Source of the DNA: Candidatus Heimdallarchaeota archaeon
Lineage (GTDB): Archaea; Asgardarchaeota; Heimdallarchaeia; Hodarchaeales; Hodarchaeaceae
Reading direction: 5' to 3'
DNA: 64,000 nucleotides
Assembly (NCBI GenBank): GCA_020353515.1
Contig: CP070695.1
Span: 1,419,216 to 1,483,215, forward strand
In this document: piece by piece, positions 1 to 64,000 of the stretch
How the letters are laid out: each line of letters opens with the position of its first letter
Position numbering within the stretch: position 1 is the first letter of the stretch
The notes under the pieces: generated by a model
Database searches by the model: none
Told to the model about the DNA's origin: nothing
Seen by the model: the letters and a program-made list of their open reading frames with translations, nothing else
Translations under genes and position numbers: made by a program

Positions 1-1381
1 TAAGAGCAATTTCTGGTGATGGTTGAAAACGTGTTGGCTCACTCAATAATTTCTCTAGCTCAATAGGAGAAATCCGTATAATATTTGCTAAATATTCAAT
101 CGATCTGAATTTTGAGGAAATCATACGCTTAACTTCTTGACTCCACCATTCCTCAGTCCAAGCAGACAATTCAATAGTTTCTGTAGCTGGAATATCATCT
201 GGAGAAAGTAAAATGTCTCCCATTTCCCAGATCTGAGTTACATCACTTTCTACTTCAATGATTCTGGTTAAGGATTCAATCCTCTCACTAGAACCATCTT
301 TAAATTCAACTAGAGGACCTGTTAGGGTTGAAACTGGGAAAACTGTAAGGGGTCGTTCCATGAAATCAATTTTAATGCTCGTGCCTGGAGACATCATTTC
401 TGAAAGATACATTGTCACTGGATGAACTCCCGCGGCACCTTGGCCCGTGTTACGTGAATAGCCATATCTTAATCTAAATCCTCCAGGTTTTCCTGATCTT
501 GAGAGTAAAGGCTGTGTCCCACGAACCTCGTTTCTTCCAAATTCATGTTTTTTCCTTCTTATCCCTTCAAAAGGGGGTACAAGCCATTCCCACTCAGGAA
601 TACCTGAAGCTAGACGAAGATGAGCGATTGAGTTGATATTATCAATTATTTTATCAAAAGCAACACACATACCCATTCGCAATCTATTTGTCATATTTGG
701 TAAATTTCGATATTTCTTAACTTCAATTCGTTCATACGCTTCCCCAGAAATCTCAACACCGATATTTTGTACTAAAAAGTTGATTAAGTCTTTTCGTAAA
801 TCCCAAGAACGATCATTCATTTTAAAGTAAATTTCTATTTCTTCAACATATCTATTTATCAGTTCTGGGGACGGATTATACCGATTAAGATGTAAAACAT
901 GTCGTATATAATCAGCAATTAGAACTACTAGTCCAACAGTCTCTCCAGTTACATAACGTACTGTATTGGAAAAATATATGGTTAAGTGGTTTGATTTAGA
1001 ACCAATTGAAATCTTTGGAATGCTTTCATGAGGAACTGAGATCAATCCTTGACTTAAAATCACTAAAGAGCTGTGTAGCGCCATTAGTATAAGATTCTCA
1101 CGAGTATCTTTTACAAATCGTCCATTAACAATCTGTTTGGCAATATCTGCAGCTAAAAGAAGAGGACTTTCATGCCAAGAGAGATTTGAAGGGAGATATT
1201 CTTCTAATTTCGGAATATTTAGAATTGCTCCTATCTTCGCTTTTGAAGTAAAAGTAAGTTTGGATTCTATTTTGGATTGAGGGTCGAGCTTTCGGGCTCT
1301 TGCTTGTGTTGCTAATTGAACTTGAGTTTTAAGGACGTTTTTTATATTTTGAAGATATTCTAGAAACTCTTTTTCTATCAT
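1..1381 (-). CDS. DNA polymerase D large subunit (DP2/PolC) homolog, highly divergent; N-terminal 460 aa, runs off the window edge
   Basis: Translated by hand, not in the ORF track. ATG at 1381 with an AGAGGA SD-like site, open to position 1. DP2 landmarks in the right order: ARARKLDP, LIADYIR, RYVEEIEIY, YRNLPNMTNRLRMGMC, WEWL, PGGFRLRYGYSRNTG, GVHPVTMYL, GPLVEFKDGS, GDILLS, EEWW. Confidence 0.9.
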   Translation of the reverse strand, partial: MIEKEFLEYLQNIKNVLKTQVQLATQARARKLDPQSKIESKLTFTSKAKIGAILNIPKLEEYLPSNLSWHESPLLLAADIAKQIVNGRFVKDTRENLILMALHSSLVILSQGLISVPHESIPKISIGSKSNHLTIYFSNTVRYVTGETVGLVVLIADYIRHVLHLNRYNPSPELINRYVEEIEIYFKMNDRSWDLRKDLINFLVQNIGVEISGEAYERIEVKKYRNLPNMTNRLRMGMCVAFDKIIDNINSIAHLRLASGIPEWEWLVPPFEGIRRKKHEFGRNEVRGTQPLLSRSGKPGGFRLRYGYSRNTGQGAAGVHPVTMYLSEMMSPGTSIKIDFMERPLTVFPVSTLTGPLVEFKDGSSERIESLTRIIEVESDVTQIWEMGDILLSPDDIPATETIELSAWTEEWWSQEVKRMISSKFRSIEYLANIIRISPIELEKLLSEPTRFQPSPEIAL

Positions 1382-1387
1382 TTCCTC

Positions 1388-2110
1388 TCACGATAAAATA
1401 TGAACACCATTCATCAAGGTTACATTAAGTATGCCCAGATTATCTAGGTTGTTTTCCCCCTCAAAGTAATATATGCCAGTATAGTCTGAACTGGAAGAGG
1501 GAATAAGATAGTGAGTAGTATTAAAGATATAGATTGAAGAAGCATCTACGTTTTCGAGCTGTTTTCCTCTTGATTGTTGAATGATAACTTTATTACCCTG
1601 AATTTCAACACGTCCAATAAAAACAATAGAAAAGGCTTCATCAATGGTGAACGTAGACGAGACAGCACTCATCCTCAAATGCAGTTCTGCTTGAATCTGA
1701 CTAGAATAAACAGTTCCGAAGCTGTCTGATACATTCCCATAAGGAGCTAATTGTGCGCTAAGATTGAAGTTGTGATTAGATAATTGGAATTCTGAAGTAA
1801 CCCCTCTCGCAGAGTAGAGTGTTTCGATTCCATTTAAAAAATCATTTATTCTAGTGATGGCTGTACTGGGAGTCAATGTTGTACCATTCTCAGAGTATTC
1901 AGTTAAAATTAGTTCCAAGTAATTCTGAATTTCACGTTTTGAGTCCAAGTATGGTTCTCGTAAGGTTTCCCGATCAAATTCGATTCTTTCGGCTCCAAGA
2001 TTCATCAAAGCAGAGGTCATCATTACAACATAAACAGCTATTAACATCGTTGCTAAGATGAACATCTGACCTCTATGTTTTTTCGAGTATTTGAATCCTG
2101 GAATTCCCAT
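1388..2110 (-). CDS. Pilin-like protein with class III signal peptide
   Basis: KKHRG|QMFILATMLIAVYVVMM: basic leader, RG|Q cleavage site, hydrophobic helix; lies in the pilus operon. Confidence 0.75.
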   Translation of the reverse strand: MGIPGFKYSKKHRGQMFILATMLIAVYVVMMTSALMNLGAERIEFDRETLREPYLDSKREIQNYLELILTEYSENGTTLTPSTAITRINDFLNGIETLYSARGVTSEFQLSNHNFNLSAQLAPYGNVSDSFGTVYSSQIQAELHLRMSAVSSTFTIDEAFSIVFIGRVEIQGNKVIIQQSRGKQLENVDASSIYIFNTTHYLIPSSSSDYTGIYYFEGENNLDNLGILNVTLMNGVHILS

Positions 2111-2626
2111 CTAGAATTTCTCCCATAAATATAGTTGTACCAGATATTGCGTAGTATATTGCCCAAACGTGGCTGAAGTAAACGAACCTAAATGGTAATT
2201 CGCCACAACTCCTTTTCCTCCTTGTTGGAGTGCAACAAGGGCTGTTGAAGACCCAATAACGCTAAAAAAATCTTCATTAATTGTACCATTAACTATTTCA
2301 TGAGCAATTAGGGCATAGTCAATATTTTTAGACACTATAGTAGTAATATATTCATTCAGTAGATTTTTGTAACTTAAAAATTCCTGTTCATATCTAGTGT
2401 CTCCATAAAGATATATAACAGGTCTTAATAATCCTGCTTCATCTGAAGCTGCAAGAATATCTGTTGCTGTTTGATCCAAACCAGTAAGATTTGAATAAGA
2501 CGATAAGGTCTGATTTGTTGCCCCTATCAATAGAAGAGCAAGAACAAGCATTAATGCTACTGAAACAAGTGTTTCTGCAATCTGTAGTTGTCCTCTATGT
2601 TTATTCATTTGTTCTATTTGCTCCAT
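2111..2626 (-). CDS. Minor pilin-like protein with class III signal peptide
   Basis: KHRG|QLQIAETLVSVALMLVLALL. Confidence 0.78.
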   Translation of the reverse strand: MEQIEQMNKHRGQLQIAETLVSVALMLVLALLLIGATNQTLSSYSNLTGLDQTATDILAASDEAGLLRPVIYLYGDTRYEQEFLSYKNLLNEYITTIVSKNIDYALIAHEIVNGTINEDFFSVIGSSTALVALQQGGKGVVANYHLGSFTSATFGQYTTQYLVQLYLWEKF

Positions 2627-3774
2627 AAGGTTAATTGACAGCTCATTAACGTACCTCTGACAATAATGGGATAGAATTTTGATAACATTGATTTTGTTCT
2701 GGTACCAGGAATTTCTTCTCCAAATACCTGGTTAAATATCCCACCAGTCGAAACACGATCAAGAATCACAGGATATGATCCTATTTTTACTTGATACTGG
2801 TTATCAGTTATAGCAATACTGAGAAAGGCAACCAAACCTTCATTCGGAATTGAAACTGTCTCATTGCCATACGAGGCTGTTTCTAAATTTATAGTTTTTT
2901 TCGAGTAGCCCGATGTGGTATTTTGATATATGATAGAGAGAAAATGCGAATCAGGACTTATTGGTAAATTATCTGATGCTAAAAAACTAGTAGAATTGAT
3001 ACCTCCTCCCCAAATAGTTGTACTTGAAGATGGACCAATGAAAACTACTTCAGAAGTTGGATCATTGAAACTCCAGTTCATACACCAAAGAGGACCTTTT
3101 TCTACAATGATAAATACTATATGTTCTCCCCCTGGGACATTTTCAGTGGGATTTGATAGCTGGAGAGAAGTTTCTCCGTTGGAATTAGTTAATGTTGCTC
3201 CTTCAGGAATCACATTGCCATTAGTCAGATCAATGGTAAAGAAATTAACTAAAGCATCTGCAATAGATATATTATAAAGATTTTTTACATTTACTTGAGC
3301 GAAATTTGTAGAAGAAGCATTTACTTCTGCATTTAATAAAGGATAGAATCCTAATCGGAAATTAAAATCCCTATCTAAACCGATTGTCTCCTTAAGAGTG
3401 TCATAATCAAACATTGTGTATCCTGATACACCAGATGAATCCTTAAACGTTAATCGCGCTATTTTTGCACTATCTAAAACAAGATATGACTGTGCATTAC
3501 TATCCGCTAGGCCAAAAGATGCTGGAAGTGATTGATGATAGCCCCAATCAAGATCTCCATCCTCAAAAAGTAATTGACGACCTAAGATATCTAACTCCTC
3601 ATAGGTTATGATTTCCCTTGAACTGGTATTTATACCTGTTTGTACATTAATAACAAGTAAAATTAACTGCGATAACATAAGTAAGAAGAGAAAAAGACTC
3701 ACAACAAAGTCGACAGCTCTAATCTGTCCACGGCGTCGTTTTTTAAGTCTTGGAAAGTTCATCTTGTTACCCAT
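2614..3774 (-). CDS. Large pilin-like/adhesin protein with class III signal peptide
   Basis: KKRRRG|QIRAVDFVVSLFLFLLML followed by a beta-rich extracellular region. Confidence 0.75.
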   Translation of the reverse strand: MGNKMNFPRLKKRRRGQIRAVDFVVSLFLFLLMLSQLILLVINVQTGINTSSREIITYEELDILGRQLLFEDGDLDWGYHQSLPASFGLADSNAQSYLVLDSAKIARLTFKDSSGVSGYTMFDYDTLKETIGLDRDFNFRLGFYPLLNAEVNASSTNFAQVNVKNLYNISIADALVNFFTIDLTNGNVIPEGATLTNSNGETSLQLSNPTENVPGGEHIVFIIVEKGPLWCMNWSFNDPTSEVVFIGPSSSTTIWGGGINSTSFLASDNLPISPDSHFLSIIYQNTTSGYSKKTINLETASYGNETVSIPNEGLVAFLSIAITDNQYQVKIGSYPVILDRVSTGGIFNQVFGEEIPGTRTKSMLSKFYPIIVRGTLMSCQLTLWSK

Positions 3775-3804
3775 TTATCGATGTAAATAATCCATTTAAA
3801 CTCG

Positions 3805-4260
3805 CTAAGATATGACATCCTCGGTAGAAGAACCAACATTCGCGACCTCAAGTTGAATAACTATCTCTTGGATACGATCTTTTAATTCTAACATTGTTGT
3901 TTCCAATTCTGTCAATTGTAATCCCTTCTCTAAGAGAGAGGTGGCTTGTGAAATTAGTTCATCAGCTTTCTGGGTTTTATCTGTCTTCATTGTTGAGGTT
4001 AGCTCTGTTAAATTATTCATTTTTTTCATAATTTCGGAGATATTGTTTTCAATTTCAGAGATTCTTTTTTCCAGAGGGGCTAGATCAACTTCAACAGGAC
4101 CAGCTTGAGGAGCAGATACAGATTTTAAGGCTGGAGATTTGGGTGTTGCTCCACCTGTTCCCATCCCCTGAACCATCAAAAACTCCATATTGGTTAGTTT
4201 ATCTTCTAGAGCTGAAACTTTATCTAGTAATTCTGTGAGCATTTTTTCTTCTTTTCCCAT
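3805..4260 (-). CDS. Coiled-coil hypothetical protein in the pilus operon
   Basis: Heptad-rich L/E/K segments around a Gly/Pro linker; no TM helix. Confidence 0.65.
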   Translation of the reverse strand: MGKEEKMLTELLDKVSALEDKLTNMEFLMVQGMGTGGATPKSPALKSVSAPQAGPVEVDLAPLEKRISEIENNISEIMKKMNNLTELTSTMKTDKTQKADELISQATSLLEKGLQLTELETTMLELKDRIQEIVIQLEVANVGSSTEDVIS

Positions 4261-4283
4261 GAAAATCGACCTCGAATTACATA

Positions 4284-5282
4284 TTATACCAGACCAAATA
4301 GTGAGAAAATCTGTGAGATAATATCTGCTATTAGGATCTTAAAGATCACGTAGCAAATTATTAAAAGAATACAGGAATATTTTAGTCCAAGATTTGCATT
4401 TCCTTGCCCCATCTTACCTGCTATGAGACCTGCAAATATTGCTTCAACAACCATTAAATGGAAGAAGATTAATTGCATTCCTGCAACATTAAATGGCAAT
4501 GCTGCTGTTAATGGTTGTTCTTCTGATACTGCTTCTACCATGTTAAGAGCTAAGGTTTGGAAGAAGGAAATGAGTAAAATGATCATCACTAACGAGAAGA
4601 CGATATATGAAACAAAAATTATCCAAGTGAATGGTTTCATCGACCCAAGACGTTCCCTTTTTAATCCAAGAACTTCTGATACGTGTCTATGAGCAGAATC
4701 GAATACATCCTCAATGGCTCCTCCTGAACGTTCAGCCTCTAAGATTAATAGTGATGTTCTTCTCATCAGGGGAGTATCTGTAATTTCCGTTAAACTTCGA
4801 AGTGTTTTACTAAAAGGGATTCCCCAACTGATCTTGGCTGCCATTTTTTTCAATTCAGGAGTAAGAGCTCCGTAATTGTGCTTACTTGCTGACATGATTG
4901 CCCTTGGCAATGGAAGACCAGTCTTTTGAGCGTCAGAAACCTCACGTAACAAGGATGGGATATTTTCATCAATGTTGTCACGCCATTTTTGGTCGGAATG
5001 ATATGCCCAAGCTGGAATAACAATTAAGACAAGAATAGCTACAACAGTTATGTCAATAACATCAAAGAAATTGACAATTGGATCTCTGATAACCTCACTT
5101 ACTTTGTCAAGATAACTGTTATCCATTGGATCTCCCTCTTCTTTTATGGGAGGTTCTACTGGAAAAATGTGATTTAAAACTGGGATATAAAAGTAGAAAA
5201 AGGCTGTTCCAGATGCTATTATGAAGAAAAGTATCGATATAATCCAGATCCACCGTTCACGTTTTTTTGTTAATTTTCCCAT
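4284..5282 (-). CDS. Type II secretion system F-family membrane platform protein (TadC/FlaJ-like)
   Basis: IDENIPSLLREV...YGALTPELKKMAAKISWG...EAERSGG, several TM helices, GLIAGKM. Confidence 0.9.
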   Translation of the reverse strand: MGKLTKKRERWIWIISILFFIIASGTAFFYFYIPVLNHIFPVEPPIKEEGDPMDNSYLDKVSEVIRDPIVNFFDVIDITVVAILVLIVIPAWAYHSDQKWRDNIDENIPSLLREVSDAQKTGLPLPRAIMSASKHNYGALTPELKKMAAKISWGIPFSKTLRSLTEITDTPLMRRTSLLILEAERSGGAIEDVFDSAHRHVSEVLGLKRERLGSMKPFTWIIFVSYIVFSLVMIILLISFFQTLALNMVEAVSEEQPLTAALPFNVAGMQLIFFHLMVVEAIFAGLIAGKMGQGNANLGLKYSCILLIICYVIFKILIADIISQIFSLFGLV

Positions 5283-5303
5283 TGCTTGTAACCTCTTTTT
5301 CTA

Positions 5304-6212
5304 CTAAACCTCTCGTGAAATCGTAGAGATCAACAAAATCATTACAACTAGCAAAATAGGCATTATTAAGTAAGTTAATAGCAACATTATGACAGTTAAA
5401 ATTTCTATCTCTGGTGAAATAACAGCAAGAATTGCGATAATAACAACAAAAAACAAAGGAGCAACCACTCCTAAAATCATAAATATTTCCGCTAATATTC
5501 CTAACTGCTCAATGAACTCCTTAGTTTCCTCTTCCTTCATTTTCATTAAAGCTTTTGCTTCAGCAGAGAGATAAAAGGTTAAATCTCCTCCACTTGTGAC
5601 CGTTGCTGACATTCCATCTAAAAATTTAGAAAATCGTTCGGAAGGGGATCTTTCACTTGCAGTACGTAACGCCTTTAGAATGTCATATCCAAAGATTTCG
5701 ATATCCCTTGTAATTCGCTTACTCTCTTTAGAGATTTCTGGAGCAACTGAGGCTTCTCCTGCGAGTGAATAAAACAATCTGTTTGGAGGGACTCCTGAAC
5801 TCGACATAGCGGAAAGATATGAAGCAGTAGAAGGTAATCCTGACTCTATCAATATTTTACGATCAGCGGCCTTCATCTGTGGCCAATAGAGGAATGGTAG
5901 ATATGCAACAATGCTTATTATTACCCCAATGACTATTCCAAGTAAGATGGACGGAAAAAGCTGATTTTGAATATTTGCAGCTTGAAGCAATAGTATACTG
6001 GTTGTTATAATGATAAAAGACAAAATTCCCACAAGAATCGAACTAAAAATGGCACTTCCTAGATAAGCACGAACAGAAATATCCATACCTGCTTTTTTTA
6101 GACTTGTATTTAGTCTTTCAAAGCGTCCTTTTTCAATCCAGGGTTCAAGAAATCTGCCAAATCTGAGATAACCGACTCTTCTAATGACCTTACTCACAAG
6201 TAAACACTCCAA
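5304..6212 (-). CDS. Type II secretion system F-family membrane platform protein (TadB-like); true start may be the GTG a few codons in
   Basis: YLSAMSSSGVPP, IEIFGYDILKAL, SERSPSERFSKFLDGM, SGGDL. Confidence 0.9.
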   Translation of the reverse strand: MECLLVSKVIRRVGYLRFGRFLEPWIEKGRFERLNTSLKKAGMDISVRAYLGSAIFSSILVGILSFIIITTSILLLQAANIQNQLFPSILLGIVIGVIISIVAYLPFLYWPQMKAADRKILIESGLPSTASYLSAMSSSGVPPNRLFYSLAGEASVAPEISKESKRITRDIEIFGYDILKALRTASERSPSERFSKFLDGMSATVTSGGDLTFYLSAEAKALMKMKEEETKEFIEQLGILAEIFMILGVVAPLFFVVIIAILAVISPEIEILTVIMLLLTYLIMPILLVVMILLISTISREV

Positions 6213-6218
6213 ATGATC

Positions 6219-7727
6219 TTAAATTGCTTTTAACTCTCTTTTTGCACGATCAACTGTTTCAAGAGCACTCTGGTAATAACTGTTAATTACTTCAGACACC
6301 TGAGAAAAATGGGCTAACTTCTTTTTAACCATCCACCTTAAGATGGTTTTTCTGCGCTCAAGTTCATCGAAAACTTGGGCCTCAGTCAAACCTTGAGCTT
6401 CTTGAATACCTTCTAAGGCGTAGGATCGGCCATAGTTGATAAATGCATCCTCACGAGCATTCCATCCAAAAACTTTGTTCGTTATCAATTCTGTCGTTAC
6501 AGGATCTATTCCTACGATTTCAGTGCATTCGATCACTCGTCGTACTTGTTTGTCACCACGACGGACCTTTCGAAGGACGAGAAGGATATTTAAGGTTTGA
6601 ATTAAAGTTCTTGGAATATTCATTGGTTCATTCTCTAGACGTCTAATAGTTCCAGTTACGCTATCACCGTGAATTGTCCCCATTCCAGTGTGACCAGTAG
6701 CCATTGCTTGAAAGAGATTATACGCTTCTGCTCCTCGTACTTCTCCAACAAAAAGGTAATCTGGTCTTTGGCGAAGTGCTGCACGTAGAAGGTCATACAT
6801 TGAGACTTCTCCTCGACGAGTTCCATCAGCTTCACGCCCTCCATAACCTTCTCGTGCCACAGCAGGAATCCAGTTTTCATGGGGAATATGAAGTTCTGCT
6901 GTGTCTTCAATCGAAACGATTTTCATTCCAGGTCTGATATACATAGCGAGACTATTGAGGAGCGATGTTTTTCCTGCTGCTGTACCTCCTGCAATAACAA
7001 TGGAATTTCTATTTTCTAAGATATACCATAAGAACGCAGCCAAATCCTCATCAATGGTGTTAAAAATTACCATATCTGTTATTGTTAATGGATCAGATCG
7101 AAATTTTCTGATAGTAAAAGTACTCCCTCGCTGGGTTACCTCACGACCATAGGTAAGCTGAAGTCGGCTGCCATCTGGTAATGCAGCATCTAGTAAAGGT
7201 CTCGCTACACTGATATGGCGTCCAGCTCGTTGAGCTAATTTGATGATAAATGCATCCAAGTTGTCCTCCTCCTCAAATTTAACATTTGTTTGGATACTTT
7301 CAAATTTCCGGTGCCAAATATAAACAGGAATTCCTACTCCATCACAAGATATATCTTCGACATTGTGGTCCTTTAGCATTGCATCAATCGGACCGAATCC
7401 GACGAAATCACGAGTAATATGATAATTAATCTTATCGAAGGTTTTCTCATCTAATTTTAGTCCATAATCTTTAGCAATTCTAATTACCTTAGATCTAAGG
7501 TAATCACGTGCAACCTCAGGATTTTTAAGGACATTGAAATCTACATCCAATTCTTCTTCGAGAATATTTTTAATCATATCTAAGATTTCTTTCTCTTTAG
7601 TGCTTAAAGGAACTTCAACAACAGTATATTTAGTCTGTTTGGTTTCAGGGTCGGTTGCAACCAACGCATAACTGAAGGGGGGGATTAATGGATATGTCTC
7701 TCGAATTAGACTACTTGATTCTGCCAT
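6219..7727 (-). CDS. Type IV pilus/secretion ATPase (FlaI/VirB11/TadA family)
   Basis: Walker A GGTAAGKTS, SIEDTAEL, ALRQRPDYLFVGEVRG, TGHTGMGTIHG. Confidence 0.96.
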   Translation of the reverse strand: MAESSSLIRETYPLIPPFSYALVATDPETKQTKYTVVEVPLSTKEKEILDMIKNILEEELDVDFNVLKNPEVARDYLRSKVIRIAKDYGLKLDEKTFDKINYHITRDFVGFGPIDAMLKDHNVEDISCDGVGIPVYIWHRKFESIQTNVKFEEEDNLDAFIIKLAQRAGRHISVARPLLDAALPDGSRLQLTYGREVTQRGSTFTIRKFRSDPLTITDMVIFNTIDEDLAAFLWYILENRNSIVIAGGTAAGKTSLLNSLAMYIRPGMKIVSIEDTAELHIPHENWIPAVAREGYGGREADGTRRGEVSMYDLLRAALRQRPDYLFVGEVRGAEAYNLFQAMATGHTGMGTIHGDSVTGTIRRLENEPMNIPRTLIQTLNILLVLRKVRRGDKQVRRVIECTEIVGIDPVTTELITNKVFGWNAREDAFINYGRSYALEGIQEAQGLTEAQVFDELERRKTILRWMVKKKLAHFSQVSEVINSYYQSALETVDRAKRELKAI

Positions 7728-7870
7728 TTATTTGTAGCTCCTACTTTTTTTCTCTTCTAGATCCAAGAGTGATGTTTTTTTTTAGATTATTTTTTCCTAG
7801 GTAAATATTTCCTACTGATAATATTTTTTTGATTTGGATAAAGGTAATCATAACTTTTAGTTTAATCTAC

Positions 7871-8323
7871 TCAAGAAATGGTTATTACGATATTATTTCC
7901 GTTTTTTTCTATATGTAAGGCCAATAGAGTATTTACACTTTCAAATATTGAATCTGATGTTTCAATAATGTATTTTGGGGCCACTGTAAAGATTTTTATC
8001 TGATCAACGTCTCCATTCGAGGAAAAACCGTGTAAAATGATCTGATTGTCAGAGGAGTTATAGATCTCAATAGAATACGGAGACATTTCCCCTATGACAG
8101 CTGGTAGTTCTAGTTGTTGTTCGATCAACTGACTACCGTCTGTTGAAAGAAGTAGTGATTGCTGAATTTGTTTTTGAATTAAATCAAGAATTCGTGTCAT
8201 TTCCACATCTGCAATATTCTCCCGAAATTGGTCGCTTAATGTTAAGAACATGAGATTTGTGATAATAACCATGTTCAAACCAAGAATAAAGATAACAATA
8301 AATGTGATATATTGAGATGCCAT
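7871..8323 (-). CDS. Pilin-like membrane-anchored protein
   Basis: N-terminal hydrophobic helix (ASQYITFIVIFILG) and a LELPAVIG..PYSIEI pattern; operon context. No basic leader, and an in-frame TAA lies two codons upstream of the ATG. Confidence 0.6.
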   Translation of the reverse strand: MASQYITFIVIFILGLNMVIITNLMFLTLSDQFRENIADVEMTRILDLIQKQIQQSLLLSTDGSQLIEQQLELPAVIGEMSPYSIEIYNSSDNQIILHGFSSNGDVDQIKIFTVAPKYIIETSDSIFESVNTLLALHIEKNGNNIVITIS

Positions 8324-8349
8324 ATATTATTCCACGATTTTTGTATTAT

Positions 8350-9291
8350 TTAAGATGTTGAGAGACCTACTTCATATACTAATGTTTGAACCACAATATT
8401 GAAGTATTGAAGATTAAGCCCTTGTATGGTTTGTGTACTCCAAATGGATGTAGTTAATGTTCCTGATGGTTGAGCATTATCCCAAACTAATTCTAAAGCT
8501 CCAATTGAGCTGTCTTCTGGTAAAGTATATGGAGTAGAATAGCTATTATAAGAATGAATTGTAATATGTTGATATTGGCTTCGAATAGCTTCAAAATCCG
8601 CCGAAAGCAGGATCAAAAAGACCTCAAAGCGTATTTCGGGATCTGGTTGGGTTGAAATAGTTAAATAAATAGATATTCGATAGTTCAATGTTACATGGTG
8701 TCTTCTATCATCGAGATGGCTTAAAGTAAGGTTAGTTAGATCGAGATAATCAGTTGAGGAAAAAGTACCTGAAACAAAAATTGGATCACGAATTTTATAG
8801 GGGTCTGGTCCTGTTAAATATTTCGTGGTTCCACGAGGAATGACAGCTCTCGGACTGTTATAGGTCCAATCTAGCACTCCGATCGTTAGAAATCCAGTGA
8901 TATCATCAGTTAAATCTTCAAATAGGTTATATACGAGGTTTTCATCTTGATCAAGCAACCTTAATCGATAAGAATATCGTGCAGGATCAAATTCAACCCG
9001 GCCAGCAGGTTTATTAAAGAGAACAGTCCGAAAACCTCCAGGAGCACCACTTTCACTTATCAAGGATTTTATTGTTGTATCCAACTCTAAGAAACTATTA
9101 CTAGTTGTTGCTATCGCTTCTTCACTCTGAGCCTGTTGTATATATGGGACAACTTGAACGAAAGTGATCATGACTCCTGTAATGATTAGACCGAATATGA
9201 TAACTGTCGCTAGAACAGGAGAAACACCACGTGTTGTCCGAAAAATTGGGTTAGTTTTTAGTTTCAGGTTAGTGATAATAGCTTTATTCAA
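8350..9291 (-). CDS. Archaeal type IV pilin (archaellin/pilin N-terminal domain)
   Basis: RTTRG|VSPVLATVIIFGLII matches the archaeal class III signal consensus (RG|xSPVIA). Confidence 0.88.
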   Translation of the reverse strand: MNKAIITNLKLKTNPIFRTTRGVSPVLATVIIFGLIITGVMITFVQVVPYIQQAQSEEAIATTSNSFLELDTTIKSLISESGAPGGFRTVLFNKPAGRVEFDPARYSYRLRLLDQDENLVYNLFEDLTDDITGFLTIGVLDWTYNSPRAVIPRGTTKYLTGPDPYKIRDPIFVSGTFSSTDYLDLTNLTLSHLDDRRHHVTLNYRISIYLTISTQPDPEIRFEVFLILLSADFEAIRSQYQHITIHSYNSYSTPYTLPEDSSIGALELVWDNAQPSGTLTTSIWSTQTIQGLNLQYFNIVVQTLVYEVGLSTS

Positions 9292-9629
9292 GTTCGATCC
9301 CTTTCTATCGTTTTAAATGCATAATCACTATAAACAAGTCATTCTTCACGGATATATTATCAAAGATGTAATGATTTAAGGATTTTTGTATTCCCCAGAA
9401 AATTACTACACATTCTAAATTAACTCTTCTAAAGGGCAAAAAAATTCTTGTAAAGAATTAAGGGGAAGCCATAAAGAATTTACTCCAAAGAATAGAAAAG
9501 TCTTTCATAAAATTTCCTATTTTGTTTTATTCCTCAAAAGCAGAAAAGATTTAAGGAGTTCATAGGTTCAAAAAAATGACTTTTCTCAATAATCCTATGA
9601 GAGAATCTCCCTCTAAAACTGGTATGATA

Positions 9630-10664
9630 ATGGCACCGAAGAAAAAAACTGAAACTATTGAAGCAACAAAAACAACAAAAGTTGATAAAACGACTAAAGC
9701 TGTGACATCCATTACGGATTTACCTGGAATAGGCCCCTCCACAGCTGCAAAATTAGTAGAGGCTGGTTTCTCAACCTTAGAATCCATTGCAACTGTTTCA
9801 GTTGGTGAGTTGACCTCAATCGCAAGTATGGGTGAGAAAACGGTAAAAAAGATAATCGAAGCAGCACGAGAAGCACTTGATATCGATTTTGAAACTGCCA
9901 AAACTGTGTTGGCTCGTCGTAAGGATTTGGCTAAAGTTACGACTGGTAGTCAAAAACTAGATGAACTATTTGGTGGTGGAATTGAAACTGGATCCGTAAC
10001 GGAGCTTTTTGGCGAGTTTCGGACAGGAAAAACCCAAATTGCCCACCAACTCTGTGTGACCGTTCAGTTGCCCCGTGAAAAAGGTGGATTACGAGAAAGT
10101 GACAATTATCCAAAGGTAGTGTATATCGATAGCGAAAGCACGTTTCGTCCAGAAAGAATACTCTCAATGGCAAGTCGTTGGCAGGATGAATTAGATGAAG
10201 ATTTGTTGTTAGAAAACATTTTACACGGACGTGCTCACAATTCCGATCACCAAATGGTATTAGTAGAAAAAATGATTAAGGATTATTTGCCTACTGAGAA
10301 TGTTAAATTATTAGTAGTTGATTCTTTAATTTCACATTTTCGTGCTGAATATGTTGGAAGAGGGACTTTAGCAACACGGCAACAAAAGCTTAACCAACAC
10401 ATCCACACCATTCTCCGAGCTGCAGAAATTGGGAATCTAGCTGTCATTGTCACAAATCAAGTCCATGCCAAACCTGACCAATTTTTCGGAGATCCCACCC
10501 ATCCAGTAGGAGGACATATCGTTGCTCATGCAGCGCAAACGCGGGTATACCTTCGTAAATCAAAAGGTGAACGTAGAATAGCCCGAATAGTTGATAGTCC
10601 TCTCCTTCCTGAAAACGAAGCAGTCTTTGGATTAGCGGAAAATGGGATTATAGATGTAACATAA
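9630..10664 (+). CDS. radA: DNA repair and recombination protein RadA
   Basis: HhH N-domain LPGIGP, Walker [34 protein letters not shown]. Likely start MAPKKK at 9630; the ORF track opens at 9576. Confidence 0.97.
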
Positions 10665-10729
10665 TCAAATTTTTATATTTAAATTGTAAAAAAAAGACGA
10701 TAGATCAAATATAGTATGTATCCACATAC

Positions 10730-10948
10730 ATGCAGGATACAACAAAAGAGCATCTCAGATATTATCCGATATATTATGAGGAAGGCGAAACATGGATATT
10801 TAATGAAACATATGAATTATATGGGCACAATAATAGTGATCCTGACGCAGGGTATATTATGATAGGGAGCACTCCTCACAATTGGTATTTACATCCTGAC
10901 ACAGAGAATAGAGTGACAACCTATATTGATATTTACGATGGATTCTAA
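10730..10948 (+). CDS. Short hypothetical ORF or gene remnant
   Basis: 72-aa ORF with aromatic, beta-rich composition; no recognisable motif. Confidence 0.35.
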   Translation: MQDTTKEHLRYYPIYYEEGETWIFNETYELYGHNNSDPDAGYIMIGSTPHNWYLHPDTENRVTTYIDIYDGF

Positions 10949-11036
10949 GATGAGAACTATATCCCTGACTTTTTTTTCTAAACAATTTTGTACCAAGAGA
11001 TATGATAAATATGAGAAAATAGAAAGGAGAAATATT

Positions 11037-11696
11037 ATGTAATCACTTCAAGAAAAGAGTAACAATAGGTCAAGAATCTTTCTGGAGATCTGTTTAATTT
11101 TTGTCATAATTCTACTTTTTTTTAGTACTCCCCTACAAGTTGGTTCAACACAAAATAGAGTTTTATTGATTGATGAAGAGGGGATATTTAGCTTATCAAA
11201 CACTTCAGATCGGTATATCTTATTCAAGGAGACAATATATGCAAATGAAAGACATATTGGTACCACTTGGAACCTAACTATTGAGATTTCGAGTAATTCT
11301 AGTACTGGAGTGAAGTTCTCATTTGAGAGTCAAGCTACAGACTGGTTTGAAGGCATTAAGGAATTCCAAGTGGACCCCAACAAGGCTCGTTCGGAGGTAT
11401 ATATTGCGCATTGCACATCTGATGAAACACCAGGCTTTAATTTCCTATATTCTTTACTTAGTCCTGAAAAAAATGCTAGTGGAATATATAAAATCGAGAG
11501 AATTCATCCTGGGTATCTTTTGGATGAGGGGTCGGATCAATCATGTGTTTGGGATATTTCTGCGTGGTTAAAGCGAACTATTTCTACTTCATACTCATCT
11601 ATTGGATCTAGTCAAGCTGTACCAAGTTTAACTTTCATTCTTTGTCTTATTACACTAGTCTATGTAGACTTAATTACTGGTAAAAAAAAGGCGTAA
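11037..11696 (+). pseudogene. Secreted, C-terminally anchored protein with a stop at codon 2
   Basis: AGGAG SD, ATG at 11037, TAA at 11040, then an in-frame signal peptide (RIFLEICLIFVIILLFFST) continuous with ORF 11166..11696, ending VPSL-TM-KKK. Confidence 0.6.
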
Positions 11697-11855
11697 AAAT
11701 GCTGGTAGATAAAGAATTCTCCTATTCTGAATGCAAACTTCTACAAAAATGTTCGTTTCATTCATTAAATGATCCAAGCATGTGAACTGCTGAAATACGT
11801 GATGATCGAATTTCTGAATGGCGAGTTTACTGGTTAGATCAGAGGGATTGAAAAA

Positions 11856-12638
11856 TTGTTTGAATATTGTTGTCACTACCTTAGTATAAATACGAAGAAG
11901 ATTTTTATTGTTCTTCTTTGCTCTTTTCTACTCTGTAGAAGCTCCCCCAACATAAATTTTGCGTTAGGTCACTCCCCAGAGCCTACATCAGAAACTTATC
12001 CAGTCATTGATCCAGATTACTACACCGTTAATGTCAGATCAGGAGAAAAAAGGAGTTATAATATCACTCGATTCATTAAGCTGCAGTCTAATGGAACATA
12101 TATTCGAGAGGGTAAGATAAATGTATTGGAATTTGACCAAGTTAAAGAAGGACAGACCTTAGTCGTAAAAGTTACGAAATCGTCAAATGAGATCATCCAA
12201 TATGAGATCTCAATCCAATTCGATAATAATACTCTTTTAACTGGTCCTAAATCTACAATCTATAGAAGTAACGGCATGAAGAATGATTTTCGTTTCATAA
12301 CGACTACCAACCAGACGCTAATTGAACAATGGGTCGAGAAAGATTCAAATACTCAATATAACATCACATCAGATTTTTTCTCTATTAAATTTAGTAATAA
12401 ATTCAATACCTATGAATATGCTTTTGACTTACGGACTGGTTGGCTAAACCAACTTCATTATCAGCATTTGAATACCACACATCTCATTGAGGAGTATCAA
12501 ATAATTGCTTTTGAAAAGTCAGGATCTTTCTTTTCACCAAGTTTTAGTTATTTAGAAATCCTTGTTTTTGGAGTTGTTTTACTGATTTTTATCTTATTAA
12601 AAGGTAAAAGACATAAGAATAGGATTCTAAAAACTTGA
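11856..12638 (+). CDS. Secreted hypothetical protein with C-terminal TM and basic tail
   Basis: KKIFIVLLCSFLLC signal peptide; C-terminal SPSF..LEILVFGVVLLIFILLKGKRHK. Confidence 0.7.
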   Translation: MFEYCCHYLSINTKKIFIVLLCSFLLCRSSPNINFALGHSPEPTSETYPVIDPDYYTVNVRSGEKRSYNITRFIKLQSNGTYIREGKINVLEFDQVKEGQTLVVKVTKSSNEIIQYEISIQFDNNTLLTGPKSTIYRSNGMKNDFRFITTTNQTLIEQWVEKDSNTQYNITSDFFSIKFSNKFNTYEYAFDLRTGWLNQLHYQHLNTTHLIEEYQIIAFEKSGSFFSPSFSYLEILVFGVVLLIFILLKGKRHKNRILKT

Positions 12639-12899
12639 TATAATGAATAACTATATTAAATAATCTCGTATAAAGAACTCATTTAATTGGATATAAAAAT
12701 GTTAGATGTCATCATTTTCAAAAGTATGTTCCAAATGTCGCTTTTTCAGGGTATTTAAAAATAAAAGAATGGGTTTTTCTCTAGTTCTTACCCTGAGAGG
12801 AGAGATTGAGCCTTCAAAAATCAACAATTGTATATTTGGAGACAGAGCGACTTAGTAATGACTTAAAAAAATATACCAATGGATTATTTGACGACATTC

Positions 12900-13493
12900 T
12901 TAGAAAATCAGTCTAGTTTTCAATAATCCTTTGTGATTAAGTAAGTCCTTTAATGATAATAAAAAAGAGAGATTTACGTTATTTTCTTGCTCGAATTTCT
13001 TCATCAGTTCTTTATTAGGCAATCTATTGATGAAAACAAATATTGAGGCAACTTTCGCTCCATGGTTACGAATCATGTTCAATAATGGTATTTTACTTCC
13101 ACCTGAAGTTATAACATCATCAACCAATAATATCCTTTTATTAGAAATATTTCCTTCAATTAATTTTTGTGTTCCATGTTTTTTACGTTCTAAACGAGCC
13201 AAAAAATACTTTTTCTTCAATTTAAGAGCTAAAGACACCCCTAAAGGAATACCTGCTAATGGTGGGGCTATAATACCATCGAAAAAACCAATATTTTCTG
13301 AAGTTCGGATATAATCCGCTGCAATATTAGTAATTTCTTGAAATTCTGCTGGATAATTAGGTAAAATTCTCAAATCAATATAAAAAGAAGACCTTGATCC
13401 ATTTTTTAATTCAAAATCACCAAATCTTAGCACATTAATCTTTTCTAAAGTAGAAATCACCTGCTTTGTTAACGCTAATGATAATCGGGGCAT
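12900..13493 (-). CDS. pyrE: Orotate phosphoribosyltransferase
   Basis: FGDFELKNGSRSSFYIDLR, RKKHG, PRPP motif LLVDDVITSGGS. Likely start MPRL at 13493. Confidence 0.95.
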   Translation of the reverse strand: MPRLSLALTKQVISTLEKINVLRFGDFELKNGSRSSFYIDLRILPNYPAEFQEITNIAADYIRTSENIGFFDGIIAPPLAGIPLGVSLALKLKKKYFLARLERKKHGTQKLIEGNISNKRILLVDDVITSGGSKIPLLNMIRNHGAKVASIFVFINRLPNKELMKKFEQENNVNLSFLLSLKDLLNHKGLLKTRLIF

Positions 13494-13566
13494 GAAAATA
13501 CTACCACTAATGAATTGAAAAACCACTTTTTAAAAAGTTTTAAAGTTGAAAGAGTTTTCTTGAATT

Positions 13567-14349
13567 ATGAGTTTCTTAAAGCTTTTATCAGCTTCTAAGG
13601 AAGAATCAAGAAGTAATGTTTGTATCGGATTAGATTTAGCCGTATATGGAAGCCGAAAAGAAAAAACTCTTCAAATTGATGAGGAAAAAACGGAAGTAAT
13701 CCTTAATCTTATTGACAGTCTCTATCCTTATTGTTGCTCCTTCAAGGTAAATCGCCAATATATTCTAGATCTATCAGTGGCTCAAATACAGAATATAACT
13801 GCAAAAGCTCATGAATATAACCGTCCTATTATTGTTGATCATAAAATTTCTGATATAGGACCTTCAAATGAGCAAATGCTGTATCACTGTAAACAAGAAG
13901 GATTTGATGCGTTTACAGCTAGTCCTTTTCCTGGGAATGTAAAAGAAATCTGCACCTTATCTCATTCATTTGGATTATCCTCACTAATCCTAGTTTTAAT
14001 GTCCAATCCTGAAGCAGAATGGATGAAAAGAACCACTTTAAATGGAATCCCACTCTACAAATACTTAGCTCGCTTAACAAATAAATATGCTCAAGGTGCC
14101 GTTGTTGGAGCCGCTGGACATGTTGGGATGAAAGAATTAAAAATTATCGCAGAGGAAATTTCTGGCAAAGTAATTTTATCTCCAGGTGTAGGAGCACAAG
14201 GAGGGGAAGTAAAGAATTTATTAACAGCATTCAAAGATGATGTCATATTCAACATAGGACGAGGAATTATTTATCATAAGAATCCAGTAGAAGAAATAAA
14301 AAAGTACAACAAATCTATTGAATCAATCTATCAATCACTGGGTCTTTAA
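13567..14349 (+). CDS. pyrF: Orotidine-5'-phosphate decarboxylase
   Basis: CIGLD, DHKISDIG (DxKxxDI), MSNP, LSPGVGAQGG, IGRGI. Confidence 0.93.
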   Translation: MSFLKLLSASKEESRSNVCIGLDLAVYGSRKEKTLQIDEEKTEVILNLIDSLYPYCCSFKVNRQYILDLSVAQIQNITAKAHEYNRPIIVDHKISDIGPSNEQMLYHCKQEGFDAFTASPFPGNVKEICTLSHSFGLSSLILVLMSNPEAEWMKRTTLNGIPLYKYLARLTNKYAQGAVVGAAGHVGMKELKIIAEEISGKVILSPGVGAQGGEVKNLLTAFKDDVIFNIGRGIIYHKNPVEEIKKYNKSIESIYQSLGL

Positions 14350-14350
14350 A

Positions 14351-15586
14351 TTGCTTTTAAAAAATGCCTCGATATGGTATCGTGAGCAAATTATTCATGG
14401 TCACGTTCTTGTGGATGAATTAACTGGTTTAATTAAACGCATCTCTCTTTCAAACACAAGTTCTGCAGATTCTGTAATTAATTTGAAAGGAAAGCTAATC
14501 ATTCCAAGTCTCGTTGACATTCATTGTCATTTAAGGGATTTTGAAGAGAGTCATAAGGAAACATATGAAACTGGGGCTCTAGCAGCAGCTGCAGGGGGAT
14601 TTACGACAATTTTTGACATGCCCAATAAAATAAATCCTATTAATTCTTCTAAAAGTCTTAATATGGCTGTAGAAAGAGCTGATAGAATCCAGTCTTGTGA
14701 GATCATCCCTTATGTTCTTTTGAATAAAGGAACAGAGGCCTCACTAATTTCTAATTACCCTTATTCGAAAGCTTATCTTGGAATTACGACTGGAAATTTT
14801 AGAACTGATGTTTCAGAAGTTGCAGCTTTTTTAATCCAATCATCAGGAGTACTAGCTGTACATTGTGAAGATAATGAAAGAATCAATAACAATCTAAAGA
14901 AGTTTCAAGCTACTCTAGAGAATCATGGAAAAATCCGAGATCCTCAATCTGAGGTACTAGCAATCAAAAATCTGCTAGAAACAACAAAAGATATAGTAAC
15001 AAAAGGAAAATTACACATTGCTCATGTTACACTTCTAGAATCAATAGGAATTTTACACTCAAAAAATATTTCCTTTGAAGTAACTCCACACCATTTATTT
15101 CTGAACAATGATGATTTATATCAACTTGGTGTAAAGGGGAAAATGAATCCTCCATTAAGGTCAAAATTAGAGCAAAAAAAATTGCTAGAGGCTTTCCTTG
15201 CAAATCAAATACCAATAATTAGTACTGATCATGCTCCTCACACAAAGCAAGAGAAGGAAGATCTGGAATTAGCTGGAGTCCCTGGTTTGGAAACGTGTCT
15301 CCCTCTTCTATTTCATTATTGTAAACCTTTAGATATGCGAAAATTAAAGCTTATCATAAATGCTTTGGCAATTAATCCACGGGTTCTAATGAATTTATCT
15401 GAAAAAGGGATTATTGTTGCAAATGAGCCAGCTAATCTGACAGTTATAGATCGAAAAAAGACTAAGGTGGTTCGAGGAGAAGATCTTAGAACTAAGTGTA
15501 AATGGAGTCCATGGGAAGGATATGAACTATTGGGATGGCCAGTACTTACCATTCGAGAAGGTAAAATTGCGTTTAATGACCTTTAG
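14351..15586 (+). CDS. pyrC: Dihydroorotase
   Basis: DIHCHLRD, GGFTTIFDMPN, VHCED, EVTPHHL, MNPPLR, STDHAPH. TTG start at 14351 is likely. Confidence 0.95.
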   Translation: MLLKNASIWYREQIIHGHVLVDELTGLIKRISLSNTSSADSVINLKGKLIIPSLVDIHCHLRDFEESHKETYETGALAAAAGGFTTIFDMPNKINPINSSKSLNMAVERADRIQSCEIIPYVLLNKGTEASLISNYPYSKAYLGITTGNFRTDVSEVAAFLIQSSGVLAVHCEDNERINNNLKKFQATLENHGKIRDPQSEVLAIKNLLETTKDIVTKGKLHIAHVTLLESIGILHSKNISFEVTPHHLFLNNDDLYQLGVKGKMNPPLRSKLEQKKLLEAFLANQIPIISTDHAPHTKQEKEDLELAGVPGLETCLPLLFHYCKPLDMRKLKLIINALAINPRVLMNLSEKGIIVANEPANLTVIDRKKTKVVRGEDLRTKCKWSPWEGYELLGWPVLTIREGKIAFNDL

Positions 15587-15606
15587 ATTCTCTATAAAGT
15601 ATAATA

Positions 15607-16455
15607 TTACCTGAAAGAGTACTTTGAACCATCAGCTCGTCTACCGAATTTTCCAAAATCTTCGACTTTCGCTAGTATGTTCCCGCGAAATACTGGACCA
15701 TCTTGACAAATGCTAAGGCCTAAATCATCTAAAAAACATGATCCACAAATTCCGAAACCACATCGAATATAACGATCTGCTAAGCAAATTTGAGTGTTTT
15801 CTGCTAGATCATGATCCTGAGCAATTGTTAAAATTTTTCTAAGCATTAATTCTGGACCACAGGAATAAATTTCCCAGCCCGTTGGATCCTGCATGAGATC
15901 GTAAAAAGATATTTCCATTTTTTCGGACACTAATCCATCAAATCCATAGGATCCATCTTCTGTGCAAAATTCAGTAATAATAGGCAGTTTTTCAAATTCT
16001 TCTCTAAAAAGTAACTCGGTTTTAGTCTTAGCTCCTTGTACTAATACAATTTTGGGTGATTTAGAAGAAGTCCTAGTCATTTGGTGAATCAAAAAGCGTA
16101 AGGGCGCTATTCCTATCCCCCCAGCAACAATAAATGCATTTCTTGAAAATTTAAGATCAAATCCATTTCCAAATGGACCTCTTAGGCCTATCAAAGTATT
16201 AACTTCCTTCTTGATGATATCATTTGTTGTAGGCCCGACTCCACGAATCGTAAAGGACATTATACTATTTTGATAATGACTAACTGCTATAGGAATCTCA
16301 TCATTACCAGGCAGCCAGAGCATGAAATACTGGCCTGGAATTACTTTCAATAAATTCCCTTCAGGTATTGAAAAACCGATTGATACAGTGCTTTCATTCT
16401 CAAAACATTTTCTAAGAATTGGTAAGCAATAAGGAAGGTCATAGCAATTAGCCAT
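15607..16455 (-). CDS. pyrK: Dihydroorotate dehydrogenase electron transfer subunit
   Basis: PGQYFMLW, RGPFGNGF, AGGIGIAP, CGPELM, 2Fe-2S motif CGFGICGSC...CQDGPVF. Confidence 0.95.
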   Translation of the reverse strand: MANCYDLPYCLPILRKCFENESTVSIGFSIPEGNLLKVIPGQYFMLWLPGNDEIPIAVSHYQNSIMSFTIRGVGPTTNDIIKKEVNTLIGLRGPFGNGFDLKFSRNAFIVAGGIGIAPLRFLIHQMTRTSSKSPKIVLVQGAKTKTELLFREEFEKLPIITEFCTEDGSYGFDGLVSEKMEISFYDLMQDPTGWEIYSCGPELMLRKILTIAQDHDLAENTQICLADRYIRCGFGICGSCFLDDLGLSICQDGPVFRGNILAKVEDFGKFGRRADGSKYSFR

Positions 16456-17386
16456 GTGCCATCCCCTTTAACTCTTCTATAGTTAGATCTTCTCGAACAA
16501 GATAAGAATCTAGTCCATTTAATAATTCTGTAATGAGAACCTTTGGTGATGAATAATTATGAAACGCAGAACCTATTTGAACGGCACTTGCTCCTGCTAA
16601 TAGATATTCAACAACATCCTCCCATTTAGAAATCCCCCCTAATCCTATTAATGGAATTTTTGGTCCAATAGATTCAAAAAGATCGTAAATCGCTCTTAAT
16701 CCAATAGGTTTGATAGCTCTGCCCGAAAGTCCACCTCTAATATTTCCTAATATTGGTTTTTTTGCTTCAATATCTATAAGTAAAGCCTTAATAGTATTAA
16801 TAGCAACAAGAGCATCAGCTCCCCCTGATAAAGCTGCTTCTCCTATTTTTGTTATGTCGGAGATATTGGGAGTTAATTTAACCCAAATTGGAATATTAAA
16901 AGTAGTCTTAACCTCTTTAACTATCTCTTCAACAACTTCGGGGTCTGTACCAACAGCCATCCCAAACCTTTTCGCATGAGGACAGCTTAAATTTAATTCA
17001 AAAGCTACAGGACTGGTCCTCATTCTAACTTTTCTAAGGCAGTCTATTACAGAAATAAATTCATCGGGGGAGGACCCAAAAACTGATACAATTAGACTCA
17101 CATCGGATTCAATATTTTGTAGTTCCTTACTGAATTTAGAACAACCAGGATTGGCTAATCCTATCGCATTGATAACTGAATGGATTTCTGGAAGATAAAG
17201 GACTGATGGATTCGGGTGTCCTTCACGTGGTTCAATACCTATTGATTTAGTTGTTACTGCCCCAAAACCTTCATGGAATGATCGGTTGAGGGTGGAGTAG
17301 GTTGATCCCAAAATACCTGAAGCTAAAATTAGCGGGTTTTTGATTTCAACATTCCCAATGGTGGTTTTTAGTTCTTTCATCATCAT
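16448..17386 (-). CDS. pyrD: Dihydroorotate dehydrogenase, family 1B catalytic subunit
   Basis: NPLILASG, INAIGLANPG, ELNLSCPH, VKLTPN, GGLSG, GASAVQIG. Confidence 0.96.
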   Translation of the reverse strand: MMMKELKTTIGNVEIKNPLILASGILGSTYSTLNRSFHEGFGAVTTKSIGIEPREGHPNPSVLYLPEIHSVINAIGLANPGCSKFSKELQNIESDVSLIVSVFGSSPDEFISVIDCLRKVRMRTSPVAFELNLSCPHAKRFGMAVGTDPEVVEEIVKEVKTTFNIPIWVKLTPNISDITKIGEAALSGGADALVAINTIKALLIDIEAKKPILGNIRGGLSGRAIKPIGLRAIYDLFESIGPKIPLIGLGGISKWEDVVEYLLAGASAVQIGSAFHNYSSPKVLITELLNGLDSYLVREDLTIEELKGMAHG

Positions 17387-17388
17387 TA

Positions 17389-17883
17389 TCAGAGCATTAA
17401 TGAGATATGCTCGTGAATATTAAAAATTACATCACAATATGCGCATCGGAGGCTTATTGGGTGATGATCATCCAATACTGTAAATTCAGATTCAACATCC
17501 TCTTGTTGGCTAGTTATACAATTCAACCCTGGACATTTTAATACTCCAGAAATTTTTTTGGGGATCTTGATTTTTTCTTTTTCAATTATTTTGTAGTCCT
17601 TGATATATGCGATATTACTACCAGATATCAACAATCCCAATTTTTTAATATTTAAATCCTCTCTGTTCATATTACGTATCTTTAATATGTCTTTTCGCCC
17701 AAATTTACGTGAAGGAAGATTAATCGCTACAAACACAGAGTGAGGAAAGTTTTCATCAATATTCAATGCTTTTAATGCATAAAAGGCTCTTCCTGGAGGT
17801 GTAATGTGGTCAATAACTATTCCATTATCGATTTTTGCCACAATAAGCTCTTTTTCTGTCTTTTCTTCTAAATTATTCAACAA
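17389..17883 (-). CDS. pyrI: Aspartate carbamoyltransferase regulatory chain
   Basis: IDNGIVIDHI, KDILKI, zinc ligands CPGLNC...CAYC. Confidence 0.95.
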   Translation of the reverse strand: MLNNLEEKTEKELIVAKIDNGIVIDHITPPGRAFYALKALNIDENFPHSVFVAINLPSRKFGRKDILKIRNMNREDLNIKKLGLLISGSNIAYIKDYKIIEKEKIKIPKKISGVLKCPGLNCITSQQEDVESEFTVLDDHHPISLRCAYCDVIFNIHEHISLML

Positions 17884-18826
17884 AATTACCTCCCAATAGC
17901 TGATCTAAAATTGCCATTCGTATGTAGACGCCATTTTTGGCTTGAGTGAAATATTTCGCTTGAGGAAACCGGTCTATTTCATATGGGATTTCATCCACCC
18001 TAGGTAAGGGATGTAATATCAATGATGTATCCTTAACTGATTTGAGTAAGGATGTGTGTAGCTGATAGGAGCCTTTAACTTTCTGATAAAGCATTGGATC
18101 AGGAAATCTTTCTTTCTGTAATCTTGTTACATAGAGAACGTCAATATCACTAATTACTTCTGAAATATTCTCTGTTTCGATTATTTCTAAATTCGTTTCT
18201 TTAAGATCCAATCGTAAGTCTTCTTGTAAACGTAAAGAAGGGTGGGAGATGAGATTAATTGTATTTCTGCCAAATTTACTTAAAGCTAAAAGGAGTGATG
18301 AAATTGTCCTACTATAACGTAAATCTCCCATAAGAGCAACATTCAATCCAGAGAGTCGGCCGAAATATTCACGAATTGTAAAAATATCAAGAAGCGCCTG
18401 GGTAGGATGTTCTTGACTACCTGATCCTCCCGAGATGACTGGCACTTCAAATTTTTGAGCAATCTCAGCTGCTAGCTTCGCTGATCCTCGTAGTGGATGA
18501 CGAATTACGATTCCATCTGCATAATTCGCCAGCATTGTTATTGTATCTGAAAGCGATTCTCCTTTCTCAAGAGAAGTTCCTGTACTACTTGAAAAACCAG
18601 TAATACTACCTCCAAGTCTTAACATAGCAGTTTCGAAAGACAAGCGAGTTCGTGTGCTTGGTTCCCAAAAAGCTAAGGCTAGTATTCTTCCTTTGAGTCG
18701 AGTGTGGTAATGAGATGGATTTTGTTTAATCAATTTCGCATAATCTAGGATTTCAACGATTTCTTGCTCTTTTAAATCTCGGATTGCAATCAAATGAGAA
18801 GTTTTTGAAATCTGAATGCCAACCAT
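17873..18826 (-). CDS. pyrB: Aspartate carbamoyltransferase catalytic chain
   Basis: EPSTRTRLSF, HPTQALLD, YVTRLQKER, HPLPRVDEI. Confidence 0.97.
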   Translation of the reverse strand: MVGIQISKTSHLIAIRDLKEQEIVEILDYAKLIKQNPSHYHTRLKGRILALAFWEPSTRTRLSFETAMLRLGGSITGFSSSTGTSLEKGESLSDTITMLANYADGIVIRHPLRGSAKLAAEIAQKFEVPVISGGSGSQEHPTQALLDIFTIREYFGRLSGLNVALMGDLRYSRTISSLLLALSKFGRNTINLISHPSLRLQEDLRLDLKETNLEIIETENISEVISDIDVLYVTRLQKERFPDPMLYQKVKGSYQLHTSLLKSVKDTSLILHPLPRVDEIPYEIDRFPQAKYFTQAKNGVYIRMAILDQLLGGNFVE

Positions 18827-18985
18827 TATTGTTTCTCCTTATTATAGGTTATTATCTAAATAGATATTGAATTATAAGGATTTAACCATTGATTTCTTTT
18901 CTTCGAATGTAACCTACCTAAAAAAAGATGTTCATTAGTGTGTAAAGAAATTTTCTAGTCAAAAACAAGCGCATGTGTACATTTA

Positions 18986-19654
18986 TTAGAAAAAAGAGAT
19001 TATCTCTTTCATATTCTTAGTCTGGCAAACAATATCTGATGCTTCAGCTACACGTTCAGAGCTTGGTTCAATTGTGATAGATAACCCTGCAACCTTAAAC
19101 ATATCAATATCAGCCGTTGAATCTCCAATCGCTATTGAATTTTCAGGGAGCATCTTAAATTGTTTAAGAAAATTCCTTAGAACTTTTCCTTTCTCCTCCC
19201 ATCCTATATTTATTTTAACTTCTCCTGAAATTCGATTATTATACCGTACAAGTTCGTTTCCAACCCAATAATCAAACTCAAGTTGAACAGCAATTTTCTT
19301 TACAATATCTTGGAGGCCCATCGATAATATTATTAATATGCAGCCCTTACTTCTTAAGAAAGAGACGAGCTCCGTAATACCTTCCCTTAACTCGATACTA
19401 GCGATTGCCTTTTGATATTCGTCCTCTGTACGGCCTATCCAAGCTTCAGCATCAGCTTTACAGAATTCATAGTATGAGATCTCTCCTTTAAGGAAGCGAT
19501 GTAAAATTGGTTTTCCATGAATTTCCCATGTTCCAAAAAATTCATGAACAGCTTGCCATGATGATCTAAAATCTGTAGTTGTTAGAGTTCCATCTAAATC
19601 GAAAGCTACCAATGTATAATCTGATAATTGAAATCGTTCATTGTATTTTTTCAT
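18986..19654 (-). CDS. HAD-superfamily phosphatase (phosphoserine phosphatase-like)
   Basis: FDLDGTL, SSW cap, LS motif II, K, IGDSTADIDMF. Confidence 0.88.
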   Translation of the reverse strand: MKKYNERFQLSDYTLVAFDLDGTLTTTDFRSSWQAVHEFFGTWEIHGKPILHRFLKGEISYYEFCKADAEAWIGRTEDEYQKAIASIELREGITELVSFLRSKGCILIILSMGLQDIVKKIAVQLEFDYWVGNELVRYNNRISGEVKINIGWEEKGKVLRNFLKQFKMLPENSIAIGDSTADIDMFKVAGLSITIEPSSERVAEASDIVCQTKNMKEIISFF

Positions 19655-19812
19655 GAAAGGAGGCTAGTGATAGCAATCAAAAATGATTTTCGATTGTGAT
19701 GAGAAAGTTTAATTAAGATAAGCCAGATGTTTGTTATCAAAGTACTGCTCCAGACTCAAGTCGTACAATGGAGATTTATCATACCTCCTCTTAATCAAAG
19801 GACGAAAGGAAA

Positions 19813-20856
19813 ATGCGTGTAATAGTTAGTGGCATCAGTGGTTCTGGCAGATCCGACGCGGTTGCTGATCTGGAGAATTATATTCAGAAGAACTACCCTA
19901 AGAAAAAAATAGTTGTAATGAACACCAATCGAATGATGTGGAAAACCGCGCAAGAGTTAAGAATGGATGTTAAACGTGAAAAAATGTTAGATCTATCCCC
20001 ACCCACTTTTCAAGCCTTAAGATCTACTGTTTTCGAACGTATTATTCGTGAGGTAGAAGAACACGAAGAAAAACATGATGAACTCGCAATTATAATTAAT
20101 ACTCATGCTACTTTTAGATGGAGAGAGCATCTATTAGCTGGTTGGGATTTCTTCTATTTAACAAAATTAAAGCCCGATCTGTTTATTACAATCATTAATA
20201 TTATTAACGATATTTATGAAACACTTGAAGCAAATTCACTTTGGAAAGGGATGAATAATCGGCTTCAATTAGGAATATGGCAAGAGGAAGAAGCCTTCAC
20301 AACAAAACTCATGGCTGAAACTTTAAAAAAGCCATTTTACATTGTTGCTCGTCGTCAACCACCTGAAACTCTTTATCGGCTAATTTTTGAGCATGAGGTA
20401 AGCGAAAAGGTTTATTTATCCTATCCAATGACACATCTCAAAGATGATTCAAAAAAAAACGAAATTGACCAACTGGCAGCAAAACTTAGAAAGTTAGGAT
20501 TCGTGGTGTTTGATCCTGGTACAATGGAATTGGAAAAAATTCACGTTGATATACCTGAAGACATACGTGTGTTTGATTTTTACCAAACAGTTTATCGCGA
20601 TTTTCAACTTATCGATCAGGGAACGATGGTAATTGTGTATTATCCTGAAATTGTACACTCAAGTGGTGTCGTCAATGAACAAGCCTATGGATTTCGTAAC
20701 AATAAGTACGTTTTTGCTGTGTTTCCTGCAGAAAACTTTAGTCCTTTCACATCATTTTTTGCTGATAAAACATTTATGTCTGTGGAAGCCCTCATACAAT
20801 TTTTACAAGAAGAATTACTTCCTTCTCGTCAATTAATAAAAGATCAAGAAAAATAG
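19813..20856 (+). CDS. Archaeal adenylate kinase-like P-loop domain fused to a nucleoside 2-deoxyribosyltransferase-like domain
   Basis: N-terminal VIVSGISGSGRS and INTHATF (archaeal AdkA-like). C-terminal KVYLSYPM...VFDP...RDFQLID...SSGVVNEQAYG (NDT/DNPH1 pattern). Confidence 0.75.
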   Translation: MRVIVSGISGSGRSDAVADLENYIQKNYPKKKIVVMNTNRMMWKTAQELRMDVKREKMLDLSPPTFQALRSTVFERIIREVEEHEEKHDELAIIINTHATFRWREHLLAGWDFFYLTKLKPDLFITIINIINDIYETLEANSLWKGMNNRLQLGIWQEEEAFTTKLMAETLKKPFYIVARRQPPETLYRLIFEHEVSEKVYLSYPMTHLKDDSKKNEIDQLAAKLRKLGFVVFDPGTMELEKIHVDIPEDIRVFDFYQTVYRDFQLIDQGTMVIVYYPEIVHSSGVVNEQAYGFRNNKYVFAVFPAENFSPFTSFFADKTFMSVEALIQFLQEELLPSRQLIKDQEK

Positions 20857-20874
20857 AAGGAATTTTCTGAAAGG

Positions 20875-22029
20875 CTACTTTTTTCTAAAGCATAGAATGC
20901 TTAACATTACCAAATTCAACAACACCAATCCAAATCCTGGTGTTTTTTTTACTTGAGTTTTTGATGATTCGTCTTCAGGAGGTATTGGGGGCATCCATGG
21001 ATTGTCAAATCCTGTGGTATCTATATTTAATGAAGCAAGGTCTTCTTCACTTAATTTAGTCATTAACCCTGAATCCACTAAGGCGGTGTACCACAGATTG
21101 GCTGTATTTATCGCTGCAAGATCAAGTCGTGCATTTATCATCTCACCAAGAATAGCCCACATGTCTTTGATTGTATCCTTTGTTCTTACCCCACTTGGTG
21201 CTAATATTTTGTCCGTTTCTAAAATGAAGGAAACATTTCCAAGACCTGTTTCAATAGAATGAAGTGTTTGATTGATTGGCGAATCTACATATACAGCAGG
21301 CTTATGAGTGAAGTTTACATCGGAAAGATACCCTGTTGTTTCATGATCTAATAATGGATATTCAATAAAAGAATGGATTCCACCTTGTCCTGTAAGTTGT
21401 CCATCATAATTAACTGTCGCGTGAAGTGGCATTGTAGCATCAGCAACATAATGGGCCAACCAACCCATATGGATTATAGTAAAATGCCAAATTGTGGAGT
21501 TTGATGGATCATTAGCAATAAGAGACATGTAATCCGTTACTTTTCTCGTGAAATTAAGGACTGCCCATTCAACTACCCCTTTCTGATACTTTTTACTTGT
21601 GCTAGAGACATTTATACTTATAAATTCGATGTCTTCAGCCGTGAATTGGGCATCTATTAAATGTGCGTTCTCTGGAAGAGATACATTATAGATAGTGCCG
21701 TCTAGTTCCTTTGTATCATGATCATCGAAATGTCGGGGGGCTTCTTCATTATATAGGTCCATTCGATAATATTTCAGGTGTTCACGATATTGATCTGGTC
21801 CATCAGCATGAATAAAAAGGAAATCAGAAGAATCTGTGAAGAATTCCTTCCAAGGAGAAGGGAGAGAAAGAATGGCTTGTTCAGTAATTGTGCCCTGACT
21901 CAGATCATCCCATTGTATCTTAGCTTGAGCTGTACTAGTTTGGCGTTCTATAATCATAGGAGTTACTGTAATAAGCACAAATAAGAAAATTAGAAAGATT
22001 CTCTTCTGTTGAGATTTTACTATTTTCAT
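20875..22029 (-). CDS. Secreted S1/P1 nuclease / zinc-dependent phospholipase C-fold protein with PGF-CTERM anchor
   Basis: Signal peptide, mature N-terminal W, GPD, RHFDD, LAHYVADATMPLHAT, IHSFIE; C-terminal TPGF-TM-RKK. Confidence 0.82.
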   Translation of the reverse strand: MKIVKSQQKRIFLIFLFVLITVTPMIIERQTSTAQAKIQWDDLSQGTITEQAILSLPSPWKEFFTDSSDFLFIHADGPDQYREHLKYYRMDLYNEEAPRHFDDHDTKELDGTIYNVSLPENAHLIDAQFTAEDIEFISINVSSTSKKYQKGVVEWAVLNFTRKVTDYMSLIANDPSNSTIWHFTIIHMGWLAHYVADATMPLHATVNYDGQLTGQGGIHSFIEYPLLDHETTGYLSDVNFTHKPAVYVDSPINQTLHSIETGLGNVSFILETDKILAPSGVRTKDTIKDMWAILGEMINARLDLAAINTANLWYTALVDSGLMTKLSEEDLASLNIDTTGFDNPWMPPIPPEDESSKTQVKKTPGFGLVLLNLVMLSILCFRKK

Positions 22030-22181
22030 TTAATCGCACACTCAGTGATTAACTCAAACTTCATGAACTGAATAAAACCAAATAAGTAGAAAAATATTTT
22101 GTTGAATTAACTGGATTTTGTTTTCAAAATGCGTATTCACAATGTGATACTTGTTGTTTATTAGCTTTAACAACTAGCAAA

Positions 22182-22320
22182 ATTAATAAAGATGAATAAT
22201 GTTGGTTTTAATGGCCCTCTATGTGTATATATAGGATTATATATACGATCTATCTAAAGGGTTCGATCAAAAGATAAAACCAAGCTGAAGAAGAAACTTT
22301 ATCTGTTTCCTGAAATAGCA
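22182..22320 (+). promoter_or_regulatory. TATA-like promoter and structured leader (copy A of repeated motif)
   Basis: ATTAATAAAGAT at 22182; perfect hairpin GTATATATA-GGAT-TATATATAC (22225-22246); AAGGGTTCGATCA (22257) and AGAAGAAA (22289) shared with the leader at 23451-23540. Confidence 0.45.
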
Positions 22321-22353
22321 GAAAAGGATCCATTCATTAAATGGTGAAATAAA

Positions 22354-23337
22354 TTGAAAAGAGGATATGAAAGAATATTTTTAATTTTAGTTTTTACACT
22401 TTGTTTGGTCGCTGCTGCTTCTATTAATGTAGCAGCCGATAAAGTGTCAAACCCAGAAATTTTGATCCACAACGGGTCAGGAGCTTACCATAGAACAGGT
22501 AATATTACTGACACAGCAGAAGATTGGGGTTATGAAGTAACTGAAGTCAAGAGTGTGAACGACTCCATTCTTAAAGGTGTAGACATTCTAATCCTGAATG
22601 CCAATGATCTCCTTTATACCAATGAATCAGGTTGGATCAAAGACTGGTGGGACGATGGATATTCCAAAACAGTCTGGGTCGCTGGTGATAGTGACTATGG
22701 TGGTTACTTCAAGTATGGCCCCTTAAACGAACTTCTTGTTAATCTAGGTGGCCATATGATTCTCCAAGATGATGCCATTAGTGATCCTGAGAGTAATGAT
22801 GAGGCAGCATATCGTGTTATATCAAATGTTACCAATTCTGAGTATAATGACAATCTGACTAAGGGTGTCAGCCTAGTTGTCACACACAGTCCTTGCCCTG
22901 TTGCCCCCTATGATGGTGGAGTCAATGGCAAAGGAGATTTTGTCACTTGGGATTCATTAGCAACCGCTGATTGGCTTCTGAATAGTTCTCCCGCAGCACA
23001 AATTCTCGATCAGGACTTTGACGACGATAATATATGGGAAGGCTACCCACCATTATCTAATGGGTCTGTGACCACTCTTGGAATCGAGTGGGGCTTAGGA
23101 TCCGAAAAATTGTCCAAATTAATTGTTTCAGGTGAAGCAATCTATTCTGATGGGGAAGCAATGTTTGCAGATAAATCAGAAAATGCAAAGATTGACATTG
23201 ACACCATTAAGTTCGTAAAAGCCCTCCTAGAATGGGGAACTCCTGAGGCAGCTCCAGGAGCCGTTCCTGGGTTTACTGTCGTGCCTTTCTTCCTTGCTTT
23301 AGGAATTGTTGTAGTCATTGTCAAAAAACGCCGGTAA
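22354..23337 (+). CDS. Cell-surface GIFT/DUF4350-like (class I glutamine amidotransferase-like fold) protein with PGF-CTERM
   Basis: Signal peptide; ILKGVDILIL, VWVAGDSDY, LIVSGE pattern; VPGF-TM-KKRR. Confidence 0.65.
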   Translation: MKRGYERIFLILVFTLCLVAAASINVAADKVSNPEILIHNGSGAYHRTGNITDTAEDWGYEVTEVKSVNDSILKGVDILILNANDLLYTNESGWIKDWWDDGYSKTVWVAGDSDYGGYFKYGPLNELLVNLGGHMILQDDAISDPESNDEAAYRVISNVTNSEYNDNLTKGVSLVVTHSPCPVAPYDGGVNGKGDFVTWDSLATADWLLNSSPAAQILDQDFDDDNIWEGYPPLSNGSVTTLGIEWGLGSEKLSKLIVSGEAIYSDGEAMFADKSENAKIDIDTIKFVKALLEWGTPEAAPGAVPGFTVVPFFLALGIVVVIVKKRR

Positions 23338-23343
23338 ACAACT

Positions 23344-23363
23344 TTCCCTCTCTCTTTTTTTTT
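23344..23363 (+). terminator. Oligo-pyrimidine/T-tract terminator
   Basis: TTCCCTCTCTCTTTTTTTTT just after the stop codon; archaeal T-tract termination. Confidence 0.5.
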
Positions 23364-23450
23364 AAGATGAAAGATAATTGAATTATGTTCAAGATAATAT
23401 AGTTCACTTAAGGTTCTCTTTCTGAATTTCAGTTGTGAAGAAATAGACAG

Positions 23451-23540
23451 ATTAATAAAGATTCTTCCTGTACAACTCTACTAAGGGTTCAATCAGTTGA
23501 ATTCATTCGTCAGAGAAGAAATTCTTGATTAAAGAGTAGA
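23451..23540 (+). promoter_or_regulatory. TATA-like promoter and structured leader (copy B of repeated motif)
   Basis: ATTAATAAAGAT at 23451; nested stems TCTACT/AGTAGA, AATCA/TGATT, GAATT/AATTC enclosing AAGGGTTC and AGAAGAAA. Confidence 0.5.
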
Positions 23541-23579
23541 TAAATCAAATAAAGCTTCAAATAATGGAGGCTTATGTAA

Positions 23580-24656
23580 ATGGTCGAAGTTCGTTTAGAA
23601 AATGTGACAAAGAAATTTGGTGATGTTGTCGCGGTAGATGATGTGTCTTTTGAGGTACGTGAAGGCGAAATTTTAACCTTACTTGGTCCATCGGGGTGTG
23701 GAAAATCATCCACCTTACGTACTGTCGCAGGGTTTTATTATCCTGATTCAGGAACCATATACTTTGGTGAGAAAGATGTCACAAATCTTCCTCCACAGGA
23801 TAGAAATACTGCCATGGTTTTTCAAAATTATGCTTTATGGCCTCATATGTCTGTACGTAATAACGTCACCTATGGGTTAAAATTAAGAGACGTTTCCAAA
23901 GAAAACCAGAATAAACGCGCAAAAGAAGCGCTAAAAATGGTACAAATGGAAAAATTCATCGATAGAATGCCAAATAAACTATCAGGGGGTCAACAACAGA
24001 GAGTTGCTGTAGCTCGATGTTTAGTGGTTAACCCAGATGTATTGTTGATGGATGAACCTTTATCAAATCTTGATGCTAAATTACGAATTGAAACACGCAG
24101 AGATATTCGAGATTTAGTGAAAGATTTAACATTAACTGCTATTTATGTAACTCATGACCAAGAAGAGGCTTTAAGCATCTCTGATTACATTATCGTCATG
24201 GATGAGGGCAGAATAAGACAAAGAGGAAGACCCCGAGAAATATGGGAACGTCCATCAAACTGTTTTGTAGGTACATTTATAGGTGAGGCAAATTTATTGA
24301 GCTTTACAGTTCAATCCGTTACAAACGGTACAGGCATACTGAACATTACTGATACTGATCGTGTTTTAAAAACAAAATACGGTGTCGAATTGGAAGAAGG
24401 AGGGGAAGCAAGAATAGTATTACGACCAAATAGATTCAAAATTGAATTAGAGGAAGATAAGAGTGCCAATCAGATTCCTGCGAATGTTAGAGCATTGATG
24501 TATCTTGGAACATATGAAAGGATTACAGCAAGATTGGACAATGGTAGCGATGTAATTATCTATAATGATGAAGGTATTCCTTTGGAAGTAGGCCAAGATA
24601 TCTTCTTAAGGGTGAAACCTGAAGATGTTTTTGCATTTGGCCCAAAAGCATATTAA
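23580..24656 (+). CDS. ABC transporter ATP-binding protein (PotA/FbpC/AfuC family)
   Basis: GPSGCGKS, VFQNYALWPH, LSGGQQQRV, LLMDEPLSNLD, YVTHDQEEA, C-terminal TOBE domain. Confidence 0.96.
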   Translation: MVEVRLENVTKKFGDVVAVDDVSFEVREGEILTLLGPSGCGKSSTLRTVAGFYYPDSGTIYFGEKDVTNLPPQDRNTAMVFQNYALWPHMSVRNNVTYGLKLRDVSKENQNKRAKEALKMVQMEKFIDRMPNKLSGGQQQRVAVARCLVVNPDVLLMDEPLSNLDAKLRIETRRDIRDLVKDLTLTAIYVTHDQEEALSISDYIIVMDEGRIRQRGRPREIWERPSNCFVGTFIGEANLLSFTVQSVTNGTGILNITDTDRVLKTKYGVELEEGGEARIVLRPNRFKIELEEDKSANQIPANVRALMYLGTYERITARLDNGSDVIIYNDEGIPLEVGQDIFLRVKPEDVFAFGPKAY

Positions 24657-24691
24657 ATTAGTAGTTACAATATATTTAAGGAGATGAAAAA

Positions 24692-26818
24692 ATGAAACAA
24701 AGTCAAAAAAGAGTTATTTTAATTATAAGCGCAATCTTCGCAGCTTATTTACTCGGAGCTGTTGGTAATATCAGCTCTGTGATTGGAACGGTTAAAAAAC
24801 CACAAGCGACATTATTTGCCGTTACAAGACACGACTTCACAATTTATGACAAGTATGAAACCCGTTTTAAGGAACTTTATCCAGAATGTGGGGATATCCA
24901 ATGGTTAGAGCTTGCTGATGTGGCTGCTTGGAGATCAGCAATCCAAAGCCCCAATTACAATATTGATATCTTATGGGGTGGTGGTCCGACATTCTTCAAC
25001 GTTTTGGCTGATGAGGATTTAATCCTACCGATTCAAGATGCAACTCTTACATCATATCTTGATGATAATGTTCCTGAGGAAATGGCTGGCGCTGAAATGA
25101 GCCGAAAAGAGGGTGGTGAATATCTATGGGTAGCTGCCGCAATTTCGTCATTTGGTTTTACCGTAAATCATAAGAACTTGGAAACTTATGGCTTGGAAGT
25201 TCCTAGAAGCTGGGAGGAGCTTGCCTCTCCTGAATACTTCCTGGGGACGACACAACATGCTATAGGTATGGGTGATGCTCCAGAAACAACCTCCAATACT
25301 AGAATATATCAGATTATCCTGCAGAAGTTCGGTTGGGAAGCAGGATGGGATATTCTAACACGAATGCACGGAAATTCGAAGATTTTTGAAGCTGGTTCGG
25401 GAGCAACTAGAGACTCCGTAGTCACAGGTGAACAAGCAGTTGCGATGACCATTGATTTTTATGGATATCAAGCACAAGTTCAGAATAAGGACTGCGAATA
25501 TATTCTTCCTGAAAATGAGACCTATATAAACGCAGATCCTATTGCGGTGGCATCATCTACTGCAAATCGGGATTTAACTGAAAAATTTGTTGAATTCGTA
25601 ATGTCAGATCAAGGTCAAGCTATGTGGCTAGATGATACGATTAATCGTATTCCCATTCTATATGATGCGTTCGAATATGCTGAAACTAACTTCGACAACG
25701 AACGTCCAGATCTAGAATCAGTATTTCTTAACCTCAACACTTCTGCTCAGACTATTGACTTTAGTGAGGATATTGCCCTTTCAATTTTTGATGCAATGCG
25801 ATTCCACTGCCATGGCGCATATACAAAGTCCCAAGAGTATTTATACGATACTTGGGGCGACCTCGTAGACCAGTATCGGAAAGGAAGGATTTCTGAAGCG
25901 GAATTCCGTTCACTTTCTCGTGAAATGAGTGATCCGCCAGTAACATTAAAGGAAATGCAACAAAAAGAGTCAGATTATGTTGCTGATCCAAATCTTAGAG
26001 ACAAAATTATCAATGATTTCAAGAGTGCAGCGCTCGAACGATATGCTGCTGTCAAAGAAAAGATCGTAGAAGAGGTTAATGACTTTGATGATAAAGGGTC
26101 ATACTTTGATGAGTATGAAGTTGAAATAACAAGCCCAACAGAAGATTCTACTGTAAGTGGTACTACTACAATTAAAGCAAATGCTGTAGAATACGGTGAC
26201 TGGTCCTTTGTTTACGGAATTTCTAGTATGGCTTTTTATGTAAACGATGAGCTTCTTGAGAATGTGACTTCAAAACCATTTGAAGCTTCTTGGGATACAA
26301 CTGGAGCAGCATCAGGGTCACACATCGTCAGAGTAGTTGCCAAAGAGTACACAGGAAGACTCACAACTGATGTAATCCAAGTAAATATTGGTACCTCTTC
26401 TTCATTCCCTCTCTTGAATATCACTGCTCCTGCAGATGATAAAGTCTTTGACAATGCGACATCTATCTCAATTGATGTAACTGCAGAACAGGCTGGTGAT
26501 TTTCAAATAGATAGTGTTGTAATAGAAATTGTTGGTTCAAGTGGCCAGGCTTTATACAAGAAGGTCACAACAGGATTTAGTGATATCAGCGTTTCGTGGG
26601 ACATTACCAAAAGCCTCAGTGGTAATTACACAATTTTCGCAGTTGCATTTTATGAAAACGGTAATGCGCAATATAAATCTGTAAAAATACTTATTCAGAG
26701 ACCAATAGAGGATAAGAAGGATGAAGCCGGACCTGGTTTCGACTTTATAAGTGTAACACTAGGAATTGCCGCATTACTTGGGATATCTATATTCCTAAAT
26801 CGAAGAAAGAGAAGATAA
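24692..26818 (+). CDS. ABC substrate-binding protein (AfuA/FbpA/PgtC-like) with two Ig-like domains and PGF-CTERM
   Basis: TRHD, DILWGGG, PRSWEELASP, TIDFYG, FVEFVMSDQGQ; Ig-like repeats (ITSPT...WDTT...GSHIVRVVA; ITAP...WDIT...GNYTIFAVA); GPGF-TM-RRKRR. Confidence 0.88.
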   Translation: MKQSQKRVILIISAIFAAYLLGAVGNISSVIGTVKKPQATLFAVTRHDFTIYDKYETRFKELYPECGDIQWLELADVAAWRSAIQSPNYNIDILWGGGPTFFNVLADEDLILPIQDATLTSYLDDNVPEEMAGAEMSRKEGGEYLWVAAAISSFGFTVNHKNLETYGLEVPRSWEELASPEYFLGTTQHAIGMGDAPETTSNTRIYQIILQKFGWEAGWDILTRMHGNSKIFEAGSGATRDSVVTGEQAVAMTIDFYGYQAQVQNKDCEYILPENETYINADPIAVASSTANRDLTEKFVEFVMSDQGQAMWLDDTINRIPILYDAFEYAETNFDNERPDLESVFLNLNTSAQTIDFSEDIALSIFDAMRFHCHGAYTKSQEYLYDTWGDLVDQYRKGRISEAEFRSLSREMSDPPVTLKEMQQKESDYVADPNLRDKIINDFKSAALERYAAVKEKIVEEVNDFDDKGSYFDEYEVEITSPTEDSTVSGTTTIKANAVEYGDWSFVYGISSMAFYVNDELLENVTSKPFEASWDTTGAASGSHIVRVVAKEYTGRLTTDVIQVNIGTSSSFPLLNITAPADDKVFDNATSISIDVTAEQAGDFQIDSVVIEIVGSSGQALYKKVTTGFSDISVSWDITKSLSGNYTIFAVAFYENGNAQYKSVKILIQRPIEDKKDEAGPGFDFISVTLGIAALLGISIFLNRRKRR

Positions 26819-26882
26819 TTCTCCTTTTTCATCTTTTTTTCCAGAAAAAAGAAAGCAAATAAAAAACAAGGAGACTGTTCAA

Positions 26883-29216
26883 GTGGGATTTTCATTAGAA
26901 TCGATTTCTAAAAACATCCAAAAACTAAGATTTGAACTGGGTAGAGGCCCTTCATTATTCATAACGTTTATATTCATATTTTTTGGTTTTTTCCTCATCA
27001 TTCCGATTTTTACAATAATGTTTTGGTCTTTTACAAGCTCTGGGGATGTTCTTTCTGATCTAGCAGGATTTTTTAGTTATGTTTTAGGTCAAAATCCCAC
27101 AGATTATCTCTTCAAACCCTTTTTTGACATTTTTTTGGACGAAAGTATTTGGGGGGGTAGTTTTAGTACTAGAGTAGCTTTTGAAGACAAATCAGCCATT
27201 TCAGCTTTATGGTTATGGAGTTTTTTGGGAATTATCATATTTCTATTTGTTTACTATCGCTATATTCGACCAAGGGCACAAACTCAAGATAGCTTCCTCG
27301 GAAAATATCTTGGATGGCTCATATGGGGCTCACTCATTATCGCATTGGCTGGGTTCATTTATTATTTTTGGACTGAACTTAAAATGGTATTTGATGAACC
27401 GATTCCAGGTGGAGGAACAAAAATAATCATTCAGGGCCCCAATATGGGAGCTTTACTCAATAGTCTTATAATAGCGCTTGCTACAACCGTTTTATCAACT
27501 ATATTTGGTATTTTTTTTGCTTTTATTATGGCACGATATACCTTCCCAGCTAAAGATTTCTTCAGACCATTTCTCCTTCTCCCACTAATAATTCCACCAT
27601 TTGTATCAATCATTGGATTTCATCGAATCATGGGTGAAACTGGCATCCTTAACGTTCTTCTATACGATCTGTTTAACACACGAATAGTGTTAGGCGGATC
27701 AGTTGGAATTGTGTTTGTACAATTCCTACATTTTTATACTCTCGTTTATTTGAACGTTTACAGTTCATTAGTAAATATTGATCCAAGTCTTGAAGAATCT
27801 GCGGAAAATTTGGGTGCGAAAGGATTTAAACTAACCCGCTCTATCACACTTCCTTTAGCAATGCCAGGTTTAGCTGCTGGTTCAATTTTAGCATTTATTT
27901 TAGCTATTGAAGATCTTGGAACACCATTGATTTTTAGTACATTACAGACTGGTGATAAATTTGAATATATGCCAACTTTAATTTTTCATAACCTCATAAA
28001 TTTAACCCCAAGAGCAGATTTGGGATATACAGTCATTGGAAAATATGCAGCTTTATCAGCGATCCTAGTTGTTGTTGCTGTTCTTGGATTTATTATTATC
28101 AGACGATTCGTTTCCTTAAGACATTTTGCAATGATCTCTAAAGGAAGAGTAGGAGAACCAAGAACATCACCAGCCAGTAAAACATTAGCAATAATCATTA
28201 TCGTTGTTTTGGCAGTATTTTTACCTATTGCACTAATACCTCACATTGGAACAATGATCTATGGTCTGGGAGAGGACGGGTTCCTAATTTTCTTATTCCT
28301 TAGCGCTATCATTGTTGTTAACATTGCCATTTTCTACTATCTAATAAAGAATCGCCATGGATCTGAACGAATTCCTGGTATTCTTCTTCTTTTAGTCGGA
28401 ATAATCGTCTTTATTTTAAGTGGGATAGTATCTGGACTGAGTTATGTTGCAGAGACTCAACCTGGATTTAGAACATTTCTTGCGTATTTCGGTATTGGGG
28501 AGGTTCCAAGTCAAGCAGAGGCTTTTAGAGAGGGGATATTGACGTCTCTCTGGAATATGTTTCTGTATTCTTTCATTGCAACTCTTATAATCGTTACTCT
28601 TGCCACGGTAACAGCGTATCTCCTAGCAAGGAAGAATTTTCCGGGCAAAGAGCTCCTTGATACCATTGTGACACTTCCCCTAGCCATTCCAGGGATCATC
28701 ATTGGTTTTGGCTATTTTATAATGTTCTACAATCAACCTATTCCACTTCTTGAAGATTGGTTTAATCCTGCTTTCAATCCAGTACCCCTCTTAATAATAG
28801 GTTATACTGTAAGGAAATTTACATTCACAATTCGAGCAGCATTTGCTGGTATGCAACAAGTTGATGTCCAATTAGAAGAAGCTTCTTTCAATCTTGGAGC
28901 AAGTCGCCTTAAAACACTTAGAAGTGTAACAGTACCTATGATAGCAATCAGTGTTTTCGCTGGAGGATTAATTTCTCTGGTCTATTGCATGTCTGAAGTC
29001 TCAACGACAATAATCCTCTTAGATTACACTTTTGATAAAAGCAAATTTGGCACAGCTACATGGAAAATCTGGGATATTTATGGTGATCCCCTTCCTCAGT
29101 TTGGGTATCCAATGGCAGCGGTTCTAGGTATTATCTTAATGTTTATTCAAGCAGCTTCAATATTTATTACGAATGTAATACTGAAAAGTCGGTCTGAAGC
29201 ATTAACAGGTATCTAG
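26883..29216 (+). CDS. ABC transporter permease with two fused TM domains (FbpB/AfuB family)
   Basis: Two EAA loops (LEESAENLGA, LEEASFNLGAS), PLIIPPFV, PLAIPGII. Confidence 0.93.
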   Translation: MGFSLESISKNIQKLRFELGRGPSLFITFIFIFFGFFLIIPIFTIMFWSFTSSGDVLSDLAGFFSYVLGQNPTDYLFKPFFDIFLDESIWGGSFSTRVAFEDKSAISALWLWSFLGIIIFLFVYYRYIRPRAQTQDSFLGKYLGWLIWGSLIIALAGFIYYFWTELKMVFDEPIPGGGTKIIIQGPNMGALLNSLIIALATTVLSTIFGIFFAFIMARYTFPAKDFFRPFLLLPLIIPPFVSIIGFHRIMGETGILNVLLYDLFNTRIVLGGSVGIVFVQFLHFYTLVYLNVYSSLVNIDPSLEESAENLGAKGFKLTRSITLPLAMPGLAAGSILAFILAIEDLGTPLIFSTLQTGDKFEYMPTLIFHNLINLTPRADLGYTVIGKYAALSAILVVVAVLGFIIIRRFVSLRHFAMISKGRVGEPRTSPASKTLAIIIIVVLAVFLPIALIPHIGTMIYGLGEDGFLIFLFLSAIIVVNIAIFYYLIKNRHGSERIPGILLLLVGIIVFILSGIVSGLSYVAETQPGFRTFLAYFGIGEVPSQAEAFREGILTSLWNMFLYSFIATLIIVTLATVTAYLLARKNFPGKELLDTIVTLPLAIPGIIIGFGYFIMFYNQPIPLLEDWFNPAFNPVPLLIIGYTVRKFTFTIRAAFAGMQQVDVQLEEASFNLGASRLKTLRSVTVPMIAISVFAGGLISLVYCMSEVSTTIILLDYTFDKSKFGTATWKIWDIYGDPLPQFGYPMAAVLGIILMFIQAASIFITNVILKSRSEALTGI

Positions 29217-29327
29217 CTTGGAACTACGTATAAGATAAGGGCTATTGCAATCTTAGAGAAACTCAAATATGCATAGCTCTGACTGTTAACCAACCAACTA
29301 TAGCAATTTATTTGTGAGGAAAATAAA

Positions 29328-31283
29328 ATGAATAAGTCTCAATTTAGATTACTAATGGTTTTATCAATTTTCTTACTATTTGTCAATCCTTTTTCATTAT
29401 CAAATGGAAAATATTCTAATCCTAATAAGATAGATGCAGAAAGCAATCCTCCTACGGTGATGATTATTAATCCAGCTCAAACAACTGTGGGAGATACTGT
29501 TACAATTCATTTTGATGCAACTGATGAAAGTAGGATTGTTGATTTTGAAGTACAGATCGATAGTGTTGCAGTAAATCGTGACAATATAATTCGAAAAGAC
29601 AATTACTTCATATATTATTGGGATACGGATGCTGAGACTGCTGGGTCACATAATCTGAAAACCCGAGTAAAAGATGAGTTTGATAATTGGGGAGAAGCAG
29701 ACATGACAGTTACTGTTGATAAAACGTATGAATCGGGTGTCATAAAAATTTTGAATTGGAATATCGATGGGAATCGTCAAGATGACAAACGATGGATTCC
29801 AGTTGCAAAAGCAGAAAATGCTGATATCATGTTTCTAGATGAGATCGGCCCTTGGACTGATACTCCAAGTATGTTCACCAACTCTTTAAATGAATTAAAT
29901 GATTTCTTTTCAGACGAGGAACCTTACGCTGCAGAGTATGAATCGAGTGGGAGGATTGTAGAAGGTCATTCTATTTGGAGTCGTTTTCCTATTGTTGATA
30001 TAGAAAATTTTGAACATGGAGTTTTTGACAATGGTACAGATTATGAGCTATATAGGGACGCTCTTCACGCTATCATCGAAATAGGGGAAACTTATGTTCA
30101 TTTTGTTGGTGTCCATCTGAAGTGCTGTGATAATTTTGATATAGTCCGAGAAAATGATATGGAAGCTCTAATCAACTTTATTGACTCTCTAGGCCCCGTT
30201 CCAGTGATATTCTTAGGGGATTTTAACACTTTTTCCCCTTATGATGTTGGTGATGTCGCTCCAAATCCTGGAACCAATTTAGGTGCCAACTTAGGAATTG
30301 GTCCAATAACATTTCTATTAAATCAGTCTCACCCTCTGGCTCCCAAAAATCATACTTGGATCGATGTATTTCGTGAATTAGATCCTCATAATCCTGGATT
30401 CACTTGGTATGATGATCAATATAAAAGCAGAATCGACCATATTTTTGTAAATGAATTTTTCTTTGATAAATTGATCAATACAACTGTTTTTGATACCCCC
30501 GCCGAACAAGGTGTCTTCCTTAGCTCAGATCACCGTTCTCTAGACGTTTTCATAAACATGGATGCATCAACAACTGACCTACGCCCCCCAACGAGGGTTC
30601 ACAAGGTTACAGGGACATTGGTTGATGCTACAGGAGTTGATTTAACATGGGCTCCAAACAATGAATCAGACTTTTCACATTACAACGTTTATCGAAATGA
30701 ATCATTAATGTCTCAAGAGCTTACGAATCAATATGAAGATGAGAACTTAATATCATATACATACTATTATTACCATGTTTCAGCTACTGATACCACTAAT
30801 AACGAGGGATTCAAATCGTTCCCAATAATAGTGAACACAGCTTATGGAATCTGTAAAAAGCCAAATGCTCCTATAGTTCAAGGATCTGGAGCTAAGGGGA
30901 AAATTACTTTAACTTGGGAAGTGAATGATACTGGTGGGCTCCCTATCTTAGCCTATGCCATCAAACGACGGTATTATGACCCAGCAATTAAAATGGAAGC
31001 TGATTTTCCAAGAGGACGGGTACTTGGTAATGAAACAACTTTCATAGATCCAATGGTAGTCAGTGGAAGGACATATAGATATCTCGTTATAGCTATAAAC
31101 GAATTGGGAGAAAGCGAAGTTTCTAATATAGTGGAGGTCACAGTAGAAGAAGCTCCACCAACAACTACAGAAAAAACTATTGATCAAGAAGCTACACCCT
31201 TCAGTATAAGTTCTTTATTCCTTGGATTAGTCTTTATTGTACTAGTAGCTGGGAATTTTCGACGAAGACATCATAAAAACTAG
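29328..31283 (+). CDS. Surface-anchored endonuclease/exonuclease/phosphatase (EEP, DNase I fold) with Ig and two FN3 domains
   Basis: Signal peptide; NWNI, FLDE, HLK, LGDFN, RIDHIF, SDH catalytic motifs; FN3 repeats; TPF-TM-RRR tail. Confidence 0.9.
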   Translation: MNKSQFRLLMVLSIFLLFVNPFSLSNGKYSNPNKIDAESNPPTVMIINPAQTTVGDTVTIHFDATDESRIVDFEVQIDSVAVNRDNIIRKDNYFIYYWDTDAETAGSHNLKTRVKDEFDNWGEADMTVTVDKTYESGVIKILNWNIDGNRQDDKRWIPVAKAENADIMFLDEIGPWTDTPSMFTNSLNELNDFFSDEEPYAAEYESSGRIVEGHSIWSRFPIVDIENFEHGVFDNGTDYELYRDALHAIIEIGETYVHFVGVHLKCCDNFDIVRENDMEALINFIDSLGPVPVIFLGDFNTFSPYDVGDVAPNPGTNLGANLGIGPITFLLNQSHPLAPKNHTWIDVFRELDPHNPGFTWYDDQYKSRIDHIFVNEFFFDKLINTTVFDTPAEQGVFLSSDHRSLDVFINMDASTTDLRPPTRVHKVTGTLVDATGVDLTWAPNNESDFSHYNVYRNESLMSQELTNQYEDENLISYTYYYYHVSATDTTNNEGFKSFPIIVNTAYGICKKPNAPIVQGSGAKGKITLTWEVNDTGGLPILAYAIKRRYYDPAIKMEADFPRGRVLGNETTFIDPMVVSGRTYRYLVIAINELGESEVSNIVEVTVEEAPPTTTEKTIDQEATPFSISSLFLGLVFIVLVAGNFRRRHHKN

Positions 31284-31494
31284 TTTTATCTCTGAATAGC
31301 AATATTATTTAAAAAGAGGGAGAAATTCTTTTTTACATTAGAAATTAGTAATGCTAGTGAAGACAACACTTTTGAGATAATTTCTTAAAATTGTCTGTGT
31401 GATGAGAACGACGGTCTCCCGAGATCTGTGAATCAAATTAATTTGATTCTTAGGATTAATGACGAGAGTTGCACTTACTGACATATAAGAATTT

Positions 31495-32427
31495 ATGGGT
31501 CTAATCATGCCATTAACAATATTAGAATTCTTTCGAGAGCTCACTCCATTTGATTTCAGGATACTCTCTGTTATTGAGGTATTAATGGCAAGACATGAAA
31601 TAGTGCCCACGGAGGAGATTGCAGCCTATTTGCATTATACAGAGAAGAAAGTACAAAAGGCTTTGAATAGACTCCTTAATTATAAACTCATTTTCCTTGC
31701 CCAACGCCATTATCAGGGAGCCGCATTAACATTCTCTGGATATGACGCTTTAGCATTAAAAGCCTTAGTTGAAAAAGGAACTATTGATCAAATTGGCCCA
31801 GAGGTTGGGGCGGGGAAAGAAAGTGATATCCGTTTAGCTGTAGATGATGAGGGAAATGAATTCATAGTAAAGACGCATAGATTGGGCAAATTGGATTTTC
31901 GAGCAACTAAACGGGCTCGAGCTTTTATTGCAGAGAAGAGTCATACTTCTCCCCTTTATGAGAGTCGTTTGTCAGCAGAGCGAGAGTTTAAAGCTCTTAG
32001 TGAACTTTTCAAAGCAGGAGTGAGTGTTCCAAATCCAATAGCTCAAAATCGACATGTTGTTGCAATGCATATCATAATTGGCCAGGATTTATATAGAATT
32101 AAAAAGAATGAATTTCAATCAGACGAAGAAATATTAACATTGTTTAACAACATAATACTTGAAATGCAGAAAGCAGTGAAACAAGGTTACATTCATGGTG
32201 ATTTAAGCGAGTATAATATTCGTTTGAATGAAGAAAATTACCCAGTCTTTTTTGATTGGCCCCAATATATTGAAACTGAGTCTGAACAGGCTGAGAGAAT
32301 ATTGACTAGAGATTTGAGTAATATTCTTAACTATTTCAAGAAAAAATTCCAAATGACAGTCAAGACAAATCTATCAGAGTTATTACTGAAATATTTTGAT
32401 AACTGGGAGTTCCAATCGGTTTTGTGA
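31495..32427 (+). CDS. rio2: RIO2-type Ser/Thr kinase with N-terminal winged helix
   Basis: HEIVP, GYDALAL, GAGKESDI, HRLG, IHGDLSEYNI, FDWPQ. Confidence 0.93.
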   Translation: MGLIMPLTILEFFRELTPFDFRILSVIEVLMARHEIVPTEEIAAYLHYTEKKVQKALNRLLNYKLIFLAQRHYQGAALTFSGYDALALKALVEKGTIDQIGPEVGAGKESDIRLAVDDEGNEFIVKTHRLGKLDFRATKRARAFIAEKSHTSPLYESRLSAEREFKALSELFKAGVSVPNPIAQNRHVVAMHIIIGQDLYRIKKNEFQSDEEILTLFNNIILEMQKAVKQGYIHGDLSEYNIRLNEENYPVFFDWPQYIETESEQAERILTRDLSNILNYFKKKFQMTVKTNLSELLLKYFDNWEFQSVL

Positions 32428-34628
32428 TTATGCCAGAATCATCTGTTATTTTTGGATTAGATATACTAGCTCGATCTAATAGGCCTAGTAAGGGGTCTAT
32501 CTTTTCACTTGTTGTTTTAACACGAGAACGTATAGATAAATATCTTAAAATCAATAGAAGAACATTATTTAATAAGATTGAAGATTTAAAGCCTGATTAC
32601 ATCGCCATGGATAACATCTTTGAGTTATCACCTAGCGCAAAAGGCATTACACGATTTCTCCAGAAAATTCCCCCACAAACAATGCTAGTTCAAGTTACAG
32701 GATCTCCACGGAGCGGGATGGAGAAGATCACTACACTTATTCGAAAGCATAGGTTGAAGAAAGAACTAAGTTTTCCTTTTGGTTCTCAGAAAATGAATTC
32801 TCTAGAAACAGCAGAGGTTTGTGCCCGCTTATGTCAAAAACATATTGGATATGAGATACTGGCTTTTGAAGAAGAGATTAGAATCCGTGTGTCTAAGAAG
32901 AAAAGTCATGGACGAGGTGGTTGGTCAGCTCCACGTTATGAGCGGATCAGTCGTGCTGCTGTCACACAAGCGGGGAATGAAGTCGAATCGATTTTACGTA
33001 GAAAAAGTACTACGTGGGACGTGTTTGAATATCCTCAACGAAGAGTTTACATTGTTCAACTTGAAAAAAATTTGATTTCCGAAATTCAAACTCTGATTAA
33101 ACCGCTGACAACTGAGCTTGTACGAGTGACATTAGAACGAATATCGAAATCAAACCTTGATTTTCAACCCCTTGATGTTGACATTGCACCAACAAGCCTC
33201 TCTCTTAGAAATATCATATTAGGAGTTGATCCTGGCACAACTACTGGAATAGCTGTCATAGATTTGATGAAAGGGAATTTATTATACTTAAATTCTAAAC
33301 GGGAGTGTGGTATCTCAACAATTATTAGAACTGCGTCAAAATTTGGAAAGATATGTTGTGTTGCGGCTGATGTGATCCCCATCCCTGCAGCAGTTGAAAA
33401 AATCGCAAAAATTACTGGTGCTAAATTGATAGCTCCTACTGTTCTGGTATCAGCGGCTGCTAAAAGAGAATATTTGTATGATTACAGAGATAAAACAGTT
33501 AATTATAGTCACCTGAATTCACATGAGAGGGATGCACTTTTTGGAGCAATTAAGGCGTTTAATTCGCTGAAAGAGCAGCTTACTAAGATAAATCAGACAG
33601 TTAGAGGTTCTCATCCAGAATTAGTGCCAAAACTTCCTGAAATTCAAAGACTTGTAATATCAGGAAACAGTATTTCCAACGCAATTGAGATGATTCAAGG
33701 GAAAGTTAGGGTTCAAAAAAGTCTTGTTCCAGAAGAAGAACCAGATCAGCTGACTTTATCATTAAAACACGAGAATGAAATACTACAAACAAAAATTGAG
33801 GCAATTTATGAAGAAATGGATAAACTAGACCAAGAAGCCGCGTTCTGGCGAAAGCAAGCCCGCGAAAAAACGGTCAGGATAAAAGAATGGAAGGATAAAT
33901 ATGAGCAAGAACGATTAAAACGCTCCAATCAGATGCAAAAAAGAATTAGCGAGGCTGTAGAGCGGGAAGTAGGTCGAATACAGGAAGAAAATCAAGAAAT
34001 TCGGCGAATATTACGTCAAAACCAACAAGAAATGGAAAAACTCAAACAAATTCGAAACTTCTGGGTACAGGGACGGGAAATACCATTAAAAGTTATGAAT
34101 TCGTTTACTGATTCTGCTATAAGAGAAACAGAAGAAAATTATGGTCTAAATGAGGGAGATCTAGTTTTAGTTCTTGATCCAAGCGGTGGAGGGGCTCAAA
34201 CAGCTCAAAAAATGATTGATATTGGCATTAAAGGCATAATTGTTCCGGAAAAAGCCGCCAAATTCTCAGACCAGGCGATTAATCAATTTCGAGATAATTG
34301 TGTTCCATGTCTTTACCTACCTCTCAAAGATTTTTCTGAGAGAACAAGGATCTTAGATCCATCAAAACTTGAATTATGGGTTTATGATGGTCTCTACTTA
34401 ACTGATATCGGGATCAAGGAAGAAATTAGAAAGAAAGAACTGAAACTTCGTGAAATTCTCCGCCAAAAAAGAATTGCTATAAGTAAAAAGGTTAAACGAT
34501 CATCTAAACCACAATTAAGTAATGAATTCGATATTGATAAAATTCTAAATGATTTCAAAGACGATTATAAGGCACAATATTTTCCAGATCTTGATGACAG
34601 AACCAAATCTTCAGCAGAAGAAGAATGA
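32424..34628 (+). CDS. DUF460 protein (RNase H-fold domains plus coiled coil)
   Basis: IFGLDI, AMDNIFEL, LVQVTG, GRGGWS, ILGVDPGTTTGIAVID, NSHERDAL, long coiled coil. Confidence 0.85.
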   Translation: MIMPESSVIFGLDILARSNRPSKGSIFSLVVLTRERIDKYLKINRRTLFNKIEDLKPDYIAMDNIFELSPSAKGITRFLQKIPPQTMLVQVTGSPRSGMEKITTLIRKHRLKKELSFPFGSQKMNSLETAEVCARLCQKHIGYEILAFEEEIRIRVSKKKSHGRGGWSAPRYERISRAAVTQAGNEVESILRRKSTTWDVFEYPQRRVYIVQLEKNLISEIQTLIKPLTTELVRVTLERISKSNLDFQPLDVDIAPTSLSLRNIILGVDPGTTTGIAVIDLMKGNLLYLNSKRECGISTIIRTASKFGKICCVAADVIPIPAAVEKIAKITGAKLIAPTVLVSAAAKREYLYDYRDKTVNYSHLNSHERDALFGAIKAFNSLKEQLTKINQTVRGSHPELVPKLPEIQRLVISGNSISNAIEMIQGKVRVQKSLVPEEEPDQLTLSLKHENEILQTKIEAIYEEMDKLDQEAAFWRKQAREKTVRIKEWKDKYEQERLKRSNQMQKRISEAVEREVGRIQEENQEIRRILRQNQQEMEKLKQIRNFWVQGREIPLKVMNSFTDSAIRETEENYGLNEGDLVLVLDPSGGGAQTAQKMIDIGIKGIIVPEKAAKFSDQAINQFRDNCVPCLYLPLKDFSERTRILDPSKLELWVYDGLYLTDIGIKEEIRKKELKLREILRQKRIAISKKVKRSSKPQLSNEFDIDKILNDFKDDYKAQYFPDLDDRTKSSAEEE

Positions 34629-34735
34629 CAACTCATTATCATGATCTTAATAAAGAAAAATTTTTAGAATTAATATTTAAAACGACTGAATTAAAGGAAT
34701 TTTTATCATTTATGCTTCAAAGAGGAAATATAACG

Positions 34736-34954
34736 ATGTCACAGCCATTGCAAACGTTAGAAAAATCTGTGGGGAAAGTAATTACGGTCCAACTAAAAAG
34801 TAATCAGCAATACACTGGACGTCTCCGAATCACAGACCAATATATGAACCTGATTTTGGAAGACTGTTCTGAAGTTGAAGATGGGAAAATTAGCAAGCGT
34901 TATGGACAAGCGTTTCTTAGAGGAAATAATATTCTTTTCATAAAAATAGAATAA
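34736..34954 (+). CDS. Sm-like (SmAP/LSm) RNA-binding protein
   Basis: PLQTLEKSVGK...DQYMNLIL...RGNNIL. Likely ATG at 34736 after GAGG. Confidence 0.92.
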   Translation: MSQPLQTLEKSVGKVITVQLKSNQQYTGRLRITDQYMNLILEDCSEVEDGKISKRYGQAFLRGNNILFIKIE

Positions 34955-35040
34955 ATAATTAATAGTCCTCAATATAGAAGGATTGACAAATCAGAACTAG
35001 AGTGAAAATCACTCTACCTCATATAGATGTGTGAATTTTT

Positions 35041-35760
35041 ATGAGTAGGGCATTGATTCCAATTGGTGTGCCAGTTATAGATGAATTCATAACTGGTATT
35101 CCACGGGATACTCTTATTCTGATATTAGGCGATCCTGGATCAGGGTTCATCACATTTATGCATCAGCTGTTAGTTACACGTGCGAGAAGTGGTGTTCCTG
35201 CTATTTACACTTCACTAGATAAACCAGAAAGTGAAATTCGGCATGATTTGGCTACTTTTGGATGGAAACTCGATAAACTAACTTGGCAATTCAATGATCT
35301 AAGTCCATTTACACGAAAACGAGAGGCGCGAACTCTTCAGTGGGAAGGAGACGCTGTGAATATCGTCTCTCATAATTTATTTCGAAAAATATTAGAATTC
35401 AAGGAAGCCCGGGGAATTACTGCTTTTGATTCCGTGGTTAATACAGTAACTTACATGCTCATTCAGTCTTCTTTAAAGTCAGTTTTGCGTTTTCTAAATG
35501 AATACTCTACGGCGATAAAAGGTACAAATGGTTGGCACTTCCTCACAATGGTACGAGGTGTTCATGGGATTGATGTTGAAAATATCTTTTCTCATTATAG
35601 TGATGTGGTTTTAGAGTTTGCATTGACTCTTAATACAGAGACAAGATTATATGAGAGGGTGTTAGGAATTAAAAAATTGTTAGGTGTTGATTCTCGAGTA
35701 TTTCCTATTGAATTTGATAGACATGGGATAAGACCAATAACTACCTCGAAGATTCAATGA
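35041..35760 (+). CDS. KaiC/RAD55-like RecA-superfamily protein with degenerate Walker motifs
   Basis: PIGVPVIDE..GIPRDTLILILGDPGSGFIT (K replaced by F), DVVLEF, RVLGIKK, GI. Confidence 0.8.
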   Translation: MSRALIPIGVPVIDEFITGIPRDTLILILGDPGSGFITFMHQLLVTRARSGVPAIYTSLDKPESEIRHDLATFGWKLDKLTWQFNDLSPFTRKREARTLQWEGDAVNIVSHNLFRKILEFKEARGITAFDSVVNTVTYMLIQSSLKSVLRFLNEYSTAIKGTNGWHFLTMVRGVHGIDVENIFSHYSDVVLEFALTLNTETRLYERVLGIKKLLGVDSRVFPIEFDRHGIRPITTSKIQ

Positions 35761-36715
35761 TCTGAGCTCTAATTATATTTTGACGAAGATCGATCATATC
35801 CTCTAAGATTTTCTCAGGTGTTTTTCTAAATTCAAGGAATAAAGATGTGACACTTGTAGCAAATGCAGCTGCATCAAGTTCATTTTGAAATGCCATTAAA
35901 TGGGTAATGAAACAAAAAAGGAATATATCTCCTGCTCCTGTTTCATCAACAATTATACCTTCTGTGTAAGCAGGGACATCAAATATACAAATATCTTTCT
36001 GGCTTTTATATCCCAATATTGCACCGTTTCTTCCTCGAGTAAGAATTACAGAGGTGATTGGTGTTTCCAAAATCTTTTTTACAACTTCTATAGGAAGGAT
36101 GCCAAGGCCTAAATATTTAGATTCAATTTCAGATATCTGAAGACAGTCAACAATTTCCAGAATCCTAGAATCCCACCAATTGCGAAATTCTATCTTCCCT
36201 TCTGATGTGAGGTAACGAAAACAGCCTTGAGGATCAAAAGCAATGTAAGAACACTTTTTTCTCAAGAAACTAAAGAGTTTAATGTCATTAAATTCATGAA
36301 AAGTGGATCCAATAATCACCACTGGCGATTCTTTAAATTCCCAATTAAAATCTGTTGGATTAAACTGTACTGGGGGATCTTTTAAAGATAACATTCTTTC
36401 TTTTTTGTCACTTGGATATTCTAAGCGAAACTGAGGGCATTTGGGTTGTATTTTCAGATTATTCAAATTCATTTGATATTTTGGGTAATTTTTCAATAAA
36501 GAAATCGCTTTGGGGCAAGTATAAGCGTAGATTAATGGTGGATAAATCCAAGAGTACATTTTTGAAAGAATTGCCCCTATAATTCCCGCAAAAGATGGAG
36601 GCCCTCCTATTGTTTGATTAGTTTGATTGTTAACTCGAGATCGGTTTTGGTCATTATGAATCACAGTATCTAATACCATTTGGCCAAGAGCTATGGTAGG
36701 TCTCCTATTTCTCAC
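35741..36715 (-). CDS. PfkB-family carbohydrate/nucleoside kinase
   Basis: IGGPP, FDPQG, ILTRGRNGA, DETGAGDIF. Confidence 0.88.
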   Translation of the reverse strand: MRNRRPTIALGQMVLDTVIHNDQNRSRVNNQTNQTIGGPPSFAGIIGAILSKMYSWIYPPLIYAYTCPKAISLLKNYPKYQMNLNNLKIQPKCPQFRLEYPSDKKERMLSLKDPPVQFNPTDFNWEFKESPVVIIGSTFHEFNDIKLFSFLRKKCSYIAFDPQGCFRYLTSEGKIEFRNWWDSRILEIVDCLQISEIESKYLGLGILPIEVVKKILETPITSVILTRGRNGAILGYKSQKDICIFDVPAYTEGIIVDETGAGDIFLFCFITHLMAFQNELDAAAFATSVTSLFLEFRKTPEKILEDMIDLRQNIIRAQIIESSR

Positions 36716-36887
36716 TTAAGTCAACTCACATAAATTAAGTAGAAAATACAGTAAGGTTTAAATTTTTGCTAAATGTTAAATCTATTATTCGAGAATGGGT
36801 ATTGAATTAACCAGAAACCCTGTTCTATAAACCATATGGAATAATATGCTGTCTTAAGACTTTATGGGTTTCTTTGAAGGTGGAAAC

Positions 36888-37322
36888 ATGGCTTTTGCGC
36901 TTACAGTTGAACAAAAGAAGAAATTAATTAAATTATTACAAGAAATAGTTCGGTATGCAGATCTGGAAGCATTGGCGTTAGTCACCCGAACTGGGATGAG
37001 CGTTGCATTTTTCTCAGAGAAGGATGCCGATCCTGATTTATTCTCCGCGTTATCTGCAGCGGTACTGAGCACGGGTGGGATGGTTGTAGATAGAATGGAT
37101 CATGGACATTTATGGGAAGTATTGGTTCGTGGTGAGAAGGGTTACACCGTATTAAGTTCAGCCGAGGATTTTATCTTAATAGGAGCTTCTAACGAAGCCC
37201 ACTCTTTAGGATTAGCGATTAGAGTACTCCGTAGATATTCGCGAAAAATACCAGAAATCTTCAAAGAAGAAGAAAAAGATATTTCAAGTCTGGTATCTGA
37301 ACTTAAGGATTTACTAAGTTAG
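36888..37322 (+). CDS. Roadblock/LC7 domain protein
   Basis: LEALALVTRTG, LFSALSAAVLS, EVLVRGEKGY, SLGL. Confidence 0.9.
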   Translation: MAFALTVEQKKKLIKLLQEIVRYADLEALALVTRTGMSVAFFSEKDADPDLFSALSAAVLSTGGMVVDRMDHGHLWEVLVRGEKGYTVLSSAEDFILIGASNEAHSLGLAIRVLRRYSRKIPEIFKEEEKDISSLVSELKDLLS

Positions 37323-37357
37323 GCCCTAAAACTGGCTAATTAAAGGAATAATTTCTT

Positions 37358-38014
37358 TTGGTATCCCTTTTTCTCTTACTTTTTTCTTTGGACCTCTTAT
37401 TTATAGCAGTTGTAAGTTCATTAGATGGGTTCCTGCTGCTTATACTACTCATTCCTTGGACGCTTCTTATCTACATGGTTTTATGCTTCAAAGGTATACG
37501 CTTTTCAACAAATGATGAGCTTCAACAGCTAGCAGGTAGACTTTATTGGATTAGTCAAGGGATTTTTCAAAGTACAGTAATCGCTGTTATGAATATCATT
37601 CTAGGGATAATTATTGTCCCCGATTTGAGTTTAGCACAGTTTGAAAACAATTTTGGGATGTTTACCTCAGTTCTTGTTTTTTTGTTGTTACCTTTCCCTA
37701 GTTTTCTCATCTTGAATATGAAAAAAATGGATCAAGAACAATTATATAGCCTAATTTATCAGGAAATGGTTCAAAGGGGTGAGGCACCCGAATTCGTTGA
37801 ATTAACATCTGAACTTCTCACAATGAAAGAACGTTATACAGAGGAATACATAAATAGATTAACAAAAGTTCGAGATTATGTTTATCAATACATTCACCAA
37901 ACTTTTCCTCAAATATCTCCCTATTTTCTTCAAGAACAGAACCACCATCTGAATCTAGAAAACTTAGCTTTTTTTATTACTAGGAATATAACTTCACTAG
38001 AGAAAGAGTTTTAG
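37358..38014 (+). CDS. Hypothetical membrane protein (about 4 TM helices)
   Basis: Hydrophobic N-terminal half and a soluble helical tail. Confidence 0.65.
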   Translation: MVSLFLLLFSLDLLFIAVVSSLDGFLLLILLIPWTLLIYMVLCFKGIRFSTNDELQQLAGRLYWISQGIFQSTVIAVMNIILGIIIVPDLSLAQFENNFGMFTSVLVFLLLPFPSFLILNMKKMDQEQLYSLIYQEMVQRGEAPEFVELTSELLTMKERYTEEYINRLTKVRDYVYQYIHQTFPQISPYFLQEQNHHLNLENLAFFITRNITSLEKEF

Positions 38015-38236
38015 GCCAATTTTACAGTATATTCATGCTATTTGAAAGGGTTTTACTAAGGAAAAATAATCCATAAAGGTATCTAGTAAAGGAAAAACAC
38101 ATTTTATTTTCTAATGTAACGAAGAAGTGTAAAATGATATAGCTACATTATCAATGAATATTCTCATAAAAAATTAATTAATGCATTCTGAAAGCGTTAG
38201 TACAGAATTTTTTTGTTAAAAAATGAGGTTTCCTCT

Positions 38237-38512
38237 TTGGGTAAGAAACGTAAGTCTGGTGGGCGAAGCAAGGGCAAAAAAGGGACTCTTTCAAAGGTTC
38301 AATGTTCATCCTGCCGTCGAATGATACCACGTGATAAAGCTAAACGAAAAACAAGTTATAAAGCTCTTGTTGATTTTACAATCGGAAAAGAACTACGGCA
38401 ACAAGGTGCTCATGTCCCTCGTGTTCCATATGTAAGGTATTATTGTGTGTCATGTGCAATTCACAGACATCACGTGAAAATTCGCGCAGAAGACGAACGA
38501 AAAAGCCGCTAA
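38237..38512 (+). CDS. rps26e: Ribosomal protein eS26
   Basis: KKRKSGGRSKG, CSSC, IPRDKAK, YCVSCAIH, VKIR. TTG start at 38237. Confidence 0.96.
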   Translation: MGKKRKSGGRSKGKKGTLSKVQCSSCRRMIPRDKAKRKTSYKALVDFTIGKELRQQGAHVPRVPYVRYYCVSCAIHRHHVKIRAEDERKSR

Positions 38513-38534
38513 AAAATTAAGATAGCTGTGAGGT

Positions 38535-38654
38535 GGATCCGTGGCTCAGCCTGGATAGAGCGTCTGGCTTCGGAAGGTAAAACCTGTTCTTTCATTGAAA
38601 GTAATAATACCTGAAGTAACCAGAATGTCGTGGGTTCAAATCCCTCCGGATCCG
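38535..38654 (+). tRNA. tRNA-Arg(TCG) with a 45-nt intron (38574-38618) at canonical 37/38
   Basis: Acceptor GGATCCG/CGGATCC, anticodon stem TCTGG/CCAGA, T-loop TTCAAAT. BHB motif: CTTC/GAAG helix, GGA and TAA bulges, AGGTA/TACCT. Confidence 0.95.
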
Positions 38655-38753
38655 CTATACTCTAGGTAGAATCCATTTGGAGTAATCATCACTAGCAAAA
38701 AATGGGTTGAGCTAATAGGAACTTGTTCCTACTAGATACTCTTACTCTAGTGA

Positions 38754-41189
38754 TTACAATCTATCATAGTAATCTTCTGGTTTGGGGGGAAGAGGGTGAT
38801 GAAAACCTTTACGCTTACGGGTTGCAATAACAAATTGTCGGGCTAATCCTCCACCTTCTTCTTCAGGTTTTGTTGGGTCTCCTGGTACTTTCTCCCAATG
38901 GTCAAATACCATTTGACTGAAAGCAAATCCAGAGGTTTCGGATCGCAATTCCGTTGTGATCCCAAATGATTCAGTAACAGGAACCTCCGCAATAATAATA
39001 TTTAGTGGGGTGCCTTCTCTTTTCTGAGTATCAATCACACGGCCCCTTCTTCTGGTGAGAACCTTATAGACATTCCCTAAGTATTGTTCAGGGACTTGAA
39101 CTTGAACCTTATAGATAGGTTCCAAGAGGATAGGTTCCGCCATTAACATGGCTCCAAAACAAGCTCTACGAGAGACTGGCATGACTTGTCCTGCGCCACG
39201 ATGGACTGGATCTTCGTGGAGCTTCACATCTTCGAGCATGAATCGTAATCCATAAAAAGGCTCACCACATAAAGGCCCCTCCTTAGCTGCCCAACGAAAA
39301 CCCTGGATAATGTAATCTTTCACTTCTCTGAGATATTGAACTCCCTTGGTAGCATCGATAAAGAAATTTGGATCATCTTCTTCAGGACCCATTCCCCAAA
39401 CCTTTCGTCCAGCTTTTGCTTCCCATCCTGCTTTGTCTCTAAGAAGCTGAGCCATTTCTTTGCGATCTGTATATTGGTGAATTTCTCCATTTTCAATTAG
39501 TTCGATAGCACCAGAATCTAGGGGTCCCGCACGAACCCATAATCGGTTATGTTTATTGGGTGACTTTGCTAAGGACTGTTGATATGATTCCCCTTGAACT
39601 GACTCCCGAAAAACAACAATAGGTTCACTTTGCATTACTTCAATGTGTTGAAGGTCTTGAAGGTCCTTCACCGCAATTTCAAGATGGAGTTCTCCAGTTC
39701 CAGAAAGTAAATACTCCCCTGTTTCTTCGTTGATTTTTGTCTTTAAGGAAGGATCGACCAACTCCATAAGCTGCATCCCTTCTGCCAGTTTTGGTAGCTC
39801 GCTTGGAGTTTTTGCTTCTATAGCAATGGTGACAACTGGTTCTACAGCGTAGGAAAGGGCATGGAATGGCATTACTGTTTCTAGACTAGTTATTGTGCTA
39901 CTAGCTGTAGCTCCGCGTAATCCCTGTAAAGCAACAATATTTCCTGCAGGAATTTCTTCAACCTTTTCTGTCTTTGCTCCCATGAGCATTGAAACCTGCT
40001 GTATATTGGTCGTAAATCGCCGTTCTTTGCCTCCTGGTTTATAACCTGGAAGTAATGCTGTAATTTTTTGACCAGCTTTTACTTTACCTGAAAAGATCCT
40101 ACCCATGGCAATTATTCGCTTTGCCTTACCTGGAATCATTTTAGACAATGCAATCATTACCGGTGCATCTTCGTTGCATTCTAACAGTCCCTTCCCTTCT
40201 TCTGTCTCAAAATCTCCCGTCCAGAAGCTTTTAAAGCGATATTCCTGTGCTGCTAGAGGTGATGGACAAAACTGAACCACCATATCCAATACAGCCTTTT
40301 CTACAGGTAGCCACTTTTCTAATAGAGCTTTTGCAATCCTTTTTGGTGGTTCTAGCCAGACAGTCTCATCTAATCGTAATTCTAATTGCTTTGCTACCTT
40401 TTTAAGAGAATCTAAATCATTATCTTCAGCTTTTTGATATATTTCATAAGTTGGTTTTAAAACACCATTTACAAAATTATTTTTCATCCAAAGGTTTTTG
40501 ATCAATTTATCAATTGGTTGTCCTGTTTTTTCATGCCAAATTTCAGCTAAAGCGGGAATCGTTAATCCAAAACGATGAATTGCCGAACCAAAAGCGACAG
40601 TACCTTGCCGAGGATCTACACGCCAAATTTTTTTGTATTCAGGAGGCGCATAAGTCTCAATTAAAACATTAAAGTCACTAATTATCGTCTTAAACTTTTC
40701 ATAAGCATCTTCAGGTGACATTCGCATTTCAGTAATTAATCGGTCAACTTTGTTGATAATCAAAACAGGACGAACTCGTTCTGCTAACGCTTGTTGGGTA
40801 ACAACTTCAGTTTGAACCATGACTCCCTCAACAGCGTCAACAAGCACCAGAGCGCCATCAACCACTCGTAAAGCTGAAGTAACTTCTCCAGAAAAATCAA
40901 CGTGTCCAGGGGTATCTTGAAGATTTATAAGGAAAGTTTTTTGATCAAATTCATGGATAAGGGATATTCCAGTGGTTTTAATGGTAATCCCGCGTTCTTG
41001 TTCATCATCCCGCGTATCAGTAGCTCGTGCTTCTCCAGCAATTTTTTCTGCCAGAAGACCGCAGGCCGCAAGAAGAGAATCAGTGAGTGTGCTTTTCCCA
41101 TGATCTATATGAGCGATCACGCCGAGATTACGTACTAAATCTCGATTGTAAAGTAATTTTTGGGCTTCTTCAACTGTGAATTTCGGCAT
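38754..41189 (-). CDS. fusA: Translation elongation factor aEF-2, 811 aa
   Basis: AHIDHGKSTL, RGITIK, DTPGHVDF, NKVD, GTGELHLEI, SPNKHN, diphthamide-site motif HEDPVHRGAGQ. Confidence 0.97.
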   Translation of the reverse strand: MPKFTVEEAQKLLYNRDLVRNLGVIAHIDHGKSTLTDSLLAACGLLAEKIAGEARATDTRDDEQERGITIKTTGISLIHEFDQKTFLINLQDTPGHVDFSGEVTSALRVVDGALVLVDAVEGVMVQTEVVTQQALAERVRPVLIINKVDRLITEMRMSPEDAYEKFKTIISDFNVLIETYAPPEYKKIWRVDPRQGTVAFGSAIHRFGLTIPALAEIWHEKTGQPIDKLIKNLWMKNNFVNGVLKPTYEIYQKAEDNDLDSLKKVAKQLELRLDETVWLEPPKRIAKALLEKWLPVEKAVLDMVVQFCPSPLAAQEYRFKSFWTGDFETEEGKGLLECNEDAPVMIALSKMIPGKAKRIIAMGRIFSGKVKAGQKITALLPGYKPGGKERRFTTNIQQVSMLMGAKTEKVEEIPAGNIVALQGLRGATASSTITSLETVMPFHALSYAVEPVVTIAIEAKTPSELPKLAEGMQLMELVDPSLKTKINEETGEYLLSGTGELHLEIAVKDLQDLQHIEVMQSEPIVVFRESVQGESYQQSLAKSPNKHNRLWVRAGPLDSGAIELIENGEIHQYTDRKEMAQLLRDKAGWEAKAGRKVWGMGPEEDDPNFFIDATKGVQYLREVKDYIIQGFRWAAKEGPLCGEPFYGLRFMLEDVKLHEDPVHRGAGQVMPVSRRACFGAMLMAEPILLEPIYKVQVQVPEQYLGNVYKVLTRRRGRVIDTQKREGTPLNIIIAEVPVTESFGITTELRSETSGFAFSQMVFDHWEKVPGDPTKPEEEGGGLARQFVIATRKRKGFHHPLPPKPEDYYDRL

Positions 41190-41462
41190 TTATATTGTCT
41201 CCAAAAAATCAGACTAAATGATATTATTTCCATTTTAGTTTATGGAAATGCTACCTTTCCTCAGATAATAAGTAATTTACCTCTTAAAAGTGGTTATATC
41301 TTTATTTAGAGTGTTTCAAGAATTACATATTTGAACTTCGATTATTACGATTATTAACATGACATTTTCTACAATAGTCAATTGACTTTCACTTATATCC
41401 ACTTTTTTTCAGGAGTCTTTTTTCAAAGAAGAAATTATCAACCATTATAGAATGACTATCAA

Positions 41463-41813
41463 TTGAATCGTTTTGATCCTTCCAAACAATTTGCTTATGA
41501 TTCATTCATTAAAGTCGCTCCTGAGGATGTAATTTTCAAGACCGATCAATTAACTGCCTTCAATATCCCAAAAAAATTGTGAAATGTAATGATTGAAAAG
41601 GACAAAGTCAATGCTATCCTTCGTGAATTTCAAGACATTTTAAAGAAGTACCGTCCCAACACCTCGGAATTACAGTTAATAAATTCAAAAATTTCGCAAA
41701 TGACGGCAAGAAATATTGAAAAACAATTTGGAAAAACAACTTCCTCGCCACGACGAAAGCCCCCTGCCCCTAAACCAGTTAAGAAAAAATGGCATAAGAT
41801 AAAAATCGATTAA
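41463..41813 (+). pseudogene. Probable gene remnant with an in-frame TGA at 41580, upstream of a 74-aa basic ORF
   Basis: The frame of ORF 41589..41813 is open back to 41451 except for one TGA (…NIPKKL*NVMIEK…). Confidence 0.35.
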
Positions 41814-41918
41814 TTCCTTGTTGTGATAAATTCTGTATACTTCTATTTAGAACACAATTTTTTTTAAACTACCAAAATGGGAGTCCACACTATCTTCTAA
41901 ATTATTTGCTGGATTGTT

Positions 41919-42593
41919 ATGGCTAAAATTAGAGTTAAAATTATGTTACATCTCTATGCCATCCCCATTCTCCTTACTTTCTTTCATCTTTGCTACCGTA
42001 TTAAAATCTGGGGAAAAAAATATGTTCCTGCAAGGGGTTGGAATAATAAAGGAATCATTATTATGGCAAATCACCGATCTCTTCTGGATCCTTTTTTAAT
42101 CGGTTTAACAGCTTTTCCTAGATTTTACAAGCCCTTTTTTTATCCTGCAGATGCTAAATTGTGGAAACTCTCCCTATTCCGACCAATCCTGCATGGTATG
42201 AATTGTTTTCCAGTTTTTAAAGGTTCGAAAAAAATGGATATAATAAAATATCACATTGCAGTAGTAAAAAACGGAGGATCGGTTTGTTACTTCCCTGAAG
42301 GAGCTCGAACTAAGGATGGCAAACTACAACCTGGGAAGTTAGGAGCAGGTCTAATAGCTCATTCTACTCGTGCTTTGGTCATTCCGTGCGCTGTTCAGAA
42401 TACTGATATTGCTATGCCAGTAGGAAAACCATTAACATTGGGAGGGGGCCCAAGAAAAATTACATTAAAAGTGAAATTTGGGCCTCCGCTTGATTTAAGG
42501 AAGTTCTATAAACTTCCAAGCTCTAAAGAAACATCCCAACAGATTAGTGATTACATAATGGGGAAGATTGCAGAGTTAATGGAAACGATTTAA
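41919..42593 (+). CDS. plsC: Lysophospholipid / 1-acyl-sn-glycerol-3-phosphate acyltransferase (PlsC family)
   Basis: NHRSLLD (HxxxxD), FPV, FPEGART, VIPCA, FGPP. Confidence 0.9.
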   Translation: MAKIRVKIMLHLYAIPILLTFFHLCYRIKIWGKKYVPARGWNNKGIIIMANHRSLLDPFLIGLTAFPRFYKPFFYPADAKLWKLSLFRPILHGMNCFPVFKGSKKMDIIKYHIAVVKNGGSVCYFPEGARTKDGKLQPGKLGAGLIAHSTRALVIPCAVQNTDIAMPVGKPLTLGGGPRKITLKVKFGPPLDLRKFYKLPSSKETSQQISDYIMGKIAELMETI

Positions 42594-42609
42594 TCAGGAG
42601 AATTTTAAA

Positions 42610-43773
42610 TTGGTTCGTTTTGTGACAAAAGAGAAATTAAGCTATTTATACGATGAACTGGAAAATTCTGGGATTGATATCCTATATCTTACTGATTGGG
42701 AAGAAAACCGAAATGTGAATGTAAAATATCTTTCAGGTATTCCTGAGGATGCTAACTTATTCATCGATGTTCAGAATCAACAAACAGTACTCATTCCGCG
42801 AGATTTTCAGTTAGCTGAAGAGTATGCAGAAGCGGATCAGTTAATAAATACAGCAGAATTTGAGGGTGGAGTGGATCCTGCGACATCTGAAACTCTCAAG
42901 CAAATTTCAAGCTCTCACCCTAAAATTGGCGTTCTTAAGGAAATTCCATATCATCGTGTTAAAACCATTCTTGATCAAGTACCAGATGCCGAAATAGTGT
43001 TTAATCCGAAGAAGATTGATACCTTACTAAACAGCCTTCGAGCAACCAAGTCTTCTTACGAGATTGCCTTATTAAAAAAATCAATAAAGATTAGTAACCA
43101 ACTTGTAGATGAAATAGAGGATCTCCTAACCACTGAAAACGAAATTAAGAGTGAAATTGACCTAGCGATTTTTGTAGAAACCCAGATGCGTAGGTTGGGT
43201 GCTCAAGGAATCGGATTTGAGACTATGGTGGCAAGTAGTGCCCGATCGTGGCAGATCCATACCTATCCACGTGTGGATCCAGAATTACCACTTTGTCGTC
43301 CTGGTTTAGCACTGATTGATTTTGGTGTTGATGCAGAAGGGTATACTTCCGACGTTACACTACCATTTGTCATGGGGATCATGAATAAGAAAATGAAAAC
43401 GATAGTAGAAACAGTGCAACAGGCTCACGATGAGGCAATTGACGCCCTTAAAGACAATCATTTTCTCCATGATGTAGCAGAAGTCGCATTCAATATAATT
43501 GAAGCAGCAGGTTTCAAAATGCCCCATGGATTAGGCCATGGTATAGGATTAACAGTTCATGATTCCCCATTTATTAGACGAAAGTCTACTAATGAACTTT
43601 CACTGAAAAATTGGGTCGATATAGAATTAGAAGAAGGTATGGTCTTTACAGTTGAACCAGGGATCTATGAAAAGGATGTAGGTGGATTTCGTCTCGAAAA
43701 TGATATTATTATAACAACAAAAGGCGCCGAGGTTGTTACAAATTCTCATCCAATTTTTATCGGTTTATCTTAA
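42610..43773 (+). CDS. Xaa-Pro aminopeptidase (M24B)
   Basis: IDFG, YTSDVT, HGLGHGIGLTVHD, FTVEPGIY, RLEND. Confidence 0.93.
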   Translation: MVRFVTKEKLSYLYDELENSGIDILYLTDWEENRNVNVKYLSGIPEDANLFIDVQNQQTVLIPRDFQLAEEYAEADQLINTAEFEGGVDPATSETLKQISSSHPKIGVLKEIPYHRVKTILDQVPDAEIVFNPKKIDTLLNSLRATKSSYEIALLKKSIKISNQLVDEIEDLLTTENEIKSEIDLAIFVETQMRRLGAQGIGFETMVASSARSWQIHTYPRVDPELPLCRPGLALIDFGVDAEGYTSDVTLPFVMGIMNKKMKTIVETVQQAHDEAIDALKDNHFLHDVAEVAFNIIEAAGFKMPHGLGHGIGLTVHDSPFIRRKSTNELSLKNWVDIELEEGMVFTVEPGIYEKDVGGFRLENDIIITTKGAEVVTNSHPIFIGLS

Positions 43774-43844
43774 AGAATGAAACTTTTTCGTATATTTGTT
43801 ATTTAAAGAAAAGGCTTGCTTCTTTCATGATTAATTGACTGTTA

Positions 43845-44390
43845 TTAACTTGGAGTAATGAAATCTCCAAGATATTGTCTTTGATTCTTATCACAGAATA
43901 CAATAGAAAGGTTCCAATCTGAAACAAACGTAACCCCACTTAATACGATTTTAAAATCATAATTTTGAATTTGATTTAACATTTTTATTTGATTAGGAGA
44001 AAAAGAAAACTGAAAAGGTGACCATGTATTTATCCCTGTTCGTGACTTTACTTCAATAACATATCCCTTTAGCCAGGGTAAATTGTTTTTTGCTTTTAAA
44101 AATCGAGTTAATCCTTCTTTTTCAGAAAAATACTGGTAAATAATTTCTTCAGGTTTGAATTCATTTTCTCTATGATAAGGAGCTATCCCAAGAAAATCCA
44201 TTGTTTGTTGGTTTTTTCGTATGAAATCGACATATCTCCCCACAATTGACGCTTTATCTAGATATTTCAGTACTGTTGAAGGACGAACAATTAAAATTGG
44301 GAAGCGTTGAGTAAGTATATAGCGTGTAAATTCTTCTGCGATTAAACCTCTAAGGACTGTATTTTCTCCCGTTAAAAGATTGTAAAGCAT
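43845..44390 (-). CDS. Putative PD-(D/E)xK nuclease-fold protein
   Basis: GLIAEE helix, MDFLG, YVIEVKS, FSPNQ. Confidence 0.6.
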   Translation of the reverse strand: MLYNLLTGENTVLRGLIAEEFTRYILTQRFPILIVRPSTVLKYLDKASIVGRYVDFIRKNQQTMDFLGIAPYHRENEFKPEEIIYQYFSEKEGLTRFLKAKNNLPWLKGYVIEVKSRTGINTWSPFQFSFSPNQIKMLNQIQNYDFKIVLSGVTFVSDWNLSIVFCDKNQRQYLGDFITPS

Positions 44391-44400
44391 GAATTAAACC

Positions 44401-45189
44401 TCAAATATTTTCTTTTCGTATGATAACCGTTCCAGTAAGGAGATTCACCCTTTTAGAATCAGAAATCTCTAAAACTAGCTGTCCATTAGAAGAAATATCA
44501 GCTACTTTTCCCTGATAATCCATCTCAGGACTTTGAACAACTACATTCATTCCAATGATATTATCCCTATTTTTCCATTCTTCGAGAATCGATTGAGATC
44601 CGTCGAGTTTCAAACGTTCGAAGGAATTTTCAATTTGATGAATGATTTCAAACAACAACCTACTGAGATTGATTTTTCTTCTCAATTCCTCATAGATAGT
44701 TGTGATTTGTTCTTGAAGCAACTTGGAATACTGATCTATTGTATTGTTAACGTTCAAACCTATTCCAATAACTAGATAATTTAATTTAAATTGTGTAATC
44801 TTTCCCTCGACCAATATACCACCGATCTTTTTTAGATTCTGTTTAAATAATATGTCATTTGGCCACTTAAGTAGAGGTTTTATATCAAAAGTTTCTAATG
44901 CCTTGGCAATTCCTACAGCTGAAAGAATGGGAACGAGTCCTAATTGTGATAGTTCAATTTGAGGTTGAATAGCTAATGAAGACCACAATCCTCCTTGAGG
45001 CGACTCCCAATTCTTTCCTCCTTGTCCTTTACCAGCAGATTGTCTCTCTGCTGTAATAACAAACCCGATTTCATTTCTCTCTTCAATGATTTTTTTGGCA
45101 ATAACGTTGGTTGAGCTCACCTCAGAGTACATGTAGACTTTTGAGCAGAAATCAGAACGTATTATAGTCTGTTTAATTAAATCTGCCAA
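44401..45189 (-). CDS. birA: Biotin-protein ligase (class I, no HTH)
   Basis: SSTN, AERQSAGKGQGGKNWESP, KWPND, KIGGILVE, IGIGLN, C-terminal SH3-like domain. Confidence 0.93.
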   Translation of the reverse strand: MADLIKQTIIRSDFCSKVYMYSEVSSTNVIAKKIIEERNEIGFVITAERQSAGKGQGGKNWESPQGGLWSSLAIQPQIELSQLGLVPILSAVGIAKALETFDIKPLLKWPNDILFKQNLKKIGGILVEGKITQFKLNYLVIGIGLNVNNTIDQYSKLLQEQITTIYEELRRKINLSRLLFEIIHQIENSFERLKLDGSQSILEEWKNRDNIIGMNVVVQSPEMDYQGKVADISSNGQLVLEISDSKRVNLLTGTVIIRKENI

Positions 45190-45261
45190 TTTTAATCTAA
45201 TCCAAAGTTAAACATATTGAATAAAAACCTTAGATTATTACAGCAAGAATCTTTGGAGAGC

Positions 45262-45714
45262 TTATTCTGTGAAGAAACCCTTGCTTTTGTATATAATAAA
45301 AGTAGCTACTCCGATTAGTGTCAACGCTAAAGTCATAGCAGAAAAATATCTTTGTGTCGGATCTAAATTAGAAAAATCTGGTGGAAAAAGTGGTTCTATG
45401 AGAAAAAAGATGAAAAAACCACAGATAAAAATTATAAATAGAATAAGTGAAGAAGTTGTCACACTTTTCAAGGTAGGTGTAGTTGAGTCGTTCCAATCCT
45501 CTGCAAGTGAACAAGCTATTGTAGCAAGGATAACACTCGAACCAAAAATGGTTCCAATGATAGCTAAGAAATATTGTTCGAAATCAATTGTAAGTAAGGT
45601 CAAAGTAAAGAAAGTTGGGGGAAATTGAGCGAGTAATCCCCAACCAAGTGCAGCGGCGATTAGCCCTAATCCCTCTAATCGTGACCAAGAGAATTGAACA
45701 ATTGCTGTCATCAA
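45262..45714 (-). CDS. Hypothetical membrane protein (about 4 TM helices)
   Basis: Alternating hydrophobic segments; co-oriented with its neighbours. Confidence 0.65.
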   Translation of the reverse strand: MMTAIVQFSWSRLEGLGLIAAALGWGLLAQFPPTFFTLTLLTIDFEQYFLAIIGTIFGSSVILATIACSLAEDWNDSTTPTLKSVTTSSLILFIIFICGFFIFFLIEPLFPPDFSNLDPTQRYFSAMTLALTLIGVATFIIYKSKGFFTE

Positions 45715-45722
45715 TGATAACC

Positions 45723-46064
45723 TTATCTGCGTTTAAAAGTTATTTTACTTTCACGTTGTGTTTTGGTTAATTGTTGTAAGAGTTGACGTAATTGATCATC
45801 AGTAATTTTGTCTGTTACTCGTCTGGTTTGAGCAAGTTGAATTAGTTGGTTTTCTAAAGTCATTGCATATTCGGGTTTAGCAAGTTTGATGTTTGCAAGT
45901 CTTTCTCTTGCCTCATTTGTCAAAATCCCTTTTAGTATGGCTTGTCTTTGATTCTCGATTTGACGTTGTTGTTCTTCTAATCGTTGCTGAGCAATTTGTT
46001 CATTTTGCATTTCTGCGAGGCGTTTTTTACGGAGAGCTGCCAATTCAGGATCTTCTTCCGCCAT
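45723..46064 (-). CDS. PDCD5-family DNA-binding protein
   Basis: DPELAALRKKRLAE, ILTNEARERLANIKLAKPE, ENQLIQLAQ, KITFKRR; sits next to eS19. Confidence 0.95.
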   Translation of the reverse strand: MAEEDPELAALRKKRLAEMQNEQIAQQRLEEQQRQIENQRQAILKGILTNEARERLANIKLAKPEYAMTLENQLIQLAQTRRVTDKITDDQLRQLLQQLTKTQRESKITFKRR

Positions 46065-46113
46065 TGATAGTAAACCTCATTCTTACATATACTTAAATTT
46101 AAACTCTCTTCAA

Positions 46114-46557
46114 TTAATATTCTGATAGTTCAGGAAGCTCTTGTTTGACTTTATAAGCCATGCTGTCTACAAAACTTCGACCAGTTGGAGTCACTATCCT
46201 TCCATTAGTAGATAATGAAACATAACCTCCCTTTTCTAGTTGATGAATTGCATGACGAATAACGGCACCAGAACCTTTAAATGTTTTCTCCGGTTTACTT
46301 CCTCGATTTTTTCTACCTCCATACATCTTTCTTATGTGTATCACTCCTATAGGTCCATGTAAATAGATTTTTCTCAAAATCGAGGCTACACGAATGAACC
46401 ACCAGTCTTTTCTCTGTTCTGGCGCATTTTCTTGAGCAACACCCAGTTTGACAAAGTCAGCCCATTCTGGTGGTTTAAAGACCTTATCATTTGACCTTAG
46501 TTCCTCGGAAATTGCTTCAATTAATAACTTACTAGGTACCATTTGCGCTGTTACCAT
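46114..46557 (-). CDS. rps19e: Ribosomal protein eS19
   Basis: PPEWADFVK, WWFIRVASILRKIY, YGGRKNRG, GSGAVIR. Confidence 0.97.
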   Translation of the reverse strand: MVTAQMVPSKLLIEAISEELRSNDKVFKPPEWADFVKLGVAQENAPEQRKDWWFIRVASILRKIYLHGPIGVIHIRKMYGGRKNRGSKPEKTFKGSGAVIRHAIHQLEKGGYVSLSTNGRIVTPTGRSFVDSMAYKVKQELPELSEY

Positions 46558-46821
46558 TGCTTTTTCTCCTTTGGTGTTGCTTTTAACTATCATATTTTAA
46601 ATATTTTTAATCCATTGAATATAGTTCTGCCTTAATTCTTCCTTTAAATCAACTAGAAAGGGCTTCGTTAATCCTTTTAGTGTTTTTTATTTGATAGGAT
46701 CAGCAAGACTTGAGAAGAAAAAACACAAAAGATATTATAATTTTACCTCTTTCTTGAAAATTTCAACTTTTAATGGAGTTTTTCGCCCAATAAGAGTAAT
46801 TCAAACGTCGAGGAAGATAGT

Positions 46822-48009
46822 GTGCCTTATAAATATAAATATATCTTTGTTTACGCCTTGATATGTGTTATATTCAGTCTTAATCATGTGATAGCGATAG
46901 GAGCTGCAGAACCCTTTATTGATGATCCAATTGTTGTCCTATTTGATGAAGGCCACGGACAATATTTTGATCGTTCATTATATAGTCAAGCCATTTCTGA
47001 TTTACAAGTCAGCAAATCAATGAAGGTAGTTTTTAACACTGGAAAGATTAATAGTACTAGTTTAGAAGGAATAGATATTTTTGTTGCTACAAATCCTCAA
47101 CTAGAATATACAAGAGAGGAAAGTAAATTTGTGAGTAGATTCCTTAACGAAGGTAAGGGCTTACTTCTTTTAGCTAACCCGCTAAATGAAGATAATGAGA
47201 CCTTGAATGGCAGGGGAGATATTATTAACGATTTTATAGGGTATCTTGAGAGCGGATTTCTTTTGGGGAAATTCTGGGAATTTTACAAAGTTGTTGAAGA
47301 TATCAGGCCAGCTGATATTGTTGTCAATGAATTTACTAATGCAGGAGAACCCTATTATCTACATCTCGATGTTAATAGTTCTAGTCACGAAATTCTATCA
47401 ATAGATAAAAATATAACTTCTATTGTCACACATACCTGTTCGATTGAGGATGCAGCCTTTCCAGTATTAACAGCTTCGACTGAGGCCTCAACTAGATCAA
47501 TCTCAGGAGAACCTGGTTCTACTACCTTAATTGATGGCAAATTATTATTAATGGGAACTACTGGGCCTGAAATAGAAACAGGTGCACAAGTCATTGTAGG
47601 AGGATCAAGTATTATGTTTAGTGATTTAGAAGGGCCTTTCGAAAATTATTCATGGTATGAAAGCGAAAACAACTCATACTTTTGGTGGAATATCTTTGAT
47701 TGGCTAGCTGCAACAAGCCCTGAAACCCCTACTCATCCACCTCTCCCTCCAGAAGTATTACTTCAAATTTTTCTGCTAATAGTTGGTGTTTCCTCTCTCT
47801 TTTTACTGGGAGGAACGTTATCTTATTCTATAGGATCAGGACGAAAAATTTCACTTGTAAAATCGGGCCAAGCTGAAATTCCAATTCGAAAAACTGTTGA
47901 TATTGATACAGAGCCCAGTACTGTACAATCCGGCCCAACTTCTAAGGAATCAAGACGTGATCGACGTCTTAAACAAATCAAGAAACATCAGCGACAAAGA
48001 AAAAGGTAG
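46822..48009 (+). CDS. Membrane-anchored GIFT/DUF4350-like extracellular protein
   Basis: Signal peptide, VLFDEGHGQ, FLNEGKGLLLL, VIVGGSSIMFSD, NIFDWL, C-terminal TM and basic tail. Confidence 0.7.
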   Translation: MPYKYKYIFVYALICVIFSLNHVIAIGAAEPFIDDPIVVLFDEGHGQYFDRSLYSQAISDLQVSKSMKVVFNTGKINSTSLEGIDIFVATNPQLEYTREESKFVSRFLNEGKGLLLLANPLNEDNETLNGRGDIINDFIGYLESGFLLGKFWEFYKVVEDIRPADIVVNEFTNAGEPYYLHLDVNSSSHEILSIDKNITSIVTHTCSIEDAAFPVLTASTEASTRSISGEPGSTTLIDGKLLLMGTTGPEIETGAQVIVGGSSIMFSDLEGPFENYSWYESENNSYFWWNIFDWLAATSPETPTHPPLPPEVLLQIFLLIVGVSSLFLLGGTLSYSIGSGRKISLVKSGQAEIPIRKTVDIDTEPSTVQSGPTSKESRRDRRLKQIKKHQRQRKR

Positions 48010-48020
48010 GAGGTTATTCC

Positions 48021-48272
48021 TTGGGTCGAAAACGAAAAAGAATTGTCCGTACAAAGCCTATACCAACTCTTCCAATTGTATTTGATTGTCCTTTGTGTGG
48101 TACAGGAAAATCAATCAACATTGAAGTTAATAGGAAAATTAAAACAGCTGTAATTCGATGTGGAAAGTGTAAAGTGCAAGTAACACGACCAATACGTCCC
48201 ATAGAAGAACGGGTTGATGTCTTTGGTGACTGGCTAGATGACCTTTTAGCAGAAGAAAATGAATCCGAATGA
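48021..48272 (+). CDS. elf1: Transcription elongation factor Elf1
   Basis: MGRKRKR, LPIVFDCPLC...CGKC, VDVFGDWLD. Confidence 0.9.
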   Translation: MGRKRKRIVRTKPIPTLPIVFDCPLCGTGKSINIEVNRKIKTAVIRCGKCKVQVTRPIRPIEERVDVFGDWLDDLLAEENESE

Positions 48273-48300
48273 ATAGAAAAGTAATGAAAACTTAGTTGTA

Positions 48301-48891
48301 GTGATGACAATAACCTACCTGATACCTGTTTCAGGCCGTCCAAATGCTGGAAAAACCTCTTTAATTAATTATCTGAGCCATTCGAAAAGACCTGTTGGAA
48401 AACAGGCTGGAACTACATTACGAATTGCTTCAATACCACTTATTAAGAATTTATATTTGATAGATCTTCCTGGATATGGAAGGATAACTAAGCGTTCAAA
48501 AAAGGTTGAAGACAAAATAAAAAACGAAATTATCTCTTTTTTAGAAGATCCCTCAAATCAACTATTATTTCCCATACACATAATAGATATTTCAACATTC
48601 CATCTTATGGTTAGAAGTTTGGAGAAGAAAGGAATCATCCCCATCGATATCGAAATGATTCAATTCATATCTGAGATATCAAATCATCACCCTATTGTTG
48701 TTTTAAGCAAAATCGATAAAGTGAAGAACGATTTAGTGAAACAAAATTTATTATTATTGCAGTCATATGATATTCCTGAGTCTGAAATTTTCCTCTTATC
48801 TCTAAAAACAAAAAGTGGATGTCGGACATTACGAAATAGAATTAAGGAGCTAGTAGTTCAGAAATTAGGATCTCCTTACGAACATTTTTAG
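48301..48891 (+). CDS. engB: EngB/YihA-family GTPase
   Basis: GRPNAGKTS, GTT, DLPGYG, PIDIEM, SKID. Confidence 0.88.
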   Translation: MMTITYLIPVSGRPNAGKTSLINYLSHSKRPVGKQAGTTLRIASIPLIKNLYLIDLPGYGRITKRSKKVEDKIKNEIISFLEDPSNQLLFPIHIIDISTFHLMVRSLEKKGIIPIDIEMIQFISEISNHHPIVVLSKIDKVKNDLVKQNLLLLQSYDIPESEIFLLSLKTKSGCRTLRNRIKELVVQKLGSPYEHF

Positions 48892-49042
48892 TATTTTTAT
48901 GAATATAAAAAGGGTCTATATAAATTAATAAATGAAAACAATCGAAAAGGATAGCACAACTGTCATGAAGCAAAGAAAGTTGAGGTTATACTTCCTCAAT
49001 TTGCCGATGTTTTTACATTGAAAAAATAACGAGGAGCTAAAT

Positions 49043-51175
49043 TTGAGTAATATAGAAGAATTAATCAAGAAAATTTCCCAAAAAGCTGGATTATCTAGAG
49101 CTGAAATTAAGAAGAGAATTGAAGAGAAGCAAAAGGAACTAGGTTTCTTTGTAAATGACATTGCTGCAGCACATATTATTGCAAAAGATCTTAATGTTTC
49201 CCTCGGGCGTCCTGAATTAAAGAAACGACCTAAACTTACCATAGAGAGTCTTAAAAAGATGGAACCTGGATTATCAGGGGTGGGTCTTACTGCAATAATT
49301 TTACGAGTCTTTCATCCGATTGAGTACTTAAGGGAGGGTACTAAGGGCATCCTAGCTCCTATATTATTACATGATGGAACCGATAGTATCCGTACAATTC
49401 TCTGGGGTACAATGGCTCGTCGCATTACAGAAAAACAGATAGAAAGGGGGTCTGTCATTAAAATTAAGCAGGGATATACGAAATTAGGGAGAACTCAAGA
49501 GTTAGAGCTTCATATTGGAGATCGCGGGCTAATTGAATTAGATACAGAAACCGAAACTAAAGATTTTCCAAATCCTGAAGATGAGATCTTAGATTTAGAT
49601 GCTTTAGATGAAGAAATGCAAGAAATTGATGTTAAAGCTACCGTTCTCCGAGTTGGAAAACTAACTACTTTTAATCGGTCTGATGGAACAGAAGGTCGTG
49701 TGTCTAACTTGTTTCTTAAAGGATTAAGAACAACACGACGTATTGTGTTCTGGGATAACCAAGCCGAATTAGCATTTAATTTTACACGAGGAGATGAAAT
49801 CTTAATTCAAGCTGCTAACGTAAAACTAGACCGAGACGGGAAACCTGAATTACACACAACACGAACAACCTACATCACAAAAATTGGGCATAAAACACTA
49901 CCTAGTATTGATGAGGAACAAGCACCAGAGATAGTTCAATATGAGGCTATTGAGAAAAAACTGGCTGAAATAGAAGTTAGTGATGGAATGGTTACAATTA
50001 CTGCCCGAAAAGGTCCTGTGAGTAAATTAAGTAGTTTTACACGTAGTGATGGGACAACAGGATCTGTAAAAAGAGCAACAATCTTTGATGAGACAAGTGT
50101 AACAACATTAGTACTTTGGAATGAAGCAATTTCATCATTTGATGATTTAGGTGATGAACCTTTTCAGATAAAGAATTTACGGGTCAATTTGTCAAGATAT
50201 AAAACAATTGAGCTTCACACGACAGCTCGAACAGAATTTAGCTCCCTTGATGCTTCTCAAATTCCAGAGGATCCACCTCTTGAGAGTATTTCAGAAATAA
50301 AACCACAACAAGGATTAGTATGCATACAAGGAGTTATTCAGAATGTTCAAGAAGAAAGAGAATTTACTCGTTCAGATGGAAGTACTGGTCGAGTAGCTTC
50401 AATGTCAATACGGGATACAACTGGAGAAACACGAATAGTAGCTTGGGATGATAATGTTGAGAAATTAAATTCAATCCGAGAAAAAGAGATGAAATTTGTC
50501 AAGATTTTCTTTGGTGGAATTCGACAAAGGGATGCTGATGCAGTAGAAATCCATTTATCTCCACAGAGTCATTTACGGCCATCATCACGAATTCCTGTTG
50601 CATTACGAGGTGTGGAAATTGTTGAAGAAGAACAGGTTACTCCCCAGTCAATACCAGATTATCAAAAAATCCAGCTTTCTGAATTATCAGAAACTGAAGA
50701 TGGATTAATGATAGAAGTCTTTGGTAAAGTCATCCGACTCTTTCAACAGAGCCCTTATTATCATTCATGTCCTCAATGCCGAAAGAAAGTAGTAGAAACC
50801 GACGCAGGATGGATGTGCCAAGAACATCAAATTGTCCAACCGCAAATTCGATTCAGGCTTTCTGGTACGCTTGATGATGGAACAAGCACAATTAGAACGG
50901 TTTTCTTTGGGCTCTCTGGAGAAATTTTAACAGGAATGGGAGGTAACGACATTCAGAAATTAATTGACAATGGTTTAACTGACGATGAGATTTTTCCAAT
51001 AGTCCAACAAGAAGCAGAAGGAAAAACAGTTCTGATTCAAGGCCGGGTACAATTACAAACTCAGGAAGTTCAAGGAGAAACGATACAACGTCAAGAACTG
51101 TTTGCTAATCGTGTTCGATTCCCTTCCCCTAAGATAATCGCTGAGGAATTAGTCAGTGAAATTCAAGAATCGTAA
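49043..51175 (+). CDS. rpa: Replication protein A large subunit (multiple OB folds plus zinc finger)
   Basis: Repeated F(N/T)RSDG..G.V...D..G..R...W OB motifs; CPQCRKK...CQEH zinc site; LDDGT. Confidence 0.92.
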   Translation: MSNIEELIKKISQKAGLSRAEIKKRIEEKQKELGFFVNDIAAAHIIAKDLNVSLGRPELKKRPKLTIESLKKMEPGLSGVGLTAIILRVFHPIEYLREGTKGILAPILLHDGTDSIRTILWGTMARRITEKQIERGSVIKIKQGYTKLGRTQELELHIGDRGLIELDTETETKDFPNPEDEILDLDALDEEMQEIDVKATVLRVGKLTTFNRSDGTEGRVSNLFLKGLRTTRRIVFWDNQAELAFNFTRGDEILIQAANVKLDRDGKPELHTTRTTYITKIGHKTLPSIDEEQAPEIVQYEAIEKKLAEIEVSDGMVTITARKGPVSKLSSFTRSDGTTGSVKRATIFDETSVTTLVLWNEAISSFDDLGDEPFQIKNLRVNLSRYKTIELHTTARTEFSSLDASQIPEDPPLESISEIKPQQGLVCIQGVIQNVQEEREFTRSDGSTGRVASMSIRDTTGETRIVAWDDNVEKLNSIREKEMKFVKIFFGGIRQRDADAVEIHLSPQSHLRPSSRIPVALRGVEIVEEEQVTPQSIPDYQKIQLSELSETEDGLMIEVFGKVIRLFQQSPYYHSCPQCRKKVVETDAGWMCQEHQIVQPQIRFRLSGTLDDGTSTIRTVFFGLSGEILTGMGGNDIQKLIDNGLTDDEIFPIVQQEAEGKTVLIQGRVQLQTQEVQGETIQRQELFANRVRFPSPKIIAEELVSEIQES

Positions 51176-51210
51176 GATTCATTTTTCTTCTTCATTCTGA
51201 ACAGTTACTT

Positions 51211-51279
51211 TCCCGAATTGGGATTTGAACCCACTAGCATTGATCCTATCATTGATAGTGCAATGAAAAAGAATTCAGG
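51211..51279 (-). ncRNA. Candidate D-armless tRNA-like RNA
   Basis: CCUGAAU/AUUCGGG acceptor-like stem plus A; UGGG-UUCAAAU-CCCA T-arm; CAUUG/CAAUG and CUAUC/GAUAG central hairpin; U-rich linker where the D-arm would be. Confidence 0.45.
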
Positions 51280-51322
51280 TAATTACATTTATAAGAAGAA
51301 TTTTAAGTAATAAAACTAGCAT

Positions 51323-52816
51323 ATGCGGATATTACTTCTTTCTATGCCAAATTCTATATGGGCCTGGCATCTGTATCAAGTTTTACCCAATATAGGGATA
51401 GCTTCTATAGCTGGAAATATTGATGAAGATTTCGAAGTCGACGTGGCTGATCTTGTCCTAGTTCGAGCAAATTTTAGAAGTTTCTTAGAGAATAGAATAA
51501 CAAAACATGCACCAGACATCATCGGACTAAGTGCAATGAGTTTTTCTGCCAAAACAGCATTGTACATCGCAAAATTCATAAAACACCTAGATCCGAAGAT
51601 TCAGATAGTAATAGGGGGTTATCATGCAACAACAATGGGAGAAGAAATCACACAATCTGAGAGTCTAAATCTAGATTTCATCATTCGAGGGGAGGGAGAG
51701 AGTACCTTTAATGAGCTTCTCGCAGCAATTGAGTATAACAAAGATTTAAATGAAATTAAAGGGTTATCTTTTAAAAAAAAGGAGAAATTTGTTCATAATC
51801 CCCGAAGAAAGTTAGAAGATTTAACTACACTCAAGCTACCTAGACGATCGGCTAGGATACTTACAAAGGGTTTTCATAGTATGGGTTTGAAGGCCGATGT
51901 TGTTGAAAGTTCAAGGGGGTGTGTAAATAACTGCGATTTTTGTTCTATGACTTATATGTATGGACGAAATTTCCGTAAATATACTATTGAACGGGTTTTG
52001 GATGATATAGAGGAATGCAAAAAAGGTGGTGTAAAAGCGATCATGTTCGCAGATGACAATATAACTTTGGATTCCAAGCATTTAGCTCTACTTTGCGAAG
52101 GAATAATTGAAAGAAATCTAAATAAAATCCATTATATTGTACAAGCAAGTGTAAAAGGGTTATACGATAAACCAGAGCTGCTTAAAAAGATTGTAGAGGC
52201 TAATTTCAAGCTAATTTTCCTTGGTATCGAAAATCCAAATCCGAAAATCCTTCGCTCGATTGGGAAGAACGTTAGAAATCAAGCCGAAAAATCTAAGAGC
52301 ATCATATCTTACCTCAGGAGTCAGAAAGTTTTAGCAGCAGGGGGATTTATACTGGGAAGCCCTGACGATACTAAGGAAGATTTCCTTAATGTAGTAAAAT
52401 TTGTTAAAAAAATAAAAATAGATATGCCCATTTTCCAGTTTCTTACCCCTTTTCCGAAAACAACGATTAGAGAACGGCTATTGGAAACAAACTTGGTTTT
52501 TAACACTGATGACTATAGTAATTACGATACTCTCACACCAAATGTTAAAACACATCATTTAACGAGAGAGGAAATAATAATACTCCGCGAAAGAATGTGG
52601 GACGAGTTTCTAACTCCCGATTGGTTCGTAACTAATGGAATTAATATTGCGCGATTATATCCATGGCATTCTCTTAAGACAGTGTTACGTAGTGGACCCC
52701 GTCTTTTAAAAAAGACTCTTAATAGGATGACTCGTGCCAAAAGCGAGTATGAGATAGCGGATGAAATTTTGCAAGAGGAAAAAGATTTCCGTGATCTCAA
52801 AAGATTCACATGGTGA
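51323..52816 (+). CDS. Cobalamin-dependent (class B) radical SAM enzyme
   Basis: B12-binding domain (PDIIGLS, GGYHAT, RGEGE), SRGCVNNCDFC, FADDN, GIE, TPFPKT. TTTATAAG TATA box about 28 nt upstream. Confidence 0.92.
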   Translation: MRILLLSMPNSIWAWHLYQVLPNIGIASIAGNIDEDFEVDVADLVLVRANFRSFLENRITKHAPDIIGLSAMSFSAKTALYIAKFIKHLDPKIQIVIGGYHATTMGEEITQSESLNLDFIIRGEGESTFNELLAAIEYNKDLNEIKGLSFKKKEKFVHNPRRKLEDLTTLKLPRRSARILTKGFHSMGLKADVVESSRGCVNNCDFCSMTYMYGRNFRKYTIERVLDDIEECKKGGVKAIMFADDNITLDSKHLALLCEGIIERNLNKIHYIVQASVKGLYDKPELLKKIVEANFKLIFLGIENPNPKILRSIGKNVRNQAEKSKSIISYLRSQKVLAAGGFILGSPDDTKEDFLNVVKFVKKIKIDMPIFQFLTPFPKTTIRERLLETNLVFNTDDYSNYDTLTPNVKTHHLTREEIIILRERMWDEFLTPDWFVTNGINIARLYPWHSLKTVLRSGPRLLKKTLNRMTRAKSEYEIADEILQEEKDFRDLKRFTW

Positions 52817-52873
52817 CGTTAAAAAATAGCATTATCCATCAATTCTTCAACAATTAAAAGAAAAAGCTTAGAA

Positions 52874-52980
52874 TAGGACTGGTGGGATTTGAACCCACGA
52901 CCTCCTGATGTTCTGATAACCAATCTCTAATTGGTTAATCCCAAATCAGGAATCATAAAACCATGCTAGACTACAGTCCT
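52874..52980 (-). tRNA. tRNA-Pro(TGG) with a 30-nt intron (52910-52939)
   Basis: Acceptor AGGACTG/CAGTCCT, anticodon stem CCTGA/TCAGG, T-arm GTGGG-TTCAAAT-CCCAC; BHB-like junction (TTTG/CAGA helix, GGA and ACA bulges). Confidence 0.92.
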
Positions 52981-53097
52981 GAATCGTTCTTTATGGTTCA
53001 TTTTACCTATAAAGGTGTTTTGCGCCTAGAAATATAACTTTTCTTAGTGATTAGTGAGGAAGAAAGAAACCAAAATAAATCTCATCGCAAGTTCTTA

Positions 53098-54276
53098 TCA
53101 AGGTTTGAGTGAACTAATAATTGAACACAATTCAGTTTCAGTGGCATTTGTTTTCAGACTAGTTCCTGAATAGTGAGTATTACAACTTTTATACCCCATT
53201 TCCTTCAAGATTTTTGTAACTTGCGTTAGAGGGGGGACTGGGGCTCTTACTTTCTTAGCCAGTCTTGGAATATCGAATGACCAAGGAATATCCAGCAAGG
53301 TTTCTTCTATCATCAATGAAAAACATTTCTTCAATCTTTTTTCAGTTCCCATTTTTTCTAAATGCTCATCATCGAACATGGATGATAAATAGGCTGATTG
53401 TTGGATCTTTCCTAGGTATAACGGACCGACCACCATGCCATTGGAAGCACCACAAATAGAGCATGAGTTTTCTTTTTCACCTAGATTGTTAGTGAACCTA
53501 GTATTACATTTTTTACAAAGGTAGATGAAGCCAGTTCTATTTATGACACCATCTACCCCTCGATTACGAATAAAAAAACATCTCACGAAATGTCTGTGAT
53601 AAAAAGTAACAATAGGGAGAAGAGATTGTCCTAGAGTTAATCCAACATGTTGAATCCCCGTTATCAGAGCACGAGATGCGATCTCATGGATATTCCCTAT
53701 ACGGGTTTCTAGTTGGCTTACACCATATTTTGCATAAAGTGCCCGCGGATATAGTCCAACGAGGCTAGCTAGGTCTGTTGCGGTAAAAGCAAGAAGTCCG
53801 TGAAGCCTAATCAAGTGAATACTATTATGAACGAAAGGAATGGGTGTTCCAAAGGGATCTATATCTATGAAATCAAAAACAATGTCTTTAACATTAAGAG
53901 TTTGGAGAAAAAGATTGCATTCCATATTATAAAGCAGAATCTTTTTTGCAATTGCTTTTGGAAGCCTGTTAACATTTTTCTGTGCTATATCAACAGCATT
54001 AGAGTTAATATCATTACAATAAATGCTAGAGGTTGGTGCCTCCAACGCATAGCGAGCACTACGTATTCCTGATCCACATAAAGGTTCACAAACTCTCAAT
54101 TCGCTCTTTGAATTGATGTTTCCATACGCTCTTAATGCTAAAACTGAAAGATCGCGATTAATTTCTTGATGAAAATTGAAGAATACTTCATCTGACCGTC
54201 GTGGGATATGTTCCTCAATGCTTGATTCTGGAACAAGAAAAGTTCCCAGGCCTTCCTGGATCTCGATAAGTTTCAT
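53098..54276 (-). CDS. trm1: tRNA (guanine26-N2)-dimethyltransferase
   Basis: VFFN..QEINRDLS, SGIRSARY, DIDPFGTP, FTATD, zinc ribbon, GPLY, THYS...KT. Confidence 0.95.
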   Translation of the reverse strand: MKLIEIQEGLGTFLVPESSIEEHIPRRSDEVFFNFHQEINRDLSVLALRAYGNINSKSELRVCEPLCGSGIRSARYALEAPTSSIYCNDINSNAVDIAQKNVNRLPKAIAKKILLYNMECNLFLQTLNVKDIVFDFIDIDPFGTPIPFVHNSIHLIRLHGLLAFTATDLASLVGLYPRALYAKYGVSQLETRIGNIHEIASRALITGIQHVGLTLGQSLLPIVTFYHRHFVRCFFIRNRGVDGVINRTGFIYLCKKCNTRFTNNLGEKENSCSICGASNGMVVGPLYLGKIQQSAYLSSMFDDEHLEKMGTEKRLKKCFSLMIEETLLDIPWSFDIPRLAKKVRAPVPPLTQVTKILKEMGYKSCNTHYSGTSLKTNATETELCSIISSLKP

Positions 54277-54295
54277 AACTTACTCTACCAACGAT

Positions 54296-54949
54296 TTACT
54301 CGCTTTCAACGAGATGAAGACGGTTGTATCGCTTTGAACTCTTATTTTTGTTGCTAATTGCAATGATATATATTTCAGCACTTTTTTTGCGGGATGTTGG
54401 GGGTTTGTAAGCCTTCACTTCCTGATAAGATCCTTTGATCTTTTCTAAAAGCTCCTGATACTGTTCACCTTGAAAAACCTTGGTTACAAATATTTTCGCT
54501 AGAAAATAATTTGATATTCCTAAAGCGGTTTCCGCTAACCAAATTTGGCGTGCATGATCAGTTGTCCAGTGTCCTGAAACATCAGGTGAACAATCAGCAA
54601 GGATAATGATATCATTATCATCTGCTCCATGCTTTTCAAGACTCTGTTGAATTTGTAGAATTGTACTTGGCTTTGTGATGTCACCCTTAATTATATCAGT
54701 AATATTTGGAATTGGTTTAATTCGAGCAATATCCACTAAGAAAATCCGTGCTTTACCATGTGATCTGTCACGTGCTATCTGTGAGAAACCTCCAGGCGCT
54801 CCACATAAATCAATGACCGTTTGCTCACCTTGAAATATTTTGAATTTTTTATCAATCTGAAGAAGTTTATAGGCAGCTCTGCTTCTATAACCTTCCGATT
54901 TAGCTTTTTTAGTGTATATGTCACGCTTTTTCGGCAGAGCTAACACCAT
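54296..54949 (-). CDS. rlmE: FtsJ/RlmE-family RNA 2'-O-methyltransferase
   Basis: GYRSRAAYKLLQID, DLCGAPGGFSQ, GDIT, KVFQG, KPPTSRKKSAEIY. Confidence 0.93.
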   Translation of the reverse strand: MVLALPKKRDIYTKKAKSEGYRSRAAYKLLQIDKKFKIFQGEQTVIDLCGAPGGFSQIARDRSHGKARIFLVDIARIKPIPNITDIIKGDITKPSTILQIQQSLEKHGADDNDIIILADCSPDVSGHWTTDHARQIWLAETALGISNYFLAKIFVTKVFQGEQYQELLEKIKGSYQEVKAYKPPTSRKKSAEIYIIAISNKNKSSKRYNRLHLVESE

Positions 54950-54994
54950 TTTAATATCGTTGGAGAACTTAAGGAAGAGTAAGCGCCTGAATTC

Positions 54995-55429
54995 TTACTT
55001 TCTTCGTTTTGGACGAAATTTTCTTGGTTTTCCTTTTTTTTCTGTCTTTTTTGGAGGAATCTGTTTAAGAGTTCTCCTTTTTTTTGCTTCTTTTGCTAAT
55101 GCTTTCTTCTGTTTTTCTAACGCTGGCCGAATATGCAACTTTATTTCGTTACTAAGATCTTTCAAAGTTTGTAATTTAGGTTTTTTTTTCTCAATTAGAA
55201 TAAGGCCCTTCCTTTCCCACCATTGACGGGGATAGGCAGCATATTTCTGGACTTCGTAATCATACTCCAGTTTTTCTGCAGCTAAGCGGATTTCTGTAAC
55301 CGTAGGATTCTCTAATGCTAAATCTAATGATAATCGCCGCCCTTCCTTTCGTGTGAGGGTTTTATCAAGATATTCTGGAAAAATAAAATAATGGGTATTA
55401 TCTCGTCTCAATGAGGATTCAATCTCCAT
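54995..55429 (-). CDS. srp19: Signal recognition particle protein SRP19
   Basis: IFPEYLD..LTRKEGRR, ENPTVTEI, AAYPRQWWE..G. Confidence 0.93.
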   Translation of the reverse strand: MEIESSLRRDNTHYFIFPEYLDKTLTRKEGRRLSLDLALENPTVTEIRLAAEKLEYDYEVQKYAAYPRQWWERKGLILIEKKKPKLQTLKDLSNEIKLHIRPALEKQKKALAKEAKKRRTLKQIPPKKTEKKGKPRKFRPKRRK

Positions 55430-55797
55430 TATATGAAGGGAACTTTTGTTTTTAACGTCTCAGCCTGCAGCAAGAGGAAGATATATTTTTTATGGACATC
55501 CTTTTAAAAAATTTCTTGTAAAAAGGATACTTAAATTATAGAAATCCTTTAATAGATTCCCCTAAAAATTCATACTCAACATAAAATCAAGTAGAGATTA
55601 CATCTTAAGGAGTGAGAGTATATATACCAAGCTAAGGGGGATATTGACGATGAGAAGTCATCTTAATAAACAACTTCAATGTCTGTTAAGACCAATCACC
55701 ATTTTATTAGTTGACTGCTGAACGTGAGATAAATGTAGGTGATTAGATTATTGTACTTGGATTTTAAAGCTTCTATTAAAATACAAAGGCTATCAGG

Positions 55798-57378
55798 ATG
55801 AGTAATCTTAAGAATGCTAGATTTATATTTAATAATCCAAGAAGAGTCTCCATTCTCTTCATTCTTTTCTCTCTAATCTTCTTTTCTTCAATCTTTTTGT
55901 TTTATAGTTTACTTTCAGATGATGATTATATTAGAAACAACCAAAATATCTGGGGAGAACCTCGGATTACTTTTTTTTGGCAAGGATGTAACACAACATT
56001 TGTTATGTCTTGGGATGACGCACACTCATCCGATATCAACTTAGCTCCAATTGATGAAAAACTAGGTATTTCTCATACAATATTCTCACCGTCCTATAGA
56101 AGTTATCCAAACAGATCATTTTGGCGGTTTGCATTTTTACTTGATGAATTATTTCAAGGTTATGATGTACAATCACATTGCGGGAGACATGTTCCTCTCT
56201 CTGGAAAAAGTCCCGAAGAACAAGAATATTTGATACGATGGGGAAAAACAGGGATAGAGGAATTATTTTGTTATACTCCAATTGTATTTGCATATCCCTA
56301 TGGGGTCACTGGAGGCGTGGAATATGTCGAAAAATATTTCGATTTGGGACGAACCAATAAGGGAGGTGGAGTATTATGGCCACCTGATAATTGGTATGAA
56401 GCAGGAACAACTATTGCGCCTCACGGGATTCATGATGATAATATCCATAGACTAATAGATATTATGAAGAAGATTTATCGTACAACAGGTTATCAGGTGT
56501 TTAAAGGTTATGGACATACTAACACTCTTGGAAAAAATAACAGCGTAACGAATTTTATTAACTACCGAGAAATATTTAGCCAAATTGCTAATTGGCCTGA
56601 TGTGTGGTATACATCATGGGGAGAATTGGTTGCTTATGAGAAAGAGAAAAAGAATGTAACTCTGTCTGAAGTAACTTACAGTGAGGATAAAATAGAATTC
56701 TATGTATCTGTACCCTCTTTTAATACAAATATTTACAAAGTCCCACTAACAGTCGCAATATTAATCCCAAAATCGTGGAAGAATCCATTTCCTCAAATCA
56801 ATGGAAAATATACATCTAGGTTCTCTTTGAAGCATTATGCTGATTCAACAGAGTTATATTTAGATGTACTACCACTCAAAGATCCTCGAAAGGTTGTTAT
56901 TTGGAGAAATGTCTCTGAGATTGATTCAAATCCTCCTGAAATTTCAAATTTCGTGGTTGAAACAAAAGAGGTAACTCAAAATTGGGATTTAAATAATCCA
57001 GAAACTCTGAAATTCACATTCATGCGTTTTGATGTAACAGATGAATTATCAAACGTTTACAATGTTAATGCAAGTGTTCATCTTAAGAATGGAGATGAAA
57101 TTATCTTTTCCAACATGAAAAATCCCATATTTTGGAAAAATTCGACGTATGGGCGAGTTGTGTGGGATTCAACAATCTTTAACATAGATGTACATCAAGT
57201 CGAAGAAAGAGATATTGAGTACGTCATTATTACTGTCCAAGACGATTTTGGAAATACACGTCAATGTATGATTTTTCCCACTGGATCTCAAATAGAGAAT
57301 GTATTCTCTGGTGGCCAATATTTATTACGGATGCCAGACAAAAAGCGTTCATCAGTAAATCAGTTATCACCAGCGTAA
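55798..57378 (+). CDS. Membrane-anchored polysaccharide deacetylase (CE4/NodB-like) domain protein
   Basis: N-terminal TM; SWDD, QSHCGRH, FAYPYG, GYGH, DVWY. Confidence 0.75.
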   Translation: MSNLKNARFIFNNPRRVSILFILFSLIFFSSIFLFYSLLSDDDYIRNNQNIWGEPRITFFWQGCNTTFVMSWDDAHSSDINLAPIDEKLGISHTIFSPSYRSYPNRSFWRFAFLLDELFQGYDVQSHCGRHVPLSGKSPEEQEYLIRWGKTGIEELFCYTPIVFAYPYGVTGGVEYVEKYFDLGRTNKGGGVLWPPDNWYEAGTTIAPHGIHDDNIHRLIDIMKKIYRTTGYQVFKGYGHTNTLGKNNSVTNFINYREIFSQIANWPDVWYTSWGELVAYEKEKKNVTLSEVTYSEDKIEFYVSVPSFNTNIYKVPLTVAILIPKSWKNPFPQINGKYTSRFSLKHYADSTELYLDVLPLKDPRKVVIWRNVSEIDSNPPEISNFVVETKEVTQNWDLNNPETLKFTFMRFDVTDELSNVYNVNASVHLKNGDEIIFSNMKNPIFWKNSTYGRVVWDSTIFNIDVHQVEERDIEYVIITVQDDFGNTRQCMIFPTGSQIENVFSGGQYLLRMPDKKRSSVNQLSPA

Positions 57379-57728
57379 TCAAATGCAGTTTCACCTTCTA
57401 GAATTACAATAAACTAATGAATTATCAAAGGGTTTTTATTTTCATCTTCTCGCTAGAGTGTTGTTATTGACACCTCAGGCCATAGCTCTTTCATGAATTT
57501 ACGACAACGAGGGACTATTTTTCGGAACCTTGGTGAAAAGCCATAGTAATAAGAATAACTACATTAAAATTTTATCCGTGATAGAAAACGGACAGAACAC
57601 AACACCCAAAAAAAGAAGACGAAAAGGAATCCAAGAGAATACGTATTAATTTTCACGTACTATTCTAGATAATGCATAATGAATATATATGCAAGAATTT
57701 ATGAGCTTGGTTAAATGAAAGATAGAAA

Positions 57729-58181
57729 TTGGAGTGGAAAATAATACCTCGTCCTAGAAATCCAAGAACAATTCGATGCGACCCCGCACATCCTTATTTC
57801 AAACCACGCGGTATTCCGTTAAAGGATATTGCAGGTGTAGTAGATATAACTCTTGAAGAACTAGAGACAATTCGGTTATCTGATCTGGAAGGTCTTTCAC
57901 AAACAGAAGTTGGAGAAAAAATGAATATCTCACAATCTTCAGTGTCAAGACACCTAGAAGAAGCTCATCGAAAGATAGCTAAGGCCTTAGTGCTTGGCCT
58001 TGCGATTCGTATCGCTAATCCAGTGGATTTTTTCCATTGTGTTCAATGTGGACACACTTGGCAGATTCTTAAGGATATAACTGGTGTAAAGCAATGTGAA
58101 AACTGTGAATCTACTGACTTTCATACTCACATTCACTCCGATTCTGGTTATCATATACAATCTTTGATAAATAATAAATGA
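57729..58181 (+). CDS. DUF134 HTH regulator with C-terminal zinc ribbon
   Basis: PRPRNPR, FKPRG, EELETIRLSDLEGLSQ, AHRKIAKAL, CVQCGH...CENC. Confidence 0.9.
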   Translation: MEWKIIPRPRNPRTIRCDPAHPYFKPRGIPLKDIAGVVDITLEELETIRLSDLEGLSQTEVGEKMNISQSSVSRHLEEAHRKIAKALVLGLAIRIANPVDFFHCVQCGHTWQILKDITGVKQCENCESTDFHTHIHSDSGYHIQSLINNK

Positions 58182-58313
58182 AGGTAAATAAAACAAAAGA
58201 ATAACCAGGTATTTGTTGCATTGATTCATCCTCATTTTTAAAAATTCAGCAATCATCACCGAAACGGAACTCCTGGTAGCATTAGAGTATTAAGATGAAA
58301 TATTACAGAAAAA

Positions 58314-59033
58314 TCAGAAGTTAATCAAGGTCTTCGAGGGGTTGGTTGGGTCGCTAATATCAATGATTGCTATATAACTTTGGTCTTGATAAGCTAAATA
58401 ACAATAATTTCCACTCACGTACACATCCCAAGCATTACTAGTTGCATTTCGGTGGATAGGGGTTCCAGGATTGATTGGATCACTGATGTTGATGATCGTT
58501 AGACCAGTCCAGTCAGCAATATAGGCATAATCGCCACTGATATGCACATCCATTGCACTTCCAAGTGTCTCCCTGGAGATGGGGACACCAATCCCTGCTA
58601 AACCTAGTTGAATACTTCCACTGCCCCAGCCACTCGCAGTGGTTGCGGAGGCATTGAGATAATTAGTGTTATCAAACTCTTCGATGAAAGAGAGTGAACC
58701 ATTATTACTACTATCAGAGCCTACTTGTGATTGTAGGTTGGGAAGAGGAAACTGCAATGGTTTCATACTCCTAGAAAAAAGATCACAATTCTTGTATGAA
58801 GAATTGTATTCTAATTGATGGTTGAGATCTACTCTTTCTACATTCTCACGACGCCTGGAGATCCCTGTAAGACCATTCTTAGAAGTTTCAACCCATTCTT
58901 GAGGCAGTTCTTTCATTACTTGCCCGAAAAGACAACTAAGGATCAATAGAAAGTATATCAACCACTTTCTTTGCCAGGGATTTCTCCCTAACCCTAGAAT
59001 CAATTGTAGTACCCTATCAATTTTGATTATCAA
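58314..59033 (-). pseudogene. Truncated secreted LVIVD-repeat protein
   Basis: Two LVIVD repeats (DVHISGDYAYIAD..GLTIINISDP; DVYVSGNYCYLA...IIDISDPTNP), then a stop. Too few repeats for a propeller. Confidence 0.65.
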
Positions 59034-59268
59034 AGAATAATTTTAATCGAATTAGTTAAGGTTTCTCTTGGCACCAATATATAGGTATTTTTCGATTGAC
59101 GCAGAAAAAAGAGAAAAAAATGGGAGGAATGATAATTTGTTTGCTTACGGTCTGTTTTGATAATATCCATCATAAATGTAAGTAGCATTATCATCGACTG
59201 ATGTACCTATCCATCGTTGAGGAGTCATGTAAGGTTGAAGAGGAGGAGGATAATTTTCATTTAACTCC

Positions 59269-59646
59269 ATGATAAAATTATATGTATAGTTATATAACTC
59301 CCACAAAGAGACTCTATCGTCAGATGATCTTTGTATTATTAGCTATTGGGGTAAGAGTACGAAAAAAATTCAAAGAATTGGTGAAATAACAAACGCCTTT
59401 GTACTTGGAAGATTTGAGGAAAATATTACTTCTAAAGACGAATTAGTTAATTTTATCATGTCTAAACTTAATCAGGGAGAAAGTGCTTTAAATGGAACAA
59501 AATTAGAATCAGTTGACAGATATGTTATCGATGGACATGTATCATCTTTAGAACCCCTTGAAGACCTTACTCCAACCACTTTTTACAAAGATTGGTTTAT
59601 CGAGATTATGAGAAGATATGAGAGCGATCTTAAATCTAACTTTTAG
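59269..59646 (+). pseudogene. Hypothetical gene remnant with an in-frame TAG at codon 7
   Basis: ATG at 59269, TAG at 59287, then open through ORF 59458..59646. Confidence 0.35.
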
Positions 59647-59844
59647 TTTCAATTATTATTAAGAATCAAATGGAATAACACTATTAATCCATCTACAATT
59701 CTAATGAGTGAGAACCTTTTTTCCATAATATAAAATCAATAAAATTTGATTTATTGAAAGTGGAGAAAGAGAAAAAAATTTCAAAAGACTCTAATTAGTC
59801 TTAGTATAGAGGTAGATCGAATTTTTAATGGAGACATTTCAATA

Positions 59845-61638
59845 ATGGCTAAGGAGCAGCAGGAAAAGCAGCCTATTCGGAGTCCAATTACAGTCATTTT
59901 AGGACATGTTGATTCCGGTAAAACCAGCTTATTAGATAAAGTTCGTGGGACAGCTGTTCAAGCTCGTGAATCTGGGGGAATCACTCAACATATTGGTGCA
60001 AGTTTTTTCCCTGTTGAGACTATTAACAGCTTATGTGGAGAACTAATTGGAAAAGGCAAGAAGATGCTTCAAATTCCAGGTATACTCATTATTGACACTC
60101 CTGGCCATTCTTCTTTCTACAATCTCAGGGTGAGGGGCAGTAGCGCTGCAAATTTTGCTATTTTAGTCATTGATGTTCGTAGAGGCATTCAACCCCAAAC
60201 TGTCGAATCCTTAAGGATTCTAGTCCAACAAAAAGTACCATTTCTAATAGCAGCAAATAAAATTGATCGTCTTCCAGGTTGGAAAAGCTTTCCTGACACT
60301 ACTTTATTGAAATCATTATCAAGACAATCTAGTGGAACATTAGAGGCTCTACAATCTGTTATCTACGATGTCATGTCTGAGCTAAGTCATTATAATCTTG
60401 AAACAGATCGTTTTGACCGAATCAAAAATTTTGCAAAGAAAATTGCCATTATTCCTACCTCTGCCATTACTGGTGAGGGTATCCCTGAAATGTTTCTCGT
60501 TTTAGCAAGTCTTACAGAACAATACTTGAAAAAACAGCTAGAGTTGCACTTAGATAAAGGAAAGGGTGTAGTTCTGGAAGTAAAAAAGGAAGTAGGAATG
60601 GGTACAACTCTGGATGTAATCCTCTTCGATGGTACGATTAAGCAAAATTCTCAGATTGTATTAGCTGGCACTAATGGGCCTATTACAACTAATGTTCGCG
60701 CGGTCTTATTGCCTAAGGAATTAGACGAGATTCGTGATCCTCGAAAAAGATTTGACAGTGTTGAGCAAGCAACAGCCGCAGTTGGCGTTAAATTAGTAGC
60801 TCCAAACATTGATGAAGCCATTGCAGGATCATCAATTTATGTAGTCGATAAAAACGATGTTAATGAAGCAATAGTAAAAATTGAAGAGGAATTAGCCAGT
60901 ATTCTCGTTGAAACTGACGATGCGGGTGTTATTGTCAAAGCAGACACTTTAGGTTCCTTAGAAGCCCTGGTAAATTTCTTACGAGACTCTAACATTCAAA
61001 TTCGTTTTGCAGCTGTAGGTGATGTAACAAAGAAAGACGTTTACCAGGCTTCATTATCCAGAGAGAAAAATGAATATTATGGCATTATTCTAGGGTTTCG
61101 AGTAAAAGCTCTTTCTGATGCTCAAGATGAGGCAAATAAATCACAGATTCCAATTATTCAGGATGATATTATTTACCGTTTAGCCGAAGAGTACGAGACA
61201 TATCAATATGAAGTTCAACAACGTCTTGAAGAAGAAGCATTGAAAGATATTGTCCGACCAAGTAAGATTAAGGTACTACCTTATGTATTTAGACAAAGTA
61301 AACCATGTATTATTGGAGTTGAAGTGTTAGCAGGAATCTTAACACCTCAACTTAATCTCATTGACCGTGAGAATAAAAAAATTGGTTTCTTATTGCAAAT
61401 TCAAGAAAGTGGAAAGAATATTTCTCAAGCAAAGGTAACTGATCAAGTAGCAGTCGCCATTCGAGGCCCAACAGCAGGAAGACAAATTAAGGAAGGAGAT
61501 GAATTGTGGATAGATGTCCCTGAACCTGATGCGAGGAAAATCATGGAAGAGAAAATCCTAAGTGGCACAGAAATGGATGCTCTAGCCGAACTGGTTGAAA
61601 TTAAACGGCGAACTGTGAATAAATACTGGGCATTGTGA
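59845..61638 (+). CDS. infB: Translation initiation factor aIF5B (IF-2)
   Basis: GHVDSGKTS, GGITQHIGA, DTPGH, NKID, KADTLGSLEAL. Confidence 0.97.
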   Translation: MAKEQQEKQPIRSPITVILGHVDSGKTSLLDKVRGTAVQARESGGITQHIGASFFPVETINSLCGELIGKGKKMLQIPGILIIDTPGHSSFYNLRVRGSSAANFAILVIDVRRGIQPQTVESLRILVQQKVPFLIAANKIDRLPGWKSFPDTTLLKSLSRQSSGTLEALQSVIYDVMSELSHYNLETDRFDRIKNFAKKIAIIPTSAITGEGIPEMFLVLASLTEQYLKKQLELHLDKGKGVVLEVKKEVGMGTTLDVILFDGTIKQNSQIVLAGTNGPITTNVRAVLLPKELDEIRDPRKRFDSVEQATAAVGVKLVAPNIDEAIAGSSIYVVDKNDVNEAIVKIEEELASILVETDDAGVIVKADTLGSLEALVNFLRDSNIQIRFAAVGDVTKKDVYQASLSREKNEYYGIILGFRVKALSDAQDEANKSQIPIIQDDIIYRLAEEYETYQYEVQQRLEEEALKDIVRPSKIKVLPYVFRQSKPCIIGVEVLAGILTPQLNLIDRENKKIGFLLQIQESGKNISQAKVTDQVAVAIRGPTAGRQIKEGDELWIDVPEPDARKIMEEKILSGTEMDALAELVEIKRRTVNKYWAL

Positions 61639-61876
61639 TATTATTCGAATCAGTAGATTAGTTTTTCCTAGGGCACCCTTTATCACAAATATACAGATTA
61701 TTACTATTCTTTTTGCGAGAAGAAAACTCCAGAAGATCCTCTGGAGAATCATAAGAACTATTAAGAATAGAAAGAGATTCGACACGATATGACACGTATC
61801 ACCTAAAGAACATCTGGGTACAGATCACCACGGTTTTTCTAATAGGTCGATAATTAAAAAGACTTGAGACCTTAAA

Positions 61877-62257
61877 ATGGTAAGATTTCAACTCAATTTA
61901 GCTGATGGTAAACAGAGCTACAAGAAAGAAATCGATGATGATGCCATGACTCGTCACCTCATCGGAAAAGGTGTTGGGGATGAGCTCGAGGGGAACTTCA
62001 TCGGTTTTGATGGCTATTTGTTCAAAATTACAGGTGGCTCTGATCACTCTGGATTTCCGATGGTACCTGGGGTCGAAGGAGCAATGCCAAAACGTATTCT
62101 CATTGGTCATAGAGGTGTAGGGTACAAACCAACCAGAAAAGGGAAAAGACGTCGAAAACGTGTTCGAGGGCGATTAATCAGTGAGGATATTTATCAGATA
62201 AATCTAAAAATACTTACACGAGAGAAAGACAGTAAAGCTATAGAAGAATTATTATGA
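61877..62257 (+). CDS. rps6e: Ribosomal protein eS6
   Basis: FKITGGSDHSGFPM, RRRKRVRG, QINLKI. Confidence 0.96.
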   Translation: MVRFQLNLADGKQSYKKEIDDDAMTRHLIGKGVGDELEGNFIGFDGYLFKITGGSDHSGFPMVPGVEGAMPKRILIGHRGVGYKPTRKGKRRRKRVRGRLISEDIYQINLKILTREKDSKAIEELL

Positions 62258-62276
62258 ATCAGTTCCGAGGATTCCT

Positions 62277-63569
62277 ATGCCGAGAAAGAAGAAAAGATCT
62301 ACAGCAAAGAAGAAGAAAGCCACACCAGAACAGCCCAAGCAAGCTGAGATCTCGATAGGGATGATAGGGCATGTAGATCACGGAAAGTCAACATTAACCG
62401 AAGCTTTAACTGGTAAGTTCCCTGACACACATAGTGAAGAAATTCGTCGAGGAATCTCTATACGATTAGGATATGCTGAAACGGAATTCCGTGAATGTCC
62501 AGAGTGCGAAAACCCAACAAAATATACAACCCAGAAAAAATGTCCAATTTGTGGGAAGAAAACAGTTCTCCTACGTCGTGTTGCGTTTGTTGATGCTCCT
62601 GGCCATGAAGTTTTAATGGCTACCATGTTATCAGGAGCAAGTATAATGGATGGGGCACTTTTAGTCGTCGCAGCCAATGAAAGAGTTCCCATGCCTCAGA
62701 CTCGTGAACATCTCGCAGCTATGGAGATTATTGGGATGGAGAAGGTTATTGTTTGTCAAAATAAAATCGAATTGGTCTCAGAAAAGGCCGCTCTTCAAAA
62801 TTATAAAGATTTAAAGAAATTTATTTCGACATCTAATACAAAAGATTCTCCCATTATACCCATAAGTGCTATTCACCATACTAATATCGACATGCTTATC
62901 CAAAATATTGAGGAAAATTTCCCAACACCAAAAAGAGATGAAAGCCTTGTGCCACGAATGCTAGTTGCACGGTCTTTTGATGTAAATAAACCAGGTCAAT
63001 CCCCTACTAAATTAAAAGGAGGGGTTGTAGGTGGAAGTATTATCCAAGGGGAATTTTCTGTTGATGATGAAATCGAAATACGACCAGGGAATCGAAAAGG
63101 TAACAAATGGCAAGTTATTCGAACGAAAATAGTTAGTCTACGGTCTGGATTTGGTGACCTTCAGAAGGCATTACCAGGAGGCCTCATCGGAATTGGTACA
63201 AACATTGATCCTGCATTAGCGAAAAGTGATTCTTTAGTAGGACAAGTAGTTGGATATCCCGAAGAACTCCCACCAATTTGGGATGTACTAGAACTTGAGA
63301 GTCACCTATTAGAACGTGTTGTTGGAAGTGAGGTTCAGACTAAAGTACAAGACATTGAGATGAATGAAAATCTTATGTTAAGTGTAGCCACCGCCAAAAC
63401 CGTAGGAAAAGTGACAAAGACGGGGAAAAAAGCCATTCATATTGATCTTCGACTTCCTGTATGTGCAGATTTAGGTACTCGTATCGCTATTAGTCGTCAA
63501 ATCGATCGTAGATGGAGGTTAATAGGATGGGGGGTTATTAAAGGTGGGAAAGAACAACGACTCAATTAA
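62277..63569 (+). CDS. eif2g: Translation initiation factor aIF2 gamma subunit
   Basis: GHVDHGKST, EEIRRGISIRLGYA, zinc knuckle, DAPGHE, QNKIE, RSFDVNKPG, RWRLIGWG. Confidence 0.97.
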   Translation: MPRKKKRSTAKKKKATPEQPKQAEISIGMIGHVDHGKSTLTEALTGKFPDTHSEEIRRGISIRLGYAETEFRECPECENPTKYTTQKKCPICGKKTVLLRRVAFVDAPGHEVLMATMLSGASIMDGALLVVAANERVPMPQTREHLAAMEIIGMEKVIVCQNKIELVSEKAALQNYKDLKKFISTSNTKDSPIIPISAIHHTNIDMLIQNIEENFPTPKRDESLVPRMLVARSFDVNKPGQSPTKLKGGVVGGSIIQGEFSVDDEIEIRPGNRKGNKWQVIRTKIVSLRSGFGDLQKALPGGLIGIGTNIDPALAKSDSLVGQVVGYPEELPPIWDVLELESHLLERVVGSEVQTKVQDIEMNENLMLSVATAKTVGKVTKTGKKAIHIDLRLPVCADLGTRIAISRQIDRRWRLIGWGVIKGGKEQRLN

Positions 63570-63598
63570 ATTTCCCAACTTCAGATGGAGAAAGTCAA

Positions 63599-63982
63599 TT
63601 AATTTTCCTTGATACGAATTTTCTAATGGCACTTTGTCAAAATCCTAATTTCAACTTATCATACGAGTTAGATCGCGTTATTCCAGGGAAGCGGAGATTA
63701 ATTGTACTAGATCCAATTTTTTCTGAGCTTGAGAAACTGAATCTAAAAGGAAATCCTAAGGATCGAATTGAAGCTCGCGTAGCAATTGAGTTTGTCCATA
63801 AATATTGTCAACGATGGCCCTCTGAGTACAGCCACCGGAATATTGACTTTGTACTACTACATTACGGGAAAGAAAAAGACGGGATTATAGCAACAAATGA
63901 TCGCAAATTAAAAAGGATGGCCCGTAAAAACGGAATAAAACTTCTTTATATCCGTAATCAGAGATTTCTTGAATTACAATGA
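63599..63982 (+). CDS. PIN-domain ribonuclease (Fcf1/Utp24-like); start uncertain
   Basis: LIFLDTNFLM lies in frame upstream of the ATG at 63626; ELEKL, ID, IATNDRKLK; conserved position after aIF2-gamma. Confidence 0.85.
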   Translation, partial: LIFLDTNFLMALCQNPNFNLSYELDRVIPGKRRLIVLDPIFSELEKLNLKGNPKDRIEARVAIEFVHKYCQRWPSEYSHRNIDFVLLHYGKEKDGIIATNDRKLKRMARKNGIKLLYIRNQRFLELQ

Positions 63983-64000
63983 AAAAAATTTAAATTCATC

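Follow-up and report, generated by a model that had tools for sequence, protein, structure and literature searches.

The 3' end of a type IV pilus operon in this Asgard archaeon is occupied by the genome's sole gene for DP2, the large subunit of PolD, and the catalytic motif of that DP2 is degenerate. We think it on balance probable that a lineage-specific rearrangement joined two separate things, a pilus system and an inactive DP2, and that the locus is not a DNA-uptake machine. A preliminary description of the window (the whole stretch of 64,000 nucleotides that was analysed; coordinates below are window positions unless given as genome contig G000:C1) had proposed such a machine. Its observations were partly confirmed and its interpretation partly supported.

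Ten co-oriented open reading frames lie on the minus strand: nine type IV pilus genes (1388-9291), followed by DP2. The pilus set is as first described, with open reading frames, T2SSE and T2SSF matches and signal motifs agreeing on one ATPase, two platform proteins, five pilin-like proteins and one coiled-coil protein. The operon's first gene (8350..9291) encodes a pilin-like protein of 313 aa with the motif TRG/VSPVLATV and a match to DUF7289 (E = 1.3e-5). It is followed by a small pilin-like protein of 150 aa (7871..8323) with a weak DUF7266 match, for which the ortholog from the family here called f3 attains E = 3.8e-6. The assembly ATPase (6219..7727; 502 aa; T2SSE, E = 7.9e-38) precedes two T2SSF platform genes, one matching the N-terminal half of ArlJ/FlaJ (5304..6212) and the other its C-terminal half (4284..5282); together these cover ArlJ positions 5-243 and 303-542 of 555, as a PilC/TadC/ArlJ-type platform. 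The remaining four genes encode a coiled-coil protein of 151 aa without a signal peptide (3805..4260), presumably cytoplasmic; a large pilin-like protein of 386 aa (2614..3774; motif RRG/Q, weak Ig-like match), possibly a tip or adhesin subunit; a pilin-like protein of 171 aa (2111..2626; motif HRG/Q, weak DUF7288 match); and the last pilin-like protein, of 240 aa (1388..2110; class III signal motif HRG/Q, weak DUF7261 match). All five pilin-like proteins have an N-terminal hydrophobic segment, and in four of them inspection of the sequences found a class III signal motif (RG/Q or RG/V) ahead of a hydrophobic helix; their matches to the DUF72xx Pfam families (DUF7261, DUF7266, DUF7288 and DUF7289) are all below cut-off. 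The one match to prepilin peptidase (A24; PF01478) lies outside the operon, ~45 kb away (G000:C1:1374501-1374800). A PilB/ArlI-type ATPase, a platform, class III pilins and a prepilin peptidase, by which a type IV filament is recognized, are all encoded.

We rejected an archaellum as the identity of this system. The genome, a single contig at 96% completeness, gave no match to archaellin (PF01917), and the ATPase is closer to A. fulgidus GspE, its nearest solved relative (PDB 2OAP, 422 bits), than to FlaI (302 bits); against the ArlI model it scores 431 bits, under the cut-off of 550. Judged by these comparisons, the genes appear to specify a non-archaellar archaeal type IV pilus system with a split ArlJ/TadC-like platform. 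Euryarchaeal non-archaellar pili with two TadC-like genes (Makarova, Koonin and Albers 2016, PMC4858521) likewise combine an ATPase, here nearest to A. fulgidus GspE, with two platform genes, several class III pilins and a cytoplasmic coiled-coil component, the clade likeness of the ATPase resting on match scores and not on a tree. The present system differs from them in its Asgard host and in the distance of the prepilin peptidase from the operon. Orthologs of the ATPase were found in 78 of the 83 genomes of the class Heimdallarchaeia, with identities of 89-98% among members of the genus and 55-67% over the class as a whole; the pilus system is a single-copy core component of nearly all Heimdallarchaeia and most likely builds a surface filament. 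In other families of the class the nine-gene module is complete without DP2: family f3 has the identical set as two convergent units, and where f3 genomes are closed, more than 800 kb separates the pilus locus from DP2.

The edge of the window cuts the DP2 gene, leaving its N-terminal 460 codons (1..1381, minus strand). A fragment was rejected as an explanation: the full gene runs from window position -1939 to 1381 (G000:C1:1417276-1420596) and encodes 1,106 aa. It had been described as a degenerate paralog, and the degeneracy of the active site was borne out, but the gene is single copy, the sole DP2 of the genome, and therefore neither a paralog nor a second copy; sole as it is, it is not canonical. 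Its three Pfam domains are present and in order (PF03833, E = 2e-42; PF24844, E = 3.6e-70; PF24846, E = 8.6e-80), and it aligns end to end with DP2 chains from the PDB. It shares with canonical DP2 (P. abyssi and T. kodakarensis; PDB 6HMS, 6T8H, 6KNB and 5IJL) its length class and its domain order (N, central, catalytic), and it keeps the Zn fingers and a C-terminal DP1-binding region. Unlike canonical DP2, it misses both NCBIfam equivalog cut-offs (NF003103, 782 bits versus 1269; TIGR00354, 688 versus 702) and has no PHTSAG or TERPGKG motif.

The catalytic motif NCDGDED reads NCNGDID in this DP2 and in most of the genus. The acidic triad D956/D958/D960 (P. abyssi numbering, from the alignment) is N-D-D here, the first catalytic Asp being Asn; in part of the genus, a subgroup at ~50% DP2 identity, the second is Ala or Val as well (motif NG(A/V)xD, triad N-A/V-D). 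Among 319 positions that are invariant in canonical Heimdallarchaeia DP2, 153 are retained. Many of those lost now hold another residue, which is conserved in its turn, and such fixed substitutions suggest a new function and not loss alone. Polymerase activity has, on these motifs, probably been lost in the genus. Families f3-f5 keep a canonical catalytic motif, and the sister family f2 has a DP2 still more degenerate with no pilus genes adjacent, placed 3' of a beta-eliminating lyase gene or first in its own unit; inactivation is thus independent of pilus adjacency. An inactive DP2 is already known from the lineage: Kazlauskas et al. (2020, NAR, PMC7544198) reported one for their Heimdall_B3/LC3-like group, which likewise belongs to the Hodarchaeales and has no active polymerase site. 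They describe its DP1 as divergent, with active-site motifs retained in some members, and several PolB genes as co-occurring, of which the present genome has four; a DP2 placed last in a pilus operon is not described in the text consulted.

The last pilin gene ends in TGA, and the ATG of DP2 follows after six nucleotides (1382..1387, minus strand; TGA-GAGGAA-ATG), exactly as the preliminary description had it. The Shine-Dalgarno-like site that it placed in this gap fares less well: GAGG is present, but just 2 nt from the ATG, and the genus's more distant species do not have it. All 17 of the 17 readable loci of the genus have a 6-7-nt gap or a 4-nt overlap at this junction, which stays tight down to 49% DP2 identity. 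Such tightness exceeds what mere neighbourhood needs and implies a single transcript, making co-transcription of pilus genes and DP2 likely. The data sets listed as containing positions 1-9500 are sediment DNA metagenomes, with no RNA set among them. Over its final 160 nt, the last pilin gene contains no conserved AT-rich promoter-like block beyond codon conservation, so that DP2 expression probably needs the pilus promoter, although such a scan cannot exclude an internal promoter in a genome of 35% GC. Every locus of the genus with sufficient flank has the same order, with radA divergent from the pilus genes, then DP2 and a CBS protein gene in the direction of the operon, and NFACT facing them. 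The arrangement is therefore not unique to this assembly, and an assembly artefact is ruled out as the cause of the adjacency. The junction is part of a collinear block of at least 24 kb, in which unrelated genes such as those for the CBS protein and NFACT also lie; past the order just given, collinearity continues for 12 kb or more through genes likewise unrelated. The adjacency of pilus genes and DP2 is limited to this one genus of Hodarchaeales.

The PolD operon of Pyrococcus includes cdc6 and the RadA paralog RadB. Here DP1 still adjoins cdc6/orc1, whereas DP2 stands apart from both, 1.3 Mb away, and a RadA-family gene lies beyond the pilus operon. Of the 21 genomes of the genus, 19 have a single copy of DP1. 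The protein retains phosphoesterase motifs I, II, IV and V; its motif III reads GEHD for GNHD, a difference from the Heimdall_B3/LC3-like group as described in PMC7544198. When the complex of DP1 (130-539) and the tail of DP2 (950-1106) was predicted, it scored 0.90, against 0.00 for the best control. Of 80 solved complexes 58 attained this mark, as did 2 of 110 mismatched pairs; contact agreement between runs was at least 74% and partner pLDDT at least 68. Because solved PolD complexes exist, the prediction may simply reproduce them and is to be read as likeness only. DP2 keeps its C-terminal DP1-binding tail and, on this model, would bind DP1.

We would explain the locus by a move of DP2 in one Hodarchaeales genus: the gene would have left the cdc6/DP1 region and settled behind the last pilin gene, as the 3' end of the pilus operon. 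There it would probably be read from the pilus promoter and be translationally coupled to the last pilin gene. It most likely persists in a complex linked to the replisome or to repair, where, itself non-catalytic, it would partner a DP1 with largely intact nuclease motifs; the predicted interface and the position of DP1 beside cdc6 both fit a replisome-linked role. Between DP2 and the pilus there is probably no functional tie. Few known archaea are as closely related to eukaryotes as the Hodarchaeales, and the fate of PolD in them therefore bears on the origin of the eukaryotic replisome; eukaryotes lost DP2, but their B-subunits are relatives of DP1 that they retained. A catalytically dead yet conserved DP2 that still fits DP1 and has left the cdc6/DP1 region would be a useful intermediate for study. 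Its dependence on the pilus promoter would be a curiosity of gene order, which matters only if expression or interaction data link DP2 to the filament.

The recombinase gene radA is transcribed divergently from the operon, as had been noted (9576..10664, plus strand). It encodes a RadA/Rad51-family protein of 362 aa with HhH and Rad51 domains; the genome has five Rad51-family genes in all, this one included. The shared upstream region contains the motif AATACAAAAATCCTTAAATC (9373..9392, minus strand), which precedes the start codon of the operon's first gene by 82-101 nt and has a 15-nt core that is nearly invariant in 12 aligned loci of the genus; it is a candidate promoter (BRE/TATA-like) or operator. 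A radA-family gene also lies 3.4-7 kb from the pilus genes in family f3, and given this proximity in two families the link between pilus locus and recombination is somewhat deeper than the genus. In Sulfolobus, UV-induced Ups pili go together with homologous-recombination repair and the Ced importer; there too an archaeal type IV pilus has recombination genes nearby. The pilus, RadA and DP1-DP2 could likewise form a stress or DNA-damage regulon, co-regulated without physical coupling and with DP2 active in repair, a reading that is consistent with the conserved divergent promoter region, with radA near the pilus genes in two families and with the mostly retained nuclease motifs of DP1. We consider it unlikely, since a genome search with the 15-mer found no second site, so that no regulon is visible, and since families f4 and f5 have no radA near the pilus locus.

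Less likely still, and not supported by these results, is the proposal that the pilus imports or exchanges DNA, which DP2, dead as a polymerase and perhaps joined by the DP1 nuclease, would bind or process and the neighbouring RadA recombine. Natural transformation in archaea can depend on type IV pili, as that of M. maripaludis does on its Epd-type pili (PMC10133366). The present system resembles such pili in being an archaeal type IV pilus with recombination genes nearby. The tight and conserved junction, the divergent radA with its genome-unique motif in the common intergenic region and the new conserved residues of DP2 point the same way. Against this stand the restriction of the adjacency to one genus, within a large collinear block that includes unrelated genes; the complete pilus modules without DP2 in other families; the degenerate DP2 of family f2, which has no pilus neighbours; the four further radA paralogs; and the distance of DP1, whose predicted interface and place beside cdc6 fit a replisome role. 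No candidate for a membrane DNA channel was identified, the search having covered ComEC, and neither the Epd nor the Ups/Ced system is known to include a polymerase subunit, whereas the present locus has DP2. The bacterial-type competence genes ComEC (PF03772) and DprA (PF02481), for which a search had been suggested, have no match in the genome; this weighs little because naturally competent archaea are likewise without them (for ComEC, PMC10133366). That a dead DP2, still paired with a nuclease-competent DP1, was recruited into the transcript of the class-wide pilus beside a RadA paralog, to act on imported DNA, seems to us quite improbable; if true, it would be an archaeal uptake or exchange pathway with a retired replicase as its DNA-handling part.

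A rearrangement that left DP2 as a partner of DP1 also accords with the way in which the gene evolves. DP2 changes fast, with identities of 45-64% in the genus where the ATPase stays at 89-95%, and it does so under purifying selection, with dN/dS of 0.09-0.27. Its frames are intact and full length (1,106-1,130 aa) in about 20 species, and 260 columns are invariant across the genus, the Zn-finger cysteines C1027, C1030, C1042 and C1045 among them. That DP2 is a functionless remnant in decay and heading for loss, as the vanished active-site motifs, the fast evolution and an in-frame TGA inside the gene in one genome might suggest, is hardly credible, and a pseudogene was rejected, because the intact frames, the invariant columns and dN/dS already contradict it.

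Ten co-oriented minus-strand open reading frames occupy window positions 1–9291, and a single plus-strand frame lies at 9576–10664. Based on Pfam and NCBIfam matches, the minus-strand genes include a T2SSE secretion ATPase (6219–7727), two T2SSF platform proteins matching the N-terminal (5304–6212) and C-terminal (4284–5282) halves of ArlJ/FlaJ, a coiled-coil protein with coiled-coil matches only (3805–4260) and the N-terminal and central domains of DP2, the large subunit of DNA polymerase D (PolD) (2–1381); the plus-strand frame encodes an HhH-domain-containing RadA/Rad51 protein. All five remaining operon proteins have an N-terminal hydrophobic segment, and four carry a class III signal motif (TRG|VSPVLATV, HRG|Q, HRG|Q and RRG|Q). 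Matches of these pilin-like proteins to DUF7289, DUF7266, DUF7288 and DUF7261 were weak and below cut-off; for an ortholog of the 150-amino acid (aa) pilin-like protein in another family, DUF7266 was matched at E = 3.8e-6. The last pilin gene and DP2 are separated by 6 nt (TGA GAGGAA ATG). Frame layout, domain matches, signal motifs, junction and radA identity thus confirm the gene inventory of the preliminary description, in which nine type IV pilus genes (here placed at 1388–9291, minus strand) run into DP2 and radA is divergent.

The same description called DP2 a degenerate paralog. The source genome is a single contig of 4.94 Mb, in which the window spans G000:C1:1419216–1483215, and the DP2 frame continues past the window edge to window position −1939, giving a protein of 1,106 aa, which rules out a gene fragment. 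The full-length protein contains all three Pfam DP2 domains and can be aligned over its whole length with the solved DP2 chains of P. abyssi and T. kodakarensis. No other DP2 match occurs in the genome, and each relative likewise has one. Because the domains and the alignment are complete and the gene is single copy, DP2 is an ortholog and not a paralog.

The word degenerate does fit its active site. We compared motifs between DP2 of the Hodarchaeales genus of the source genome and canonical DP2 of other Heimdallarchaeia families. RRNCDGDED of P. abyssi (D956, D958 and D960, alignment numbering) reads TRNCNGDID here; the first catalytic aspartate is asparagine in all genus members, and the second is also gone in a subgroup at ~50% identity (NGATD, NGVSD and NGAND). 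Further motifs were replaced in the genus (LAPHTSAG by LSPFSMVA, RTERPGKG by KIDFMERP, RMGRPEKAK by KIIRVEKSE and FDSTD by FDQTN), all of which are retained in the other families compared. The canonical set has 319 invariant positions, of which genus DP2 keeps 153; many of those lost carry a new residue fixed genus-wide. DP2 scores under both NCBIfam equivalog cut-offs. We infer that these changes would abolish polymerase activity; Kazlauskas et al. (2020, PMC7544198) had already described the Heimdall B3/LC3-like group as having no active DP2. Canonical DP2 genes of the other families (loci L058–L062; genomes G024–G038) have open frames of 1,347–1,747 aa, and they align to this DP2 in two pieces that break around residue 870, where the catalytic motif lies. 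The break suggests an intein at that position; the apparently dead DP2 of the genus has no such insertion.

DP2 is nevertheless a working gene, and one that evolves fast. Frames of 1,106–1,130 aa are intact in ~20 species, and the C-terminal Zn-finger cysteines are invariant. For close pairs, dN/dS was 0.27 and 0.09 for DP2 and 0.04 and 0.02 for the ATPase. Within the genus, identity falls to 45–64% for DP2 and is 89–95% for the ATPase; between families with canonical DP2, DP2 identity of 43–50% stands alongside ATPase identity of 59–64%. One relative's DP2 (L010, G015:C1:2667766–2671077) has a single in-frame TGA, which may reflect a sequencing error, recoding or incipient decay.

The partner subunit, DP1, is encoded once in the source genome and once each in 19 of 21 genus genomes. 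DP1 retains motifs I, II, IV and V of the phosphoesterase site, and its motif III reads GEHD instead of GNHD genus-wide. The DP1 gene is located 1.3 Mb away from DP2 and is convergent with a cdc6/orc1 gene (DP1/cdc6 region at locus L109:7726–9345, equal to G000:C1:2720725–2722344, and L109:6450–7694). A predicted complex of DP1 (residues 130–539) with the DP2 tail (950–1106) scored 0.90 (best control, 0.00), with contact agreement among runs of at least 74% and partner pLDDT of at least 68; solved complexes attained this mark in 58 of 80 cases and mismatched pairs in 2 of 110. The model shows an interface that is still PolD-like, which does not imply binding itself, and the pass may reflect prior exposure of the predictor to solved PolD complexes. 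One of four PolB-family matches (L045, G000:C1:4569873–4570274) falls within a frame of 1,441 aa whose resemblance to PolB is only weak (36 bits); this frame may encode the Zn-finger-tailed, Pol-epsilon-like PolB reported for Hodarchaeales.

At every genus locus with enough flank, the nine pilus genes are divergent from radA and followed by DP2, a CBS protein gene and an opposing NFACT gene, an order that persists down to 49% DP2 identity. The pilin–DP2 gap is 6–7 nt or a 4-nt overlap in 17 of 17 genus loci, and the last 160 nt of the final pilin gene hold no conserved block beyond codon conservation; both findings favor one transcript, with the two genes translationally coupled. A T7 run lies ~140 nt after the DP2 stop. 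Collinearity ends just past radA and extends at least 12 kb beyond DP2, across six further unrelated genes, so conserved order is the rule in this genus and not a sign of function.

Outside the genus, an ATPase ortholog (55–67% identity) is present in single copy in 78 of 83 Heimdallarchaeia genomes. In one other family (f3), the same nine pilus genes are split between two convergent units, an Hsp20 gene follows the ATPase gene, and DP2 is absent from the locus, lying >800 kb from it in both closed genomes; in another (f4) the module is broken in a different way. DP2 of the sister family (f2) has only 22–25% identity and a further eroded catalytic motif, follows a beta-eliminating lyase gene or comes first in its own unit, and has no pilus genes within reach on contigs of 8–9 kb. 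DP2 inactivation is thus wider than pilus adjacency, and the pilus module can dispense with DP2. In f3, a Ras-family small GTPase gene (L070:5757–6299, PF00071, E = 3.6e-51) lies immediately upstream of the pilus platform genes in divergent orientation; in f2, a 1,001-aa Rad50/SMC-like ATPase (L055:4406–7411) is divergent from a two-gene unit ending in degenerate DP2.

The pilus–DP2 pairing thus stands as an observation, with the corrections made here, but comparison with relatives lends no support to the DNA-uptake role proposed for it, which seems unlikely. ComEC and DprA were not found in the genome, which decides nothing because naturally competent archaea also lack ComEC and transformation of M. 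maripaludis needs type IV pili (PMC10133366). Most likely, a genus-specific rearrangement put a retired PolD subunit that is still of use at the end of a pilus operon. The ATPase scores highest against A. fulgidus GspE (422 bits), followed by FlaI (302) and bacterial CpaF (164); the genome has no archaellin and one A24 prepilin peptidase, ~45 kb from the operon. In having a pair of TadC-like genes together with a coiled-coil component, the operon resembles euryarchaeal systems described by Makarova et al. (2016, PMC4858521), a resemblance that does not fix its clade.

The genome has five Rad51-family genes, of which the radA beside the operon ranks third by score. In two f3 genera, the best-matching radA is 3.4–7 kb from the pilus genes with unrelated and differing genes between, and in f4 and f5 it lies away from the pilus locus, which amounts to a mild regional link rather than an operon. 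The four other Rad51/RadA-family genes (G000:C1:1486193, 3812393, 1125965 and 3961488; L110, L111, L113 and L114) score 247–315 bits, and one is just beyond the window end. Within the radA/pilus divergent region, a 20-nt motif, AATACAAAAATCCTTAAATC (pilus sense strand; window 9373–9392), lies 82–101 nt upstream of the operon start codon and is the best candidate for an operon promoter or operator. Its 15-nt core occurs once in the genome and is nearly invariant in the 12 aligned genus loci, although the remainder of the spacer ranges from 246 to 524 nt.

Follow-up and report, generated by a model that had tools for sequence, protein, structure and literature searches.

[quoted passage not shown] We put the probability of this reading at roughly 70%. 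Most archaea depend on PolD as their essential replicase, and the only relics of it in the eukaryotic replicative polymerases are their B subunits, which derive from DP1, and a Zn-finger C-terminal domain, which derives from DP2. The gene that led to this reading begins in the window, by which we mean the whole stretch of 64,000 nucleotides that was analysed (G000:C1:1419216-1483215) in a closed host genome of 4.94 Mb. Close relatives of this genome place it in Hodarchaeales, in agreement with a sequence-only reading of the window that had assigned the DNA to a lineage close to eukaryotes.

The part of DP2 that lies in the window matches the Pfam families PolC_DP2_N (E 3.7e-43) and PolC_DP2_central (E 5.8e-30). 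The full protein, P0002, scores above the gathering cut-offs of PF03833, PF24844 and PF24846 (145.6, 237.2 and 268.3 bits against a cut-off of 24.3), and it falls under both NCBIfam equivalog cut-offs, with 782.3 against 1269 for NF003103 and 687.9 against 702.15 for TIGR00354. A canonical Asgard DP2 (P0044) scores 1605 and 1490 on the same two models. The sub-cut-off scores fit with the NCBI label 'hypothetical protein' on many of these genes. Annotation pipelines call them either that or 'DNA polymerase II large subunit', and neither name tells of a degenerate polymerase site.

Whether DP2 itself or the catalytic-domain family served as query, the genome yielded a single DP2 locus. Exactly one DP2 match was likewise found in 23 of the 24 Hodarchaeales species genomes, the one lacking a match being 71% complete. 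A second copy or paralog is thus ruled out, and the idea of a second polymerase subunit had to be given up. DP2 frames of 1106-1130 residues are intact in most sampled genomes of the genus; the remainder are contig fragments and one frame with a stop. That stop lies in the single-contig genome of the relative G015, where GGA has become TGA at codon 237, the position of a glycine (Gly237) that is invariant in all other DP2 proteins compared with it. It is either a sequencing error or a genuine nonsense mutation. The features discussed here and their coordinates are collected in Table 1.

Table 1. Coordinates of DP2, its altered and retained motifs, its neighbours and the other genes considered. 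Window positions count from the first letter of the window; G, L and P handles denote genomes, loci and proteins, G000 being the host genome.
Feature	Location	Strand	Remarks
First 460 codons of the gene for DP2, the PolD large subunit	window 2..1381	(-)	open frame from ATG, runs off the left edge of the window
Rest of the DP2 gene, upstream of the window	G000:C1:1417279-1419215		from the genome sequence
Full DP2 gene	L002:8064-11381	(-)	protein P0002, 1106 residues
SQGLISVPHESI, altered form of the N-terminal-domain motif TEGxxxAPxEGI	window 1019..1054	(-)	altered in every clade member; canonical form kept by the 75 canonical DP2 and by other Heimdallarchaeia
YFSNTVRYVTGET, altered KH-like template-guiding motif	window 938..976	(-)	canonical form AGPIRSAGGT / PIRxxGGT
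GGFRLRYGYSRNTG, retained core motif of DPBB-1	window 443..484	(-)	G300, G301, F302, R303, R305, Y306 and G307 kept in the clade
GTSIKIDFMERP, altered basic (b) motif of DPBB-1	window 350..385	(-)	
6-nt spacer GAGGAA, Shine-Dalgarno-like	window 1382..1387	(-)	between the stop of a pilin-like gene and the DP2 ATG
Type IV pilus-like operon	window 1388-9291	(-)	runs into DP2
Two TadC-like platform genes of the operon	window 4284-6212	(-)	
ATPase of the operon	window 6219-7727	(-)	
radA	window 9576-10664	(+)	divergent from the pilus-like operon
CBS-pair protein, 213 residues	L002:7175-7816	(-)	downstream of DP2, just outside the window; syntenic across the genus
NFACT (ribosome quality control) gene	L002:5114-7150	(+)	convergent, downstream of DP2, just outside the window; syntenic across the genus
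DP1 gene	L042:1348-2964	(-)	G000:C1 ~2.72 Mb
Orc1/Cdc6 gene adjoining DP1	L042:69-1313	(+)	G000:C1 ~2.72 Mb
PolB homologue of 773 residues	L045:1432-3750	(-)	G000:C1 ~4.31 Mb
MCM gene	L078/L079; G000:C1:2616392-2618632	(-)	
DP2 gene of G015	L010; G015:C1:2667766-2671077	(-)	frame broken at codon 237

We compared the motifs of 75 canonical DP2 proteins with those of 34 full-length members of the Hodarchaeales clade, mapping residue numbers by alignment to P. abyssi DP2 (6hms_B). The motifs TEGxxxAPxEGI, AGPIRSAGGT and xPGKx are near-invariant in the canonical proteins, whereas none of the 34 clade members carries them. DGDED, PGK and PHT are essentially invariant in the canonical set and absent from the clade. 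The departures from consensus first noticed in the window are therefore genuine and well beyond chance, and translation placed the quoted strings, comprising the four motifs of Table 1 as well as PDDIPATET and EEWW, at verified coordinates.

The upstream sequence contains the catalytic site, whose DGDED motif had been singled out for inspection, and this motif is not intact. The acidic motif NCDGDED reads NCNGDID, in which N871 corresponds to D956, D873 to D958 and I874 to E959, and D960 is kept. Catalysis is reported to depend on two aspartates, D956 and D958 (PMC4996933). The residues K386, R389 and K392 of the basic motif, defined in the same study and in PMC7708050, lie in the canonical stretch GTQLKTERPGKG, instead of which P0002 has GTSIKIDFMERP. 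Here KTERPGK has become KIDFMER: K386 is kept as K337, R389 is replaced by F340 and K392 by R343, and PGK, whose replacement varies within the clade, reads MER. Degeneration is thus partial in this genome, with D958, D960 and K386 kept and K392 changed conservatively to Arg.

Other parts of the polymerase site are altered as well. The steric-gate and selectivity motif PHTSAG reads PFSMVA, with F838 at the position of the steric-gate His, which every clade member has exchanged for Phe, Thr or Ile. The definitions of the a, b and s motifs and of the steric gate come from PMC7708050, which reports that loss of the His relaxes sugar selectivity. The KH-like motif PIRxxGGT, whose role at the template was described along with the Zn-III RR motif by Raia et al. 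2019 (PMC6355029), reads TVRYVTGET. Since an essential metal ligand, the triphosphate- and DNA-binding Arg, the sugar gate and the template guide are altered together, we infer that the polymerase chemistry has been lost. The C-terminal PIP box (QxxLxxFF-like) is also gone. P0002 ends in GPRPTTLI, a tail conserved as GPRPTTL[IF] with neither the Gln nor the aromatic pair, and coupling to PCNA may have been lost with the box. The DNA-contact lysines of Clamp-1, K1125 and K1129, align to Thr in P0002, and Lys is found nearby in other clade members.

Much of the protein outside these motifs is retained. There are 193 positions that are near-invariant in the canonical DP2 proteins, and 127 of them are kept in at least 80% of the 34 clade members. 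The other 66 are lost; at many of them a new residue has become fixed throughout the clade, for example G139N, H518F, H1008D, D1012K and N1016S. The kept positions include the four Cys of Zn-I and the cores of both double-psi beta-barrels (DPBB). The C-terminal zinc fingers, which had also been marked for a check, keep the four Cys of Zn-III (C1027, C1030, C1042 and C1045). R1035, R1036 and P1038 of the RRxP loop, which grips DP1, are kept too, and binding to DP1 is predicted from these residues. An AF2 model of DP2, built on an alignment of 109 sequences, reached a mean pLDDT of 90.7 and a pTM of 0.89. In the PDB it is matched best by full-length P. abyssi DP2 chains (Foldseek, TM 0.85 over ~1195 columns). 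That fold, Zn sites and DP1 interface have all been retained suggests that the DP1-DP2 complex has been kept for binding and not for synthesis.

The same substitutions were found in all sampled orthologues of the lineage. Two of the three observations that the sequence-only reading had listed as speaking against it were thus made, namely a single DP2 copy and lineage-wide changes; the third, an intact DGDED motif, was not. In ten genomes from three other families of Heimdallarchaeia the canonical ERPGKG, PHTSAG, AGPIRSAGGT and NCDGDED are present, the last often split by an intein. In a maximum-likelihood DP2 tree the clade is monophyletic (SH-aLRT 100) and includes the B3_Heim protein P0038. 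The stem leading to it from canonical DP2 measures ~2.2 substitutions per site, against 0.04-0.3 for branches between canonical DP2 of different phyla. By a rough comparison, the path from the clade to its class-mates is about twice that between canonical DP2 of different phyla. Fast evolution of the whole genome was rejected as the cause: in the same genomes, a canonical PolB shares 40-45% identity with that of other Heimdallarchaeia and DP2 only 32-33%, which again is a rough comparison. MCM was dropped as a rate comparator because its gene probably carries an intein; it forms an open frame of 1221 residues in which the Pfam MCM match falls into two pieces.

The degree of degeneration differs within the order. 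Most of the clade (~26 of the 34 members) conserves NGD[IV]D, and K337 (=K386) is also kept in most members. A subclade that includes B3_Heim reads SCNG[AV][TSN]D, having lost both catalytic Asp, and has lost K386 too. The DP2 homologues of the order's other family (L031 and L032, from G020 and G019) are more degenerate, with TANGDID and NVFLGAV and 22-27% identity. Their frames are long and open nonetheless, and their end branches measure 3.7 and 6.3 in a tree in which the position of these two very long rows is unreliable. A metagenome protein that is 75% identical to P0002 (P0013) is the sole clade member with NCDGDID. It sits within a group of NCNGDID sequences and, like them, has none of the basic, steric-gate and KH motifs; its NCDGDID appears to be a variant or to stem from a one-step reversion.

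The clade is under purifying selection. Whole-gene dN/dS was 0.09-0.14 (Nei-Gojobori, orthologue pairs with dS 0.35-1.35), and every region was constrained, most of all DPBB-2, the former catalytic domain, with 0.055-0.074. This bears out the proposal that the intact frame of 460 codons reflects selection and not decay. The subclade that lacks D958 and K386 is constrained as well, with values of 0.055-0.094 for the pair L018/L019 and 0.27 for the very close pair L016/L017 (dS 0.06), so whatever function the clade has in common cannot require these residues. The gene had been proposed to be an inactive or neofunctionalised paralog. The evidence supports inactivity or a new function, as selection acts on a protein in which D956 has become Asn and which has lost its basic, steric-gate and KH motifs; it does not support a paralog, in view of the single DP2 copy and of the same substitutions in all orthologues of the lineage.

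DP1, the partner of DP2, is present as a protein of 539 residues, and its gene adjoins that of Orc1/Cdc6, far from DP2. It has diverged in step with DP2, sharing 43-74% identity with DP1 of its own genus and 27-31% with that of other Heimdallarchaeia. Of its phosphodiesterase motifs, I, II, IV and V are intact, and III has changed from GNHD to GEHD, as it has in every sampled DP1 of the genus except one with GERD. With the DP1 of the host genome as query, no DP1 was found in the two genomes of the order's other family (G019 and G020, 80-85% complete).

The genome encodes four PolB proteins. Two of these have intact A and C motifs (DxxSLYP and YGDTDS), and one of the two ends in a PIP box. The third homologue, of 773 residues, has DFLSMYPN as motif A but lacks a DTD motif C and any recognisable Exo I, and judging by these motifs it is probably an inactivated PolB. 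The fourth is 1432 residues long, has the catalytic subunits of Pol epsilon as its best PDB matches and carries a C-terminal CxxC...CxxC. This Pol-epsilon-like PolB was found in 17 of 18 relatives within the genus and in both genomes of the other family, which makes 19 of the 20 sampled genomes with a degenerate DP2. It was found in none of ten other Heimdallarchaeia with a canonical DP2 (E <= 1e-10). Its distribution thus matches that of the degenerate DP2, a match that reflects one clade and one event and so does not amount to independent or statistical support.

With its chemistry lost on the stem of Hodarchaeales, DP2 would form with DP1 a non-catalytic part of the replisome, which might still be exonuclease-competent through DP1. 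Canonical PolD is described as contacting GINS via DP1 and primase and PCNA via DP2 (PMC9023282, PMC8096248 and PMC12680538). The scaffold would join the partners bound by canonical PolD, and DNA synthesis would fall to B-family polymerases, including the Pol-epsilon-like PolB, which is limited to this order among the genomes searched. By analogy with what canonical PolD binds, a role as replisome scaffold seems the most economical one. It is conceivable, although we hold this only tentatively, that DP1 and DP2 together make up a dedicated non-catalytic module of the replisome by which CMG and primase are tethered to B-family polymerases, and that this module is a free-standing counterpart in archaea, or an evolutionary intermediate, of the dead half and B subunit of eukaryotic Pol epsilon. 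If this were true, the module would mark a step from an active PolD to the eukaryotic state, in which only the C-terminal domain of DP2 and DP1 survive.

The conserved NGD[IV]D and K386 and the strong constraint on DPBB-2 suggest that residual or altered activity of the old site is possible in the main subclade. DP2 could then be a still-active polymerase or another nucleotidyl transferase with a modified N-x-D-x-D metal site, its steric-gate, basic and KH changes reflecting a changed substrate such as RNA or short patches. The fixation of many lost canonical positions to new residues is in keeping with this, as is the relaxed sugar selectivity that follows loss of the steric-gate His. We nevertheless consider such an enzyme unlikely. 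D956 is one of the two aspartates reported essential, the constrained orthologues of the B3_Heim-type subclade do without D958 and K386, the basic-motif positions are poorly conserved in the clade (0.47-0.68), and both the KH template-guiding motif and the PIP box are gone. Still less probable, by a wide distance, is a decaying remnant of a PolD made redundant by PolB. The very long stem, the far more degenerate copies of the other family and the stop at the invariant G237 of one relative would fit a pseudogene in progress. Conversely, the intact frames across most of the genus, a dN/dS of ~0.1 in every region, the confident predicted fold and the 127 retained canonical positions argue against it, and the dN/dS contradicts decay for this genus.

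The setting of the gene raises another alternative. A type IV pilus-like operon, whose order is conserved across the genus, runs into DP2 and holds, besides its ATPase and platform genes, a coiled-coil gene and several pilin-like genes with K/RRGQ leaders. DP2 could have been recruited to this operon and act in the uptake or processing of incoming DNA instead of in replication. The DP2 start codon lies only 6 nt past the stop of the last pilin-like gene, and every sampled genome of the genus, with DP2 identity as low as 49%, has the pilin-like genes and DP2 in the same order. However, the CBS-domain gene and NFACT on the other flank are syntenic too, which points to general conservation of gene order and not to a specific tie. 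In the other family of the order an aldolase-like gene, not a pilin gene, lies upstream of DP2. The DP1-binding motif is kept in DP2, and DP1 itself has diverged in parallel and adjoins Orc1/Cdc6, a replication context. We regard a role in the pilus system as quite improbable, and favour the reading of DP2 as a non-catalytic, DP1-binding scaffold of the replisome.

The inactivity of DP2 in Heimdall LC3 and B3, which is the central claim here, is already published. Kazlauskas et al. 2020 (PMC7544198) set a Heimdall_B3/LC3-like group apart from the main DP1 clade by an inactive DP1, the lack of an active DP2 or co-occurring Zn-finger PolBs, stated that AB125 'do encode active DP2 and DP1', and presented the DP2 active site in Supplementary Fig. 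S16. Their group and ours agree: the B3_Heim protein CEE45_06820 (P0038) falls in our clade, the DP2 active site is lacking, DP1 is divergent, and both co-occur with a Pol-epsilon-N-like PolB of group B10 that bears a Zn-finger C-terminal domain. Their analysis differs in covering two MAGs and marking only the location of the active site. New here are the states of the b, s, KH and PIP motifs, the coverage of 34 full-length proteins and 23 of 24 species genomes, the single-copy status, the kept DP1 interface, the dN/dS values, the stem length, the confident structure model and the GNHD to GEHD change in DP1. A literature search for inactive PolD in Hodarchaeales found nothing beyond Kazlauskas et al. 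2020. A 2025 replisome paper (PMC12680538) uses Hodarchaeal DP1 and DP2, and the text available from it makes no mention of inactivation. In an order often placed closest to eukaryotes, a full-length DP2 without its polymerase residues is strongly constrained across the sampled diversity. This offers a testable model for the turn from replicase to scaffold and the handover of synthesis to B-family enzymes.

Compared with canonical PolD DP2 (P. abyssi 6hms, 6t8h and 8ppt; NF003103 and TIGR00354), the Hodarchaeales protein has the same three Pfam domains, fold (TM 0.85), Zn-I and Zn-III sites, RRxP loop and DPBB cores, but D956, R389, PGK, the steric-gate His, the GGT loop of the KH-like motif and the C-terminal PIP box have been lost. 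A likeness of logic only exists with eukaryotic Pol epsilon (Pol2), whose inactivated C-terminal half, with Dpb2, has also lost catalysis and is kept with a B subunit of the DP1 family beside an active Pol-epsilon-N-type PolB. There, however, the dead module has a family-B fold and is fused to the active half, whereas here it is a separate two-barrel family-D protein. In addition, a yeast two-hybrid assay of the C-terminal domain of the Pol-epsilon-like PolB against Hodarchaeal DP1 gave no interaction (PMC12680538). In Aenigmarchaeota and Baldrarchaeia (PMC7544198 and PMC12680538) a PolB likewise takes over from the DP2 module and DP1 is retained. DP2 is gone from these lineages except for its C-terminal domain, which is fused to the PolB (PolB-DP2CTD), whereas in Hodarchaeales it persists as a full-length, separate and constrained protein.
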